Virus record (IMG/VR): IMGVR_UViG_3300034093_003299
Coordinates: 1-64,000 of that record
From: a virus
Lineage: Duplodnaviria; Caudoviricetes
DNA: 64,000 nucleotides
Strand: one strand, 5' to 3'
Part shown: piece by piece, positions 1 through 64,000 of the stretch
Position numbering within the stretch: position 1 is the stretch's first letter
Layout: each line of letters starts with the position of its first letter
Notes under the pieces: model-generated
The model's database searches: none
Told to the model about the DNA's origin: nothing
What the model saw: the letters and a program-made list of their open reading frames with translations, nothing else
Translations under genes and position numbers: made by a program

Positions 1-468
1 GGAACATCTGGGTCAGGTGGTTCTTCAGGAACGTCGGGGTCTTCTGGGACTTCAGGGTCTGGTGGATCATCTGGAACCAGCGGAACATCTGGGTCAGGTG
101 GTTCTTCAGGAACGTCGGGGTCTTCTGGGACTTCAGGGTCTGGTGGATCATCTGGAACCAGCGGAACATCTGGATCAGGCGGATCGTCTGGAACCAGCGG
201 AACATCTGGGTCAGGTGGTTCTTCAGGAACATCGGGGTCTTCTGGGACTTCAGGGTCTGGTGGATCATCTGGAACCAGCGGAACATCTGGATCAGGCGGA
301 TCATCTGGAACCAGCGGAACATCTGGGTCAGGTGGTTCTTCAGGAACGTCGGGGTCTTCTGGGACTTCAGGGTCTGGTGGATCATCTGGAACCAGCGGAA
401 CATCTGGGTCAGGCGGATCGTCTGGAACCAGCGGAACATCTGGGACGTCTGGGTCGTCAGGAACAAGC
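1..468 (+). repeat. Coding tandem repeat encoding (G-T-S/G-S-S/G-S-G-G-S-S)n, with a 117-bp higher-order unit
   Basis: An 81-bp unit at 1-81, then near-identical 117-bp units (81+36) at 82-198, 199-315 and 316-432; GC-richer than the rest of the window. Confidence 0.95.
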
Positions 469-3400
469 GTAAGTGTTTCTGGTACTACCAATTATTTAGT
501 TAAGTTTAATTCATCTTCTACTATAACTAATAGTAGTGTTTTTGATAATGGTACAAATATTGGTATAGGGACAACAAGTCCAAGTGCAAAAATAGAATTG
601 TATGATGGTAATTTTAAAATATCAGATGGTAATAGAATTATTTTTGGCGTATCTGATCCGCAAATTTATGGAAACTCAGGGGTGCTTACATTCAGAACGA
701 ATGGCACTGATAGAATGTATCTTAATGCCGATGGTAATTTAGGTATAGGTGTAGCAAGTCCTGCTGATTTGTTGCATATTTATGCTTCCGCAGGTACAGC
801 CGCTATCAGATTGGCAGGAGCAGGAGTTGGCACAAACACTTATAGAATTACTGGTCAATTAATAGGAGTAAGCAATACAGGTTTTGGAATATATGATACT
901 ACAAATAGTACATATAGATTAGTTATTGATGGTAATGGCAATGTTGGTATAGGTACAACAACTCCTGTTGATTTGCTGACAGTGCAGGGAAATATAAATA
1001 TTAACTATAACTCAGCGGATGCAAATTATGTCAGAAGAACATTCGCAACAAATCACGCAGTAGGAAATAGAGGAGCTAATTTGTGGTTTGGAATGGTAGA
1101 CGGTGGAGGCATGACGGGAATGCAAATTGTTAACGGTGCTTCAAGTAGTTCTGGATATAATTCACAATTTATTACATTTGTTACTCATGAAGGTGGTATT
1201 TCTGTTGATGAAAGAATGAGAATTACCTCTGTCGGCAATGTAGGCATAGGCACAACTAGTCCTAGTGTTAAGTTACATGTTGATGGTTTTTTCATAAGTA
1301 AAACTTTATGGAGTGATACCGCAGCTCATTCTTACTGGGGAAATTATTCAACGGCATATGGACGTTTGACTTGGGACACTGGTTTAGCATGGATAAATGC
1401 TACAGCAGGAAATGTATTATACTTAGGCGCTGATGGTGCAAATAAACACGTAACAATAGCAACATCAGGTAATGTTGGTATAGGTACAAGTAGTCCGAAT
1501 GCTAAATTAGATGTAAATGGTTCAATATATTTAATTGGTAATATTAGAAACGCTTGGGGTGATAATTTATTTAATGTAGCACAATATCCTTATAATACCT
1601 CAACGAGTCCTGGTTACTACATGGGTTTTCAAACTGACGCCAATAATAGAATATTTTATATCAGCAATAAAAATGAAGATGGATCTGCAACTGATCCAAA
1701 TGGTGGTATAATATTCAGAACAGGTGGAACACCAACCAATAGAATGTTGATATCCTATACTGGTAATGTTGGTATAGGTACTACAAGTCCTGCTCAAAAA
1801 TTATCTGTAACTGACACTTTATCAATAACAAATAGCGCTGGAACTCAATATTTATTGATGGGTAATCAAGACTCTACAGGAGTTAATAATCCAGCGATAA
1901 TTCAGGCGTCAAACGGAAGTTTATCTTTTGGAGGTGGTACTTCTTGGTCTGGTTCTGGTGGTACTTTTACATCTACAGTGTTTTTAAGTGATGCTGGAAA
2001 TGTTGGTATAGGTACAACTAGTCCTGCTTATAAATTGGATGTAACCGGAGAAATAAGACAAACAGGCAATAATTTTTGGTTTTCTAGTGCAAGAATAGGT
2101 GGTGATGGATCTGGTAATATTGATATTAATTATAATAATGGATCTTCGCCGTCATTTACTTGGTATAATGGAGGAACGTCAGCTTTAGCACGTATAACCA
2201 GTACTGGTAACATGGGTATAGGTACAACAAGTCCTGCGTCACCATTATCAGTTCAATCAAATGCAAAACAATTAAGACTCCAAACTACATCTGGCCCCAC
2301 ATCTTACTTTACAGACATTGGTTCTCGATATGATTCTACTCATCCATTTACAATTGAAGTATCAAATGGCGCTGCAACTGCTACAGAATATTTTGGAATT
2401 TACGCTGATGCCGGTGGAGCTAATAATAGAATTGCTCTTTTAAATGGAAATGTTGGAATAAACACGACAACGACGACAAATGGACAGCTTGTAATTTACA
2501 ATTCATCAGGAAATACATTATCGCTACAAAAAGCAGGCGGCGGTCCTGCTTTAATAATGGGTTCTGACACAACTAATTATGCCTTGATTGAAGCGATAGC
2601 AAGTGGTGGTGTAAGATTTTATACAGGGAATGGCACGCTAACAGAAAAAATGCGTATTGCTGCTGACGGTAATGTTGGTATAGGTACATCAAGTCCAACC
2701 GCTAAACTAGAAATCGCAGGGTTTTCTACAGGAGCAGGATTAAAATTAAATTACGGTAATTCTTCAGGTACAATTGAAGCTGTAAACTTTATAGCTAACG
2801 GAGCCGCTAATGGTGTGATTGGTATGCAAATGGTAAGCGCTGGAGTGGGAGATTTATGGTTAGGGGGTTCAGGAGGAAGAACATTAACCTTATATAGAGA
2901 CGGCAATGTTGGTATAGGTATAACAAGTCCTACTGTTAAATTGACTGTATCAGCAGATGTTACAGATGCAGACGTTGGACAGTTAAGACTTGTCGGATCA
3001 ACTTCATCTGCTAAAATGTTAAGTCTTGGATATCAAACAACCAGCAATTATGGTTTTATATCCGCCTTAATAGCTGGAACAGGATATTCTAATTTAGCAC
3101 TCCAACCTAATGGTGGTAATGTTGGTATAGGTACAACAAGTGCAAATAACAAATTAGACGTAGTATCAGCTACAGCAAATAATGGGTCTCCATTCGCTGG
3201 TTGCTTTTTCTCAGGTGATGATAGTTCCGCTATGTGGAGGTGTGCGATTAATTTACAACACAATGCTAATACTACTATTGCAGTAGAAAGTAGCATAGGT
3301 TTATCTTTTGCTCCATTATCTTCAACAAGCTCAAGCTTTTATGGTTCTGCTGCTATTAAAGCTGTACGCCCAAATACTACAGCCAATAATCAAGACACTG

Positions 3401-4149
3401 ATTTGGCGTTTTGGACAAGAACAGGAGCATCAAATAATACAGTTGATACTGAAAAAGTAAGAATAACAGGTAATGGTAGTGTTTTAATAGGGGTAAATGG
3501 TGCGTATAATTCTTCAAGATTGCTTCAAGTAAAAGATGGTTTATTGATTGGAAATAGTTTTTATACTTTTGCTAGCATAGATACTAGTGGTACAGCAGAT
3601 TTAATATTATCATCTAATGCAAATCCAGCAAATCTAGGATCTAATAGCAATATTATATTTAAACTTGGTACGTCAGCAGGTGCTGGTCCAGAGGAAAGAA
3701 TGAGAATTGTTAGTAACGGTAATGTAGGTATAGGTACAACAAGTCCGACACAAAAGTTAGAAGTAAATGGCACAATTAAAGCAACATCTTTTGTGGGAAC
3801 ACTTTCTAGAACAAGCACAACTCAAACTATTACAGGAAATAGTGCTTTGACTATAGACGTTTCTGCTGCATATATACATATCATAACTGTTGAAGCTTCA
3901 GGAGGCGTCTTTGGCATATCTAGCGTAACATACAATAATAGAAAAGCTGGCCCGGAAGTCGATGAAATTATATTAATTTTTAAATGGCCAGCTAGTGGTA
4001 GTGGATCCATCACTATTTCGAATACGATTGGAGATATACCTTTTAATTATGGCAAAGCTACAGTAAGTCGCCTAACATCTTACAAAGGAACAACCGGCTT
4101 ATGGATTGCCGAAACAGTGGCATCAAATATAGACTACACAAATTTATAA
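1..4149 (+). CDS. Long tail fibre/adhesin-like virion protein, 5'-partial: Ser/Gly/Thr repeat stalk followed by about 13 GNVGIGTTSP-type modules
   Basis: Frame 1 is open from base 1 (GTSGSGGSS...) through 597 into the tracked 598..4149 ORF, so the real start lies upstream of the window. N(V/L/M/I)G(I)G/N motifs start at 556, 736, 940, 1237, 1471, 1765, 1999, 2209, 2449, 2671, 2905, 3118 and 3721. Confidence 0.8.
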   Translation, partial: GTSGSGGSSGTSGSSGTSGSGGSSGTSGTSGSGGSSGTSGSSGTSGSGGSSGTSGTSGSGGSSGTSGTSGSGGSSGTSGSSGTSGSGGSSGTSGTSGSGGSSGTSGTSGSGGSSGTSGSSGTSGSGGSSGTSGTSGSGGSSGTSGTSGTSGSSGTSVSVSGTTNYLVKFNSSSTITNSSVFDNGTNIGIGTTSPSAKIELYDGNFKISDGNRIIFGVSDPQIYGNSGVLTFRTNGTDRMYLNADGNLGIGVASPADLLHIYASAGTAAIRLAGAGVGTNTYRITGQLIGVSNTGFGIYDTTNSTYRLVIDGNGNVGIGTTTPVDLLTVQGNININYNSADANYVRRTFATNHAVGNRGANLWFGMVDGGGMTGMQIVNGASSSSGYNSQFITFVTHEGGISVDERMRITSVGNVGIGTTSPSVKLHVDGFFISKTLWSDTAAHSYWGNYSTAYGRLTWDTGLAWINATAGNVLYLGADGANKHVTIATSGNVGIGTSSPNAKLDVNGSIYLIGNIRNAWGDNLFNVAQYPYNTSTSPGYYMGFQTDANNRIFYISNKNEDGSATDPNGGIIFRTGGTPTNRMLISYTGNVGIGTTSPAQKLSVTDTLSITNSAGTQYLLMGNQDSTGVNNPAIIQASNGSLSFGGGTSWSGSGGTFTSTVFLSDAGNVGIGTTSPAYKLDVTGEIRQTGNNFWFSSARIGGDGSGNIDINYNNGSSPSFTWYNGGTSALARITSTGNMGIGTTSPASPLSVQSNAKQLRLQTTSGPTSYFTDIGSRYDSTHPFTIEVSNGAATATEYFGIYADAGGANNRIALLNGNVGINTTTTTNGQLVIYNSSGNTLSLQKAGGGPALIMGSDTTNYALIEAIASGGVRFYTGNGTLTEKMRIAADGNVGIGTSSPTAKLEIAGFSTGAGLKLNYGNSSGTIEAVNFIANGAANGVIGMQMVSAGVGDLWLGGSGGRTLTLYRDGNVGIGITSPTVKLTVSADVTDADVGQLRLVGSTSSAKMLSLGYQTTSNYGFISALIAGTGYSNLALQPNGGNVGIGTTSANNKLDVVSATANNGSPFAGCFFSGDDSSAMWRCAINLQHNANTTIAVESSIGLSFAPLSSTSSSFYGSAAIKAVRPNTTANNQDTDLAFWTRTGASNNTVDTEKVRITGNGSVLIGVNGAYNSSRLLQVKDGLLIGNSFYTFASIDTSGTADLILSSNANPANLGSNSNIIFKLGTSAGAGPEERMRIVSNGNVGIGTTSPTQKLEVNGTIKATSFVGTLSRTSTTQTITGNSALTIDVSAAYIHIITVEASGGVFGISSVTYNNRKAGPEVDEIILIFKWPASGSGSITISNTIGDIPFNYGKATVSRLTSYKGTTGLWIAETVASNIDYTNL

Positions 4150-4153
4150 TATT

Positions 4154-4181
4154 TAGATTTTTTTAAAAAAACTAGTATAAT
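4154..4181 (+). promoter_or_regulatory. sigma70-like promoter TAGATT-N16-TATAAT
   Basis: Perfect -10 TATAAT at 4176-4181, weak -35, 18 nt before ATG 4200. Confidence 0.5.
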
Positions 4182-4199
4182 CTTTTAAGATTAATCATT

Positions 4200-4400
4200 A
4201 TGGAAAATCAAACTAACCAAACACCGTCACCCGAATCACTCCAACAAGCTCAGCAGCCCCCGCTGACTCCAGAAGCAGCATTGCAGAATCTTGTATTTGC
4301 TGCTCGCCAAGCTCGACTTACGTATCAGGAGCATGGGGTTATTGATAATTGTATTCAGGTATTAGCAAAGCTTCTACCTCCTCAAGATAGACTCCAGTAA
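4200..4400 (+). CDS. Small hypothetical protein (66 aa) directly after the tail fibre; possible fibre assembly helper
   Basis: ATG ORF with its own promoter and terminator; the function is inferred from position only. Confidence 0.65.
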   Translation: MENQTNQTPSPESLQQAQQPPLTPEAALQNLVFAARQARLTYQEHGVIDNCIQVLAKLLPPQDRLQ

Positions 4401-4421
4401 CAAAAAAAAAGACTACTCTAC

Positions 4422-4453
4422 CCCACGCTTCGCGGCGTGGGTTTTTTGTTTTT
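4422..4453 (+). terminator. Rho-independent terminator
   Basis: CCCACGC-ttcgcg-GCGTGGG stem followed by TTTTTTGTTTTT. Confidence 0.85.
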
Positions 4454-4470
4454 AGATATTGAATTTATAG

Positions 4471-4477
4471 GTGTAAT
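4471..4477 (+). promoter_or_regulatory. GTGTAAT motif, candidate late promoter
   Basis: Lies between a terminator and ATG 4486 (8 nt gap); the same heptamer precedes the starts at 7297 and 59551 on the minus strand. Confidence 0.4.
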
Positions 4478-4485
4478 TAATAAAT

Positions 4486-5010
4486 ATGAAGGTCGTTGAT
4501 ATAGCTCAAGAGATTTATTTTGATTTAAATAGCCCAACGGATTTAAGTATTGCCGCTATTGCTTTTTGGGTTAGAGCTAATGTCGGGGCTTTGAATAGTC
4601 TTCTTTTCTCTAGTTTTGTGGTTAATGAAACTACTTATGAGATAGTAGATTCTGCTGATGACGTTACAGAAATAGATATCAATGCTGTGGCAATCTTAAA
4701 AAAGATGTATATTGTGCATAGATATGCTGTAATTATTAGATCTAAACTAACTGCTATAGACTCTGATGACGTTGTAGAGGTAACTCATAACGACACAAAG
4801 GTCAGAAAGCTGGATAAAAATCAAATCATAAAAACAGTAAGCGCCGAAAAGAAACAAGAGGAAGAAGCTCTCAAGTTGCTAGTCAGCGCATACAGAGGAA
4901 TGAAGTTTGTGCCCGGCCAAGTTGTCGGAGACGATATCGTCGCTGGGGCTTTCCCAGACAATTATCCTTACATCAGATCAGGAAGAACTTACGGCTACAC
5001 CGCTTATTGA
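4486..5010 (+). CDS. Hypothetical protein, possibly a head-tail adaptor/neck protein (174 aa)
   Basis: Clean ATG ORF with helical character, preceded by the candidate late motif; the function is a guess. Confidence 0.55.
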   Translation: MKVVDIAQEIYFDLNSPTDLSIAAIAFWVRANVGALNSLLFSSFVVNETTYEIVDSADDVTEIDINAVAILKKMYIVHRYAVIIRSKLTAIDSDDVVEVTHNDTKVRKLDKNQIIKTVSAEKKQEEEALKLLVSAYRGMKFVPGQVVGDDIVAGAFPDNYPYIRSGRTYGYTAY

Positions 5011-5204
5011 TTGTTTTCGTTTTCTTGAATAATTTTAGAGATTTGGTTTATCTCAAATTTAATTTTTTGCTTTAAAGACTTAAGCTCTGTAAGGGCGTCT
5101 AGTTTTTGTTTTTTTGTAGAGCTTCTGTCTAATTTTTTCAATAGCCTCTCAGCTTCCTTCTCGTAGAATCGAGAAGTCTTCATAATCATGTCGAAATCGT
5201 TCAT
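5004..5204 (-). CDS. Small coiled-coil hypothetical protein (66 aa)
   Basis: ATG ORF rich in K/E/L with a heptad-like pattern. Confidence 0.6.
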   Translation of the reverse strand: MNDFDMIMKTSRFYEKEAERLLKKLDRSSTKKQKLDALTELKSLKQKIKFEINQISKIIQENENNQ

Positions 5205-5206
5205 AT

Positions 5207-5233
5207 AAAAAAAGGGGAGGCTTTCGCCTCCCC
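5207..5233 (-). terminator. Rho-independent terminator
   Basis: GGGGAGGC-tttc-GCCTCCCC stem (5214-5233) with an A7 tract at 5207-5213, which reads as a U-tract on the minus strand. Confidence 0.85.
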
Positions 5234-5248
5234 CGATCCAGTTCGTCT

Positions 5249-5437
5249 TTATCGGCTGCGACGAACCGCTCGCTTCGTAAGACTTTTAGCGTCTGATGCG
5301 GTTGCGAAACCAAACTCACTATTAGCCATTCGCTTCATGTCTGTTCGGTGCTGGTTGATCTTCACTGTCTTCTGCACATCGGTAACAATAAAGTTCCCTG
5401 TAGACGATTCTATGACTGTAATTGTGTACTTGTTCAT
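5249..5437 (-). CDS. Small basic hypothetical protein (62 aa), own promoter and terminator
   Basis: ATG ORF flanked by a TTGACT promoter and a strong hairpin; Arg-rich C-terminus. Confidence 0.7.
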   Translation of the reverse strand: MNKYTITVIESSTGNFIVTDVQKTVKINQHRTDMKRMANSEFGFATASDAKSLTKRAVRRSR

Positions 5438-5446
5438 AACACTTAT

Positions 5447-5474
5447 ATTATCAGAGTCGAATCAAAGAAGTCAA
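5447..5474 (-). promoter_or_regulatory. Promoter TTGACT-N16-GATAAT, 9 nt before ATG 5437
   Basis: Read directly on the minus strand; fits the recurring N16 architecture. Confidence 0.6.
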
Positions 5475-6160
5475 ATTATTTTCTTTAGTTTTTCTAGGTT
5501 TTTTTGGAGCCTCTGAGCTTTGCTGGGCTTTTTTGTTTCGCCGATTGATTCAACGATAAGGCGAAATAACTCAACTACAGAAGTTTTAGAAAAATGGCTA
5601 TCCTCAGGAGGCGTAGGCGAAGTGTCTTGCCACTCAATAATGAAGTCTGCCAGATTTTCTAGTCTTGGTGTGTGATAGGCTTCTTCGCTATTTACTGGTG
5701 TAGAATAAAATTTCTTGTGAGTAAAATGTTCTTCTATTTGATATTTCTTGACATGAATTAGAATTCCTTTATTCTTTTTAATCCAAGCCGCCTCGTCTTT
5801 TTCGTATTCAGCGTGTCGAATATCTGGGACGCAAATTATTCTTGTTAATTCGGTTTTCGGCAGAGCTTTAATTCTTTTATTAAGCTTATTCACCCAATGG
5901 GTTCCTTTAGACTCTTCGCGCTTAACCTTTGCGTAAAAAACTAAAAAGTCTCTAATTGCAGACTTCTCTTTTCTTGAGCATGTTAATGGGTTAATGTTGT
6001 ACATAGACAACAAAGCTTCTCGGCACTCTTCTTTTAGATCGTCTGCTAAGGCCATGCGTTGAAATTCAAACCCGTTGTTTTCAAACAAAGTCCTTAACAA
6101 ATTGCACAAAGAGTCTTTGCCGTCTCCGGCTAGTCCTGATATTCCTATAATTTTATTCAT
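5471..6160 (-). CDS. Deoxynucleoside monophosphate kinase (T4 gp1-like P-loop kinase)
   Basis: N-terminal IIGISGLAGDGKD P-loop and later ICVPDIRH..E motif; start revised to ATG 6160, which gives an ATGA overlap with the HNH stop. Confidence 0.7.
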   Translation of the reverse strand: MNKIIGISGLAGDGKDSLCNLLRTLFENNGFEFQRMALADDLKEECREALLSMYNINPLTCSRKEKSAIRDFLVFYAKVKREESKGTHWVNKLNKRIKALPKTELTRIICVPDIRHAEYEKDEAAWIKKNKGILIHVKKYQIEEHFTHKKFYSTPVNSEEAYHTPRLENLADFIIEWQDTSPTPPEDSHFSKTSVVELFRLIVESIGETKKPSKAQRLQKNLEKLKKII

Positions 6161-6768
6161 TTTAAAAATACGCTCCAATCAATATGGTTTTTAAATTCAA
6201 TCGAATCACTTGCTAACCTAGGCGACATGGGCTTTGGTTTTCTAATAAGCTTTAGACCAGCTTCTTCTGGGGTTTTATTCGCTTTTTTAGAATTAATATC
6301 TTTATGGCACAGGACCATATTCTCCCAAGTGTTAAGACCGCCTCTTGACTTAGGAATTAAGTGGTCTGTATTCGCTTCTTCTTTTTTCAATTTGCGCCCC
6401 GTGAACTGGCAAATCCCTTGGTCTCTAATCCAAATATTATTTTTAGTTGGGCGAAATGTTTTAACAGGTATTTCAGAATACTTAGAAGAAGCAATAATTG
6501 TGGGCACTCTTATAGACATCTTACTTGTTCTAATTTCTAAATCACATTCTCTTACTGGAAGCTCAATCCACTCGCTCCATTTAACAGCTTGAATATCTTC
6601 TACCTCAGAGAAATTTGAAGAGCCGTCTCCATTTTTCTTGTATACAATATTTAAAGCGACACAATTGGGATGCACCAATTCGCTGAAAGCGTCTCTTACA
6701 GATTTCACCCCGATTGGTTGCCACCTTTTGTTGAGGCACAAGCAAATAATTTTATCTTCTACGCCCAT
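6157..6768 (-). CDS. HNH endonuclease (McrA/HNH_5-like)
   Basis: IRDQGICQFTG...TDHLIPKSRGG..TWENMVLCHKDINSKKANKTPEEAGL; N-terminal CLNKRWQPI. Start revised to ATG 6768, downstream of a promoter. Confidence 0.85.
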   Translation of the reverse strand: MGVEDKIICLCLNKRWQPIGVKSVRDAFSELVHPNCVALNIVYKKNGDGSSNFSEVEDIQAVKWSEWIELPVRECDLEIRTSKMSIRVPTIIASSKYSEIPVKTFRPTKNNIWIRDQGICQFTGRKLKKEEANTDHLIPKSRGGLNTWENMVLCHKDINSKKANKTPEEAGLKLIRKPKPMSPRLASDSIEFKNHIDWSVFLK

Positions 6769-6778
6769 CTCTTTAGAA

Positions 6779-6806
6779 AGTATAAGAGATTTTTTAATTA
6801 AGTCAA
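6779..6806 (-). promoter_or_regulatory. Promoter TTGACT-N16-TATACT, 10 nt before ATG 6768
   Basis: Near-consensus -35 and -10 read on the minus strand. Confidence 0.7.
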
Positions 6807-6849
6807 GATTTTTCTGGAATTTTGAAAGGTTAATTTTAAGATACATCTG

Positions 6850-7059
6850 ATGAACAGAACATCTAAGACAAGCACATCAACTAAAACATCCTCTAAGCCG
6901 ACCCCGAAGAAGGCGGTTAAGAAGGTCGCAACGGTAACGAAGCCGATCAAGAAGGCCGCAAAGAAGACTGCTCCAGTGCCAACTCCAGCGCCAACGCCAA
7001 AGACTGGCGGCGGTAAGGCCGCACCGGGAAGATCTGGTTCCTCGAAGAAGGGGAAGTGA
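6850..7059 (+). CDS. Lys/Ala/Thr/Pro-rich basic low-complexity protein (histone H1-tail-like), 69 aa
   Basis: KKAVKKVATVTKPIKKAAKKTAPVPTPAPTPK; no Asp or Glu residues; followed by a terminator. Confidence 0.65.
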   Translation: MNRTSKTSTSTKTSSKPTPKKAVKKVATVTKPIKKAAKKTAPVPTPAPTPKTGGGKAAPGRSGSSKKGK

Positions 7060-7066
7060 ACAACAC

Positions 7067-7093
7067 GGCGCGATTAAAAACCGCGCCTTTTTT
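7067..7093 (+). terminator. Rho-independent terminator
   Basis: GGCGCG-N9-CGCGCC followed by TTTTTT. Confidence 0.75.
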
Positions 7094-7096
7094 ATT

Positions 7097-7297
7097 TCAA
7101 TAAATTATAAAGTCTTCATCAGAGCAATCTTCCCAGTCAATAGATTCAGAAGCTTTAGAGTTCTTCTTCAATTGATTGTAGCACACGGCAAGCCTTTGCT
7201 TGGGGTTTGGGAACTCTTTGATCATAGAAGAATCTCCAGCGCATCTACTTACGAATTCTTTTTCTTTTTCTGCTTTTTTAGGATTGACTAGTGGCAT
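7097..7297 (-). CDS. Small phage protein with an F..RC..D...FP..KQR.AVC motif
   Basis: ATG ORF; the motif resembles small domains I recall from phage head-morphogenesis regions; preceded by GTGTAAT. Confidence 0.65.
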   Translation of the reverse strand: MPLVNPKKAEKEKEFVSRCAGDSSMIKEFPNPKQRLAVCYNQLKKNSKASESIDWEDCSDEDFIIY

Positions 7298-7306
7298 ATA
7301 AGATGA

Positions 7307-7313
7307 ATTACAC
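7307..7313 (-). promoter_or_regulatory. GTGTAAT motif, candidate late promoter
   Basis: Begins immediately after the stop at 7314 and lies 9 nt before ATG 7297. Confidence 0.4.
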
Positions 7314-7493
7314 TCAATTCAAAGACCTAACATCAAAAATATCAACAGCAATTAAAGCATTGCCATTAGATATCAAAAATGTATGCTCGTCTTTTACAGA
7401 TATAACTTCACCAGCCCATTCTCCATCTGGGTCTAGAACCTTAACGGTTTTTCCTACAAGTCTTGAGTTGATGTCAAGTTTTGTTTCTTTCAT
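7314..7493 (-). CDS. 59-aa SH3/Sm-like beta-barrel protein, absent from the ORF track
   Basis: Hand translation: MKETKLDINSRLVGKTVKVLDPDGEWAGEVISVKDEHTFLISNGNALIAVDIFDVRSLN*; ATGA overlap with the stop at 7490; fills the gap exactly. Confidence 0.75.
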   Translation of the reverse strand: MKETKLDINSRLVGKTVKVLDPDGEWAGEVISVKDEHTFLISNGNALIAVDIFDVRSLN

Positions 7494-7789
7494 TTTATTT
7501 TTATTTTTTTATCAGATGTGGGAAATGAAATATAAATATCAGAATAAGTAGAATTTGGATCGAGTATTCGTCCCAAAATATCTAAAGAATCTTTAGAGAA
7601 CTCATGAGATATTTCTAAATATTTTTTTTCAAAATTTTCTGTGCTTGGTTTATTTGAGCAATCGCAATTAGAAAACCCACTCAAGCAAAAAGACAAAGCC
7701 TCTACAAGCTGTTTAGATTTTGCGACCTCGGTGGGGTTAAATGAAATTGCCCTGCAAAATTCAATAAAGCCTTTAATTTCTAGTTCCAT
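7490..7789 (-). CDS. Hypothetical protein (99 aa, C-x-C motif)
   Basis: ATG ORF overlapping both neighbours in the same operon. Confidence 0.65.
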   Translation of the reverse strand: MELEIKGFIEFCRAISFNPTEVAKSKQLVEALSFCLSGFSNCDCSNKPSTENFEKKYLEISHEFSKDSLDILGRILDPNSTYSDIYISFPTSDKKIKIK

Positions 7790-8132
7790 GGTTAAACATT
7801 AATTCAATCGTTTTATACAATAATACATACACAAAATAAACAAAAAGTACAAATTGTATTTTTGAAGCAATCAAACATAGCCAAAACCCTAAGCAATACG
7901 GGCAGCTTAATAACTTCGTAAAAAAATTATTGTGCTTGTAATTTAAAAAATCAAAATAATTTACCCTTTGAGGGCTTTGAATCTTAAAACACTTATATTC
8001 AATCAAATTAGAAAAAGATATCAGATTAAACGTCTCGCCGTATTCAACGAAAAATTCAGTTTTATAAAGTAAAAAAGAAACAGCCGCGCAAGATGCGGCT
8101 TGAATTAAATTATCCTGTATGTCCATAGCCAC
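7773..8132 (-). CDS. DUF1360-like membrane protein
   Basis: KLLSCPYCLGFWL motif followed by a hydrophobic segment; the start may be ATG 8126. Confidence 0.55.
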   Translation of the reverse strand: MAMDIQDNLIQAASCAAVSFLLYKTEFFVEYGETFNLISFSNLIEYKCFKIQSPQRVNYFDFLNYKHNNFFTKLLSCPYCLGFWLCLIASKIQFVLFVYFVYVLLYKTIELMFNHGTRN

Positions 8133-8532
8133 CTTCTCCGCGTTTGGTTATTGGTAAGTTTACGGTTTGAACAAAATGAACGCCGCTGCAATGCTCGATT
8201 ATAATTTGAGCAATCTTGTCTCCAATTTTGACTTCGAAATCTGAATTGCTGTCTGTGTTGTATAGTATAACTCCAATATCGCCACGATAATCAGAATCAA
8301 TAACGCCGGCAAGTACATCGATGCCATTTTTGTAAGCCAATCCAGACCTCGGAGCAATCCTTCCATAATGATTCATGGGGATAGCCATGCTTACGTTGGT
8401 TTTTATTAATTTTCTACCAAACCTAGGAACCACAGTCTCTTCTGCGGCATATAGGTCATACCCAGCAGAAAACTGGGTTCCTTGAGTGGGCGCTTTAGCC
8501 GAAGCGCTAAGCAGTTTGATTGGTATGTCCAC
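8110..8532 (-). CDS. dut: Trimeric dUTPase
   Basis: All five motifs present: AGYDL, GRIAPRSGLA, GVIDSDYRG, GDKIAQ, RGEGGYGHTG. Start revised to GTG 8532, 6 nt after the -10. Confidence 0.97.
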   Translation of the reverse strand: MDIPIKLLSASAKAPTQGTQFSAGYDLYAAEETVVPRFGRKLIKTNVSMAIPMNHYGRIAPRSGLAYKNGIDVLAGVIDSDYRGDIGVILYNTDSNSDFEVKIGDKIAQIIIEHCSGVHFVQTVNLPITKRGEGGYGHTG

Positions 8533-8538
8533 GATTAC

Positions 8539-8566
8539 ATTATGCGTTTCACTCAAAAAAAGTCAA
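8539..8566 (-). promoter_or_regulatory. Promoter TTGACT-N16-CATAAT (divergent pair with 8575-8602)
   Basis: Read directly on the minus strand; 6 nt to GTG. Confidence 0.7.
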
Positions 8567-8574
8567 TATAAAAT

Positions 8575-8602
8575 TTGATTTTTGTTTCTGTTTTAGCATA
8601 TT
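8575..8602 (+). promoter_or_regulatory. Promoter TTGATT-N16-CATATT, 5 nt before ATG 8608
   Basis: Fits the recurring architecture. Confidence 0.55.
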
Positions 8603-8607
8603 AAGTC

Positions 8608-9015
8608 ATGAACATTATTGATAGCTATCAGTTGCTTAACGAATATTTTAATAATCACACTTGTTTCAACTTAAAGAAAAATAGAAAAGAAGTCCTTTTG
8701 GTCTCTGATGATGAAAACGCTGAAAATGCGGCTCTTACTTGCGCGTTGAAAGAAATGGAGAAAGCCAACGTTCTTCGTTCGTGCGTGGTAGATGGGCAAG
8801 ATTATTGGGTCTTGATAAAGCCTCTTGAGTCTTTTTCGCAAACCGTGGAGATCAGCGGCCTAGTTTCCGCAGCGATAGCGTCGGTAATAAACGACATGTG
8901 CAAAGCTCTCGGGAGCGACTCTGAAAAGTGCGATGTTATGAACGTCACCGAAAAAGATTTAAAAAATTTAATTTACATAGCTTCGAAAGCCTCTCCAGAC
9001 TCTTTAAAAAAATAA
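8608..9015 (+). CDS. Hypothetical protein (135 aa)
   Basis: ATG ORF with a promoter; no recognised motif. Confidence 0.7.
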   Translation: MNIIDSYQLLNEYFNNHTCFNLKKNRKEVLLVSDDENAENAALTCALKEMEKANVLRSCVVDGQDYWVLIKPLESFSQTVEISGLVSAAIASVINDMCKALGSDSEKCDVMNVTEKDLKNLIYIASKASPDSLKK

Positions 9016-9016
9016 T

Positions 9017-9045
9017 TTGACTTTTGCCCGGTCTGCTGTAAGAAT
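9017..9045 (+). promoter_or_regulatory. Promoter TTGACT-N17-AAGAAT; predicted start near 9052
   Basis: -35 begins 1 nt after the upstream stop; no start codon follows; predicted +1 coincides with the 5' strand of a long-range helix. Confidence 0.5.
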
Positions 9046-9051
9046 CAGATA

Positions 9052-9487
9052 GACTGTTGTGCAGAGGTAGCCGAGCGAAACCACGCTCACTTAAGGATAG
9101 ACTCCTTATTTTAAAAATCGTAATAGATCAACAAGCCCGTCAAAAGACGATAGGAAATTGGAAGAAATTCCAGCGTGCGTTCGGGAGAGGCCGCGTCGTA
9201 AATGAGTCCTATTTAAAACTGCTAGAAACTTAATTCCTCTCAAAGGAAAAGGCGATGGTAGATGTCTGAAAAAAAGTCACTGCGTAAACAACAGTCGGAA
9301 ATAGCCAAAGGTAGTCACTAGCTAAACGGATTTGCTAAAGCCGGAGATGCGATGACTGATGTGGGTACTTTTGGGTGAATAATTACTTAGATATAAAGTC
9401 TAAGTTGACCTGCTATTGCTTAATTCCAACTCAAGGAAAAGTTATAAGGCGATGGTATGAAAGGAAAGTCTCTGTAGAGTTACAGAG
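9052..9487 (+). ncRNA. Candidate large structured non-coding RNA or long structured 5' leader of the sigma gene
   Basis: 489-nt gap with no ORF in the track, in an otherwise gap-free genome. Helix GACTGTTGT(9052-60)/ACAACAGTC(9288-96) plus GCAG/CTGC; hairpins GAGCG/CGCTC, TAAGGA/TCCTTA, CGTC-AAAA-GACG, TGGAA-GAAA-TTCCA, ACTTAGA/TCTAAGT and CTCTGTA/TACAGAG; duplicated internal module. Confidence 0.6.
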
Positions 9488-9504
9488 CATCAAGGATAAA
9501 GTTT

Positions 9505-10113
9505 ATGTTAAAAGTACAATCTATAAAAGACAATGACCTGCCTTTGGTCGAGAAGATCAAACTCAGCAACTGCAACGTTAGCTTCGAGACGTTATCTAAT
9601 TCATATGATAACTTCTACTTTTCTATAGCAAGAAAATACTCCCAAACTTTAATTAGAATGGGCATGAGCAAAGAAGAGATTAAATTTGAAAAAGATTTTA
9701 TCCTTTATAAAGCTATTCAGTCTTTCGACGTTAATCAAAAAACTAAATTTTCCACTTGGTTTTGCAACTGCTCAAGATATCATTTTTTAAATTATATTAA
9801 CTCTAATAAGAAATATACTTTAAACGAAGGCTTCAGAGTAGACACTTATTTTAATAAAGATATTTTATCTGTCTCTGATAAAAACACAGAGATGTACGAC
9901 TTCTTGTCTTCTATGCTTTCTTCTTTTAAAGATAAAAGGATTAACGAAGTTTACCGTCTAAGGTATTTTTCTAACTCATCTAAGTTAACTACTTGGAATA
10001 AAATTGCTAAGAAATTGAACATCAGCACCCAAACCGCTATCAATCTGCACGAAAAAGCCAAGGAGTTTTTGAAAACGAAAATCGTAAGCAAAAATTCTTT
10101 CGATTTGGTTTGA
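9505..10113 (+). CDS. Phage-encoded sigma70-family RNA polymerase sigma factor
   Basis: Region 2-like segment KAIQSFD...KFSTWFCNCSRYHFLNY and region 4 HTH TWNKIAKKLNISTQTAINLHEKAKEFLK. Confidence 0.8.
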   Translation: MLKVQSIKDNDLPLVEKIKLSNCNVSFETLSNSYDNFYFSIARKYSQTLIRMGMSKEEIKFEKDFILYKAIQSFDVNQKTKFSTWFCNCSRYHFLNYINSNKKYTLNEGFRVDTYFNKDILSVSDKNTEMYDFLSSMLSSFKDKRINEVYRLRYFSNSSKLTTWNKIAKKLNISTQTAINLHEKAKEFLKTKIVSKNSFDLV

Positions 10114-10137
10114 CTTTTCTTTTTCTGTAGCCATAAT
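10110..10137 (+). promoter_or_regulatory. Promoter TTGACT-N16-CATAAT, 8 nt before ATG 10146
   Basis: Read directly; overlaps the sigma gene stop. Confidence 0.75.
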
Positions 10138-10145
10138 ATTCTTGC

Positions 10146-10442
10146 ATGAGTGATGTAAAGACTGAAAATAAATGGGATACGCGTGAATTGGGAGCCTTGT
10201 GGTTGAAAATCAGCAAGGACAAGTCTCAAAAGTATATGACTGGTCATATTAATTCTTCGCTAGAAGGAAAAATTGACGTTGTTATCTTTTCTAACAAGGA
10301 AAAGAAATCTGAAAAGTCTCCAGACTTTAGGATTTATGCTTCTGATCGGCCAGACAAGCAAAAGGAACAAACCGCGACAACCTCGTCAACGCCAGCAAAG
10401 AAGGCCCAACCAGTGGCCGATGACGACGATGGTGTTTTGTAA
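10146..10442 (+). CDS. DUF736-like protein, probable ssDNA-binding protein
   Basis: LGALW.K.SKD..QKYMTG and NKEKKSEKSPDFRIY motifs; flexible linker and SSB-like acidic tail DDDDGVL. Confidence 0.6.
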   Translation: MSDVKTENKWDTRELGALWLKISKDKSQKYMTGHINSSLEGKIDVVIFSNKEKKSEKSPDFRIYASDRPDKQKEQTATTSSTPAKKAQPVADDDDGVL

Positions 10443-10464
10443 TAAAAAATAGAAAATCTTTTTC

Positions 10465-10494
10465 ACCTACCTATAACAATAGGTAGGTTTTTTT
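10465..10494 (+). terminator. Rho-independent terminator-like hairpin abutting the next ATG
   Basis: Perfect 10-bp stem ACCTACCTAT-aaca-ATAGGTAGGT followed by a T-tract ending at 10494. Confidence 0.8.
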
Positions 10495-11577
10495 ATGCAA
10501 TTCGCTGTTCACGTTCCTCTAAATTCTCTTAGCTTTGGGCAAGTAAGTTTTAACTTGCTGTATGAGTTCTATAAAATGGGGCTCAATCCATCTATTTTCA
10601 AAGCTTCTGACCAAAATATAGATTTTTCAGCATTTGATTTTGAGCAAGAATTTATTGATTGGATAATTAAAAACAACAACGAATCATTCTTAAAGCACAA
10701 CAGGAACATCCCGTGCATTAGGCTTTGGCATATTAATGACTCTATAAGGTCATACTCAAATAAACAAATTCTCCTTACTTTCCACGAAACAGATCAGATA
10801 ACTCCAATAGAAACAAATATTTTAAAAAATAGCACCGTTTGTGTTACCTCTAACCACACAAAAGAAGTCTTCTCAAATTCTGGTATTGATTCTACAGTTA
10901 CTAACCTTGGCTTTGACTCTAGACATTTTAAAGTAACAAATAAAAAATACTTTGATGATGGAAGAATCACTTTTAACTTATGTGGCAAATACGAAAAGAG
11001 AAAGCACCACGCTAAAATAATTAAAACTTGGATAAGCAAATTTGGAAAGAATAAAAAATACTCGCTCCAATGTTCTATTCATAATCAGTTTTATCAAGAC
11101 CCTAATGAATTAAAATCTATATACTCTAGTATCCTTGATGGCAAAACAGTTTTCAATGTATCTTTTTTATCTTCGATGCCAAAAAATTCAACATACAATG
11201 ACTTCTTGAATTCTGCTGATATCATTCTAGGAATGTCTGGAGCCGAAGGCTGGGGGCTTCCAGAATTTCAATCTGTTGCGCTAGGTAAACATGCGGTTAT
11301 ATTGAACGCTACTGCATACAAAGAGTGGGCGAATAAAGACAACTCAATACTTGTTGAACCAAAAGGAAAGATTGAAGTTTATGATGGGAAGTTCTTTTCT
11401 AAAGGAATCCCATTTAATCAAGGGAATATTTTTGATTTTAATGAAGACAGTTTTATTGCCGGGTGCGAAGAGGCGATTAAAAGAGTAGAAAACGACAGAG
11501 TCAACCATCAAGGGCTAAAAATGCAAGAACAATTCAAGTACTCTTCAACAGCAAATAAATTACTATCTTTGATTTAA
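10495..11577 (+). CDS. Glycosyltransferase family 4 (GT-B)
   Basis: GKYEKRKHH and SGAEGWGLPEFQSVALGKHAVI (EX7E-like) motifs. Confidence 0.85.
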   Translation: MQFAVHVPLNSLSFGQVSFNLLYEFYKMGLNPSIFKASDQNIDFSAFDFEQEFIDWIIKNNNESFLKHNRNIPCIRLWHINDSIRSYSNKQILLTFHETDQITPIETNILKNSTVCVTSNHTKEVFSNSGIDSTVTNLGFDSRHFKVTNKKYFDDGRITFNLCGKYEKRKHHAKIIKTWISKFGKNKKYSLQCSIHNQFYQDPNELKSIYSSILDGKTVFNVSFLSSMPKNSTYNDFLNSADIILGMSGAEGWGLPEFQSVALGKHAVILNATAYKEWANKDNSILVEPKGKIEVYDGKFFSKGIPFNQGNIFDFNEDSFIAGCEEAIKRVENDRVNHQGLKMQEQFKYSSTANKLLSLI

Positions 11578-11578
11578 T

Positions 11579-11953
11579 ATGCCAATTTACCTATTCAAAA
11601 ATCCCAATACAGGCAAGACGATTTCTGTTTTTCAGGGAATGAACGACGACCACACTTACTCTGAGGAAGGGATTAAGTACGAAAGAGTTTTTACTATACC
11701 TAATGCTCAAATAGATACTGAATTTGGATTAGATTCGTCATCAAAATTTGTAGAAAAAACAGGCAGAATGAAAGGCACCCTTGGGGAAATTTGGGATTAC
11801 TCTCAAGAGTTAAGCGACAAAAGAGCCGCGAAACATGGCGGCACAGATCCTTTGCGCCAGAAAGCTGAAGAAAAATATTCTAAAAAAAGAAAAGGAATTA
11901 AGTACAAGAGTAGGGTCAACCCATCTGAAGTTCCTAAAATTCAACTTGACTAA
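11579..11953 (+). CDS. FmdB-like zinc-ribbon-derived protein lacking Cys ligands
   Basis: MPIYLFKNPNTGKTISVFQGMND matches the MPxYxYxCxxCG pattern without the cysteines. Confidence 0.55.
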   Translation: MPIYLFKNPNTGKTISVFQGMNDDHTYSEEGIKYERVFTIPNAQIDTEFGLDSSSKFVEKTGRMKGTLGEIWDYSQELSDKRAAKHGGTDPLRQKAEEKYSKKRKGIKYKSRVNPSEVPKIQLD

Positions 11954-11973
11954 TTCCATTTCTTCGTAATACT
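11946..11973 (+). promoter_or_regulatory. Promoter TTGACT-N16-AATACT upstream of RNR
   Basis: Same spacing as the other copies; 24 nt to ATG 11998. Confidence 0.5.
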
Positions 11974-11997
11974 GTGTAAACCATCTTGCCTTTTTCT

Positions 11998-13968
11998 ATG
12001 AGCATCTTATCTAAAGAATTTGTTTCGAAATATAAAAATAAACAACCCAATTGGGGATTCAACGGCTTGGGGTATATAGTATACAAAAGAACTTATGCCC
12101 GACTCAAGGAAGATGGCAACACCGAAGAGTGGCACGAAACCGTAGAGAGGTGCATCAACGGAGCCCAAAAGATCGGCGCTGGATATACGGAAGAAGAAGC
12201 AGAAAGGATTTATGATTATGTTTTTAATCTTAAATGTAATTTTGCGGGCCGAATGCTTTGGCAACTTGGGACTTCCACTGTAGATAGATTCGGTGCGAAT
12301 TCTCTCCTTAACTGTTGGGCCGTGGCAATGAGAGAACCAAATGCATTTTTGTTTCTATTCGAGAACTTGATGCTCGGAGGCGGGGTTGGGTACAGCATAC
12401 GCAGAGAAGATGTGCATGAGCTTCCGAAAATTAAGAAAGGTGTAAAGGTTATTCATGAAGGATCTAAAGACGCTGATTACATTGTTCCAGACAAACGCGA
12501 AGGCTGGGTTAATTTGCTTTCGAAAGCGTTGGAAGCTTTTTATGTTACAGGTAAGTCTTTTTCTTATTCGACTATCCTCATCAGAGGTTACGGAGAACCA
12601 ATCAAGGGCTTTGGCGGGAAAGCTAGTGGTCCACAAGTCCTTATTGATGGAATCGTTAAGATCTCAAAAATATTCCAATCAAGAGAAGGAAAAAAATTAA
12701 GATCTATTGATGTTCTTGATATTTGCAACATTATTGGAAGTGTTGTCGTTGCAGGCAACGTCCGCAGAAGCGCTGAGATTGCTCTAGGCGATCCAGACGA
12801 CATTCTTTATCTCCGGGCTAAGAATTGGGGAACTGGCAATGTGCCTAACTGGAGAGCAATGAGTAACAATACTATCTACGCAGATAGTTACGATCATGTG
12901 CTTGAAGAAATTTGGAAGAATGGATATGAAATAAATAAAGACAGTGGTTACGCTAATGGAGAACCTTACGGTTTCTTTAATTTGCCATTGTCTCAGAAAT
13001 TCGGCCGCATCAAGGACGGCCCCATGTCAGAGAACTCAATGTATCCAACAGATACTGATAATTGCGAAATGACAAATCCTTGCGCCGAGATTAGTCTTTC
13101 TAACTACGAATGCTGTAATCTCAGTGAGCTTTATCTAAATAACATTACATCAAAAGAAGAGCTAATTGATTGCTCTATTCTTCTTTACAAGACCCAAAAG
13201 GCTATTGCCTCTTTGCCATTTATTCATGAAGAAACCAATAAGATTGTTCACAAGAACATGCGGCTCGGTCTTGGCATTACTGGCGTTTGCCAGTCTTTAC
13301 ACAAGCTTGATTGGCTTGATAGTTGTTATGTTGCTTTGCGTTCTTTTGATTGCTCTTGGAGCAAGCTTCGCGGCTGGCCTGAAAGCATTAAACTCACGAC
13401 TATCAAGCCTTCTGGAACGCTAAGCCTTCTTGGCGGAGCAACTCCAGGAGTTCACCCAGCATTCAGCCAATACTACATGCGCACTGTACGCATGTCTAGC
13501 TCTGATGCTTTAGTGCAGATTTGCAAAGACACTGGGTATCACGTTGAATTCCTTATTAATTTTGATGGAACAGAAAACAGAGACACTGTTGTGGTTTACT
13601 TTCCTTGCAAAACTCCAGAAGGATCGATCTTAGCAAAAGATATGGATGTTCTTAAGCAGCTAGATATGGTTAAAAAACTACAAACAGTTTGGTCTGATAA
13701 CGCTGTTTCTGTTACTGCTTACTACAAGCCAGAAGAGCTTGAGTCATTGAAAGCTTGGCTTAAAGACAACTACGAACATAATATTAAAAGCGTTAGTTTC
13801 TTGCTATTTAAGAATCACGGCTTTAAACAAGCCCCGTATCAAGAAATAGACGAGGAGACATATCTATCTGCTATATCAAAAGTCAAGGCCACGTCTTCTT
13901 TAACCATTAATAGCTCAGAGATGCTTGACATGGCAGAATGCAGCAGCGGCGCTTGCCCAGTTCGCTAA
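11998..13968 (+). CDS. nrdJ: Class II (adenosylcobalamin-dependent) monomeric ribonucleoside-triphosphate reductase
   Basis: YKRTYAR N-terminus, GNVRRSAEI, catalytic TNPCAEI, TTIKPSGT and a C-terminal CSSGACP redox pair; start taken as ATG 11998. Confidence 0.93.
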   Translation: MSILSKEFVSKYKNKQPNWGFNGLGYIVYKRTYARLKEDGNTEEWHETVERCINGAQKIGAGYTEEEAERIYDYVFNLKCNFAGRMLWQLGTSTVDRFGANSLLNCWAVAMREPNAFLFLFENLMLGGGVGYSIRREDVHELPKIKKGVKVIHEGSKDADYIVPDKREGWVNLLSKALEAFYVTGKSFSYSTILIRGYGEPIKGFGGKASGPQVLIDGIVKISKIFQSREGKKLRSIDVLDICNIIGSVVVAGNVRRSAEIALGDPDDILYLRAKNWGTGNVPNWRAMSNNTIYADSYDHVLEEIWKNGYEINKDSGYANGEPYGFFNLPLSQKFGRIKDGPMSENSMYPTDTDNCEMTNPCAEISLSNYECCNLSELYLNNITSKEELIDCSILLYKTQKAIASLPFIHEETNKIVHKNMRLGLGITGVCQSLHKLDWLDSCYVALRSFDCSWSKLRGWPESIKLTTIKPSGTLSLLGGATPGVHPAFSQYYMRTVRMSSSDALVQICKDTGYHVEFLINFDGTENRDTVVVYFPCKTPEGSILAKDMDVLKQLDMVKKLQTVWSDNAVSVTAYYKPEELESLKAWLKDNYEHNIKSVSFLLFKNHGFKQAPYQEIDEETYLSAISKVKATSSLTINSSEMLDMAECSSGACPVR

Positions 13969-14010
13969 TTATACATAAATTTACAAAACCAAGATCTAAT
14001 TTTATGGAAA

Positions 14011-14038
14011 TTTACACAATCAAGCTTTAAAATATTTT
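14011..14038 (+). promoter_or_regulatory. Promoter TTTACA-N16-TATTTT, 6 nt before ATG 14045 (head of the glycan cluster)
   Basis: Fits the N16 leaderless architecture; weaker match. Confidence 0.45.
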
Positions 14039-14044
14039 AACTAT

Positions 14045-14827
14045 ATGAAATTTTACGTTAGAGGCGGCTTGGGCGATTTTTTGCAATGCTTTTGGTTTAT
14101 AAAAAATAACTCAACCAGAGAATTCATTATCCATACACATTTTAAACAAGCTGAACTTTTCTTTAAAAATATAGGTATCGAAAACTGTTCTTTTTATTAC
14201 TTTGATAATGTAGAAGAGCACGACTCTCAGGTTGATAAAATAGTTGAAAATCACGGAGAAAATTCAACTACAAACATCAAAGAATGCCCGAGATCTTTTT
14301 ATTCTGATATCGATTTCTCTCAAGCAGCTAAAGACGAAGCTAAAGTCTTTTCTCAAAGATTCGACAACAGTAACCCAATAATTGGAATACATCCTTTCGG
14401 CAGTAGTTTTTCTTCTGACACTTATTCTAAATTCAATCTTCCGCCTAAGCATATTCCTTCTGATATTGTTAATGAAATAATCAAAGATGATTTTAACTAT
14501 ATAATTTTTGGATCTGAGCCAGAACTTAAGAATTATGGAGTTAAGGAATCCAAAAATGTAAAGCACACAAACATGGACATCCAATCGTGTTTAGAGCTTG
14601 CCAAATTATGCTATAAATTTATTGGCACAGATAGCGCATTCAAAACAATGTCTAGCATGGTCAGAGTTCCTACTCTGTGCGTGCTTGGCGATTTCAATGA
14701 TCAAATAAGAGATCAATATTTTATTAATCAATACGAGAAAGATGGCGTTATGAAAGTTTATAGACTAAACAGCTTAGAAAATGAAAAAGATCAAGTAATT
14801 GAATTCATAAATAAAAGCATTGTATGA
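14045..14827 (+). CDS. GT9 (heptosyltransferase-like) GT-B glycosyltransferase
   Basis: GGLGDFLQ N-terminus, IGIHPFGS and FIGTDSAFKTM motifs. Confidence 0.65.
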   Translation: MKFYVRGGLGDFLQCFWFIKNNSTREFIIHTHFKQAELFFKNIGIENCSFYYFDNVEEHDSQVDKIVENHGENSTTNIKECPRSFYSDIDFSQAAKDEAKVFSQRFDNSNPIIGIHPFGSSFSSDTYSKFNLPPKHIPSDIVNEIIKDDFNYIIFGSEPELKNYGVKESKNVKHTNMDIQSCLELAKLCYKFIGTDSAFKTMSSMVRVPTLCVLGDFNDQIRDQYFINQYEKDGVMKVYRLNSLENEKDQVIEFINKSIV

Positions 14828-14840
14828 AATTTTAATATAA

Positions 14841-15608
14841 ATGAAAATAGATATAATTAGTTCTATTTTTAATTCCGAAGAGTATTTAAGCGCTTTTTTA
14901 ATTAATGTTTGTAATCAAACAATTTTCAAAGATTGTTTTTTGCATATCATATCTCCTAGCATTAATGAAAAAGAAAAAAAGATTCTTGATTTTTTTCTCA
15001 ATAAACACTCAAATATTACAGTTACAGATTTACAGAAAAAATCATCTATTTACGAAAGCTGGAACATAGCTATAAAAAACAGCTCAAGCAAATACATCAC
15101 AAATATGAATTGCGACGATTCTAAATGCCCGCATTCTTTAGAAAGGTATTTATTAGAAATCGAATCTCAAGATGAAATTGATCTTGTATTTTCTGACAGT
15201 TTCATTGCCACAGAAAAAAACGTTTCTTTTTCCGACAATAGGTTAAAATACGCTTATAAATTTCCAGAGGAAATCTCTATTGAAAATTTATTAAAATATA
15301 ACCCCCCGCATCAAAGCCCGATGTGGAGAAGAAGTCTTCATGATAAATTTGGATTTTTTGATGAGAACATGTTCTCAGCTTCAGACGCGGAATTTTGGTT
15401 GAGATGCTATGGCGGTGGAGCTAAATTTAAAAAAATAAACGAAATATTAAATGTTTATTATTTTAACCCTAATGGAGTGTCTACTTCTTCAGGCAGAGCT
15501 TCTGAAAGAATTAAAGAAGAACAAGAAAACAAAACCAGATACGCTAAAATGTTTGACTACTCTGGAGAGATAAACGGAAAATTAGAAGACATAATTCATA
15601 AAATATGA
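14841..15608 (+). CDS. Glycosyltransferase family 2
   Basis: IDIISSIFNSEEYL, SIYESWNIAIKNS..KYITNMNCDD and DAEFWLR motifs. Confidence 0.85.
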   Translation: MKIDIISSIFNSEEYLSAFLINVCNQTIFKDCFLHIISPSINEKEKKILDFFLNKHSNITVTDLQKKSSIYESWNIAIKNSSSKYITNMNCDDSKCPHSLERYLLEIESQDEIDLVFSDSFIATEKNVSFSDNRLKYAYKFPEEISIENLLKYNPPHQSPMWRRSLHDKFGFFDENMFSASDAEFWLRCYGGGAKFKKINEILNVYYFNPNGVSTSSGRASERIKEEQENKTRYAKMFDYSGEINGKLEDIIHKI

Positions 15609-16264
15609 AAAAGATTATATCATTTGCCTTGTGGGGCGACAATCCAAAATACACGACAGGCGCTATCAAAAACGCTAATATATCTAAAGAATTTTATCCT
15701 GACTGGATCTCCAGATTCTATATTCATAAAGATGTTGATATTAGCATAATCAATGAAATAAAAAGCATACAAAATACCGAAATATCAATAGTGAACGAAA
15801 ATCCAGATTGGAAATCAATGTTTTGGAGATTCTTGCCGGTTTTTGATAATGATACTGAATGTTTTATATGTAGAGATTGTGATTCAAGATTAAGCGACAG
15901 AGAAGTGGCCGCTGTAAACGAATGGTCAAATAGCGATAAACTTGTGCATATAATGAGAGATCACCCATGGCATAGATTTGTGATGCTTGGAGGAATGATA
16001 GGCTTTAAAAAAGAAGCGTTTGAAATTTTAATTAACTCTTTACGCAATTTTAATCCCACCAACGAATACGGCACGGATTATGTATTTTTTGATAATGTAT
16101 TATATCCGCAAGTGAAAGGCCTATCTCTAGTGCATGATGAATTTTTTGAAAAGAAACCGTTTCCAACTAAAAGAAAAAACTTTGAATTTGTTGGAGAAGT
16201 ATACGACGAGAACGACCAAAGAAATCAAGAGCATTTAAGCATATTAAAACAGCATGGAAATTAA
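15605..16264 (+). CDS. GT-A-like protein (KIISFALWG...RDCDSR family)
   Basis: DxD-like CRDCDSR and HIMRDHPWH motifs; located within the GT cluster. Confidence 0.55.
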   Translation: MKKIISFALWGDNPKYTTGAIKNANISKEFYPDWISRFYIHKDVDISIINEIKSIQNTEISIVNENPDWKSMFWRFLPVFDNDTECFICRDCDSRLSDREVAAVNEWSNSDKLVHIMRDHPWHRFVMLGGMIGFKKEAFEILINSLRNFNPTNEYGTDYVFFDNVLYPQVKGLSLVHDEFFEKKPFPTKRKNFEFVGEVYDENDQRNQEHLSILKQHGN

Positions 16265-16943
16265 ATTTTTAATTTTAACCTGCAAAAAGAACTTAGAAAC
16301 AAAAGCTAAATCAGTTCTGGAAACATGGGCAGCAGGCCAAGAGTTAACGTTTCTAAGTGATTATGGTAATGGCAATAATATTATTTCATTCCAAATCCCA
16401 GCTGATTACGCATTCATGTCTATGCGTTACAGCAATTATATAAAAAGCTTAACTGATGTAGAAAATGATTGGTATTTTTTTTGCGATGACGATACATTCG
16501 TTAACACTTTAAATTTAAAGAGTCTATTGCTTAATTTTAATTGTAATGAGCCATTTTATATTGGCAAAAAACTTTTATTGACAGAAAAATGCTTAGACTC
16601 TGAAGGTAATTATACAGGATTTCCTATCCATTCACTTAAAGGAGATAGAGCTACTTTGCCTTTAAATTATACTAGCGGCGGAGCCGGGTTTGCTTTATCT
16701 AAGCAATCTATTATAAAACTTAAGGATTATTTACTTGCATGTAAAGATATCCCTTATTCTTATAATACTGATGTCACCATGGGTCTTTGGATGAGGAATT
16801 GCGGCGTGACTGTAACTGAAAACGATGGGTTCAATACTAATACGCCAATCAACCATAATCATAAAAAAGATAAAATCAAGAAAAGCTTGACATATCATTA
16901 TTTAAACACCCAAGAAATGTATTATATAAATGAAATAATTTAA
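16254..16943 (+). CDS. GT31 Fringe/beta-1,3-glycosyltransferase-like
   Basis: WYFFCDDDTFV, SGGAGFALS and DVTMGLWM motifs typical of Fringe/GT31. Confidence 0.8.
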   Translation: MEIKFLILTCKKNLETKAKSVLETWAAGQELTFLSDYGNGNNIISFQIPADYAFMSMRYSNYIKSLTDVENDWYFFCDDDTFVNTLNLKSLLLNFNCNEPFYIGKKLLLTEKCLDSEGNYTGFPIHSLKGDRATLPLNYTSGGAGFALSKQSIIKLKDYLLACKDIPYSYNTDVTMGLWMRNCGVTVTENDGFNTNTPINHNHKKDKIKKSLTYHYLNTQEMYYINEII

Positions 16944-16984
16944 ATATAATAACAAAATGCAGTTTCTATAAATTAAATAATTTT

Positions 16985-17665
16985 ATGGATAAATTTTTAA
17001 TATATCACCATCTTGGCCTTGGTGACCATATAATATGTAATGGATTAGTTAGAGAAATTTGCAACAATAGCAAAAATAGTTTTTTATTGCCAGCTAAAAA
17101 ACACAATTTTAAAACAGTAGAATTTATGTTTCGAGATCTTAAGAATCTTATTGTTGTCCCTGTTGCTGGAGATGAATGCGTTGGTTCGCTGTCTTCCGAA
17201 TTAAATTGTAAAGTTTTAACAATTGGGCATCAATTTTTAAATTCTTATAAAAAATTCGATCAGTCGTTTTACGATCAATTAAATATAAATTTTAATAAAA
17301 GGTGGTCATCTTTTTCTGTGACGAGAGACCGGGAAAGAGAAGCGGAATTATATGACAGAAGTAACGCAAAAGATAATTTTATTTTTGTTCACGACGATCA
17401 AGACAGGAACATGAATATAGACGCAAAATATTTACAAGACAAAAACATCATTAAAGCAGACAGAAAAATGACTAATATTATTTTTGATTATTTAAGTATT
17501 CTAGAAAACGCAAAAGAAATACACTGCATAGAAAGCTCTTTCTTGTTTTTGGTAGATTCTTTTGATTTTAAAGGTGAGTTATTTAACCATAGATACGCTA
17601 GACAATACCCAGAAAACAATACTCCTACTTTAAAAAACAGATGGACCATTTTAAATAAAAAATAA
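16985..17665 (+). CDS. GT-B-type glycosyltransferase-like protein
   Basis: HHLGLGDHIICNGLV and AKEIHCIESSF motifs. Confidence 0.55.
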   Translation: MDKFLIYHHLGLGDHIICNGLVREICNNSKNSFLLPAKKHNFKTVEFMFRDLKNLIVVPVAGDECVGSLSSELNCKVLTIGHQFLNSYKKFDQSFYDQLNINFNKRWSSFSVTRDREREAELYDRSNAKDNFIFVHDDQDRNMNIDAKYLQDKNIIKADRKMTNIIFDYLSILENAKEIHCIESSFLFLVDSFDFKGELFNHRYARQYPENNTPTLKNRWTILNKK

Positions 17666-17679
17666 AATTACTATACGAT

Positions 17680-18489
17680 GTGGATTTAAATAAATTTATA
17701 AACAGCGAGAATTTTAAAAAAATATGCAACATCTCTATTGATCAAAGCAATGTCAATCAAAAAAGATATTATAACAATGGAGATATAATTTTTTGTAAAA
17801 CCGATTATTTACATGTTTTATTCCAAGAATTAAAAAACGATAAGAATAAATATATTCTCGTATCTCATCAAAGCGACTATGAAATAAATGAAAGACTTTT
17901 TAACACCAAGCCTGAGTGCATAAAAAAATGGTTTGCTCAAAACGTAAACTATAAAAATCCAAATTTAATTCCTATCCCAATCGGCATTGAAAATCATTGC
18001 GGCGCTTCAAAAGGACCACTTATAGATTTTCACCTCCAAATTTTACAAAATTATCAAACAGAAGAAAACTATATTAAAGAAAACCTTCTGTACACTAATT
18101 TCAATGTGAAAACTCACTATTCTAGAATTAATTGGCTGAATCAAATTAAATCTTTAGGATTAGAGGTTAGTGAAACAAAAACATTTTCAAATTACGCAGA
18201 TGATTTAAAAGCAAGTTATTTCAGCGCATCGCCTAGAGGAAACGGAATAGATTGCCACCGGACTTGGGAAAGCCTATATTATAATTGCATCCCAATCGTT
18301 CCTAAGCACTTTTCTTACGACTCTTTCGACGCACCAATAATACAAATAGAAAACGAGCTTGAATTGACCCACAGCTTTTTAGAAAATAAAAAAATAGAAA
18401 TTTTAAGTCAAAAAAAGTTCAAAAATAAAAAAATATTAACTATAGACTTTTGGCACGATTTAATCATAAAACATAAAATACAACTATGA
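17680..18489 (+). CDS. Exostosin/GT47-like glycosyltransferase
   Basis: SPRGNGIDCHRTWESLYYNCIPIV motif; GTG start. Confidence 0.7.
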   Translation: MDLNKFINSENFKKICNISIDQSNVNQKRYYNNGDIIFCKTDYLHVLFQELKNDKNKYILVSHQSDYEINERLFNTKPECIKKWFAQNVNYKNPNLIPIPIGIENHCGASKGPLIDFHLQILQNYQTEENYIKENLLYTNFNVKTHYSRINWLNQIKSLGLEVSETKTFSNYADDLKASYFSASPRGNGIDCHRTWESLYYNCIPIVPKHFSYDSFDAPIIQIENELELTHSFLENKKIEILSQKKFKNKKILTIDFWHDLIIKHKIQL

Positions 18490-19082
18490 GCTATTCTCAA
18501 TTTAACATAGATATTTATCTGTGCGAATTATTTAAAAACGCAAACCCCGGATTTTTTATAGAAGCTGGCGCAAATGATGGCGTAAGTCAAAATAATACTT
18601 TTTTGCTAGAAAAACGTTTGAAATGGAATGGCCTTCTAATAGAGCCAAATGTCCACGTATTCAATTCATGTAAAGCTCATAGATCATGCATTATTGAAAA
18701 TTGCGCTTTAGTTTCTTTTGATTTTAAAGATGAATATATAGAAGGTGATTTTAATCAAACAAGCTTCGAAGGATCTATGACTGGCGGCTGTTCGCCAATT
18801 CATTCAAAAAACTGTAAAGCAAAAGCTGAAAAGCTATCAAATTTATTGATAAAACACAATATCAGCAAAGTTGATTTTTTAAGTATTGATGTCGAAGGTT
18901 ACGAAATTGAAGCTTTGATGGGATTAGATTTTAATATACATTCCCCTTCATATATTTTATACGAAGATCACGAACACAGAAATATCAAATATATTGAAAA
19001 GTTTGAAGATTTTTTTGCAAATCGAAATTATTCATTAGAAAAGAAATTTTCAAATAATCACTTTTTATTCAAATTAAATTAA
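18486..19082 (+). CDS. FkbM-family SAM-dependent methyltransferase
   Basis: FFIEAGANDG, WNGLLIEPN and DFLSIDVEGYE motifs. Confidence 0.9.
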   Translation: MSYSQFNIDIYLCELFKNANPGFFIEAGANDGVSQNNTFLLEKRLKWNGLLIEPNVHVFNSCKAHRSCIIENCALVSFDFKDEYIEGDFNQTSFEGSMTGGCSPIHSKNCKAKAEKLSNLLIKHNISKVDFLSIDVEGYEIEALMGLDFNIHSPSYILYEDHEHRNIKYIEKFEDFFANRNYSLEKKFSNNHFLFKLN

Positions 19083-20032
19083 TGAAAATTTTTGTAGCGG
19101 GCCATAAAGGAATGGTCGGGGCGTCTATTCTTGAAAAGCTTAATAATGAAACCAATGTCGAAATTTTTACTATAGACAGAAAAGAGCTCGATCTATTAAA
19201 TCAATATCAAGTATTAGATTATTTTTCTAATAATAACTTTGATTTAGTTATTGACTCTGCTGCAAAAGTTGGTGGAATTCATTCTAATAACACTTATCGC
19301 GCCGATTTTATTTATGAAAACTTACAGATACAAAACAATTTAATTCATGCGTCGTATCTTTCTTGTGTCAAAAAGTTTTTATTTCTTGGCAGCTCTTGTA
19401 TTTATCCAAAATTTGCAGAACAACCTATTAAAGAAGAATACCTGTTAACCTCTCCTCTAGAATATACAAATGAACCTTATGCGATAGCTAAAATTGCTGG
19501 CATAAAAATGTGCGAAAGCTATTACAAACAATACGGCTGTAATTTTATATCAGTAATGCCAACCAATTTATATGGCCCAAATGATAATTTTCACCCAATG
19601 AATTCTCATGTGCTTCCTGCTTTGCTTCGTCGTTTCCATCAAGCCAAGATAGGCAAAGAGCCTTTTGTTGAAATTTGGGGGACCGGAAAAGCTAAAAGAG
19701 AATTTATGCACGTTGACGATATGGCCGACGCATGTTTATTAGTAGCAAAAAAATTAAACGCTAAAGATTTATATTCTCAAAACATTTCACAAATCAATAT
19801 TGGCAGCGGATTTGAAACCTCCATACACGATCTTGCTTATAGTATTGCTGAAATTGTTGACTACAAAGGAGACGTCAAATTTGATTTAACTAAGCCAGAC
19901 GGAACAATGAGAAAGCTCTTAGATTGCTCAAGGCTAAACAAGCTAGGATACACTGCTAAAATAAAACTAGAAGACGGATTAAAAGATACATATAATTGGT
20001 ATTTAAAGAACCAAAGCGTAATAAAACCATGA
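19082..20032 (+). CDS. fcl: GDP-L-fucose synthase
   Basis: AGHKGMVG, AAKVGGI..N, LGSSCIYPK, YAIAK and WGTGKAKREF motifs. Confidence 0.95.
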   Translation: MKIFVAGHKGMVGASILEKLNNETNVEIFTIDRKELDLLNQYQVLDYFSNNNFDLVIDSAAKVGGIHSNNTYRADFIYENLQIQNNLIHASYLSCVKKFLFLGSSCIYPKFAEQPIKEEYLLTSPLEYTNEPYAIAKIAGIKMCESYYKQYGCNFISVMPTNLYGPNDNFHPMNSHVLPALLRRFHQAKIGKEPFVEIWGTGKAKREFMHVDDMADACLLVAKKLNAKDLYSQNISQINIGSGFETSIHDLAYSIAEIVDYKGDVKFDLTKPDGTMRKLLDCSRLNKLGYTAKIKLEDGLKDTYNWYLKNQSVIKP

Positions 20033-21087
20033 AAATAATAATAACTGGAATACTTGGCCAAGACGGCTCTAACATGGTAGAGTATCTTCTAAAAAATACT
20101 AACGCCAAGATATTCGGAATGGCTAGGCGGACTTCAAACCCTAATTTTATTAATTGCAAATCTTTCTTAAAAGAAGAAAGGTTCCAGCTTGTCTATGGCG
20201 ACTTATCTGACAACGTAAGCCTTGATAATCTTGTTAGAGACATCCAGCCAGATTATTTTATAAATTTTGCCGCTCAATCGTTTGTTGGCTGTAGCTGGGA
20301 CATTCCTCTCCAAACTTTTGATTCAAACGCAACAGGTGTTGCGCGTTGCCTAGAAGCTGTTCGCAGGTTCCAACCAAAGTGCCGTTTCTATTCTGCTGGG
20401 TCTAGCGAAGAATTTGGAGACGTCGCATATAGCCCTCAAGACATAAACCACCCGCTTAGACCGCGAAGTCCTTACGGAGCATCAAAAGCTGCTGCGAGAC
20501 AACTTGTAAAAGTGTATCGTGATTCTTATAATTTATATGCTGTACATGGCATTTTATTTAACCATGAAGGGACCAAGCGTGGAGAAGAATTCGTCACTAG
20601 AAAAATAACTAAAGGAGTCGCAAGAATATATGATTGTATAAAAAATGCAAAACCATTTAATCCAATTGAACTTGGCAATCTAGACTCTAAAAGAGACTGG
20701 TCTGATTCTGAAGATTTTGTTGATGGGGTATGGAAAATGCTCAATCAACCAACCCCTAAAGATTATGTTTTATCTAGCAACGAGACTCACTCTATTAGAG
20801 AATTTATTGGGCTTGCTTTCAGTGAAGTCGGAGTAGAAGGAGTCTGGCATGGCTCTGGAGTTAGCGAAGAGTTCAGCGTATCTACTAAATACGCTATTTC
20901 TAAAGATCCTCTTTCTTCTGTTTTGATTAAGGTGAATGAAAAATTTTACAGGCCAGCAGAGGTAGATTTATTATTTGGAGACTCGAATCCAGCAAGGAAT
21001 GAATTAAATTGGCTCCCGAAGACCGATTTTCACAGCCTTGTCCGGAAAATGGTGGCTCACGACATTTCTTTGCTTGACAAATCGTAG
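20029..21087 (+). CDS. gmd: GDP-mannose 4,6-dehydratase
   Basis: ITGILGQDGS, AAQSFV, SSEEFG, PRSPYGASK, FNHEG..RGEEFVTRKI and LGNLDSKRDW motifs; start revised to ATG 20029 (ATGA overlap). Confidence 0.95.
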   Translation: MKIIITGILGQDGSNMVEYLLKNTNAKIFGMARRTSNPNFINCKSFLKEERFQLVYGDLSDNVSLDNLVRDIQPDYFINFAAQSFVGCSWDIPLQTFDSNATGVARCLEAVRRFQPKCRFYSAGSSEEFGDVAYSPQDINHPLRPRSPYGASKAAARQLVKVYRDSYNLYAVHGILFNHEGTKRGEEFVTRKITKGVARIYDCIKNAKPFNPIELGNLDSKRDWSDSEDFVDGVWKMLNQPTPKDYVLSSNETHSIREFIGLAFSEVGVEGVWHGSGVSEEFSVSTKYAISKDPLSSVLIKVNEKFYRPAEVDLLFGDSNPARNELNWLPKTDFHSLVRKMVAHDISLLDKS

Positions 21088-21101
21088 CCGCGCGTCATAG
21101 T
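21074..21101 (+). promoter_or_regulatory. Promoter TTGACA-N16-CATAGT, 7 nt before ATG 21109
   Basis: Read directly; heads the recA-dnaB-dnaG run. Confidence 0.7.
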
Positions 21102-21108
21102 GTCCTCG

Positions 21109-21468
21109 ATGACTGCGCGAACGAGCAAGCCAAGAAAATTAAGCCAGCAGCAAGAGGTGATATCTTTATTTCTGATTGATAAAAAAAATATTAATTGGCC
21201 TAATGAAATGCGCGTAGCTACCAAGCTTATAAAAGAGTATGGTTTTGATTGGCTTATGAGTTTAAATGGTAGGACCAAAACTATATCCTTGACTTGGTTC
21301 TTGGGAGAAAATGGGAAAAAGTTTCTCAATGATATCAAAAAATATCAGTCTCTTTCTTTTGAAAAGCAGGAGATTATCCTAGAAGATAATCCAGTAGCTC
21401 CTCCTACGGAAATTGTAAAAAAACCTACATCAGTAAAAGATTTTTTAAATATTTTTAATAAGACATAA
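21109..21468 (+). CDS. Hypothetical protein
   Basis: Start revised from GTG 21100 to ATG 21109 on promoter geometry. Confidence 0.7.
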   Translation: MTARTSKPRKLSQQQEVISLFLIDKKNINWPNEMRVATKLIKEYGFDWLMSLNGRTKTISLTWFLGENGKKFLNDIKKYQSLSFEKQEIILEDNPVAPPTEIVKKPTSVKDFLNIFNKT

Positions 21469-21469
21469 T

Positions 21470-22585
21470 ATGGCAAGACAAAAGAAAGAGATTCAAGAGA
21501 ATCCAGACTCGGATACATCATCAGGAAAGCTGAAGGTTCTTGATAATATTCTAAATAGAAATAAAGACCACCATTACGCTTTTGATAATAATATTGATTA
21601 TGTTATTAGCAGCGGCAGCTTGACATTAGATATTGAGATGAGCGGAGGCATCCATCCCGGAATCATCCGATCTTCAGGAATCACAGAGGGAGGCAAAACT
21701 AGCAATGCTTTGGCGTTTGCTCGCAATTTTCAAATAACCCATCCAGAAAAAGGATGCATTATTTATATTAAGTCTGAAGGACGTTTGAGCGAAAACATGA
21801 TTGCCAGATCTGGAGTAAGCACCGATCCGGCTAAGTGGAGGGTTATCCCTACTAATGATTATGAATTTGTCACCGACACAATGCGTGAGCTAATTAAAAA
21901 TAATGATGATGGAAATATTTATTTCTTTATCATCGACAGCCTTGACGCTCTGGTCCCTAGGAATGACTTAGCCAAGTCCGCTATGGAAGCAAATAAAACG
22001 GCTGGAGCAGCCCTGTTAACATCTGATCTTCTTCGCAAAATGGCTGCGGCTTTCTCTTCCAGAGGCCACATATGCTTCCTTGTGTCTCAAGTCAGATCAT
22101 CGATTAAGATAAACCCATACGAGAAAGGCGATCCGAAAGTAACTAACGCAAGCGGAGGAAATGCTGCTTTGCATTATTCAGATTGGATTCTTGAGTTCCA
22201 ACAGCGCTGGAATAAGGATCTTATCTACGCTAACGCTAAAGGAGAAGGCAATCCAGTTGGTCATTGGTGCAAAATCATCTTCAAAAAGACTCCCAATGAA
22301 AAGTCCGGAAGAGAAGTTCGTTACCCGATTAAATATGAGCGGTCTAACGGATCGAGTGTTTGGGTTGAGTATGAAATCGTTGACCAGCTTTTAGCTTGGG
22401 AGTTCGCTCACGCTAAGGGGGCTTGGATCACTATTACCGACGAGCTTATTAAAGAATTGGCAGAGAACAACATTGAAATGCCTAAGCAGCATCAAGGAGA
22501 AGCTAATTTAAAGAACTTCCTTGAGGAGCACCAAGACGTTACTAAATATCTCTTTAATAAGTTCATTAGCGCTTTAAAGAAGTGA
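21470..22585 (+). CDS. recA: RecA/UvsX-like recombinase
   Basis: SSGSLTLDI, Walker A GITEGGKTS, Walker B FIIDSLDAL, SQVR and SGGNAALHYS motifs. Confidence 0.9.
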   Translation: MARQKKEIQENPDSDTSSGKLKVLDNILNRNKDHHYAFDNNIDYVISSGSLTLDIEMSGGIHPGIIRSSGITEGGKTSNALAFARNFQITHPEKGCIIYIKSEGRLSENMIARSGVSTDPAKWRVIPTNDYEFVTDTMRELIKNNDDGNIYFFIIDSLDALVPRNDLAKSAMEANKTAGAALLTSDLLRKMAAAFSSRGHICFLVSQVRSSIKINPYEKGDPKVTNASGGNAALHYSDWILEFQQRWNKDLIYANAKGEGNPVGHWCKIIFKKTPNEKSGREVRYPIKYERSNGSSVWVEYEIVDQLLAWEFAHAKGAWITITDELIKELAENNIEMPKQHQGEANLKNFLEEHQDVTKYLFNKFISALKK

Positions 22586-22998
22586 AGCTGTATAATATAT
22601 ACGGTAAAGCTGTAAGCAAAAACGTCTCCCAGTATTTAATCGATTGGGAGGCGGCTTCTCGGTCTAAGGTTCAGTTTAATGCAAAGCAGTTTCTTAAAAA
22701 GTACTGGAAGAATCATATTGTTTACGAAGAGTTTCCCGTATTTGGTTCTAGGCTTAAAGTAGACATTGTTAACGCTACCCTAAGAATAGCCGTAGAAGTT
22801 CACGGCAAACAGCACTCCGCTTACAATAAATTCTTTCACGGAGACTCTAGGCTGAACTATTTGAAATCAATCAAGAGAGATGTCGCTAAGGAAAAGTGGC
22901 TGGTTTTGAATGAGTTTCAGTTGGTTGAAGTTTATGAAAACGAAGTGAAAGACTTGTCAGAGCAGTTTTTCAAAGACAAATTTAATATCAATCTTTAA
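22582..22998 (+). CDS. DUF559/Vsr-like PD-(D/E)xK endonuclease
   Basis: EEFPV...LKVDI....IAVEVHGKQH...RD..KE.W pattern. Confidence 0.7.
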   Translation: MKLYNIYGKAVSKNVSQYLIDWEAASRSKVQFNAKQFLKKYWKNHIVYEEFPVFGSRLKVDIVNATLRIAVEVHGKQHSAYNKFFHGDSRLNYLKSIKRDVAKEKWLVLNEFQLVEVYENEVKDLSEQFFKDKFNINL

Positions 22999-24461
22999 TG
23001 GCCATTTATTCTCTCCAAGTAGAAAAATACGTATTGTCTGGATTAATTAGGCATCCAACTTCTTTTGCCGACGTTGAATCTTTTATCAGTGACAGTGATT
23101 TTATCAATGAGGTTCATTATACTATCTTTTGCGTTTTTAAAGAGACGTTCAATAAAGGGGAGCAAATTGATAAGGTCTTGATTTCTCAAAAATGCAAGAA
23201 CCTTGGCATCACATTTAAGGACCAGTCTATTGATATCTTTAATTATGTCAACAGCATTTGCCTTGTGCCCACCTCTCAGGCCGGTTTAGTTGAAGGATCT
23301 AAAGAACTTCTTAAGCTCAGGATCAGAAGAGAGATAGAGCAGACCGGAGACGATATTAAAAAGTTTGCTAATTCATGCGCAGAAAAACAAATTGAAGAAA
23401 TCATTACCGAATCAGATAAGATCTACAATAGCAAAATTTGCGTTTACGCTGCCGAGAATAACAAGCCAGAAGATATTACTGCTAATGTAATAGAAATAAT
23501 TGAAGAGCGCGGAAACAATCCAATTCAAGATACTGGCTTAGCTACTCCTTATCCAAATTTTAATCGCCTTTATGGCGGCATTCGTCCCGGTAATATATAT
23601 GCATGGGTAAGCAGACCTAAGCATGGCAAATCAACCATATTGAACGACCTAGCCATTAAGGTCACAAGCATGAATAAAGGGTGCCGAGCACTTGTTCTAG
23701 ACACTGAAATGTCTACTATAGATATGAAGTTCAGAATAGCTTCTTCTATTACCGGCATTCCTGTTTGGCACTTAGAAACAGGTAACTGGAAAAAGAACGC
23801 TAATCTTTTCCAAAAATTTGAAGAAAGCAAAAGCAAAATCAAAGCCCTTAGCAATCAAGTAGACCATCTTCAAGTAGCTGGAAAGCCTATCGAGGAAGTG
23901 GCGTCTATTGTCAAGCGCTGGTATTTCTCAAAGGTTGGTCGCGGAAATCAATGCGTTATTATTTATGATTACATTAAGCTAACAGGCGAATCTGATAAAA
24001 ACAAACAAGAATACCAATTAATTGGCGACAAAGTCAATGCTCTTAAAGAGCTTTGCTTGGAATTAAATGTCCCGATTCTAACAGCTTGCCAGCTTAACAG
24101 AAGCGCAGAGAACGGCGTAGATGACAGCAGCGCGATTTCTCAGTCTGATCGGCTACAATGGTATGCATCTTTTGTCGCTATTTTCAGGCGCAAGAGCGTA
24201 GAAGAGATTGCTGACGATGGAATAGAGTTCGGTTCTCATAAGCTGATTCCTCTAGCGACCCGCTTCCAAGGAAAAGACTCCGCTGGGCATCACGATTTAG
24301 TTAGAATCAAAGAGGGCAAAAAGATTAAGTATGCCCCGAATTATATAAGTTTTAATATTAACAATTTTAATGTTGAAGAAACTGGGACTTTGGAAGATAT
24401 TATATCTGCTAAGTCATTGCGCCCTGAGCTAGACGACTCTGGCGATGGAGAAGTATTATGA
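22998..24461 (+). CDS. dnaB: DnaB-like replicative helicase
   Basis: Walker A SRPKHGKST, DTEMS, IIYDYIKL, ACQLNR and the SQSDRL region. Confidence 0.92.
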   Translation: MAIYSLQVEKYVLSGLIRHPTSFADVESFISDSDFINEVHYTIFCVFKETFNKGEQIDKVLISQKCKNLGITFKDQSIDIFNYVNSICLVPTSQAGLVEGSKELLKLRIRREIEQTGDDIKKFANSCAEKQIEEIITESDKIYNSKICVYAAENNKPEDITANVIEIIEERGNNPIQDTGLATPYPNFNRLYGGIRPGNIYAWVSRPKHGKSTILNDLAIKVTSMNKGCRALVLDTEMSTIDMKFRIASSITGIPVWHLETGNWKKNANLFQKFEESKSKIKALSNQVDHLQVAGKPIEEVASIVKRWYFSKVGRGNQCVIIYDYIKLTGESDKNKQEYQLIGDKVNALKELCLELNVPILTACQLNRSAENGVDDSSAISQSDRLQWYASFVAIFRRKSVEEIADDGIEFGSHKLIPLATRFQGKDSAGHHDLVRIKEGKKIKYAPNYISFNINNFNVEETGTLEDIISAKSLRPELDDSGDGEVL

Positions 24462-25393
24462 ATGACTGCGAATCCGTAAGGCAGATATTGACCGACATTG
24501 GCTACTCGCTTGTCGATCACGGAAGAGAGTACAGAACAAGGCCTCTTTATAGAGATTCCGGTAACGATAACGTTTTAAGAATTTGGAAAAATTCTGGGCA
24601 ATGGGTAGACTTTAAAGAAAACATCAGCGGCTCTATTGAAGATCTTGTAAGACTAACTCTTAAGCTTAAAAATATAGACGAAGCAAAGAAGTGGATTTCT
24701 GAAAAAGGAATCGACACTTCTCGATCTGAAGAGAATCAACAAAAAGTAACTACTAGTCAAACAACTATTTTTGATAAGTCTTTGCTTATAAAGCTTTCGC
24801 GAGATCATTCTTATTGGGAAAATAGAGGCATCTCTAGCCAGACTCTTCTTCCATTCCAATGCGGCGTTGCTTCTACCGGAAAAATGTTCAATAGATATGT
24901 CTTTCCTATATTCAACTGCAAGGACGAGATAGTCGGATTCGCCGGCAGAGATATATCTAAAATGAGCTTAGAAGGAAGACCAAAGTGGAAACTAATTGGA
25001 GACAAGAAAGAATGGGCTTTTCCGCTAAAAGTAAACTCTAAAGACATCAAAAATTCTAAATTTATTATCCTTGTCGAAAGCATTGGCGACATGCTAGCGT
25101 TAAGAGAGAATGGGATTAATAATTCTATAGTCTCTTTTGGCTTGAATCTTTCTCCAAAAATTATATATTCCCTTATTGGTTACAATCCAAAAAAGATAAT
25201 AATAGCATTTAATGACGACAGCTTCGATAATGCAGCTGGAAATATAGCAGCAGAATCCGCGAAGCAAAGGCTTCTGAATTACTTCGACTCCAATCAAATA
25301 GAAATCAAACTCCCATTTGGCGCAAAAGATTTCGGAGAAATGCATTTAAAAGATAGATCTCTTATCGGTAATTGGTATAATTCAATTCAATGA
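24458..25393 (+). CDS. dnaG: DnaG-like TOPRIM primase with a Cys-free N-terminal domain
   Basis: RYVFPI...IVGFAGR, PKWK, toprim ILVESIGDMLAL, IIIAFNDD and KDFGE motifs. Confidence 0.85.
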   Translation: MNDCESVRQILTDIGYSLVDHGREYRTRPLYRDSGNDNVLRIWKNSGQWVDFKENISGSIEDLVRLTLKLKNIDEAKKWISEKGIDTSRSEENQQKVTTSQTTIFDKSLLIKLSRDHSYWENRGISSQTLLPFQCGVASTGKMFNRYVFPIFNCKDEIVGFAGRDISKMSLEGRPKWKLIGDKKEWAFPLKVNSKDIKNSKFIILVESIGDMLALRENGINNSIVSFGLNLSPKIIYSLIGYNPKKIIIAFNDDSFDNAAGNIAAESAKQRLLNYFDSNQIEIKLPFGAKDFGEMHLKDRSLIGNWYNSIQ

Positions 25394-26337
25394 GCACCAC
25401 TGAAAAAATAAAGCTTAGCGCCAGCAAAATTAAAACCGCTGAAGGCTGTAGCTGGCTTTACTATACTAAATATGTTCTTAAAGTGCCAGACATTTCTAAT
25501 TCCGGAGCTTCTAGAGGAACAATCTGTCATTTAATTTTTGAGCTTCTTTTAAAAGATAGACACAAGAAATATTTCGAAGACTTGTGTTCTGGCAAAGCCG
25601 GTGTAATTAAAAACCCCTGCATCCACAGACTAATTCTAAAAAACGCAAAGAAACTCAAAGTCAACGACGAAGAAAATTTGGATCTTATTTACATGATGAT
25701 TCAAACAGGCCTTCAAAATGATTTTTTTTGCAACGGATCTGTTTTATTAGAAGCCGAGTCGGAGTTCAAACTAGAAGAAGATGACTATATCATAAATGGC
25801 TTTATTGATAAGCTAGCAAAATTTAACGATAAAGAATATAAGATTTACGATTATAAATCAAGCAAAGCTAAATTCTCTAAAGAAGAGATAGACTTTAACT
25901 TGCAAAACTTGATGTATTCTTTGGCTGTGTTTAAAACAAAGGGACATATTCCAACAGTGTCCTTTGTATTTTTAAAATTTAAAAAACAACCGATCCAACA
26001 GGCACCCACCCCCACCCAAGAGCAGTTAGAAGGATTCAAGACTTATTTAAGTTATATAGCTGGATATATATCTTCTTTTGATGAAAAGAAAGCCGTGCAA
26101 AATCTTGCCGCCAAATCTTTTAAGAAGAAATGGATGTGTGGCAGCGATGTGGAAGGCAAATGGATCTGCCCGTCTAGACTACCAGCAACATTTTACATAG
26201 GCTCGGATGAGAAAGATAAATTTATTAAATCTTCATTCGATAAAGAATTGCTGTTGAAAGACCCCAAGGTAAAATTAATAAACAAAAAAGAATACAAGGG
26301 CTGCCCATTTTGGAGCAAAGATACGTTGACTTTTTGA
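25390..26337 (+). CDS. RecB/Cas4-like PD-(D/E)xK exonuclease with possible Fe-S cysteines
   Basis: LSASKI....CSW, GFIDKL and IYDYKSS motifs; one N-terminal and three C-terminal Cys (WMCG, WICP, GCPFW). Confidence 0.8.
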   Translation: MSTTEKIKLSASKIKTAEGCSWLYYTKYVLKVPDISNSGASRGTICHLIFELLLKDRHKKYFEDLCSGKAGVIKNPCIHRLILKNAKKLKVNDEENLDLIYMMIQTGLQNDFFCNGSVLLEAESEFKLEEDDYIINGFIDKLAKFNDKEYKIYDYKSSKAKFSKEEIDFNLQNLMYSLAVFKTKGHIPTVSFVFLKFKKQPIQQAPTPTQEQLEGFKTYLSYIAGYISSFDEKKAVQNLAAKSFKKKWMCGSDVEGKWICPSRLPATFYIGSDEKDKFIKSSFDKELLLKDPKVKLINKKEYKGCPFWSKDTLTF

Positions 26338-26365
26338 TTGACTTTCTCGAAAAAGCAGCCACAAT
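26338..26365 (+). promoter_or_regulatory. Promoter TTGACT-N16-CACAAT, 5 nt before GTG 26371
   Basis: Read directly; heads the PHP-dnaQ-dnaE run. Confidence 0.7.
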
Positions 26366-26370
26366 TAAGC

Positions 26371-27135
26371 GTGTACTCGGCTGTCCCTTTATTTAAATCT
26401 CATTATAGCCTTGGCAAATCTGTGCTTACCCTGTCTAAAGCAGGGTCTAGCGACCCAGACGAGCCAAGCTCTATTATTGACATCGCGAAGAAGCTTAATC
26501 TAGACAAAGTTCATCTTGTCGATGACTCTATTTCTGGACTGCTAGAAGCTTACAAGTCTTGCGAGGACGCAAATCTAAATTTAAGATTTGGCTTGCGTTT
26601 AACCGTGTGCGACGATATTGACAACAAGACTGCTGAATCTAGAGAAAAAGAACACAAAGTAATCGTCTTCTTGTCGAGATCAGAAGGGTATCAAAATCTG
26701 ATCAAGATATCTACTGTTGCCAGTACAAATGGATTTTACTATTACCCAAGAATAGACTGCAAAACTCTTAAAGAAATTTGGAGCAAGGAAAATCTTTTGC
26801 TTTGCATTCCTTTCTATGATTCTTATGTGTTCAAAAATAATTTGACTTATAGCGTTTGCATTCCTGATTTTAGTTTTTGCGATCCTGTTTATTTTGTAGA
26901 GGATAATAATTTGCCATTTGATGAAATTCTTAAATCGAAAGTCGAAGAAATTGTCTCAGACAAACAATTGGCAGTCAAAACACAGTCTATCTATTATGAA
27001 AACAAAGAAGACTTCTTGGCTTACCTTACGTTTAGGTGCATCTCCGAAAGAACCACTTTGAGCAAACCTAATCTAAATCATTGCTCTTCAAACGAATTCT
27101 GCGCCGAGTCATTCAAGGAAAAATATGGAAAATGA
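26371..27135 (+). CDS. dnaE: Stand-alone PHP domain of DNA polymerase III alpha (N-terminal part of split DnaE)
   Basis: KSHYSLGKS, HLVDDS, NLIKISTVA...GFYYYPRID and QSIYY motifs align with DnaE PHP; start revised to GTG 26371. Confidence 0.8.
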   Translation: MYSAVPLFKSHYSLGKSVLTLSKAGSSDPDEPSSIIDIAKKLNLDKVHLVDDSISGLLEAYKSCEDANLNLRFGLRLTVCDDIDNKTAESREKEHKVIVFLSRSEGYQNLIKISTVASTNGFYYYPRIDCKTLKEIWSKENLLLCIPFYDSYVFKNNLTYSVCIPDFSFCDPVYFVEDNNLPFDEILKSKVEEIVSDKQLAVKTQSIYYENKEDFLAYLTFRCISERTTLSKPNLNHCSSNEFCAESFKEKYGK

Positions 27136-27763
27136 ACTACTGAGATTTGACAAGTCTAAAAAGATTGTCTTTATCGACTGCGAAACATTAAATCTGTGTC
27201 TTAATTTTTGCCAAAATCTTCCATGGCAAGTTGCCATGCTAGACACTGTGGGTGGTAAGAAAATCGACGAGAGAGATTTCTTGATTAAATGGGACACCAA
27301 TCTTAAAATATCAGAAGATGCCAGACGAATCACAAGATATCCTGAAGGACTCATCCAAACAACTGGCAAGAAATTTGATGATGTCTTTGATACTATTAGG
27401 GATTGGCTTGACTCTTGTGACTATATTGTTGGTCATAACATTCTTGGCTTCGATTTCTATCTTATAAAAGAGATGTATTTGCTTAAAGGATTGCGAGCGA
27501 ATCATTTAGTTAATAAAATTTTAGATACTAATTGCTTGGCTAAGGGAATCAAATATGGAATCCCTAAGATGTCAAAAGAAACTTTGATCGAATATCAATA
27601 TAAATTACTTCATACTTACAGAAAAGGTATAAAAACTAATCTTACAGCTTTGGGCAAGGATTATAATATAGATCATGACTATGATAATTTGCACAATGCA
27701 ATTGTTGATTTGGATTTGAATTTGAAAGTCTGGAATAAAATTAAATTTCAAGTGGAGATATGA
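27125..27763 (+). CDS. dnaQ: DEDDh 3'-5' exonuclease (Pol III epsilon-like)
   Basis: ExoI FIDCET, ExoII VGHNILGFD and ExoIII LHNAIVD motifs. Confidence 0.88.
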   Translation: MENELLRFDKSKKIVFIDCETLNLCLNFCQNLPWQVAMLDTVGGKKIDERDFLIKWDTNLKISEDARRITRYPEGLIQTTGKKFDDVFDTIRDWLDSCDYIVGHNILGFDFYLIKEMYLLKGLRANHLVNKILDTNCLAKGIKYGIPKMSKETLIEYQYKLLHTYRKGIKTNLTALGKDYNIDHDYDNLHNAIVDLDLNLKVWNKIKFQVEI

Positions 27764-30327
27764 ATAATTTTAATAGCTATTTTACTGATTTTAAGTTGCC
27801 ATTATATGGCGTTAGACTTCCAGAGTTCAATATTGAAAGCCGCCTTAAGAAAGAGTATGGCTTAAAAGAAGAGTCTTCCAACTACGACTTCTTGATGCAA
27901 GTGTGCAGAGCTAATTTTAAAAAGCTAAACATAGCCAAAGAAGATTTTCCTAAATATTCAGAGAGAGTAAAATACGAATTGGAGACCGTTAAAGACCTCG
28001 GGTTTCTTGACTATATTCTTTTGGTTTGGAATGTTATTAATTATTGCAACGAAAACTCCATTCCTGTGGGTCTTGGGCGCGGTTCTGCTGCTGGTAGTCT
28101 TATTCTTTATCTGCTGGGAGTCACCAAGGTAGATCCGATTAAATACGAGCTATTCTTTGAGCGGTTTATATCTAAGATCCGTGCGAAGAAACAAGTGGTT
28201 GATGGTATAACTTACCTTGACGGATCGCTCATGTGCGACGTAGATATCGATATCTGTTACTATAATCGACATAAAGTAATCAAATACTTAGACCAGCTAT
28301 TCTCAGGCAGAACATCTAAGATCCTGACTCTTACAACTCTAAGCGGGAAAATTCTAATTAAAGAATGCGGCAAAATCATAGATGAAAAACCTGAGTCAGA
28401 AATGAATGAAGTAAGTTCTTTGATCCCTAAAACTTTCGGCCAAGTGATGGACCTTAAGCAAGCTTATGCTGAAGTGCCTGACCTACAAGCTTGGTGCGAT
28501 AACAATCCTAGAGCTTATAAGACTGCGCTAAAGTTGCGCAATTTAATTAAGAACAAGAGCGTCCACGCTTCAGGGATGATGCTTTCGTACCATCCAATAG
28601 ATCAAAGCTGTCCTACCGAACTTACCAGCGACAAAGAACAGGTCTCTAGTTACGACATGAATTGGGTTTCTATCTTTAATGTTAAACTAGATCTTCTTGG
28701 CTTAAGAAGCGTATCGATTGTAGACCGTGTCTGTAAATTAATAAATATTAAAACCTCAGACATTGATTTTAATGATCCGATAATATATCAGCAGCTACAA
28801 GACTTTAAAACTCCTCACGGATGCTTCCAAATTGAAGCTGAAACAAATTTCAAAGTTTGTAAGAAGGTAAAGCCAAAAAACCTCGAAGAACTAAGCGCAG
28901 TCCTTGCTCTTGCTCGCCCCGGAGCTTTAGAGTTCGTTGATCAGTATGCTAACTTCACTAACAACAATCAATACGAAGGCATCCATGAATTTTTTGATTC
29001 CGTATTGAGCGGCAGCGGTGGCGTTGCATTGTATCAGGAGCAGTTGATGAAAATGTCCAATAAGATTGGATTTACTCTTGATGAAGCAGAAGTTCTTCGC
29101 CGAATTGTCGGTAAGAAGAAAGTCGAAGAAGCCAAAAAATGGCAAGAAAAGATCAAAGACAAGATCAAAGAGAATAATCTAGCCCCAGAGATCGGAGACA
29201 TCCTTTGGCGCATTCTTGAAAACTCAGCAAATTACTCATTTAATAAATCGCACTCCATGAGCTATGCGGCTCTTGCCGCGTGTACTGTTTATCTTAAATT
29301 CAAGCACCCTAAAGAATTTTTCTTAGCTTTGCTAGAAATGACAAAGCATGAGCCGGCTCCTTTAGAAGAGATATCTAAGATTCAGAAAGAGCTTCGCCAC
29401 TTTGGCGTAACTCTGCTTGGGCCTCACATATTAAAATCTGATACTGATTTTTCTATCCAAGGAAATGATATTAGATTTGGATTATCTTCTATTAAGGGCA
29501 TCTCAGAGAAAACTATGGAAAAGCTCAAACTCTTTAAGAGCGAGCAATCTAGTAAATTTGAAGTATTCCAAGCCGCTAAAGAAGTTGGGCTTTCTATCGG
29601 TGTTTTATCAGCACTGATTCAGGCTGGTGCCTTGGATGGGTTCTCTGTTTCCCGCAGCAGAGTCGTCCTAGAGGCTCAATTGTGGAACGTGTTAAGCGAA
29701 AAGGAAAAAGTCCTTGCCATGCAGTATGGCCCAGAGTGCGGTAACGACTTACTTAAAACAGTCAAAAAGCTATCTGAAACTAAAAACGAAAACAGCAAGC
29801 TTCTTATAAAAGAAACTCGTTTAGTCACAATAAAGAAAAAGTATGATCTTTATTTAAAAATATATCAACAAAACAATAAATCAGAAAGCTTTGCTAATTG
29901 GTACTATGAAAATAAATTGCTTGGGTATAGTTACAATAACACACTGATAGATATATTCCACCCTAAGATGCCGTCGCTTGTTTCAACCGCTCAGATATCT
30001 GAATTAGGTAATAACTCTATTGTTTATCTAGTTGGCAAGGTGGAAGAAGCCTCGGAATGGACTTCTAAAAACGAGAAAAAAACTAAAGTATTCAAAATGA
30101 TCGTTTCTGATGAATTTGGATCTATACCTGTTCTTACTTTCAACGACAAAATAGAATTCAATAAATCCTCTAATGGCGACAAGCTGCCCGAAAAGGAAGA
30201 CATCGTTATCGTTAAAGCCACGAAAAAACAAGATTGCTTGTTTGGGGATTCCATTGGAATTCAGACCTTGAAAATTTACACCAAGCTTTCAGAATTGAAA
30301 GAAAAAAATCTTGACAATCAAGAGTAA
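27760..30327 (+). CDS. dnaE: DNA polymerase III alpha catalytic part (palm, thumb, fingers, HhH, OB), no PHP
   Basis: GRGSAAGS, FERF, catalytic DVDID, KLDLLGL, YSFNKSHS, IRFGLSSIKG motifs and a C-terminal OB fold. Confidence 0.95.
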   Translation: MNNFNSYFTDFKLPLYGVRLPEFNIESRLKKEYGLKEESSNYDFLMQVCRANFKKLNIAKEDFPKYSERVKYELETVKDLGFLDYILLVWNVINYCNENSIPVGLGRGSAAGSLILYLLGVTKVDPIKYELFFERFISKIRAKKQVVDGITYLDGSLMCDVDIDICYYNRHKVIKYLDQLFSGRTSKILTLTTLSGKILIKECGKIIDEKPESEMNEVSSLIPKTFGQVMDLKQAYAEVPDLQAWCDNNPRAYKTALKLRNLIKNKSVHASGMMLSYHPIDQSCPTELTSDKEQVSSYDMNWVSIFNVKLDLLGLRSVSIVDRVCKLINIKTSDIDFNDPIIYQQLQDFKTPHGCFQIEAETNFKVCKKVKPKNLEELSAVLALARPGALEFVDQYANFTNNNQYEGIHEFFDSVLSGSGGVALYQEQLMKMSNKIGFTLDEAEVLRRIVGKKKVEEAKKWQEKIKDKIKENNLAPEIGDILWRILENSANYSFNKSHSMSYAALAACTVYLKFKHPKEFFLALLEMTKHEPAPLEEISKIQKELRHFGVTLLGPHILKSDTDFSIQGNDIRFGLSSIKGISEKTMEKLKLFKSEQSSKFEVFQAAKEVGLSIGVLSALIQAGALDGFSVSRSRVVLEAQLWNVLSEKEKVLAMQYGPECGNDLLKTVKKLSETKNENSKLLIKETRLVTIKKKYDLYLKIYQQNNKSESFANWYYENKLLGYSYNNTLIDIFHPKMPSLVSTAQISELGNNSIVYLVGKVEEASEWTSKNEKKTKVFKMIVSDEFGSIPVLTFNDKIEFNKSSNGDKLPEKEDIVIVKATKKQDCLFGDSIGIQTLKIYTKLSELKEKNLDNQE

Positions 30328-30338
30328 AGCGTCACAAT
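30311..30338 (+). promoter_or_regulatory. Promoter TTGACA-N16-CACAAT, 7 nt before ATG 30346
   Basis: Read directly. Confidence 0.75.
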
Positions 30339-30345
30339 AACCTGT

Positions 30346-30921
30346 ATGCTTCAATTTTATAAACCGAACCCTAAGAACACTGGCTGCGGATGCTCCTTCA
30401 AATACTCCGCCAAGGACGACTGCGTTTTCGTCAACATGATCAAGCAGGCGAGTTGGGACGACCAAGCTAAGCGCGGATCATTCGCTGGCAACTCTCAAAA
30501 CCCAAAGGCTTCATGCTCTATTAAGCTAAGTCTTACTGAAGCTTCAGATATCATCTCGGCAATTAGACGCAATGGTGAGATTTCAGCTTTTCACGACTCA
30601 GCTAAGCAAGTAACTAGAATCAAGTTCTCTCCTTACATGCGCGGCACAAAGGATGATCCAAGCAAGATAGCTCAAGTTGGCTATTCCTTTTCCGTGTCAA
30701 AGGAAAGCAAGGAAAACGCTCAAGACAAGACCTCTTTCTTGATTGGCTTTACATTCGGAGAGGGAACCCGCCTTGAGGCTTTCTTCTGCTTTGCTCTTGC
30801 GAAAAGTTTTGAAAAGGCTTCGCTAGATCAAGATAATAGATCAGCCGCCGCTCCTCAAGCAGTCCTTCCCAAGAAAGAAGAGGCTCCGAAGCAGGAGACG
30901 CCGGACGACGATCTATGGTAA
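30346..30921 (+). CDS. Whirly-like ssDNA-binding protein with an acidic tail
   Basis: Ordered motifs FYK, KLSLTE, FHD, GYSFSV and F.FGE...L..FF.FAL parallel the plant Whirly domain as I recall it; tail ETPDDDLW. Confidence 0.55.
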   Translation: MLQFYKPNPKNTGCGCSFKYSAKDDCVFVNMIKQASWDDQAKRGSFAGNSQNPKASCSIKLSLTEASDIISAIRRNGEISAFHDSAKQVTRIKFSPYMRGTKDDPSKIAQVGYSFSVSKESKENAQDKTSFLIGFTFGEGTRLEAFFCFALAKSFEKASLDQDNRSAAAPQAVLPKKEEAPKQETPDDDLW

Positions 30922-32780
30922 AAAAGAAAAAAATCCTTTATCACAGCGATTTCGCTTTATCTAAAACTGGCTTTGGTAGAAATACCAAGGCCGTTCTTTC
31001 TTATTTATATAACACAGGAAAGTACGATATAGTTTCTCTCGCAGGCGGGCTTACTAAAAACCATCCAGAATTAGAAAGGACTCCTTGGAAAAGCTATGGA
31101 AGCTATCCCGTCTCTGGCGCGGAATTAAACGATTCAAATTCTAGCACAGACAAAAGCAGGCTTTATTCTTATGGAGCCTTTGAGTTGGACAGAATTGTGG
31201 AGCTAGAAAAGCCCGATGTCTATATCGGAGTGCAAGATTTTTGGGGAATTGATTACGCGATAAATAAACCGTGGTTTAATAAGATAAATCACGCTCTTTG
31301 GATTACATTAGATTCGCTGCCTTTGCTACCATCTGCTGTGGAAGCAGCTCCTAAAATTAAAAACTATTGGGTATGGTCTAGTTTTGCTGAAAAAGAAATG
31401 CATAAACTCGGGCACGCGCACGTTAAAACTCTGCATGGGGCTATAGATGTTTCTGATTTTAGGCCTTTCTCAGAAGATGAAAAAGCAAGCCTAAGAAATA
31501 AAAACAAGATATCTTCTGATGATTTTATTATTGGATTTGTTTTTAGAAATCAACTCAGAAAATCTGTACCAAATTTACTTCAAGGCTTTAAGATCTTTAA
31601 AGAAAAAAATCCTGAATGTAAACCAAAGCTTTTATTGCACACTCATTGGAAAGAAGGGTGGGGAATTGAAAAGCTAAGCAAAGAAACTGGAGTTGATATT
31701 AAAGATATATTAACTACATATATTTGTAAAAAATGCCGCAATTATCATGTAAGCTCATTTTCGGGTCACGAAACAGATTGCTCAAAATGCGGAAGTCAAT
31801 CTTCTTGCGTCACAACCTCGATTAACCTTGGCACTACAGAAAAACAATTAAATGAAATTTATAATTTAATGGATGTTTATTGCCACCCATTCACAAGTGG
31901 TGGTCAAGAAATCCCGATCCAAGAAGCGAAGTTGGCTGGACTAATTACTTTAGTCACTAATTATAGTTGCGGGGAAGAAATGTGTTGCCCTGAGGCTAAT
32001 TCTATCGCTTTAAATTGGAGCGAGTATAGAGAATTCGGAACCGAATTCATTAAAGCGTCTACTTGCCCGATTTCAATATCAGATAATTTAACTTCTGTTT
32101 TTAAGATGCCAGTTAATGAAAAAATTAAAATGGGGAAATTAGCTAGGAAATGGACTATAGATAATTTCTCTGTAGATAGTGTTGGCGGTAAAATAGAAAA
32201 ATTTTTAGACTCTTGTGAATTAAAAGAGTATTCTTTAGACAAAGAACCAGGCAAATTGTGCAATCCAAATGCTTTTGTTCCAGAAATAGAAGATAGTGTG
32301 CTTTGGTTGAAGTCTTTATATTCTTTAATACTACTAAGAGACATAGCTGATGGCGATGATGGATTATTACATTGGGTTGATAAAATTAAAAATAATACTC
32401 CACGACGAACTATAGAGCAGTATTTCAGAGAGGTGGCGTACAAGGAAAACGAAAAAAATAAAAAATTTAAAATAGAAGATCTTTTTATTGACACAAAGCC
32501 AGAAGAAAGAATTTTTGTTTCTATCGATTCTTCTTTAGAGAACATTTTCTTGTCTACAAAAATCATCTCGGCAATAAAAGAAAAATATCCAGACAAAAAG
32601 ATATTTGTTTCTTCCAACGAGCTTTGCCAATCTGTCTTTTCAGGAAACACTATGATTCATTCTGCTATAATTAAAACATCAGAGTTCGACGATCCGACTT
32701 TCCTTGGCGCTAATTTTTTTCAGAGTTATCGTTTAGACAACTTTTCTATAAACAATAGCCACTCTCTATTAATCAAATGA
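30915..32780 (+). CDS. Multidomain GT4 glycosyltransferase with Zn-ribbon insert, DUF4214-like segment and GT9 N-domain-like tail
   Basis: TGFGRN, RNQLRKS and SGGQEIPIQEAKLAG motifs; CKKC..CSKC insert; LRD..DGDDGLLHW...RRTIEQYF; STKIISAIKEKYPDKKI. Confidence 0.8.
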   Translation: MVKKKKILYHSDFALSKTGFGRNTKAVLSYLYNTGKYDIVSLAGGLTKNHPELERTPWKSYGSYPVSGAELNDSNSSTDKSRLYSYGAFELDRIVELEKPDVYIGVQDFWGIDYAINKPWFNKINHALWITLDSLPLLPSAVEAAPKIKNYWVWSSFAEKEMHKLGHAHVKTLHGAIDVSDFRPFSEDEKASLRNKNKISSDDFIIGFVFRNQLRKSVPNLLQGFKIFKEKNPECKPKLLLHTHWKEGWGIEKLSKETGVDIKDILTTYICKKCRNYHVSSFSGHETDCSKCGSQSSCVTTSINLGTTEKQLNEIYNLMDVYCHPFTSGGQEIPIQEAKLAGLITLVTNYSCGEEMCCPEANSIALNWSEYREFGTEFIKASTCPISISDNLTSVFKMPVNEKIKMGKLARKWTIDNFSVDSVGGKIEKFLDSCELKEYSLDKEPGKLCNPNAFVPEIEDSVLWLKSLYSLILLRDIADGDDGLLHWVDKIKNNTPRRTIEQYFREVAYKENEKNKKFKIEDLFIDTKPEERIFVSIDSSLENIFLSTKIISAIKEKYPDKKIFVSSNELCQSVFSGNTMIHSAIIKTSEFDDPTFLGANFFQSYRLDNFSINNSHSLLIK

Positions 32781-33937
32781 ATCTTTTAAAATCTTTTTCT
32801 GTTACAACTGGGCTAGATCCTGGCAATTCATATCTATATGAGAGCCTGTATCCATTAGATTTTGATAAGTATATTGTTTTAGATACGCAGTCAACTAATC
32901 CAAATTTTCATTATATTTTCTGGTTTAGAGTTATAGAATTGATAGAGCCAATCTTGTCTAATCATAATATAAAGATTGTTCATTTTGTCGAAGACAAGCG
33001 CTATCACTTTAATCACACTTACCTAGATAATTCTAATTCCCTTTCTCAAAGAGCTTATATTTTGAAGAAGGCTTTATTCTTTTGCGGATCTTCGAAATTG
33101 TATTCATTGATGGCTTCTGAATATTCAGTGAATCAATGCTTTATAAAGACCGACTATACTTTGGACAACGTTTTAGCAAAAGAAGATCAGATTATCCATT
33201 CCAATACTGAAAGAAAGAATTTCTTAAACCCTACAGGAGCAAGAATAAATAATATCCGGCCAGAGGAGATAGCGAAAAAAATCCTTAAGTCTGCTCTTAA
33301 CGAAGACCACTGTTTCGATAATACCATATCTGTAGGAAAAGTTTTCTCCGCTCAGAATTTAGAAGTTATACCCGATTGCGCTTTTAAAATAAACAATAAT
33401 CTAAAAAATGAAATTGTTATCCGAATGGATTATTTGTTTTCTGAAGAAAATTTAGATCTTCTTTTGTCTTACCATTCCTGCTCGGTTGTTACCAACAAAG
33501 CAATCAGTAAAAGTTTATTAATTAAAAGATTAAATAAAATTAAAAAGATATATCTTAAAGTTGAAAAAAATTCAGATCCATCATTCATTGATATCATTGA
33601 AGAGTTAAAAATAGATTATGAAATAATTACTACTTTAAGCAGCGCTGACCTAGAAAGAGAAAAGATGAAATTCTTTGATTATAAAAAAATCAATAGGCTC
33701 AATGTCTTGGGCTTAGAATTTTTAGAAGGATTAGATAAATCAAAAATTTACTTTAAGACAAATAAAATAGTAATAAAAGGCGGGAAAACTTTTGCCAGCA
33801 AATGGCATTCCAGATCGAACATCAATAGCCCGGATGTTCGTAATTCAAGTTTCCAAATACCGCCTGTTATCGATCAGTCTTTTAAAGATGAGGCCGATTA
33901 CTTTTATTTCTTGACTAAAGAGCAATTCGAAGCATAA
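32777..33937 (+). CDS. GT9 C-domain-like protein with a C-terminal extension
   Basis: KYIVL...HYIFWFRVIELI...IVHF and LSQRAYILKKALFFCG pattern. Confidence 0.5.
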   Translation: MNLLKSFSVTTGLDPGNSYLYESLYPLDFDKYIVLDTQSTNPNFHYIFWFRVIELIEPILSNHNIKIVHFVEDKRYHFNHTYLDNSNSLSQRAYILKKALFFCGSSKLYSLMASEYSVNQCFIKTDYTLDNVLAKEDQIIHSNTERKNFLNPTGARINNIRPEEIAKKILKSALNEDHCFDNTISVGKVFSAQNLEVIPDCAFKINNNLKNEIVIRMDYLFSEENLDLLLSYHSCSVVTNKAISKSLLIKRLNKIKKIYLKVEKNSDPSFIDIIEELKIDYEIITTLSSADLEREKMKFFDYKKINRLNVLGLEFLEGLDKSKIYFKTNKIVIKGGKTFASKWHSRSNINSPDVRNSSFQIPPVIDQSFKDEADYFYFLTKEQFEA

Positions 33938-33938
33938 T
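33911..33938 (+). promoter_or_regulatory. Promoter TTGACT-N16-CATAAT, 7 nt before ATG 33946
   Basis: Read directly. Confidence 0.75.
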
Positions 33939-33945
33939 GAATGAG

Positions 33946-34638
33946 ATGAGTACACCTCCCAAGCTTCTCACTCGAAATGAATTCGGTCTTTTAGAAGATC
34001 CTCCCATTCCATACGTTTTCAACGAAGATGGATACGTTAATTGGCGCAAGATGATTCGACCTGAATTTCTAGTGCCGAATAAGCAGCGCACCCAAGAAAC
34101 AGATATCACAAAGCTAGAAGACAAGGATCTTTTAATTTTGCTAGGCGGAATTAAAGAGCTTGCCCAAATCAGAGGCTTCACTTGCGTATCTTACGATGTG
34201 CCAGAAGCCGGCCCAAATTATGTTTTAGCTAGTTGTTATATAAATTGGATAGGTAACTACGAAACGGCTGATAAGGATATCTCTTTCCAATCCCTAGCAG
34301 ATGCCTCGCCGGACAACACTCAAAGTTTCGCTCGTAATTATTTAGCAGCTATCGCTGAGAACAGGGCGTTCGTAAGATGCGTACGGAACTTCTTAAAGAT
34401 TAACATTGTCGGCCAAGAAGAGGTCGGAGTCAAGGTCGTAGACGACCCGACTATAGACAATCCTATGTCTCCCGCTGCGGTGCTTCAGAACATTATGAAA
34501 GAGAAAGGCATTTCTTTCGATCAAATTCAAAAGCGATTAGTCAAAGACAAGTATGAAAAAGCTGAAGAAATAACTTCTATTAATGAACTTTCTAAGCCTA
34601 AGATTTTTGAGCTTATTGAAAGAATCAAAAAAGCTTAA
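33946..34638 (+). CDS. Rad52/Sak-like single-strand annealing protein (putative)
   Basis: ILLGGIKELAQIRG and LADAS..N....AAIAENRAFVRCVRNFL.I motifs; start revised to ATG 33946. Confidence 0.5.
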   Translation: MSTPPKLLTRNEFGLLEDPPIPYVFNEDGYVNWRKMIRPEFLVPNKQRTQETDITKLEDKDLLILLGGIKELAQIRGFTCVSYDVPEAGPNYVLASCYINWIGNYETADKDISFQSLADASPDNTQSFARNYLAAIAENRAFVRCVRNFLKINIVGQEEVGVKVVDDPTIDNPMSPAAVLQNIMKEKGISFDQIQKRLVKDKYEKAEEITSINELSKPKIFELIERIKKA

Positions 34639-34902
34639 TTACCATTTGCCAGATGGGCAACTTTCATAGTCAGCTTTTACTTTAGCTGCTACAAAACATC
34701 CGCATACAGTGCATCGACCTAGATTTTTGTCTAGGTCTTTGCATTTACTGCAAACATCTAACCTCTCTTGGGCTTTATTTTTTTGAGCGATAATGGGTTT
34801 TCCATTTGAAATCGCCACCCCAGCTTTCACTGCCGATCCAGCCAAGCTTTTAGACATTTTTGCTGCTTCTTTAAATAAATTACTAAAATTATCTAAACTC
34901 AT
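34639..34902 (-). CDS. Cys-rich DUF6171-like small protein
   Basis: RLDVCSKC...RCTVCGCFV..K....ESCPSGKW. Confidence 0.75.
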   Translation of the reverse strand: MSLDNFSNLFKEAAKMSKSLAGSAVKAGVAISNGKPIIAQKNKAQERLDVCSKCKDLDKNLGRCTVCGCFVAAKVKADYESCPSGKW

Positions 34903-37900
34903 ATCCTTATCGTTCCAGGAAACATATTTGCGTAAGTGAAGTCTATTGATTTAGAATACGCGTCTCCGCAACTAGAATCAAAAAATACTGGTACTCCATT
35001 TACCTGACCATCAGGCAAAGATAAAGATTGAGCTGTTGCCGGCGAAGTTGTTTCAATAGTGCCTCCAGAATCAAAAAATTGAAAATAAACATTAGAGTTA
35101 ACATTTTCAATTGGATACGTCGTTCCGACAGGAACAGGGTATGAATCCCCGACATACGTTACTCCACCCGCGTCTGTAGGCGCTATATTATTAACGCATG
35201 AAGTTGTTGATTCTGTTACTATGCCTAATAGTCTTCTTTTGAATGTTTTTAAATAACTTTCTTTAAAAGATCTCGACATTAAAGGATGAATAAATGGTTT
35301 GAATGATTGAGTGGTGGAGGAGTCTGTAGATAATTTATATGTTATATTTTGAGATAAACCCAAAGATCTCGCTACATCTGGGTAAAGGCTGGTTCTCGCA
35401 ACGCTTCTAGAGCTACCAGCTGACAATAGAGAATTTATTGGCAAATATTCACTAGACCGGGCCGTCCCCCCGATTCCTAATCCTGATGCGCTAAAATTAA
35501 TTAATTTAAATCTATCTGGCTCTGAATCTTGCTCGTACCACTCGGTTACTGAATTTGTACTATCTACTGCCCAGATCATTGGCAATATAACTCTTACTTC
35601 GTTAAGATTATTTATACCCATTACCAATCTATTAAACATCTCAGCTCTTGGGGCCATGTTCGGCAGCGGACCAAATCCATACTGCCCATCTGCTCGTACA
35701 GAAAGAGGCAATAGAGTCAACCAAGGAGGAGGCGCAAATTTACTTGCTATAAAAACAGCAGCGCTAGCATCTGGGACAACGGTCAAATTATTTAAAGAAA
35801 ACAACTCTGGAACCCCTCCAGTCGCGCTCTTTTGCTCTGCTTCTGGATTCAACGATGTAGCGGTAATTGAGCTAGAATCTTTAGAGCTATTTATAGTACT
35901 CGGGACGCTTGATTCTTCTATTTCGCTTACGCCAGCATCTGTATCTTCAGTATAGATCTCACTTTCCTGCATTGGATTTGTATACTTATCTGCGTATAGC
36001 TTGGAAATAATATTCCAAATTTCGTCTAATACTCCAATAGACGAGACGTCTTTTTCTGCTACCGAGTAAGTAACATCGTATGGCTTGACTGAATTTTCTG
36101 CTTCGGGAGTCTCTTGTGGTAAATAGTTGTTTAAATATTCATCTAATTTTGTTTTCTGCTCTACAGAGAACGAGTTTCCTCCATTCTGGTCGAGCCTCTG
36201 CTTGTCTGCGTATGCGCTTGCTAGACGTACTCCACCTTTCAGAGAAGCTTTCAGATTATCCTTATCGAAAGAGCTATTTTGAATAACTAGAACTTGTCTA
36301 TTAATATTTAAATCACTTGCGACTATTTGATAAGATTTTTTTACAAATGGAATTAAATCTGTGAAAGACTGATCTCTTTTGCTTTGAGCTGTTTTAAATA
36401 AAGAATACCCATGTCCCGGATCAGTTATTTGTAATCCAACTATTTTTCCATATTCATTTATCGTAGCTATTCCTTCAGCTCTTTTCCCGCCAGCAGATTC
36501 TGGAGTAAAATTCGGAGGAGGTATTTCCAGAGTAGGGGCTATTAAAAATACATCATTAGGCACTGATGGCAAAAGCACTGAATTTACTGTTCCCTCTAAG
36601 ATTGGGTCTTCATAAAATACATCGTAATCGCACGATAGCTTGTATAAAATTTTAAAATTAAACTCAACTAAAGCCCCCTTATCTTCTTGTCTTTTTAATT
36701 TACTAAGCTGATCGTATTTATAGAAGCCGCTTTCTGGTAATTTTATTCCTCTTAAAAATTTACTATTTAAATCAAGATTTATTTTTTTGTCAATATCAGT
36801 TCTAATGTCAGTATCATTTGGAATATACTTATCATATGCTATATATCTCCATTCTGGGGGCATTAGCATTTTATTGAAACTATAACTCCTTGTAATCCCT
36901 CCTGAATAACAATCAACATCGTGCTTAACTACAAGCAATCTTAAATTACTGCCAGAGTTATCTCCTTCATTTATTCTATCGAATATACCCCTAACCGACT
37001 CTATTACATCTATATTTCTTTCTATAGATAAAACGAATTTTTGATATTTCGAAAAGAATCCAAATTTTTTATTTTCTACCGCAGATATTGCTATTGGATC
37101 CTTTGTTATAGTAATTGGCTTAGTCAAATCGATATAAGAGTTAGAGCTCTTGTATTGCAATTTTACTTTAAAATCGGTGGTGGTTATTGACACTTCATTC
37201 TGAAAAAAAGAATAATTAAAAAAGTTATCATTAATTTTCCAATATAATACAACAGAGCTATTTAATAAATTATCCTTATTAGTTATTATGCATGGGTATA
37301 TTTCAGACACAGAAGCTGGATAAAAATATCCTTTTGTGTTTTTTTCTTGCCCTAAATAATTATATTCATAATAGAACAAAGAACTTCCGTCTTCGCCTAT
37401 AGATTTGTAGCTTCCTAAAGTTAATCCTTTATATTTATTAGTATCTAAAAAAATATGTTGATAAGAATCTTCTACAGCGACCTCTTCATTTACGTATGAC
37501 GAATTATTTGTTATTGTATATACTTCTGAAAATCTAGTAGTTATTTCGTATCTTAATGAAGCAGGATTATTAATATCTTTTATATTCGTAGATATAGAAG
37601 AGTCTGTCGGCCTTTGAGGAGAAGTGTTATCTATACTCTCGAAAGAAAGAGTTTTTTTATCTGTTAGCTGCGAATCACTATTTGCAAAGATTATCTTAAT
37701 ATAAAAATCAAAATTTCCTCCTAAATTTGACCTAATTATTGATTGCTTTTTAAAATTAAAAACATACTTAGACTCTCTGCCGTTTTCGTCTTTGGATATG
37801 TCATATTTATAAATGCCAAGATTTATTGATTTGAATTGCTCAGCATTTCTGTTTTTATAAATTAACTCTAGACCAGACAATCTTGAAATATCAAAAGCAT

Positions 37901-38366
37901 CAGTAATTAATAACGATAGCTGTATATTTACTAAATCTGATGTTTTTGGCTCTCTGGCTATTACAAAATCAGAAGCGACTTCATCTGGCAAATTTATCAC
38001 AGACGTATTTGCTGGGTCAATTATTAAGGAATCAGTAGAAGTCCCAATAGAATTGGTGGCAGTCAAAACAAACTCAGTAGAGTAAGCCCGGTCCTTATGG
38101 AATGTCATTAAAGACAAATCTTTTACATCAAAAATCTTCTTATCTCCTATCTGAGAAGGGGTAGACCCATCTTGAGGAACCGAAATCCACCTTTCAGACA
38201 GCGTAGCGGTTAACGCATTAGACACAACTATTATAAGATCAAATTTATTTAAATTATTAAGATAACCTATAATCCGCAAGCTAACTGTTGGCGGCAAAGA
38301 TGTGCCTGGGATTTCATTGGGCCCAGCTATTGCATAGCTTTTCTTTGCTGTTATTTTTATTCCCAT
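34899..38366 (-). CDS. Large virion structural protein (1155 aa), tail/baseplate-type
   Basis: Beta-rich; contains AEGIATINEYGKIVGLQITDPGHGY, a G-x-G-Y repeat of the kind seen in phage baseplate/fibre proteins. Confidence 0.6.
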   Translation of the reverse strand: MGIKITAKKSYAIAGPNEIPGTSLPPTVSLRIIGYLNNLNKFDLIIVVSNALTATLSERWISVPQDGSTPSQIGDKKIFDVKDLSLMTFHKDRAYSTEFVLTATNSIGTSTDSLIIDPANTSVINLPDEVASDFVIAREPKTSDLVNIQLSLLITDAFDISRLSGLELIYKNRNAEQFKSINLGIYKYDISKDENGRESKYVFNFKKQSIIRSNLGGNFDFYIKIIFANSDSQLTDKKTLSFESIDNTSPQRPTDSSISTNIKDINNPASLRYEITTRFSEVYTITNNSSYVNEEVAVEDSYQHIFLDTNKYKGLTLGSYKSIGEDGSSLFYYEYNYLGQEKNTKGYFYPASVSEIYPCIITNKDNLLNSSVVLYWKINDNFFNYSFFQNEVSITTTDFKVKLQYKSSNSYIDLTKPITITKDPIAISAVENKKFGFFSKYQKFVLSIERNIDVIESVRGIFDRINEGDNSGSNLRLLVVKHDVDCYSGGITRSYSFNKMLMPPEWRYIAYDKYIPNDTDIRTDIDKKINLDLNSKFLRGIKLPESGFYKYDQLSKLKRQEDKGALVEFNFKILYKLSCDYDVFYEDPILEGTVNSVLLPSVPNDVFLIAPTLEIPPPNFTPESAGGKRAEGIATINEYGKIVGLQITDPGHGYSLFKTAQSKRDQSFTDLIPFVKKSYQIVASDLNINRQVLVIQNSSFDKDNLKASLKGGVRLASAYADKQRLDQNGGNSFSVEQKTKLDEYLNNYLPQETPEAENSVKPYDVTYSVAEKDVSSIGVLDEIWNIISKLYADKYTNPMQESEIYTEDTDAGVSEIEESSVPSTINSSKDSSSITATSLNPEAEQKSATGGVPELFSLNNLTVVPDASAAVFIASKFAPPPWLTLLPLSVRADGQYGFGPLPNMAPRAEMFNRLVMGINNLNEVRVILPMIWAVDSTNSVTEWYEQDSEPDRFKLINFSASGLGIGGTARSSEYLPINSLLSAGSSRSVARTSLYPDVARSLGLSQNITYKLSTDSSTTQSFKPFIHPLMSRSFKESYLKTFKRRLLGIVTESTTSCVNNIAPTDAGGVTYVGDSYPVPVGTTYPIENVNSNVYFQFFDSGGTIETTSPATAQSLSLPDGQVNGVPVFFDSSCGDAYSKSIDFTYANMFPGTIRI

Positions 38367-41143
38367 TAGACAATCTCCGGATCTATTATTGGTATATACT
38401 GAGCCTGGAATACCGCGTTAGTATCATTAAATTTACTGCCATTATTTATTTTAAATTTAAAAGTATATTTGTCCACTCTTTCTGAGATTACACCTTCTAA
38501 ATCATTATTCTCATCTCCTGTGGATTCTAAAATAAAAATTTCTGGCTGATAGCCCTCAGCTATGTAGCTAGAATAGTTAGAGCTAGGATTTAACACTATA
38601 TTACCGTCAATGTCTTTGATCTGAAGAAAAGCCCAAAAATATTCTCCTTTTTTTATTCCAGCTGTTTGAGTTATTACAGTAGTTAACGTTTCGTCAGAGT
38701 ATAGGATTACTTCAGCAGCGCTTATTAGCAATGGTAACAAATAATCAGGACTAGACACTTCGGTGTCTTCTATTTTTATAGGGTTAGATGCTGAGTATAA
38801 ATTTCTTACCGTAGCTGAAACTCTTAATGAGGTCGCAGATTTTGGTATAGTTAAATCATTTATTTGCACAGGTCTTTGCCTTGTTGTTCCTAATAAAAAA
38901 TAAGTTTCTATATCTCTAAATCTTTCCTTTATTAAAATACTATATAAAGAATTACCATCTTGATCTATCACACGATATTCTACTTCATCGGCGTAAGTAT
39001 ATTGTAGAGTAAAGCTTATTGAAGCTTTCGGGTAAGAAACCTGAACTCTAGACAAAGAAAAAGCATTACATACCGGAGAGTTTGCTTGAGATGTATTTAA
39101 AAAAGTAAATGGAAAATTAAAGGGAACCTCTCCATTTGCTAAAAAAGATAATATTATTTGATTTTTATTATCCAAAGATTCAAATAGATCTTTTTTTGAT
39201 ATTGTAAAAGATGCTGTCCCGGAAGCTAAAACCATCGCATGCAAAGTCGGATCATTACCAAACTTTAAGAACATTGACGAATATTTAGTCCCCGCAAAAC
39301 TATATGTTAAAACAAACGAATAAGAACCCGTATTAGTTATATAATCTGAATATACAAAATAATTTTCTATTTGATCTTGCGATAAATCAGTAAAAGATAA
39401 AGAAGAAGACGACGCGCCGCTTTGATCATAAATTGTTTTTGTAGAGCCGCCTATTTTGACTGCTAAAGTAAAAGACGGTATAGTTATACTCCTTATCAAA
39501 TCTAATGACATTTCTCTAGAAGAATATAAAGGCCTTGTGGATCCATTAAAATCATAATAATAATTAAAAGCTTTGCAATGAAAATACCCAAATTTGCCGC
39601 TTGAACTTATTGTAGTTATTTGATTCGTGCCGTCTGCGGTGTCTGTAATATTGATAGACGAATTGGCCTCTTCATTAAATCCATATGTCAAGCGCGTGGC
39701 GTAATTAGTTTTTATTGTTATTTGATTAGCTTCCACATCTTCATCTATCGAAACTATTTGCGGCAATAAAACGTTTACTGGCACATCAATAGAATAATCA
39801 GTAGCGTCACCATCTGTTTCAGCTATTTTATAAATTTTGAATTTGAGAGTTATTGCTACTATTTTTCCAGAATCTGATAAAACTCGACCATCAGACTGCT
39901 CTTTGACACTAAAAAATTTTGATAAGTCTAATGTCTCGTTGATATAAATGATAGTAGCTGATGCCACGCTTCCGTAATCTTTAAAGATGTAATAAGAAGC
40001 CCCTTGCTCATATTTTATATATCTAAAATTATAACCCCAGACGTCTGCTTTGACTGTTGTTACAGATGAAAAATCTTTATATAAAGTCAATAAACCTAAA
40101 GCCTTTAAAGAAAAAACAGCTATTACAGTTTTAGCAGTTCCTCCGATAGGACAAATTTGTTGATCATCAAAAAGCTTTATTACTCCGCCGACGTTTACAG
40201 AAACTTGTCCAGGATTACTTGTGCAAGAGATTGTATTGTTAGCGCCTACCGTAGTGGATGATTTGCATACATTTGCATATGGATAAGTAATTTCATAAGA
40301 AACATTGTCTAAAGTTGTGTCGTTTTTAGATTCTAACTGTAGTTTTACTGACCCATGGAATGTCGATTTTGTAAGCCAAGAGTTAGAAGATACTGAAAGA
40401 ATATATGGAAAAAAATAATCAGATACATCAACCGAGCATTCGGTAAGCGAAGTGTCTAAATAATATCTTTGAGTGGCTGGATCATAATAAAATTGATTAG
40501 AAAAGTCTTCTAAATAATCTGAATTTTTATCTTCAATTATTATTATACTAACATACCAAAATACAGTCTGATTGAGAGGAGAAATTTTAAAGTTAACAAC
40601 GATGCAATTACTATAGTTAATATACATATTGTTGGTTGGCACCTTGCTTATCTCATCATCAACCATGTTTATAGCCACCATCGTGGCAGAAGACCCGTCT
40701 CCAGAAGGAAGCATTTTATGATAGGCTTTATTTACTACTATCCCAACGCTGGTATTAGCTTCTACAGTAAAACCTGAGTTATCGTCCCCGAAAATATTCT
40801 CTTTGTATAAAAAATTATATCTTAACTGTGCATTTCCTATTGTATCCTTAGTGTCTAAACATTGCGAATTCTCATCTTTATATTTGCTAGAAAGATACAA
40901 GTTACTCACATCGAAAATATTTCCATCATCCTGCAATCGTATTGAACCTCCAGCGGCTCCATTACTTCCATCCCTGCCGGCTCCTCTTAGATCCAAGCTT
41001 TCTACATAAGACTGAGCGAGTCCTTTTATAAATGACTCATTATTAAAATTTTCAGATTCAATAACTACAAATTGATTTAGCAAGAATAAAGGATTCGGAA
41101 CTTCGTCTTCAAAAAAATCTGCTCTTAAATAAAAATATGACAT
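38366..41143 (-). CDS. Large beta-rich virion structural protein (925 aa)
   Basis: Ig-like strand patterns; TAATG coupling within the minus-strand run. Confidence 0.6.
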   Translation of the reverse strand: MSYFYLRADFFEDEVPNPLFLLNQFVVIESENFNNESFIKGLAQSYVESLDLRGAGRDGSNGAAGGSIRLQDDGNIFDVSNLYLSSKYKDENSQCLDTKDTIGNAQLRYNFLYKENIFGDDNSGFTVEANTSVGIVVNKAYHKMLPSGDGSSATMVAINMVDDEISKVPTNNMYINYSNCIVVNFKISPLNQTVFWYVSIIIIEDKNSDYLEDFSNQFYYDPATQRYYLDTSLTECSVDVSDYFFPYILSVSSNSWLTKSTFHGSVKLQLESKNDTTLDNVSYEITYPYANVCKSSTTVGANNTISCTSNPGQVSVNVGGVIKLFDDQQICPIGGTAKTVIAVFSLKALGLLTLYKDFSSVTTVKADVWGYNFRYIKYEQGASYYIFKDYGSVASATIIYINETLDLSKFFSVKEQSDGRVLSDSGKIVAITLKFKIYKIAETDGDATDYSIDVPVNVLLPQIVSIDEDVEANQITIKTNYATRLTYGFNEEANSSINITDTADGTNQITTISSSGKFGYFHCKAFNYYYDFNGSTRPLYSSREMSLDLIRSITIPSFTLAVKIGGSTKTIYDQSGASSSSLSFTDLSQDQIENYFVYSDYITNTGSYSFVLTYSFAGTKYSSMFLKFGNDPTLHAMVLASGTASFTISKKDLFESLDNKNQIILSFLANGEVPFNFPFTFLNTSQANSPVCNAFSLSRVQVSYPKASISFTLQYTYADEVEYRVIDQDGNSLYSILIKERFRDIETYFLLGTTRQRPVQINDLTIPKSATSLRVSATVRNLYSASNPIKIEDTEVSSPDYLLPLLISAAEVILYSDETLTTVITQTAGIKKGEYFWAFLQIKDIDGNIVLNPSSNYSSYIAEGYQPEIFILESTGDENNDLEGVISERVDKYTFKFKINNGSKFNDTNAVFQAQYIPIIDPEIV

Positions 41144-41144
41144 A

Positions 41145-44100
41145 TTATTTTCTATTTATAATTTTAATTACTGACGATTTAGAAAAGTCTTCAAAAGATA
41201 TATCTGGCATATCCTTTATTTTACTTATAGTTATATTGACGTTAAGATCAGACTCGTCTACTATAGATGACGTTATTTGATTGTCTTTTGCGCCTTCTAC
41301 AGAAAATAAACTATCAACAAGAAATCCGCCTACTTGGATCTCTTTTTCTGGGAATAATGTATCTCTATCATTAGCAGCGCGCTCTTGACCTAAACTTCTT
41401 TTGATTTCTTTTATTTGATCTGGAGCTAAATCAGAATCTAAACCTATAACTAGTTGTTGACTGTCTGGCATTTGCTTTACAGTTTGCAACGCAGAGTAGT
41501 AAGAATAGGCAAATTCAAATAAAATTGTTTTTAGACCTGTTTTCTTTATTTCGCATTTTGTGAATGTGATTGTTTTATTCGTATCAGTGGCTATCGTTAA
41601 TGTTTGCGCGTTGTCTGCTTTGTCTACGACCCACCAATCGTCTGAATAATTTGAATTAAGCCAAAAAGCCGATTGCCCTTTCGGAATCCAAGATATAATG
41701 CTTTGACTTAGCGTTCTGTACTGCTCCAGTATCGCGGCTTTAAAAAGATCAAGCCCACTAGCGCTTACGTTTTCTTCTTCTGTTATAGATGGGTCTACTC
41801 CCCCCTCTTCTCCTTTGTCGGTCGGCTTAAGTATAGGAAATGACTTGTCTATATCTTCGACTACCTTATATACAGTCACAAAGTTTGGATATTTTATTTC
41901 ATAAACACTAACGTCTCCTCCCGTGAAAGTGCCACCATCCTTAGCAAAAATCTCACCATTATATTTTACAAAAGGAGTCTCTTCTGCATTAGTGAAAGCT
42001 GTATCGGTTGAAATATTTACATTATCAAAAAACCCTTTGTTTATGCTCACTTGATACTTCACGCCCTTTTGTATTCCTGGCAAAGTATATGTAGAAATCG
42101 AAGGATCAAAAAACAAAAATCTATAAATTGTTTCATGCCCTATGCCCACTTCATAACCGACAACGTCAGGGGCAGAATCAGTAGGAATATCTTTGCCATT
42201 ATAGTAGTTTCTCAAGGCTAAATTTATTTTGCTTGATGATCCATCTTTAGATAATAACTTAATGTAAGATTTTTGCTCTATTTCATTGTCGTCTACTATA
42301 GGAATAAGATCTTCATTTCTGATTATGCCAAAAACTAATGCGATTTCTCTTTGAGTTGATATTACTGTATTTGGATTAAATACGCAATAAAATTCATCTC
42401 TAGATTTGGCTTTTTTAAGATATTTAAATTCTAAGTCGCCAGTCTGCCCCCGCTGGATAACAAGGACAGAGTTTCTATAAACTTTTCTCCTTCTACTCTC
42501 TTGGCCCAAAACAGTTATAAAAATATCTCTAGGACAATTGTTAATTAAGAAAATCTGCGGCCCATATGTTGCTGGAGGTGTTACGCTTAGATCATTATTA
42601 TTATCGTTTAATAAATAGTGCCCAGCAGAGCTAATACTATAAACGGGCTTAACAATATTCTTTATGTTTTGAGATTTAGACAAATCCATATCTGCCAAAG
42701 TGGGCATAGATATAATTCTAAAATTGTCAAACACATCATTATAAAAAAATTGTTCAGCGCTCCAATATGAATAAGAAATAGCCTCCTCGTCTTTAACAAC
42801 GCTAGTAATTAATATATTTTCTTCTTGGTTCTCTTTTTCTAAGTCACCTTTAAAATTTACATAATCAAGCAAGCCGTTAATGTATATTTTTAAGTCTGTT
42901 TTAATTATGTAGTTTATATTTGGCGAGTTTTTGGAAACATAATACTTTCCCTTTTCATATGTGCCTAAGAAATTAAGCGCAGAATCAGTTATTTCTGCAA
43001 AAACTTTTGGAGGTACATCAAGAGACTTCTGCGTTTCAGAATCAAAAAATATCTTTAAAAAGTATGGTGTGTTATTATAAATGTAGAATTTTTCAACCCC
43101 AAGCTTTGTAGCATTTAATAGCTTGACGTAGTAATTATCAAAATAACCACCAGCCTCATTCACCTGAGAAGAACCATAGACAAATAATTTGCTAGAAGAC
43201 GAATACTGCAAAAGATCCTGCAAGTCTAAAACCCCGTAGTCTCTATCTTTTATTTCTATTTCTGTAGCTGTGCCATTAGAAGGGTATTCGAACAATCTAG
43301 TTTCTGTAGTTGTTCCTACTATATATATTATTTTTATTTTAGATCCAGGCTTTAGTTTCGGAAACGCCTTATTCACTTCATCAGCAAGAATTTCTGGAGC
43401 TCTATTTGCCTCATATTGTAAAGTAGTTACAGAAAAAATTGAAGACCCATTCAAATCTAAACTAGTTCCAGTAAATAAATTGCTTGTTGTTGCGTCTCTG
43501 GTCACTCTGGTTAAAGCCCCATTCGATAATAGAGAATTAGTCGAGCCAATATAAATCCTATACTTGCATGGATTAAAAACATAAAAATCTCTGAAAGACT
43601 TATCCTCAAAACTGTCTAGGTCTACATAAAATCTATTAAAATTAGGAAGATACAAAAACTCCTTGCCGCCAGTTATTTCTGTAGTTGATGTGTCAGATAT
43701 TCCTTTTAGATTTTTAGCTGTTGGGATAACCGGTTTGACAACCGGTAAATTAGACACGCCTTGCGCCCAATTTTCTCCGCTAACACTATATAAAGCTAAA
43801 GAATTAATATCTAGCAAATTCGTTGTAGCAGACAAATAGTAATTATAAATAGAATTTGGATCAGAAGAATCTGATTTTGTTAAATTTACAAACACGATTT
43901 TTTTGCCAACCATCAATGTAGATATTTTTACTAGATCTCCATCATTATTTTTTATTTCAGATTTTAAATTTGGAAGATAAAATTTAGACGCATAATTTAC
44001 TATCGGTATAAATATTACATTTGGTAAAGCAGCTATTTCATTTTCAGTAGTAAAAAATTTAGTTAAATCATTATGGTTTTTGTCAATTATATTTAAATCA

Positions 44101-47100
44101 TAAACGTTTTCATTTAATATTTCACTAGTGCCTGGAGCTATATAAAACTGCTCTCTATTTATAATCCAACCTCCATATTTGACAAATAAATAAAAATCAT
44201 TAACTATATATTTTTTATCAGCTAAAGTATTTAAATTTACAGGCTTTCTTCCGTAGCAATATATTGTAGGAGAACTAGAAACTGGCACAGATGAATATAT
44301 GTCAAATATTGTATAATCGGTAGGAGTGTCATTATTAGTTATTAAAACAGAAGCCTCGTCTCCACTTTCTCCCGTCAAATCTTTATCTATAGAATTTATA
44401 ACAAATTCGCTACTTTTAAAACTCCAAAAAGAAGCTAAAGGATGCTCGAATTCTAAATCAAGATATTGATTAGCTGAACGAATAGATGTCGGAGGGTTTA
44501 TAACCGAAAGATCATCAAAATCTACAGTATCAGTGGTTACAGTATATGGGGCCCCAGTGTAAATAAATAGTTTTTGATCATTTGGCAGCAGAGAATAAAC
44601 GTTCTGCCCGCTTAACGTCTTAACTTGGTATGGTCTTCCTGAATCATTTTTAATTACAAAATCAGTAGTGACAGTAGAGTCTGGCAAGATTATTGATTCT
44701 ATATCTACTTCATTTGCTTTTATAATGTAATAAAATCTTGTTCCACCATTTACTCCAGTATTCGTTCTGGATGAGTTGGTTAAAGCAATAAAGAATTCTT
44801 TTTTATTGTAAACTGGAAAAATAAAATCACCTAAAGAGTTCTTGACTAGCCTATTCTTTACTAAAGTTTTTGTCGAAGAATTTACTGAAACTGTCACTGT
44901 ATCGTAAGAAAAATTTATTAATATTTGATCTGTAGCTAACGCATTCGGGAACGATCTAGTTGTTGAACCAGCCTCGCTTTCTTTACTATATATTTTAGCG
45001 TCAGGCTCGTCTGTCTTTTTTACCTGTAGTCTTCCATTAACATAATCGTCTGGAGAATAATCAAAATCTACGGAATCTCTTTCTCTAATTCTAAATAAAT
45101 TGTTTCCGTCTACCGAGTCGAAAGATTGCACCACCAACGATTGGCTCGATGTCGGTAAGAATATTTTTCCTTTAAATTCAGTTTTTCTATTATAGAAATC
45201 TTTAATTGTAAAAGTATCTATATTTTTATTTCTAATATAAAAACATTTGAAAGAATCTTCAGTCGTTGTGAAGTCCTGGGTGTCTATCGAAGATCCTCTG
45301 AAGCTTTTTTCTAAGAAACTTGTTCTCTCTACCGTTGGCAAAGAGTCGTTCCCATCTCTGAAGACCCTCAAAGATATCGAATTAGAAGCCAAATCTCCTA
45401 TTTCATTTATTTCTGATGTGCTTGGATCACTTTCAGTAGATATTATAGATCCCTTGTCTTTTATTTTTTGTTTATCTATTTTATTTGGAATAAATCTGTT
45501 CCTACAGATTAGGAATAGATCTTTAGAAGCCAGATCAGCAGCAGGCGGCAAAGAGATGCTAGTGCAGCAGAAATTTAAATCTAATATATTAATTGTTGAT
45601 GGTATTAGAGTCGAGTCTACATTAAAATAAAAATGACTTAAAGTATCGTTCAAGATCTCTAGCCTTACGTTATTTGTTGATCCCGATGTCTGAAGCGTTC
45701 CTCTCGCGATTTGATTTTGCGTCAGGGTATAAACAACATTCTCGCGCGTATGTCTATAAAAATAAACAGATGCACTATTTTTATTAACAAAATAAATGAA
45801 AGATTCTTTTTTTAGCCCAGAATCTAAAGATTTTAAATCAACGTACTGTATTAAATCTCCCTTTAGGAGAACCAATTGTTCTGTAGAATTTGATATCTGA
45901 AAAGTTGGCGACCCAGATGGATAAATTATTGAATAAGTAATTATAGACTTATTTGTTCTGTTGACAGTCAATTTAAAATCTTGATTTTGCTTAGATATCA
46001 ATTGAGTAGAACCCCCATTAGTTATCTTAATATTTAATGATCTATTTATAGATTCATCTTTTAGGAAAAAGTATTCTTTAGTGGTCCCTAATATTGTAGA
46101 GAACTGAGAAAGGATTATCTCGTAGTCATCTTTTAATAATTTAATGCTGTCTTGATTGTTCTCATTTCCTCTTAAGTACACCTTAAGGTCATCAAAATAA
46201 TCTTTTTGATCTTTAGATGCAGTCGCAGTCGCTCCGATCCAATCAACATAATTAAAAGAATCGGCTTTCAAAGTAAGGCCGTTCATTACGAGATCCTCTT
46301 TCGAAAAATTATATATAGGTAAATCTGTAAAATCATCAGCAGTGGAAAATGTTCCAGTAGTATGATTAAGATTTACAAATCCATCTTTTGGATAATAAAT
46401 TTCTGAATCTTGAGCGATTATATTAGAGTAAGTTTTATTTGAAGTAATTGTTTTATTCGTGCCATCATCATTGAATGTAAGCTGTTCGCTTTCGTTAGCG
46501 GCTATAGATTCTACAGGGCCTGAAGATCCAAATGTGATATTTATAGAAGAATTTGAATCATTTACTATAGTTAAAGTTTTACTTGTAATATTCGTGCTAT
46601 TCAGAATAGTTAGATGAGAGGACAAGTATACGCAATCCTTATCTTCAGCGTCAATCAAGTCGAAAGAATAACTCGGCAAAGATGCCGCCGCAGCAGAAGT
46701 CACCGTGCCGTTAGACGATATCTTAGCGTAGTGATTAGAAGATATAGAAGAAGACCCAACGGAACAATTGGCATTCCCAGTATTTAAAACGTAACTTTCA
46801 AAAGAAGATGGGATATTAACAAGAGTAGCGTCTTTTTTGTCTGTTACAAAATAGTAATTATTGTAATTTTGATTAATTTCAAAATTAGATGTTTTAGATT
46901 CTGGATTGTTGAAATTTAATAATTGGCTATATATTGGAGGAGACACGCTAACTGGAGTGTAGGAGGCCGTTTGTGAAAATTTTGTTATTTTATTTTCAGA
47001 AAAATCAGAGTTTCCTATTTCGAACCCATACTCATTTGTAAGAGTTTCTTGTGTTTTTGTGACTGATGGCTTTATACCAGACACTACTATGTCATAATAG

Positions 47101-50100
47101 TTTAGCCCATTAGCAGGAAAATTATAAACACCAAGATCTACGTTTTTTTGCTTTACATCTGGTATCGCATAAGAAAAACTATTCACCCCTGAAGGCTCAG
47201 ACTTCAAAAATATAAGATTGCTGTCTCTATCTTTTTGATAAATGTTATAATAACTACACCCAGCCACCTCATTCCAATCTATTTTGATTGGTAAAAAGTT
47301 TGTTTTCTTTATTACATTAGCAGAATCAGAATAAACTATTAATTTTTCTCTCTTTAAAACTCTGAACTCATAATTTTTATCATCTAAGAAAAGAGGCAAG
47401 TTAGTTTTAAATGCCACCATAGCCAACGAGTTTGGGTTATCTAAATCTTCTGGGGTAAAATAATAAGGAGAGATAACAGAATATTGACTAGAAATGACGT
47501 CTTTAGAAAAAGCTCCTTCTTTTGACATTATTGCCCAGTCTGTTATCGAGTTCTTCTTTTTAAACTGCAAGTCGTATTCCCAGCCAGCGTTGAAGTTAGT
47601 GGAATATGGGGTAGACGCATCGCCTATCAGAACCAAATCTTTCGTATAAAAATTATATTTAATTTTTGTAATTGGAAGTCTTCTAGTACTCTCAAACAAG
47701 GCCGAGCCAGCAATTGCAGATGCAGGAGTATTTTGTTTTGTTATAGATCCATTGTCTGCCACTTCTAAAACATAATTAGATTCATAAACAGCTGCTGTTT
47801 GTTGGTTTTCTTCTTTTATGTAAATGTTATTTTCAAACAAACCATCGCTTAATGCCTTTATTGATTCTCCTAATACTGGTTTGCCTTCGTAATTTTTAGA
47901 AGTGAACGGTCCATTAGGGAAAAAGAATAATGTTGATAACGCGTCTTGAGTTTCCTCAGCGTCATCTTCGAAAAATCTTGGCTCAGAAAGATCTGAGCTT
48001 TTTCTATTTCCATAGATATTATTGTTTATTGGATTTTGGTTGAATATAGTCCACTGATGACTTTCTGAATTAACTGTTAATTTATAATCATATTTTTGTA
48101 TGTTGACCCTTACTTTTGATTCAGGTATTAAATTTGCATTAGAGTCCACTACGGAAGAATTGATTGCCGATAGTGTTTTTTTAGCATTATTTTCATTTAC
48201 TTCATAATTAAATACCGCATCAGTTAAGTCTTGTTTTATAAATTTTAAAACTACTAAATTTGAATAACCGGCAGACACATCAGCAGCTACAGCTTGCCCA
48301 CTTTGTACGTTGCTTCTTAGGAAAGATAAATCAGCAGAAGTGCTATTATATCCATACAAATGATAAGAGTAATTTTTAGTATTTTGATTAGTTATGTTAA
48401 TATTAGGAGGCGGACTTGACGCTGCGCTCCAAGCTCTGAAGCCTGGAGTGTCTGCGTAACTAAAAGTATTTCCAGTCACATACTCTGCTCTGAATAATGT
48501 GTTAGGTGCTGCATCATTATCAATGAATGAAATCGTTCCAACAGCCTCTCCCGTAGAATAAGATAAACCAGCACTTGAATTTTCTAAGAATTTTCTGAAA
48601 GAAATTTGTTCGCTATAGTCTTGCGCTGGGTAAAAATATGACTGCTTATCTTTTGCAAAACTATCCGCATCATTTGGCTCGTAAGTATGGACGCAATAAA
48701 GTTTTTCTATTTCTTCACTAGCCAAGTCTGCTCCTGACGGAATGTAGACGCCGCTTAATATAGCTTGATTTATTTTAGAAGATTCGTTTTTTCTATAAGA
48801 CTTGGTATATATTTCTCTTTCGACAAAAATTCTCGCGCCACTAGCGCCATTAGAATAAAAAGAATTGCTTACATTATTATTCGATGCCACGCCTATTTCA
48901 TTATTTACTCCTGAGATAGCTTGAGAGAACAAGGTCGGGTAATCTGATTCAGAAAAATTAGAATACACATTAAAAGACGCAACGTAGTTTTTTGTGTAAA
49001 AATAATTAATAGCTTTTAACCAAGATTCTTGATTTGTGTAATTATCTTTTGAAATTATTCCATTATTTGGTATTTCTGTGATAAGTCCATTTTGTATTTT
49101 TACACCATCTGCTGTTGATTTTTGATTGCTATAAATAGCAGAGTCTCCTTTGCAAAATCCGGTTGCGTCTACATAAAGACCATCGCAAGTAGTGTTAACT
49201 ACAGATCTGAAATATTTCTCTGATCCTTCAGGGCTCTCTTTGTCATTTCTAATGAAATAACCTAAAACCCCAAACTCATCTCCGCAAGCGGAGAAAGTTT
49301 TCACTAAACCATAATTACTTAATGGCGTTAGAACGTATTCTTCTCCTGAATTTATATAATTAGAATAAAAATCTTTTGTTACCGTTTTCTTGGGCAGGAA
49401 GAAATTTGGCAGGGCAGTCTTGTAATGCAAAATTTCGTTATTCTCTTGGGTCAATAATTTGCTATCTTCATCGTCTATTTCTGATCTAGCTTCCCATGCC
49501 GCTGATGGCTCCTCTTCCCCTTCTTCTTTCGGATCCTCCCATTGTCCATTTAGAGCCCTCAGTAAAGCATCGTTATTATCGTTAATCACTTTCGCTATTT
49601 TTTCGACATCTTCGCCTCCAGCGTCTGGGATTTTAATCTCTTGCGTGTATTTTTCTGATTCTTTAATCTGTTCTACATCAATTAAATCTTGTAAATTATC
49701 ATAACCAAATGGCAATCCATCTTCATTCACTCTTGGAAAAACATTCGTGACCTGAGCAGTTAATGGAATACTTACTGTCCCATCTCCTGTATTATAACTA
49801 GTCATTACATACCCTGAGACACTCGGCTTCTCTTTAGTGTAAAACCTTTCCAATGAAACATCTACTTTATATATATCATTAAAGTCCCCAGTAGATTGTA
49901 ATGTAAATTTAAATAAATTATCGTTTTTGCTTATCTTAAAGCCTGTTAAAGTAAGATCATCAATAGCTCTTTGTTCTATTTTATCATTTTCGTAAATGTC
50001 TTTAAATCCACTTTTAGTGAATGACAATTCCGCTATATTTTCAAAAGAATAAACTATTTGCCCATCTACGACTCCTGAAACCTCGTCCCTATACTTAGAG

Positions 50101-50843
50101 TAATCTATTATAGCTTTTCCATCTGCTGTTAATTCTGCAAAATCATAAATCCCCAAAGGCTCGCTTGCTCTAGATACTCTATATTTTAGAGACGTTTGAT
50201 TTTCCAGCTGGAATGGGATTTCAAAAATAGAATGATCTTCTACTATTGAATTAGCGCTGTCATCATATAAAAATTTATATCTTAGAGTTACTTCGTTCTT
50301 GTAGCCAGTAGATCCCACATCAGAATATGTGTAAATTTCATCAGTATTTGCATAATTTACAGATATATTAGTTTTAACCCAATCTTCTCCAGATACAGTT
50401 AATATATTATTATTAGTGGCATTTGATTTAGTTAGCCCAGTGATTTCATATCTCCGATACAGATTTCCAGAATAATCCATATCTGGCATGATTATATTCG
50501 GGCTATAGCCAGAGACAAATCTGTCAGTTATCTCAAACTCTTTTATATAATCATAACCATCTAAACCCAATAAACCTTCTGTTAAGAAAAATCTAGCTTT
50601 GGCAGCCTTTCCATCAAAATTAAATGTTGAAAATTTCTTACCTGTTACCGGAGCCTTATAAGAAACAATGTCTTCTAATAATGGCGTTGGTATAGAATAA
50701 CCATTTTCACTATGATTAGGATTTTGAAAAATAGAAACCCATAGCCCATAAGTATATTTAGAAAAATCTGGAGTTACTACAGAAGGCCCGATATTGGCTA
50801 AAACTGTAGTAATAAAATTTTTGTTTTGAATTTCTGTACTCAT
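41145..50843 (-). CDS. Giant 3232-aa virion-type protein with an FN3-like segment and degenerate repeated beta-modules
   Basis: 9.7-kb uninterrupted ORF; IKIDWNEVAGCSYYNIYQ segment; recurrent (F/I)xxN-x-S/T strand motifs. Confidence 0.65.
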   Translation of the reverse strand: MSTEIQNKNFITTVLANIGPSVVTPDFSKYTYGLWVSIFQNPNHSENGYSIPTPLLEDIVSYKAPVTGKKFSTFNFDGKAAKARFFLTEGLLGLDGYDYIKEFEITDRFVSGYSPNIIMPDMDYSGNLYRRYEITGLTKSNATNNNILTVSGEDWVKTNISVNYANTDEIYTYSDVGSTGYKNEVTLRYKFLYDDSANSIVEDHSIFEIPFQLENQTSLKYRVSRASEPLGIYDFAELTADGKAIIDYSKYRDEVSGVVDGQIVYSFENIAELSFTKSGFKDIYENDKIEQRAIDDLTLTGFKISKNDNLFKFTLQSTGDFNDIYKVDVSLERFYTKEKPSVSGYVMTSYNTGDGTVSIPLTAQVTNVFPRVNEDGLPFGYDNLQDLIDVEQIKESEKYTQEIKIPDAGGEDVEKIAKVINDNNDALLRALNGQWEDPKEEGEEEPSAAWEARSEIDDEDSKLLTQENNEILHYKTALPNFFLPKKTVTKDFYSNYINSGEEYVLTPLSNYGLVKTFSACGDEFGVLGYFIRNDKESPEGSEKYFRSVVNTTCDGLYVDATGFCKGDSAIYSNQKSTADGVKIQNGLITEIPNNGIISKDNYTNQESWLKAINYFYTKNYVASFNVYSNFSESDYPTLFSQAISGVNNEIGVASNNNVSNSFYSNGASGARIFVEREIYTKSYRKNESSKINQAILSGVYIPSGADLASEEIEKLYCVHTYEPNDADSFAKDKQSYFYPAQDYSEQISFRKFLENSSAGLSYSTGEAVGTISFIDNDAAPNTLFRAEYVTGNTFSYADTPGFRAWSAASSPPPNINITNQNTKNYSYHLYGYNSTSADLSFLRSNVQSGQAVAADVSAGYSNLVVLKFIKQDLTDAVFNYEVNENNAKKTLSAINSSVVDSNANLIPESKVRVNIQKYDYKLTVNSESHQWTIFNQNPINNNIYGNRKSSDLSEPRFFEDDAEETQDALSTLFFFPNGPFTSKNYEGKPVLGESIKALSDGLFENNIYIKEENQQTAAVYESNYVLEVADNGSITKQNTPASAIAGSALFESTRRLPITKIKYNFYTKDLVLIGDASTPYSTNFNAGWEYDLQFKKKNSITDWAIMSKEGAFSKDVISSQYSVISPYYFTPEDLDNPNSLAMVAFKTNLPLFLDDKNYEFRVLKREKLIVYSDSANVIKKTNFLPIKIDWNEVAGCSYYNIYQKDRDSNLIFLKSEPSGVNSFSYAIPDVKQKNVDLGVYNFPANGLNYYDIVVSGIKPSVTKTQETLTNEYGFEIGNSDFSENKITKFSQTASYTPVSVSPPIYSQLLNFNNPESKTSNFEINQNYNNYYFVTDKKDATLVNIPSSFESYVLNTGNANCSVGSSSISSNHYAKISSNGTVTSAAAASLPSYSFDLIDAEDKDCVYLSSHLTILNSTNITSKTLTIVNDSNSSINITFGSSGPVESIAANESEQLTFNDDGTNKTITSNKTYSNIIAQDSEIYYPKDGFVNLNHTTGTFSTADDFTDLPIYNFSKEDLVMNGLTLKADSFNYVDWIGATATASKDQKDYFDDLKVYLRGNENNQDSIKLLKDDYEIILSQFSTILGTTKEYFFLKDESINRSLNIKITNGGSTQLISKQNQDFKLTVNRTNKSIITYSIIYPSGSPTFQISNSTEQLVLLKGDLIQYVDLKSLDSGLKKESFIYFVNKNSASVYFYRHTRENVVYTLTQNQIARGTLQTSGSTNNVRLEILNDTLSHFYFNVDSTLIPSTINILDLNFCCTSISLPPAADLASKDLFLICRNRFIPNKIDKQKIKDKGSIISTESDPSTSEINEIGDLASNSISLRVFRDGNDSLPTVERTSFLEKSFRGSSIDTQDFTTTEDSFKCFYIRNKNIDTFTIKDFYNRKTEFKGKIFLPTSSQSLVVQSFDSVDGNNLFRIRERDSVDFDYSPDDYVNGRLQVKKTDEPDAKIYSKESEAGSTTRSFPNALATDQILINFSYDTVTVSVNSSTKTLVKNRLVKNSLGDFIFPVYNKKEFFIALTNSSRTNTGVNGGTRFYYIIKANEVDIESIILPDSTVTTDFVIKNDSGRPYQVKTLSGQNVYSLLPNDQKLFIYTGAPYTVTTDTVDFDDLSVINPPTSIRSANQYLDLEFEHPLASFWSFKSSEFVINSIDKDLTGESGDEASVLITNNDTPTDYTIFDIYSSVPVSSSPTIYCYGRKPVNLNTLADKKYIVNDFYLFVKYGGWIINREQFYIAPGTSEILNENVYDLNIIDKNHNDLTKFFTTENEIAALPNVIFIPIVNYASKFYLPNLKSEIKNNDGDLVKISTLMVGKKIVFVNLTKSDSSDPNSIYNYYLSATTNLLDINSLALYSVSGENWAQGVSNLPVVKPVIPTAKNLKGISDTSTTEITGGKEFLYLPNFNRFYVDLDSFEDKSFRDFYVFNPCKYRIYIGSTNSLLSNGALTRVTRDATTSNLFTGTSLDLNGSSIFSVTTLQYEANRAPEILADEVNKAFPKLKPGSKIKIIYIVGTTTETRLFEYPSNGTATEIEIKDRDYGVLDLQDLLQYSSSSKLFVYGSSQVNEAGGYFDNYYVKLLNATKLGVEKFYIYNNTPYFLKIFFDSETQKSLDVPPKVFAEITDSALNFLGTYEKGKYYVSKNSPNINYIIKTDLKIYINGLLDYVNFKGDLEKENQEENILITSVVKDEEAISYSYWSAEQFFYNDVFDNFRIISMPTLADMDLSKSQNIKNIVKPVYSISSAGHYLLNDNNNDLSVTPPATYGPQIFLINNCPRDIFITVLGQESRRRKVYRNSVLVIQRGQTGDLEFKYLKKAKSRDEFYCVFNPNTVISTQREIALVFGIIRNEDLIPIVDDNEIEQKSYIKLLSKDGSSSKINLALRNYYNGKDIPTDSAPDVVGYEVGIGHETIYRFLFFDPSISTYTLPGIQKGVKYQVSINKGFFDNVNISTDTAFTNAEETPFVKYNGEIFAKDGGTFTGGDVSVYEIKYPNFVTVYKVVEDIDKSFPILKPTDKGEEGGVDPSITEEENVSASGLDLFKAAILEQYRTLSQSIISWIPKGQSAFWLNSNYSDDWWVVDKADNAQTLTIATDTNKTITFTKCEIKKTGLKTILFEFAYSYYSALQTVKQMPDSQQLVIGLDSDLAPDQIKEIKRSLGQERAANDRDTLFPEKEIQVGGFLVDSLFSVEGAKDNQITSSIVDESDLNVNITISKIKDMPDISFEDFSKSSVIKIINRK

Positions 50844-50844
50844 A

Positions 50845-53800
50845 TTATTGTCTTCCTACCATATTAGGACTTATGGGGACAGACTGATCGCTTCCATTAT
50901 CATAAGAGTTTCTCATCAGGTCTTCAAACAAATAGTCTCCTATGGCCGAATCATAGCCCCCAGCAGAACTAATACCGTCAAGTCCCGCTTGTATTATAGC
51001 TTGCACTTGTCCTGGGTGCATTTCTGATCCTCTATTTATAAAACCATTGCACATAGCTCGTAAATAATATTCCATTTGAATATAGTGATCAGAATACATT
51101 ACAGTGTTTTTGGATACTTTAGGTATAAGTTTTACAAAATAAAATCTAGGATAGCAGCACCCGAATGGCTTTTGATTTTGCCAAAAGCCTCCATTATCCA
51201 TAGAAACATCTCCAGCAATTCCTCTAGGGCATTGTATTCCAGCCATAGTGTGGCAAAGATAATTTATTAAAGCATTTTCATCGGTTCTATAAAGCTCTAC
51301 ATTAGATTTTGAGTATTTTATAAAATCTTGTAATTTATTACTTAACCTTCCCTGCGGAACATCAGAAGCGCTTCCCAGTGCGATTGATGGATCTACATTT
51401 TTTCCTGTATTTTGCAAACGGTTATCTATTATTACTTTAATAACATCTGAGGCGGGATCATAAGGATTTAATCTAACTATTGATTTAATCTTGTAAGGCG
51501 GTCTGTAAATTGGACAACTAGCTGCGAAATTACTTGGATAATCTAAATTGCCTCTCCAATCTCCATATTGAGGTTTAGTATTTGCTCCTTCTATATAATT
51601 GTAAGCGGACGGTGCTTCAACTATAAGTGGCAAATCGTTTGGGTTGGTAGAAACATTTGCCAAAGCTCGCTTAACATTTTTAGACGTTCCACTCATTGGC
51701 TCAAGAGATCCGCTTGCGGTTAAGCATCGAGCATTTAAAGCCCCCATAATGTCTCCGTACATCGAAGGCTTCCAGTAAGAGCTATTTGACCAATGATATA
51801 AATTATAAGTCATAAACATTGTCCATTCATTGCTTATGTTTCCAGAAGGCTTTTGTTTTATTCCATCAATTAATATTTCTTCCTTGTCTACTCCTTGAAT
51901 TAAATTTGATGCAGTTATCCCGTCTAAATCATAAACCCCAATCGTTCCTGAACTATAAGCAGACACAAAATAATAATCTCCACCTTGGAACGTCGATGCG
52001 TGTTTTAGTATTTTTATTTTATTATTAAAAACATAAGACAAGGTAGAAGACGCTCTAACCTTGGAGTCTAGTTCTATAACTATATACCATTTATTTTTTA
52101 TAATAGGAACAAAAGTTTCTGCTTTAGAGCCTCTTATTGATCTATTCCCTACTTCAGTTATAGACGGCCCCATATGCCTAAATATGTCTACTCCAGTATT
52201 TTTCATGCCCATTGCATATCTATTAAAATAAAGCACAGAATCTCCATTAGCGTCTATTTCATAATCAAGAAGAGCTGTTCTGTCTGCCATTCTTACGTTA
52301 CTTGAAATAGATTTTCTAGCAGATTCGTATACCGGATTTGCGCTTACGTAAGCATCATTTTGGTATAGAGTTTTTTTTCTAAAATTATATACAACCGCAT
52401 ATCTACTATAATTTGTGAAGACTGTTTTAGATGTGTCTACGTTAAAATGCCCAACTGGGTCCATTTGCCCAGCGTCTGATCCAGCTCCTTCTGTTGTCGC
52501 CACTCTCATCATTACATAAGCATCAGCCGCGCTTGGTTTCATTTCCAAAACATGAGCGAATTGAATAAATATAGAAAAAGAATTTTGAGTTGTAGTTATC
52601 CTTTTCCCAAGCTGAAGCCTTCCAAAATTATTGTAAGCAGGGTTTTGAATTCCTTCAGATCCCCTCACTTTGAAAGAAACGTTTCCTTTCACTGGATAAA
52701 CAAAGTAATGTATTTTATTAAATTGATAAATTCTATATTGTTCGCCCAAGTTGACAGAAACATTGTTCACATTTCCAGTTCTATTACTTATTAAATATTT
52801 ATCATTTCCATTGATGGGAATTGATTCGTATATTTGTCCATTGACATAAACATCTATAAATAATCCAGAAAGCAAAATCCCATCTGAATCAGTGTAATTA
52901 GATGCTATATCTGATGTTTGAATAAATATAGCTGACAAGCAAAACCGGTTATTCGACCCAGTCGGGTTAGTATTAAACGATCTTAACTCTTTGCCATTGT
53001 CTTGTCCTTTGAACAAGAACGCATCGCTTGCATTTGTTTGTACAGAATATAGCCCTGATCGAGTATCTAAATAAGCATTATCATATTTTGCGGTCCAAAT
53101 AAAACTGCCCGGGCCTTCTGGGAAAAGCTCTGGATAACCAAAAGAATCGTATTTTATTTTTTTATTTCCTAAGTTATCTATTTTTACTTTGCCATTAGAA
53201 TCTAATTCATATTTCGGTCTAGAGTAGTTAGGGGCAAGAAGAAATTGTTTAGAAAAGAATTTTTCAAAATCAAATCCATAAGTAGCTACGTTTTTTCCTT
53301 TTATGGAATGCTTTGCTCTTTGGTCTTCTGTTCCTCTAAAAAAACTTAAATAATAAAAAATTGCCTGCTCGATTTGATCTTTTGAAGCGTTCTTTTTTCT
53401 GAATACGCCCCCTTTTCCCTCTGGATCTGGCACGTAACTTGGAGCATATCTTCCAGCAGATATTGCTTCTGTAACATATCTTAAATGTCTTCTTGCCGCT
53501 GAGCAAATACCTAGAGAAGCTAGTTCTAAAGTTTTAGTGCCCTGCGCCCCTCCTCTATCTAAATATCTATAGCTAGATTCAAAAGCTAAGCATCCTCTTT
53601 GTATTTCTGAATCACTCCAAACCATATTAAGATTAGGGTCTCCATTAATTTTAGCCGGCATGTTAGTTGGAGGAGCCAGCTCCAAGCCAGATAACCGTAT
53701 TGGTTCTGACCAATAGCCATGGACGCCATCTTTGGTATCGTCTTTAGTGCCGTTCGCCTGTGTTATCCTAGTCGCTCTGCCGAATATCCAAGCCATGAAC

Positions 53801-54105
53801 GGATTCGCCACATTCGCGCCTTCAGCTTCTCCAGCTTGAGCCTCTGGCCATCCAAATTTACCGTAAGTCATCTTCGGCTCTAAATTAGCATAAAATTTAA
53901 ACCATTCGTCTTGAGCTGGAAAATTGCTCTCTTGAGGATTCCTGACGCCTCTAAACATGGAGAACGCGTAGTAGAATATTCTCCAAGAACAATCTCCTAG
54001 ACCAGAAAGAATTTTTTCATTGAAAGCTTCCGCCAAAAGATTATGATGCTCGTAATCAGTTCGTTGATTTATTTTTACTTTTTTAGCTAAAGGAAGGTTT
54101 GGCAT
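50845..54105 (-). CDS. Large virion structural protein (1086 aa)
   Basis: Long ORF in the coupled structural run; no specific family recognised. Confidence 0.6.
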   Translation of the reverse strand: MPNLPLAKKVKINQRTDYEHHNLLAEAFNEKILSGLGDCSWRIFYYAFSMFRGVRNPQESNFPAQDEWFKFYANLEPKMTYGKFGWPEAQAGEAEGANVANPFMAWIFGRATRITQANGTKDDTKDGVHGYWSEPIRLSGLELAPPTNMPAKINGDPNLNMVWSDSEIQRGCLAFESSYRYLDRGGAQGTKTLELASLGICSAARRHLRYVTEAISAGRYAPSYVPDPEGKGGVFRKKNASKDQIEQAIFYYLSFFRGTEDQRAKHSIKGKNVATYGFDFEKFFSKQFLLAPNYSRPKYELDSNGKVKIDNLGNKKIKYDSFGYPELFPEGPGSFIWTAKYDNAYLDTRSGLYSVQTNASDAFLFKGQDNGKELRSFNTNPTGSNNRFCLSAIFIQTSDIASNYTDSDGILLSGLFIDVYVNGQIYESIPINGNDKYLISNRTGNVNNVSVNLGEQYRIYQFNKIHYFVYPVKGNVSFKVRGSEGIQNPAYNNFGRLQLGKRITTTQNSFSIFIQFAHVLEMKPSAADAYVMMRVATTEGAGSDAGQMDPVGHFNVDTSKTVFTNYSRYAVVYNFRKKTLYQNDAYVSANPVYESARKSISSNVRMADRTALLDYEIDANGDSVLYFNRYAMGMKNTGVDIFRHMGPSITEVGNRSIRGSKAETFVPIIKNKWYIVIELDSKVRASSTLSYVFNNKIKILKHASTFQGGDYYFVSAYSSGTIGVYDLDGITASNLIQGVDKEEILIDGIKQKPSGNISNEWTMFMTYNLYHWSNSSYWKPSMYGDIMGALNARCLTASGSLEPMSGTSKNVKRALANVSTNPNDLPLIVEAPSAYNYIEGANTKPQYGDWRGNLDYPSNFAASCPIYRPPYKIKSIVRLNPYDPASDVIKVIIDNRLQNTGKNVDPSIALGSASDVPQGRLSNKLQDFIKYSKSNVELYRTDENALINYLCHTMAGIQCPRGIAGDVSMDNGGFWQNQKPFGCCYPRFYFVKLIPKVSKNTVMYSDHYIQMEYYLRAMCNGFINRGSEMHPGQVQAIIQAGLDGISSAGGYDSAIGDYLFEDLMRNSYDNGSDQSVPISPNMVGRQ

Positions 54106-54108
54106 AAG

Positions 54109-54690
54109 TCAACTCCATACCCCTACTCCGCCGCCTCCTCCAGATTGAGATTTCAAAGTTCTTCCGGCCATATTAGAGTCTCTGTAAACTAAAAAATTTA
54201 CTCCAGCACTTGGTTTGCCTCTTATCGGTCCTTGCCTTAATGCAACTGCTTTTCCATTAATTGTTGGCACTTGCCTTCCGTTCGCCGCATCATTACCATT
54301 AACAGACTCGACTGAGACAGAAACCCTTAGCCTTTCTCCATATTGATAATCACTAGATAGATTTCCTTTTTGAGATTTAAATGTAGAAGGCATCCTAACT
54401 AATGTAAAACGCAAAGTCTTTTTAAAATTCTCTTTTACATTAATAATTTGAGATGTAAAAGCTATATTTAAATTATCAGGAATATTCTGGCATAGAATGT
54501 ATCCAGCATTATAATTCAAAAAGTCACCATCGAACAAGCTGAGGGCTTGCGCTCCTATATGAGAAACTACCATTTGTTTGAGTTCCGCATTCACCTTTAA
54601 TCCAGTTGCGATACTGGAGTTCGATCCATTCCATGTCGCCACAAAAAGGTAAGCGTCTGATGGTGATAAATTTTTTTGTCTAATTGCCAT
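54109..54690 (-). CDS. Putative tail/baseplate protein (193 aa), Gly-rich C-terminus
   Basis: Ends SQSGGGGGVGVWS; assigned from operon context. Confidence 0.5.
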   Translation of the reverse strand: MAIRQKNLSPSDAYLFVATWNGSNSSIATGLKVNAELKQMVVSHIGAQALSLFDGDFLNYNAGYILCQNIPDNLNIAFTSQIINVKENFKKTLRFTLVRMPSTFKSQKGNLSSDYQYGERLRVSVSVESVNGNDAANGRQVPTINGKAVALRQGPIRGKPSAGVNFLVYRDSNMAGRTLKSQSGGGGGVGVWS

Positions 54691-56075
54691 TATTTAACTC
54701 CTGTTATATATCTTTCTATGATGTTGTTGTTTATTCCGCTTAAGGTTAATTTAGCCACTAGTGGTTCTTCATCGAATTTGGTATCGTAAGTTACTAGCAC
54801 TGATATAGAAGAAGAGTCATAAATTGAAACTCCGGTTTTAACATATCCAGCAGATCCAGATGTAAAAGCATTATCTCGATAATTTATTAAATTTGTTCCG
54901 ATACCTGTAGATAAATTGAAAAATCCAGTAACACTTTTTGTATAGAATGATGTCGTTGCTATCCCAGAAGCCAAGCTAGGATTAAAATTATTTAAAATGC
55001 CAGTACCTCCAGAGAAAATGATTGTAGGGGCAGAAGTGTATCCAGATCCAAAATAAGACATATCCACATCGACTACAGAGTCGTATGTAATGCTATCTAC
55101 TCCCAACAAAGCCTGCCCAGAAGCAGCCACAGAAGCTCCTCCTCCACTGAAAATAACCGTTGGAGTAGAAAGATACCCATTGCCCCCGCTTGTTATTGTT
55201 ACATCGCTTACCATTCCCATATAGCCTGTGATTCCTGAAAAATAAGTAAGAGAAATACTAATCGGCAATGAAGCCGGCACTAGTTCTGATCTATTGGTTT
55301 CATATCCATAATTAAGAACCAGCGACCCGACTTTTGAAACGCCACTTGTAAAAGTCTCTTGGGTTATAGAGTTCAAAGTATCCGAGCCTTCGTCTACGCT
55401 AAAAATATAATTTATAAATGGAACGTCTACTCCAGTTACCCTTAATTGATTGTCGTAATCACCAGCACTTGTACTTAAAGTATAGTCAGATATAAAGTCT
55501 CCTAAAGCAGGGTAATTTTGTTGTATTAAAACTTGTTGGCTTGACGAAGCCTTTACTAGCTGTGTCGGTATACTATAAAAAGAAAACGTAGAGTCAGAAT
55601 CAAAAGACCCTGAAAAAATCTTAACCCCGCTCGCAGAATTAGAAGAAAGAGTTCCGGTTATATAAGATCCCGTTATGAAAGTCTGATTAGTGGATAACGT
55701 TAAAGATGGCTTTTCAGATTTTATTTGTATTGATGAGTCCAAGACACACCCAGTTAAATTAACAAAAAATCTTTCCGCATAAAAATCATCTTTTGCGCCA
55801 GACTTAACTATTAGATCGCCATTTATAGAATAATCGTACGCTGTTCCAGAAAAATTTGTATTTATATTTATTTGATTATCTGGCAAGTACGAGCCACAAT
55901 ATCTTTTTTCGTTATCTAATATTTTCCCACTTACAAACGATATCTTATAAGTTTTATTTTGTCCACTGAACCCAATATCACAAACACCCGTGCATGAGTC
56001 AAAAGACAAACCAAAGTCTGCTGAAAAACGATTTTCTCTAAGTACGCTTCTGAATGTGTTGCCGGAAATAATCAT
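54690..56075 (-). CDS. Virion protein with two V..V.I...G.GY...PT..FSGG repeats
   Basis: VSDVTITSGGNGYLSTPTVIFSGG and VVDVDMSYFGSGYTSAPTIIFSGG. Confidence 0.65.
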   Translation of the reverse strand: MIISGNTFRSVLRENRFSADFGLSFDSCTGVCDIGFSGQNKTYKISFVSGKILDNEKRYCGSYLPDNQININTNFSGTAYDYSINGDLIVKSGAKDDFYAERFFVNLTGCVLDSSIQIKSEKPSLTLSTNQTFITGSYITGTLSSNSASGVKIFSGSFDSDSTFSFYSIPTQLVKASSSQQVLIQQNYPALGDFISDYTLSTSAGDYDNQLRVTGVDVPFINYIFSVDEGSDTLNSITQETFTSGVSKVGSLVLNYGYETNRSELVPASLPISISLTYFSGITGYMGMVSDVTITSGGNGYLSTPTVIFSGGGASVAASGQALLGVDSITYDSVVDVDMSYFGSGYTSAPTIIFSGGTGILNNFNPSLASGIATTSFYTKSVTGFFNLSTGIGTNLINYRDNAFTSGSAGYVKTGVSIYDSSSISVLVTYDTKFDEEPLVAKLTLSGINNNIIERYITGVK

Positions 56076-59000
56076 TAGCTTAAAAAGTTTGTATTTACTA
56101 ATTTGATATTAGGTCTATTTTTATTAATTAAAGTTTGAAAATTAGTAGCTTTCGCAGGGTGACTTTGGAAGGAGCATTGAATGCTTAATCCATTTTCTGC
56201 TAATGCAATATTTAATTTTGTTAATCCATTCTGCACAGAAAGAGCCGATTTCAAATCATCTGTTATGCTTGAACAAAATAAATCCGCTGAATAAGAAACA
56301 TTAGGCTGCAATAAAGATAACGCCTTGTCATTATAATAGTCTTTTAATTTATTATGATACGATTGGAATGTGTCAAACTCATATTTTGGTATTGTTTCGT
56401 CTGAATAACCTTGAAAATTCATTACTACTGGAGTTCCGTCTCCAAAAGCAGAACCAATTGTTTGATCCGTGGAGTAACTGAATGCCGTCGCGTCAGCGTA
56501 AAGCTCTCTTACATTTGGAGTTATATTATTTACATCTAACTCTAAAGAAAATCCTTCATTATTTAAAATTTTATTTATGTCATCTTTATCTTCCAATCCT
56601 CCTGCAATAAAATTTCTAAATGGAATAAATGTTTGAGTACTGCTTTTGCTTTTCAACGTTATCGTATAGTTTAATTGCGACGGTAGTGTTATGTATTCTA
56701 TTTCTTGTCTAGTTTTTACATAATCCCACGGCGATGGGTTTGGATGCCTTGTGCTTTGTATATTTATCGTAGTCAAGGCCGGAGACTCTAAAGAGAGCAT
56801 TCCGTTATTTGCTTGCAAAGATTTATTTACATGAGCTTGCAAGAACGCTGAGCTAGGCATGTTTCTTGTGATTTTCAACCTTTGACACCGATCTGGTAGA
56901 GGCCCGAGCCCGTTTAATTGAGCGGCATTATTTAATTGCGTCTCCTTTTGCTCTTGTGGCTGAACGCAAACAGAGTAAAAAATTGTTTTATTGCAACTTT
57001 TTTGGCCCTCTCTAAGAGAGGTCAATGCTCCTGCTTGCGAAAGTTCTCTTAATTTCTCACATCTTTCTGCTATAGAATTTTGATATTCTATTGGATTTGT
57101 AAATACTGCCCTTGGAAAAAATTGAAATTTAAATATCTGCCCGACATTTTCTATATTTGGTGCGGAAATAGTAGAAGAAATAATATCTTTATAACCCAAT
57201 AAAACTCCAAATGAATAATTACCTAGCGGTAAATTAGTAAGGTCTACTGGCAAAGCGGCCTGCAAAACGCCTAAGGTCACCGGCGAAAGCTCTTTAAAAA
57301 TTGGAGCATAAGCTTCTGCTAAATTTATTCTTATTAATTGATTGCTACTAGAAGACGCGCCAGGAGAGCCAGACGAAATGTAATAATCTAAATACTCCAA
57401 ACCTCTTATCAGCTCTTGGAATACGCCATAAGCAGCGTCTGTTCTTGCTGTGTAGAACACCACCGCTTTCAAACGATTTAGATCTGTTAAATACTTAAGA
57501 TAAGAAGCCTGAGCTTTAGCGCAAATATCTTGAGTATTTGACACCAATGTATCAAATTCTGCAAAAGCTTTGAAGTAGCTTTCTGTGCCATTAAATAAGC
57601 TAGCTATGCTTGACATTAAAAAGCGAGCATCTCGAAAAACAGGCAATTTATATAATTCATTTGCAAAAACTTTTTGAGTTGGAGGTACTGTTTCTACAGA
57701 GTATTGCATTAGAACGTCTCCATTCCCTGCCATTCCATCCGAAACATTTAGCACATCTGTCCAATAATGCTTGCCTATGAAATCTGCGATATAAGACTCT
57801 ATAGCTGAAACATTAGTAGCTAAGGATTCGTTATAGAATCCTAAATTCATATCTATCAACAAATTACCATTATAGTCAAAAATTAATTCGCTTTGCAATT
57901 CAAGAGCTCTAGTTACAGCTTCATAAGCTACCAAATTATCATTGTCTAAATAAGCTAATTTAGAAGAACCGGCGGTTCCGCCAATAGGCAAAAAACCTAA
58001 AGCTTGATATGCTCCTATGCTATAGTTATAAATATCCCTCATTTTTGGAGAATACTTGCCAAGGATAGCTGAAGTTAAAACTTGCTCATAAGTTCTTTTC
58101 GATCCGCAAAAATCATAAGTAGTGTATCCATTTGAAAACAATTGAGGAAACACCTCATAAATTTTTATGTTTTTGAATTGTCTAGCGCCTAGTGATCGTT
58201 CAGATTCTATTGTTTGCTCTTTTGCGTCTTTAAAATACAATGACGAATATAGTTTTAAGTTTTTCTTGCTTAAATCATAATCGAAATCCTGAGATCTAAT
58301 AACGAATTCTGAAGACTGCGATGCTTCTAAATCTTCAAGATTTAATTTAGTGCGCAGGACTTCTTCTTTAGATAAAGAATCTGCTAAATCTATTCCTTTA
58401 ATTTTTACTTGATTTATCGACGACGATGACTCGTAAGAGAAATCAACAACATAAGAATAAGAAAACTCTTCGCACCATTGGGCTAAAACATTTTTTAAAG
58501 TGCCAGAATATTTTCTTTTTATTTGCCCTTCAGATTTATCTACTAGAGAGTCTTTTTGTGTACTGCTGCCAGGCGCTGCGCTAGAATTCGCTGGCAATAT
58601 TATTATGCCCAGAGCCTTCATAGCTTTTATCAAAGATTTAAATGAGTAATAAATTTCAGAAGCTTTGCATATGCTGTCTTTGAAGTCTTCTTCTCCTAAA
58701 AGAATTACAGCTCCATATCCATTATTGATTTGCTTTAATGGATCAGTAGATTTTATAATTATATAATTAGACCTATCTTTTCCAGAGGCTGTGTCGGATA
58801 TAATTTGAGTCTTCCCTGTATTATTTTTTAATTGTAATTGTCCCGCCAATGTTTTTTCAGCAAAATGTAATTTTTGTTTGAAATTTTCAACCGTTACTGA
58901 GCCAGCTATAGATCCCATAACAGATGGGCAGTTTAATTTTATTTGATCTACTACAGCGTCTATCTCTGATCTGACGTCTATAGCCACCTCAACTCCTAAT

Positions 59001-59551
59001 ACGCCAACGTAAATCTTGTCTAAAACAAAGGAGTTGTCTTTTAATGTTACCGTGAGTATCTTCTCATTATTTCTTTTTGATAATGAGTAGGAAGATATTT
59101 TGAAATTCTTAAGTTGATAAGTTTTTTTTCCTTCTCCATTTATAATTGTGACATTGTAACTTGTTGTAGCCCCGATATATTTATCTTCTATATTAAAATC
59201 TTTATCTATAAGCTGAGACAAAGTGTTCGTTGTTCCTTGAAAAGTTTCACTTTGATTATTTGTTTGATCTCTTGGAGTACTTTGAGCCTGTCTTGATGCA
59301 TTAAGTTGATTAAGAGTAGCTATATCTCTGCTACGCTGGTCTTTAACGGAAGATGCGTCTTTGGCTTCTTTTATCGTCTTATTTAGAGCCAAATTGAGAA
59401 CTAAAGTTGTAGGTGCGCCATCGAATCCGACATCAAGAGACAATGCGTAAACATATCCATTAAACAACCTATTCCCTAACTCCTTTGGAGGCCCAGAAGA
59501 GAATTCCGTTCTTGTTATATTTATACTGCTATTATTCTTTACTTGAGCCAT
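56075..59551 (-). CDS. Baseplate hub-like protein (1158 aa, putative gp27/gpD-type fold with insertions)
   Basis: GYVYALSLDVGFDGAPTTLVL, LTVTLKD and LKNVLAQWCEEFSYSY patterns resemble hub proteins; tentative. Confidence 0.4.
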   Translation of the reverse strand: MAQVKNNSSINITRTEFSSGPPKELGNRLFNGYVYALSLDVGFDGAPTTLVLNLALNKTIKEAKDASSVKDQRSRDIATLNQLNASRQAQSTPRDQTNNQSETFQGTTNTLSQLIDKDFNIEDKYIGATTSYNVTIINGEGKKTYQLKNFKISSYSLSKRNNEKILTVTLKDNSFVLDKIYVGVLGVEVAIDVRSEIDAVVDQIKLNCPSVMGSIAGSVTVENFKQKLHFAEKTLAGQLQLKNNTGKTQIISDTASGKDRSNYIIIKSTDPLKQINNGYGAVILLGEEDFKDSICKASEIYYSFKSLIKAMKALGIIILPANSSAAPGSSTQKDSLVDKSEGQIKRKYSGTLKNVLAQWCEEFSYSYVVDFSYESSSSINQVKIKGIDLADSLSKEEVLRTKLNLEDLEASQSSEFVIRSQDFDYDLSKKNLKLYSSLYFKDAKEQTIESERSLGARQFKNIKIYEVFPQLFSNGYTTYDFCGSKRTYEQVLTSAILGKYSPKMRDIYNYSIGAYQALGFLPIGGTAGSSKLAYLDNDNLVAYEAVTRALELQSELIFDYNGNLLIDMNLGFYNESLATNVSAIESYIADFIGKHYWTDVLNVSDGMAGNGDVLMQYSVETVPPTQKVFANELYKLPVFRDARFLMSSIASLFNGTESYFKAFAEFDTLVSNTQDICAKAQASYLKYLTDLNRLKAVVFYTARTDAAYGVFQELIRGLEYLDYYISSGSPGASSSSNQLIRINLAEAYAPIFKELSPVTLGVLQAALPVDLTNLPLGNYSFGVLLGYKDIISSTISAPNIENVGQIFKFQFFPRAVFTNPIEYQNSIAERCEKLRELSQAGALTSLREGQKSCNKTIFYSVCVQPQEQKETQLNNAAQLNGLGPLPDRCQRLKITRNMPSSAFLQAHVNKSLQANNGMLSLESPALTTINIQSTRHPNPSPWDYVKTRQEIEYITLPSQLNYTITLKSKSSTQTFIPFRNFIAGGLEDKDDINKILNNEGFSLELDVNNITPNVRELYADATAFSYSTDQTIGSAFGDGTPVVMNFQGYSDETIPKYEFDTFQSYHNKLKDYYNDKALSLLQPNVSYSADLFCSSITDDLKSALSVQNGLTKLNIALAENGLSIQCSFQSHPAKATNFQTLINKNRPNIKLVNTNFLS

Positions 59552-59565
59552 AATCCTTAAAATTA

Positions 59566-59572
59566 ATTACAC
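59566..59572 (-). promoter_or_regulatory. GTGTAAT motif, candidate late promoter
   Basis: Overlaps the upstream stop codon; 14 nt before ATG 59551. Confidence 0.3.
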
Positions 59573-61357
59573 GTTAAAATACCCTGTTTCATTATTATAT
59601 ACAACTTGAGAGAATGGCTCCAAAGAAAAGGTTGTGTATTTCAAACTGGCGTCTGCTAGCTTTAGATAATCTAAATCTTTTATTTGCCTCAAACCGTTTA
59701 CCCAAACTTGTTCGTCGAATAATGGAATGTTTGTATCAAAATTATTAGCGTTGTTTCCTGTATATCTTACTCTATTCGTATCATGCTTTGGCAACAAAAG
59801 CAAATCTCCGTCAATAAGATTTGTTGTATAAATAGTGACTGCACCTGCCGCAGCGTCGTAATCTATTCCAGAAATTAATTTATTACCATTCAAATAAAGA
59901 TCTCTATTATTGACATAATTATAATTTAAGACTTTGGTTGTGTTTGTTATGTCTTGAGTAGATATTCCAGTTAACGACCCAGAGCCAGATATCAAATCAT
60001 AAATAGCAAAATCTGTAACATCAAAAAAACTGCTAGAATCTACAAAACCCCCCGAAACAGTAAAGTCGCCTTCTTTATCTCCAGTTATTCCAGTGACGTG
60101 AGTACACGCCAATCCATTAACGTATAGATTTATAGCTTCTCCAGAACCAGTATTTAATATGGTGTATCTCGTATCAGATTGAGAAAATTGTGGTATTAAA
60201 TTAATATCTTCAGAATTTCTACCTGAAAAACTATAAACTTCTTTATTAGAATCATCGAAATCAGCTAAAAGTAAAATTTTAGAATTTCCAAATGGCACTG
60301 AATATCCATAATCCACTAAGCCGCTTGGAGGATGATAAAGTGTTATTTCTGAAGTGCCAGTGGTAATACCAGTTAGTTCTACTAATCTATAATCATATAA
60401 ATATCCTGTGGTTCCAGAATAAGCATACCCAGTTACAGCCGAACTATCTGATGTTTTTGTTTCCCCAGATATTTGAGTGTATCCTGTTATTCCAGTGCCG
60501 ACTACTACATTTTGGTACTCTATTCCTGTAACAGACAAAAATGATTCGACTTGAGTTTCGTATCTTCCCGACGCGTAGCCAGAACAATAGAATGCTTTCG
60601 CGAAAGTATTCCTTTCTGCAAAAGCTAATCCTAAATTAAACAGCATGAAATTATCTATAAATCCGCTAAAATTTTTGTAATTTACTCCAGAAACCCCTAG
60701 CCCGCCTAAATAAAAATCATTAGAATTAGAGAAACCATCAATATCAAATTGCACATTAAGAGATTTTTTATTTAAAATATCATCAAATTGATGAGTAGAC
60801 AATTGAATAGAAGAGTCTATTTTTGCTATTGATATAACATTTTTGTTGTCTAATTCTTGCCCTAAAGTGTAAATCCTTTTGCCTTCCGAGGGAGTATTAT
60901 GCTCGCAGAATAATCTATTGCATCCATTTATTCCTATAGAAAATCCAGAAATAGAAGATTCAGAATTTTGTGACGAAACAATAATTTTACTCTTGTCAAA
61001 TACTCCTGTATCTAAATTTTTAAACACTATGAATGCGGTCCAGTCTGCATCATTAATTTCGCCTAATATTTTAAATTTATTTTGCCCATTAAATTGCCCA
61101 CTTACTATTGACGCGTTTACACTGGCTCCTCCCACTTCGTCGCTGTATGATAAAGCTGGATTTTCTGTAGAATAAATTTTTGAACCAGAGTATTGATAGC
61201 TTATTCCTATTTGATTATTAAATATTAAATAATTAGAGTACGAAGAGGAGTCTGTTATTCCTGTGTAAGAAGGATTGCGAAAATCGTAATCAATAGATAT
61301 TGAAGATCTATCGCAAAATATTGTTTCTAAGAATCCTGATTTTATAGCTTCGTTCAT
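59567..61357 (-). CDS. Virion protein with a LamG/concanavalin A-like domain
   Basis: DWTAFIVF, GFSIGING, DFYLGG and FSGFIDNFMLFN motifs are typical of LamG-like domains. Confidence 0.65.
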   Translation of the reverse strand: MNEAIKSGFLETIFCDRSSISIDYDFRNPSYTGITDSSSYSNYLIFNNQIGISYQYSGSKIYSTENPALSYSDEVGGASVNASIVSGQFNGQNKFKILGEINDADWTAFIVFKNLDTGVFDKSKIIVSSQNSESSISGFSIGINGCNRLFCEHNTPSEGKRIYTLGQELDNKNVISIAKIDSSIQLSTHQFDDILNKKSLNVQFDIDGFSNSNDFYLGGLGVSGVNYKNFSGFIDNFMLFNLGLAFAERNTFAKAFYCSGYASGRYETQVESFLSVTGIEYQNVVVGTGITGYTQISGETKTSDSSAVTGYAYSGTTGYLYDYRLVELTGITTGTSEITLYHPPSGLVDYGYSVPFGNSKILLLADFDDSNKEVYSFSGRNSEDINLIPQFSQSDTRYTILNTGSGEAINLYVNGLACTHVTGITGDKEGDFTVSGGFVDSSSFFDVTDFAIYDLISGSGSLTGISTQDITNTTKVLNYNYVNNRDLYLNGNKLISGIDYDAAAGAVTIYTTNLIDGDLLLLPKHDTNRVRYTGNNANNFDTNIPLFDEQVWVNGLRQIKDLDYLKLADASLKYTTFSLEPFSQVVYNNETGYFNV

Positions 61358-63180
61358 GATTTTATGACTCTCCTATTTTCTGCTTGGAGCGGGTCTAAAG
61401 CAAAAGAAAATATTGAATTCGCCGAAACTACAGATCCATATTTATCTGTAGTAAGTATATTTGATGTAGTTGAACTAAAATTACTATTAGCTATAGAAAC
61501 AGAAGAAGACTCTTCTTGCACGGTATCTAATGAAGATCTACCCGTCACGTTTAATAATGGCTTAATAAAATTCTCTTTAAAATTAAGAAGCAGAGTGTTT
61601 TTATTAGCCAAAAGAGCATCTTCCGAAGTCGCCGGCTTAGTGATTGATATGTTTATTCCAGCTTTTTCTCTTTTTAGCGTGTTCATATCTACAGCAATAT
61701 GCCCCAAAGAATTATTACACGAAAATCCATATGTAAAAATAGTATTAGTTGGAGTGTATTCTATATTATAATCTGAATTAGATAGAGACAAAAATTTATC
61801 TTTATTGTCGTAAGACGCCGATATCGTAACAGTTCCTAAGAGCGGGTTAGCGTCTACCACTAACGAAGTTGGCTCAGAGTTCAAAGTGAACTTAGGAGAG
61901 CCAGAATAATACGCGCTATAATAATCATTTATTAATGTATATAATCTCGGCGCAACATTGCTTGTCCCGGCTGTAAATAATTGGGTTACATAATCTAAAG
62001 ATTTAGCGTATTTATTCTTAACAGATCCACGACATTTAACTTCTCCTTTTATTTCTAGAGTATCTATGAAAGATAAATCATCAATAACATGAGATATAGA
62101 AGCGTCTAGATAACAGCCACTAAATACTGTTGGGTCATTAGCTGAATTGTAGAATTCTAAATTATCGTAAGAAATATTGAATGCTATTTTTCTAGCTTTA
62201 CGGTCTTCGTTTATTGATAATTGAATCGGGTCTTCGCAAAATTTAAATCCATTTGGAGACCCATATTTTCCTGATATTATCGCGTACGGATTCAATCCAG
62301 AAAGCTCATTAATAAGCCCAGATATTAAATAATCTCCTGTCGCTCCAGTGATTCCAGCTTTTATCTCTCCTTGTATAGACGCGGTGACAAAGTCGTCTCC
62401 AGCTCCAGAAATTAAATTCGTACTGTAAGAGACTAAATTATAATTATTAAAAGAATAATTCTGCGCAGATTCTGAATCTCCAGTTATTGTTTTAAATTTA
62501 TAAGTTTCTTCTATAGAGTAGCTTAAATTAAGCCTATCTAAATTTTCTGATATGCTTACTAGCACAGGAGTAAAAGAAGTAGAATTATCTATGCTGGTAG
62601 CAAGAGGTAAAGTTAAAATTCTTGAAATCCCAGTTCTTGACGCTACATAAGATTTAACATTATCTATGGCATTGTCAATTGTATCTATCACGAAACCTTT
62701 AGCAGAAACAGAATGCATTGCCGTACCAATTCCATCGTTTCCTGGAGAGATGTTTATTTCATCTTTAGGATCTAATATGCCATAATTTCCCGAGAAAAAA
62801 CCAGTAAGCCCAGATGGATAAGACAAAAGCTCAACCGAATAATTCACTACTCTATTATATGGCGCATTGTCGAAAGAAACGCTTTGCACAGAACACCCAG
62901 AAAAAGCCGCTGCTTCTGAAGTTGGCACAGTGTCATCAGCTCCTTCTAAAACCTTTAAAATTTGATAAGAAGAGGAGAAAACATCTACCAATCCAGTTTG
63001 CGCTGTATAAAGGTCATCAAATGTATTTCCTGTTATAACTCCATTAAGAACAATCCTTTGCGAGATGCCCCACCTATTACCGTAGCTAATGACATCGTCA
63101 CTAACAGACAAGTAAGGCGTCGGGCCAGTGCCGCTAACTGGGACTCTCTTATTATTGTATTTAATAAGTACATCTGACAT
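61354..63180 (-). CDS. Tail-associated structural protein with internal repeated modules (608 aa)
   Basis: Recurring S..D...G..T..I.GE(I/V)K and D....VSYS.EY/SYDN segments. Confidence 0.55.
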   Translation of the reverse strand: MSDVLIKYNNKRVPVSGTGPTPYLSVSDDVISYGNRWGISQRIVLNGVITGNTFDDLYTAQTGLVDVFSSSYQILKVLEGADDTVPTSEAAAFSGCSVQSVSFDNAPYNRVVNYSVELLSYPSGLTGFFSGNYGILDPKDEINISPGNDGIGTAMHSVSAKGFVIDTIDNAIDNVKSYVASRTGISRILTLPLATSIDNSTSFTPVLVSISENLDRLNLSYSIEETYKFKTITGDSESAQNYSFNNYNLVSYSTNLISGAGDDFVTASIQGEIKAGITGATGDYLISGLINELSGLNPYAIISGKYGSPNGFKFCEDPIQLSINEDRKARKIAFNISYDNLEFYNSANDPTVFSGCYLDASISHVIDDLSFIDTLEIKGEVKCRGSVKNKYAKSLDYVTQLFTAGTSNVAPRLYTLINDYYSAYYSGSPKFTLNSEPTSLVVDANPLLGTVTISASYDNKDKFLSLSNSDYNIEYTPTNTIFTYGFSCNNSLGHIAVDMNTLKREKAGINISITKPATSEDALLANKNTLLLNFKENFIKPLLNVTGRSSLDTVQEESSSVSIANSNFSSTTSNILTTDKYGSVVSANSIFSFALDPLQAENRRVIKS

Positions 63181-63181
63181 A

Positions 63182-64000
63182 TTATAATTTCTCTTTCTTA
63201 ACTAGGAATTTGTATTCAATCGAAACTTTTAAGTTGTAATTATTATCAATTGATAAATTTAAATTTTCCATGAAATAAGTTAGATCTCCTAATTGAAATC
63301 CAAATTTTTCGTTATATATTTTAGAGAATGCTTTTATTCCATACTGATATTGAGGATATGTCGTGCCGAATAATCGTCCTGTATCTTTGTGCAGCATTTC
63401 AGCAGTAAATAGATCTTTTATTTTTCCGAAAACGATTACTGAATTTGTATTCGATCCAGCCGGAGTAGAAGAGTATAATTGATTTCTATTTATTTTCATA
63501 TCTATAGAAATAGATTTTACTCCTTCTGTTAATTGACGAGTTTGATAAATTGTCTCTTGGAATCTTTCCATTTTATTTTCATTCCATGATCCAGGGATAT
63601 TTGCGTTAGAAAATCTGTTAACAGGAAGATTTGTATTTTCACTTATAATTAATTGCTTTACCAAGCCAGAGCTGCTCAATGTAGGAGAATCTGAATACGA
63701 TTTAGTGTATGTGGTTTCTACGCCGAATTTTAAATGATTTATTGATGTATTAGTTTTTACTCCAGCAAAAGTTCCTGATCCAGCTACAGCAGCGTAATAA
63801 GGGTCTATTTTAGAAGAGTCGCTCTGGTCTATTATTCCTTTGATGGTTGTTAAATTTCCGCTGAATGATTTATTTTTATTTGTATATAGTTTTATAGAAC
63901 CATTAACTGTTGAATTATATATTCCTTGAGCGTCTTTATTCAAAGAAACAGAATAAGAATGAATAGTAGTGGCATCGGAGTAAGCTGCATTAGTTGTAAA
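63182..64000 (-). CDS. 5'-partial structural protein, likely related to 61354..63180
   Basis: The frame stays open from the tracked TTG 63943 to the window end (FTTNAAYSDATTIHSYSVSLNKDAQG...); HSYSVSL...GIYNSTVNGSIK resembles the neighbour's modules. Confidence 0.6.
   Translation of the reverse strand, partial: FTTNAAYSDATTIHSYSVSLNKDAQGIYNSTVNGSIKLYTNKNKSFSGNLTTIKGIIDQSDSSKIDPYYAAVAGSGTFAGVKTNTSINHLKFGVETTYTKSYSDSPTLSSSGLVKQLIISENTNLPVNRFSNANIPGSWNENKMERFQETIYQTRQLTEGVKSISIDMKINRNQLYSSTPAGSNTNSVIVFGKIKDLFTAEMLHKDTGRLFGTTYPQYQYGIKAFSKIYNEKFGFQLGDLTYFMENLNLSIDNNYNLKVSIEYKFLVKKEKL

Follow-up and report, generated by a model that had tools for sequence, protein, structure and literature searches.

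A large structured RNA, in all probability of a new family, with twin hairpin modules ahead of a sigma-like gene in lake and ocean viruses

Gene organization of the locus

The stretch of DNA analysed here (the window) comprises 64,000 nucleotides of the viral record IMGVR_UViG_3300034093_003299 (Caudoviricetes). The gap at 9016-9504, which a preliminary description had given as free of open reading frames (ORFs), contains no ORF that is conserved in relatives, and lies within a near-fixed order of a gene for a winged-helix-like protein, a promoter, the RNA, a sigma-like gene, a DUF736-like gene and a terminator:

8608-9015, + strand: ORF135, acidic conserved protein of 135 aa, directly upstream of the RNA promoter
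9017-9045, + strand: RNA promoter; -35 TTGACT (9017-22), 17-nt spacer with TG, -10 AAGAAT (9040-45)
9052-9458, + strand: predicted structured RNA core (covariation counts, alifold on two clades, no coding signal, conservation above that of the flanking genes)
9505-10113, + strand: sigma-70-family-like gene, 202 aa, with the ribosome-binding site AAGGA at 9492-96
10146-10442, + strand: DUF736-like gene, 98 aa, the last of the unit (Pfam DUF736, 25 bits, over the cut-off)
10465-10494, + strand: strong intrinsic terminator at the end of the RNA-sigma-DUF736 unit, adjoining the next start codon

ORF135 has no Pfam or PHROG family. The giant virion proteins have no PHROG family. An AF2 model of ORF135 (pLDDT 85.8) together with weak Foldseek and HMM matches to MarR/MecI/PadR winged-helix regulators leads to the prediction of a winged helix in its N-terminal part. 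The sigma-like gene matches PHROG sigma families (E 2e-7) and Pfam Sigma70_r2 at 20.1 bits, which is under the cut-off, and the PDB matches of a profile of 12 of its homologues are exclusively sigma factors (best E 6e-4). The DUF736-like gene, which always follows the sigma-like gene, has a promoter-like site of its own (10110-10137); a fold search with its protein gave no informative match.

Nearly all copies with sufficient flanking sequence have a homologue of ORF135 upstream of the RNA, and the order of ORF135, RNA, sigma-like gene and DUF736-like gene is maintained over about 90 unique loci. The relatives form two clades. In clade II a kinase gene is inserted between the RNA and the sigma-like gene, with promoter-like sites (TTTAAA-16-TATAAT or TTGACT-18-TAATAT). 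The copy L152, on a single mosaic metagenome contig that is possibly chimeric, is located beside an integrase gene and has neither the sigma-like gene nor ORF135 nearby. The hairpin and T-run at 10465-10494 are present in 12 of the 12 clade I lineages examined, and the terminator after the DUF736-like gene is missing in several clade II lineages.

The TTGACT promoter noticed in the preliminary description was found again, as a promoter of sigma-70 type, by a consensus scan (TTGACT-17-AAGAAT with an upstream TG). The RNA start is predicted at about 9051-52, and conservation sets in at about 9051. The -35 box is present in all clade I relatives, with a variable spacer, and L152 has TTGACA-17-CATAAT at the corresponding place. 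The earlier remark that no U-tract follows the last hairpin and no promoter precedes the ATG at 9505 also holds, as a scan of 9046-9504 on the + strand found no promoter or terminator between the RNA and the sigma-like gene. Therefore the RNA would constitute the first approximately 450 nt of the sigma mRNA, and in the window's clade it is predicted to form the 5' part of the sigma transcript. A coding gene, with or without recoded stops, was ruled out by the 3 to 15 stops in each + frame and the lack of 3-base periodicity (core, 70 copies).

Among viral and metagenome contigs from lakes and the ocean, pattern scans recovered 72 distinct full-length copies, and the RNA is common in the viromes of both habitats. 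When 185,579 prokaryote species genomes were scanned for exact patterns, a method that diverged copies could escape, there were 0 matches. Among cultured phages, blastn with the window region, with clade II copies and with the L152 copy found nothing, and tblastn with the sigma-like protein gave one weak, unrelated match. The core is 407 nt in the window and 386-420 nt among 70 copies. Nucleotide conservation is 74-94% in the RNA and 59-80% in the adjoining genes.

Secondary structure and covariation

The RNA is predicted to fold into two domains with about 20 helices, GNRA loops and at least one pseudoknot. Outside the twin modules described below, the elements are as follows (all on the + strand):

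9052-9064, +: P1, 5' strand, pairing with 9280-9296 (9 bp and 4 bp around a GUAA internal loop)
9066-9071, +: P2, 5' strand (GGUAGC), weak pairing with the AAGUC region 9274-9279
9073-9088, +: P3 hairpin (GAGCG/CGCUC), 100% paired, with G-C to A-U swaps
9093-9107, +: P4 hairpin (AAGGA/UCCUU), both-side changes in 3 of 5 pairs
9117-9128, +: P4a hairpin, from the alignments
9136-9139, +: PK1, 5' strand (CCCG), pseudoknot with CGGG 9182-9185 in the P7 loop
9150-9212, +: three-way unit of P5, P6 and P7, both-side changes in all three
9150-54/9208-12, +: P5
9159-72, +: P6, with the GAAA tetraloop 9164-67
9173-77/9192-96, +: P7
9305-9374, +: P8, long helix of domain 2, both-side changes in 10 of 13 outer pairs, 97% of cells paired
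9385-9405, +: P9 hairpin (ACUUAGA/UCUAAGU), three pairs with both-side changes
9470-9487, +: P10 hairpin, lineage-specific, between the RNA core and the ribosome-binding site

We evaluated 103 hand-drawn pairs in 14 relatives, and 87.4% of the cells were paired, versus 36-50% with slid partners. Changes on both sides occurred at 46 pairs, versus 10-21 with slid partners and 25.9 with shuffled ones, and none of the 500 shuffles reached 46. The fold of the + strand was better than those of shuffled sequences (z = -2.6), whereas that of the - strand was not (z = -0.26), and alifold run separately on clade II recovered the same helices. Both the covariation and the conservation that the preliminary description had proposed to look for in related genomes are thus strong (pair counts, alifold). 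An all-against-all covariation scan for further tertiary pairs was swamped by the two-clade phylogeny and was not used.

The perfect 9-bp helix 9052-60/9288-96 noted earlier, with its GCAG/CTGC extension, is P1; all nine of its P1a pairs have changed on both sides among the 14 relatives. P1 closes domain 1, so that the 5' end of the RNA sits inside a long-range helix, and clade II has UCUUUGUU..GCGG paired with CCGC..AACAAAGA at the same place. By a crude measure of duplex energy, native P1 pairs have a mean of -26.3 kcal/mol and cross pairs -21.4 kcal/mol. For P2, the pairs given by alifold in clade I change on one side only, and GCUU/AAGU was predicted independently in clade II.

At least seven hairpins, one with a GAAA tetraloop, had been proposed, and covariation was found in P3, P4, P5, P6, P7, P8 and P9. 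P3 is represented in clade II by GUGAGG/CCUCAC, P4 is missing from clade II, and P5, P6 and P7 are the same helices there with other sequences. In most relatives P4a is CUC-GUAA-GAG, with a GNRA loop. At the PK1 pair C9136:G9185, 90 unique copies have C:G, 4 copies belonging to at least two lineages have U:A, and none is mixed; the remaining three pairs are invariant. The inner core of P8 (AGCUAAACGG..CUAAAGCCGGAGAUGCGAUGACUGA) is invariant. P10, which is not followed by a U-tract, shows compensating changes in the window's subgroup, and in other subgroups hairpins holding the Shine-Dalgarno sequence or the AUG replace it. A helix closing domain 2 through AAAGUC 9463-68 was dropped because it is missing in several subgroups.

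From these results we conclude that positions 9052-9458 (+ strand) almost certainly represent a genuine, uncatalogued structured RNA family.

Twin modules

The preliminary description had reported a module that occurs twice, and a repeat search confirmed it, with both copies kept in every relative. As for the duplicated core that it had proposed, the duplication covers two modules of about 45 nt and not the whole core:

9219-9261, + strand: module A (repeat search, table of 70 copies, pair counts)
9410-9458, + strand: module B (repeat search, table of 70 copies, pair counts)

Both modules, to judge from their pairing in the aligned copies, are real long hairpins. Module A has an outer helix CUGCUA/UGGUAG, an internal loop (GAAA versus GCGA), CUU/AAG, a top helix UUCC/GGAA and the loop UCUCAAA. 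Module B has CUGCUA/UGGUAU, CUU/AAG, a middle AA/UU, the top helix UUCC/GGAA and the loop AACUCAA; modules A and B share an identical 3' block, AAGGCGAUGGUA. The pairing of GGTAG with CTGCT suggested earlier was not borne out; instead, CTGCTA pairs with the downstream TGGTAG within GGCGATGGTAG, and the AGGTAG at 9309 belongs to P8. All 70 copies counted form the three central pairs of CTGCTA/TGGTAG, among which GC/GU and UG/UA variants occur, and module B has the compensated variants CUGCCA/UGGCAG (L130), CUACUA/UGGUGG (L008) and CUGCU/AGCAG (L083). The rejected pairing was replaced by that of strand X (GCUA) with strand Y'. A further conserved complement of strand X, UAGC, stands at the entrance to each domain, where the changes are not compensated; we regard these upstream complements as possible alternative pairings only.

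Within one RNA the 3' blocks of the two modules are 96% identical, against 63% between RNAs, and at least 15 versions exist across lineages. None of the ideas tested accounts for this concerted change. Other differences between the modules (the GAAA versus UUG linker and the top helices) are fixed. The block is used nowhere else in the 64-kb window, and its reading as a genome-wide promoter or operator motif was rejected because its occurrences are at chance level. The joint change of the twin modules provides a handle on a partner through compensatory mutations.

Comparison with known RNAs

New classes of large, complex-folded bacterial and phage RNAs are rare, and earlier ones proved to be ribozymes, riboswitches or unexpected RNA assemblies. 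The present RNA is large and complex-folded, with predicted clear ends, dense covariation and a pseudoknot. We searched Rfam 15, the models of which include GOLLD, ROOL, OLE, HEARO, raiA, 6S, RNase P and tmRNA, as well as riboswitches, T-box, group I and II introns and small ribozymes. The whole window gave no match at the gathering threshold, a permissive search of 8950-9560 gave chance matches only (E of 1.5 or more), and no match was found for the RNA in 10 diverse relatives or, up to E 5, for a clade II copy. No Rfam family was matched, so the novelty proposed earlier stands. ARAGORN found no tRNA or tmRNA in the window.

A group I or II intron was rejected, as ORF135 ends at a stop of its own, the sigma-like gene starts from its own ATG behind a ribosome-binding site, neither gene is truncated, and a promoter separates them. 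6S RNA, a rod of about 180 nt with a central bubble resembling an open promoter, was also rejected: the consensus here is multi-branched with two domains, and the Rfam 6S model does not match. With regard to a riboswitch, there is no terminator, and the Shine-Dalgarno sequence or the AUG is sequestered only in some subgroups and is free in the window.

GOLLD and ROOL are large 'ornate' RNAs of phages and prophages, and we know of no function for either. Like them, the present RNA is hundreds of nucleotides long, with many helices, a pseudoknot and GNRA loops, and is phage-borne and known mainly from environmental sequence (lakes). It differs in matching their Rfam models at no threshold tried, in its smaller size (about 405 nt), in having no tRNA neighbours in the window, in its fixed slot between the winged-helix-like and sigma-like genes, and in the concerted change of its twin modules. 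With more than 300 nt, many covarying helices, tertiary-contact motifs and no coding capacity, it belongs among the large ornate RNAs, a descriptive group and not a homologous family. The suggestion of a new class of ornate phage RNA is supported by covariation and conservation in relatives and by the lack of an Rfam match.

Tandem-aptamer leaders (glycine riboswitch, tandem T-box or riboswitch arrangements) also have two similar units upstream of a gene, in a 5' leader position, with the 3' unit ending near the ribosome-binding site. Here, however, the duplication covers about 45 nt of each domain of about 200 nt, no Rfam riboswitch or T-box model matches, and there is no conserved expression platform. 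The preliminary alternative of a tandem two-domain leader of the sigma gene is compatible with the position, but the duplication is one of modules and not of domains.

Among candidate structured RNAs from viruses, Fremin et al. 2023 (PMC10690425) listed 8,495 of 29-151 nt from IMG/VR, which share with our RNA the intergenic IMG/VR source and the covariation logic; sigma is not mentioned in their text. Fragments of the RNA may be among their candidates. No full-length description of the RNA was found in the literature.

Possible functions

The fixed slot beside phage transcription genes makes a role in gene timing directly testable. The reading that we favour, at slightly less than an even chance, is that the RNA is a leader that regulates the sigma operon in cis, its modules binding one co-evolving partner. 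To this partner the two modules would offer equivalent docking sites; the simplest candidate is a dimeric protein of the phage, for example the winged-helix protein ORF135 or the sigma-like protein. Binding to module B, the 3' strand of which ends 20-50 nt ahead of the start codon, would set the level of sigma translation and hence, we propose, the timing of later transcription. The + strand free of promoters and terminators at 9046-9504, the conserved terminator after the DUF736-like gene, the constant gene order and the predicted transcription-type neighbours are consistent with this leader role, as are the hairpins after module B that hold the Shine-Dalgarno sequence (GUUUCC..GGAAAC) or the AUG in several subgroups. 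However, with about 405 nt and about 20 helices the RNA far exceeds known protein- or ligand-responsive leaders, a conserved expression platform is lacking and the Shine-Dalgarno sequence is free in the window; the clade II kinase gene with its promoter-like sites and the L152 copy without sigma or ORF135 also argue against it. A shared partner is suggested by the matching of the module 3' blocks within each RNA, the constancy of the other differences between the modules and the absence of the block elsewhere in the window, and the lineage-specific variability of the modules argues for a co-evolving macromolecule over a fixed metabolite, although short-patch gene conversion could also yield the concerted change.

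The main rival, to which we assign a smaller but still substantial probability, is a stable, stand-alone non-coding RNA that would be made early from its own strong promoter, processed off the sigma transcript and active in trans. It might, for instance, attach to host RNA polymerase, to the phage sigma or to some other host factor, or assemble into a multi-copy RNA particle of the kind that the large ornate RNAs form. Its own consensus promoter with a start at the foot of P1, the compact, closed fold with its pseudoknot and GNRA loops, and conservation exceeding that of the flanking genes would fit such an RNA, and so would its retention despite changes downstream (the kinase insertion and L152). 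The same X and Y' strands in both modules would permit swapped or intermolecular pairing, and homo-oligomers have been reported for GOLLD, ROOL and OLE (bioRxiv 10.1101/2024.12.08.627333). No lineage scanned has a terminator after the core, however, so the 3' end would need processing; moreover, the very tight linkage with ORF135 and the sigma-like gene suggests a local role, and L152 is a single contig of doubtful integrity. The size of the RNA fits cryo-EM of RNA by itself.

More tentatively, and as an idea that we consider rather unlikely, the modules may be co-evolving recognition surfaces through which the RNA forms a defined particle with the neighbouring transcription proteins, or self-assembles via swapped pairings, and so directly controls sigma or the host RNA polymerase. 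If true, this would add to phage transcription timing a layer based on RNA, for which no counterpart has been described.

HK022 put RNA is a cis-encoded antiterminator of about 70 nt, and an analogous polymerase-modifying RNA, which while nascent would bind the very polymerase transcribing it and take it past the terminator of the DUF736-like gene into a 24-kb gene block, seems improbable here. Like putL and putR, which have two stem-loops, the RNA comes first behind an early-type promoter and contains two similar hairpin modules. It heads the + strand block 8.6-34.6 kb, and a conserved strong terminator follows 1.4 kb downstream, abutting the next start codon. The likeness is one of position, and the RNA is about six times larger; the terminator is absent in several clade II lineages, and there are further promoter-like sites downstream.

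Still less probable is a large ribozyme, which might, for example, cleave itself from the sigma mRNA. Size, pseudoknot, GNRA loops and invariant unpaired stretches (AAGCCCGU..AAAAGAC and CUAAAGCCGGAGAUGCGAUGACUGA) are typical of catalytic RNAs, but no Rfam ribozyme or intron model matched even at E up to 10, the RNA lies outside any gene with the flanking ORFs complete, and no conserved candidate cleavage site was found. Finally, the two 12-nt direct repeats, which are identical and separated by 197 bp, might serve on DNA as operators for a protein, and a 58-aa ORF lies at 9057-9233, but a DNA-level control region or an overlooked protein gene has a negligible probability in view of the stops, the missing codon periodicity, indels that are not in threes, and dozens of strand-specific compensatory pair changes.

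Conservation of the locus

A structured RNA of about 405 nt (core 9052-9458, plus strand) lies in the gap upstream of a sigma-like gene. The features of the locus are as follows.

8608-9015, plus strand: ORF135, 135 aa
9016-9504: gap of 489 bp holding the RNA, flanked by ORF135 and the 202-aa ORF, both on the plus strand
9017-9045, plus strand: promoter TTGACT-17-AAGAAT with an upstream TG
9505-10113, plus strand: sigma-like gene, 202 aa, with PHROG, Pfam and structure-profile matches

The 202-aa protein matched sigma-factor families of PHROG (E = 2e-7) and Sigma70_r2 of Pfam (score slightly under the cut-off), and when a profile from 12 of its homologues was run against solved structures, every match was a sigma factor (best E = 6e-4); 'sigma-like' is therefore a fair label. 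The predicted structure of ORF135 (pLDDT 85.8) has an N-terminal winged helix, and the protein gave weak matches to MarR/MecI/PadR regulators. The DUF736-like protein (gene 10146-10442, plus strand) is a small beta domain, with which a fold search gave no informative match.

A search of IMG/VR with the sigma protein yielded 28 loci (61-100% amino-acid identity), and at every one of them the gap before sigma can be aligned to that of the window, starting at about 9051. As the nucleotide identity of the RNA (74-94%) is above those of the sigma coding sequence (68-80%) and ORF135 (59-78%), no part of the locus is conserved as well as the gap. The sigma profile brought in a distant, mostly marine group (39% identity; clade II, the relatives of the window being clade I). 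Further copies were sought with two conserved DNA patterns, which gave 34 and 35 stretches in IMG/VR, 77 copies in contigs of lake, estuary and TARA ocean survey metagenomes, and none in 185,579 prokaryote species represented by one genome each. Once duplicates were removed, 72 full-length copies remained distinct; they fall into about 40 clusters at a distance of 12%, and their core lengths are 386-420 nt. Every plus-strand frame of the core holds 3-15 stops and its variability has no three-base rhythm, by which a protein-coding reading was rejected; a DNA-level or coding reading of the region is essentially excluded.

Folding signal and secondary structure

The preliminary description had proposed a TTGACT promoter before the RNA, with no U-tract after the last hairpin and no further promoter before the ATG at 9505. 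The promoter was located at 9017-9045, its predicted transcript beginning at the first base of helix P1, and neither a terminator nor another promoter was found on the plus strand between it and the ATG. A repeat search recovered the proposed 9-bp long-range helix as an inverted repeat (9052-60/9288-96), and the proposed duplicated module as direct repeats of CTTAATTCC..CTCAA..GGAAAAG (9229 and 9419) and AAGGCGATGGTA (9249 and 9446). The plus strand folds better than its own shuffles (z = -2.6; none of 100 equally good), and the minus strand no better (z = -0.26). Rfam 15 gave no match at the gathering score and otherwise chance matches only (E at least 1.5); ARAGORN found nothing in the window. 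One chance match, to a C/D-box snoRNA, arose because GCGATGACTGATGT (9349-9362, in helix P8) resembles the module block; it is a third, partial look-alike of GCGATGGTAGATGT (79% identity).

RNAalifold, applied to 14 non-redundant clade I sequences, predicted 73 pairs, 36 with compensatory changes. A fuller structure was then drawn by hand (23 helices with 103 pairs, one pseudoknot among them) and counted on the same alignment.

Pairing and covariation in the 103-pair structure (observed; partners slid by 1-3 columns; shuffled)
Cells paired: 87.4%; 36-50%; 78.4%
Pairs changed on both sides: 46; 10-21; 25.9 (46 reached by 0 of 500)
Covariation score: 0.284; 0.055-0.098; 0.136

The covariation sought in related contigs is thus present. 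Both sides vary at all nine pairs of the main segment of P1 (9052-64 with 9280-96) and at 10 of the 13 pairs of P8. On the clade II alignment, whose sequences differ from those of clade I, RNAalifold independently gave 77 pairs (27 compensated) and recovered P1b, P2, P3, P4a, P5, P6, P7 and both modules. In the pseudoknot, CCCG (9136-39) pairs with CGGG (9182-85) in the P7 loop; three of its pairs are invariant, so that the evidence comes solely from the outer pair, which is C:G in 90 unique copies, U:A in four copies that represent two or more separate lineages, and C:A or U:G in no copy. The loop of P6 is the GAAA tetraloop described earlier, and that of P4a is GUAA in most relatives. Judged by sequence comparison, the RNA almost certainly represents a genuine structured-RNA family that has not been catalogued.

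Twin modules

Modules A (9219-9261) and B (9410-9458) are each a long irregular hairpin, consisting of an outer helix of strands X and Y' (CUGCUA with UGGUAG), an internal loop (5' strand GAAA in A or UUG in B; 3' strand GCGA), a CUU/AAG helix, a top helix and a loop with C-N-C-A-A. The earlier pairing of AGGTAG with CTGCTA had to be corrected, since CTGCTA pairs downstream: the three central X/Y' pairs are formed in 70 of 70 copies for module A and 65-67 of 70 for module B, with GC/GU and UG/UA variants and fully compensated versions (CUGCCA/UGGCAG, CUACUA/UGGUGG, CUGCU/AGCAG). A conserved UAGC at each domain entry (9068-71, 9301-05) complements X as well; changes there are uncompensated, so this is kept only as a possible alternative pairing.

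The 3' block, which extends from AAG across the internal-loop strand as far as Y', occurs in at least 15 versions across lineages.

Versions of the module 3' block
Group 1: AAGGCGAUGGUAG, ..GGCUG, AAGGCAAUGGUGG, AAGGUGAUGGUGG, AAGGAGAUGG..
Group 2: AAGGUGGCGGCAAA, AAGACUAGUGGUC, AAGCUGGUAGUAC
Group 3: AAGGAUAAGCAGU, AAGGCAAGCAGU, AAGGUAAGCAG, plus others

In any single RNA the versions in the two modules match (block identity 0.96 within one RNA against 0.63 between RNAs), and the traits distinguishing A from B are constant across all versions. Pairing with X accounts for part of this match, not for the matched internal-loop bases. Elsewhere in the 64-kb window the block is no more frequent than expected by chance. 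The match might stem from one shared co-evolving partner, from swapped or intermolecular pairing, or from short-patch gene conversion.

Transcription unit and possible function

About 90 unique loci share one arrangement: ORF135 homologue, promoter, RNA, sigma, DUF736-like gene and glycosyltransferase. In clade I the sigma start lies 20-50 nt past module B with no promoter or terminator separating it from the RNA, and all 12 lineages examined have retained a strong terminator immediately 3' of the DUF736-like gene; the predicted transcription unit therefore comprises RNA, sigma and DUF736 and spans about 1.45 kb. The terminator region (10455-10497), a hairpin CACCTACCTATAACAATAGGTAGG with seven T, is almost invariant in clade I and stands at the same place in L002, L023, L026, L090, L104, L108, L135, L140, L142, L160 and L147. 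It is preceded by a conserved ATAGAAA and runs directly into the glycosyltransferase ATG (10495), a gene that may be expressed by terminator read-through or may have its promoter within the hairpin.

All readings of function are what we infer from these data. Tentatively, we favour a cis-acting leader of the sigma operon: the RNA has a fixed position, no signal intervenes in clade I, module B lies close to the start codon, the neighbouring genes are related to transcription, and the twin modules would resemble operators for one co-evolving, probably dimeric, partner. The hairpin after module B is lineage-specific and encloses the Shine-Dalgarno or AUG in several subgroups, unlike in the window, where the Shine-Dalgarno is free.

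A stand-alone RNA released by processing is the main rival and only somewhat less likely; its size and complexity, its conservation above that of its neighbours and the lack of a conserved expression platform all point this way. So does clade II, where a P-loop kinase gene, overlapping the sigma start, is inserted after the RNA with promoter-like sites between the two; the window homologue of this kinase (GxxGxGKD motif) lies 3 kb upstream (5471-6178, minus strand). The copy at L152 (Ga0315903_10006874, 3945-9214) also favours independence: the RNA, at about 6560-6975 behind a near-consensus promoter (TTGACA-17-CATAAT), adjoins a tyrosine integrase opposite PARG-like and helicase genes, with sigma and ORF135 absent nearby. 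The contig is of mosaic GC; it may represent another mobile element that carries the RNA, or its assembly may be chimeric. In a few lineages (L020, 2680-2980; L098/L147/L150) sigma is set apart from the RNA by an additional non-coding stretch of 170-320 nt, which in L020 contains a repeated CGGAACC(C)TAACGAAA motif. Modification of the polymerase, by analogy with HK022 put, would fit some features but is improbable, and a ribozyme, which would likewise fit some, is more improbable still.

By description, GOLLD and ROOL come closest; these large ornate RNAs are associated with phages, derive in part from lakes and are now reported to self-assemble (10.1101/2024.12.08.627333). The Rfam search placed the RNA in neither family; tandem leaders are similar in outline only. 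In a large catalogue of candidate structured RNAs from IMG/VR (PMC10690425), the entries span 29-151 nt only and sigma is not mentioned; fragments of the RNA might be among them.

Source phage

The window derives from a large uncultured phage with genes for a tail fibre, a DnaE-type polymerase, a helicase, ribonucleotide reductase and a glycosyltransferase cluster; no cultured relative was found in the phage collection. A minus-strand block (34899-59551) contains five giant ORFs (925-3232 aa), for which the PHROG search gave no family. The -35 box TTGACTTTT stands at the head of several units (8558-8566, minus strand; 9017, 10110 and 26326, plus strand), and occurs five times in the window against about two expected by chance. 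Among clade II contigs, L063 carries an array of eight tRNA genes (9293-11978), and L083 (8332-8712) one tRNA gene and a tmRNA gene cut off at the locus end.
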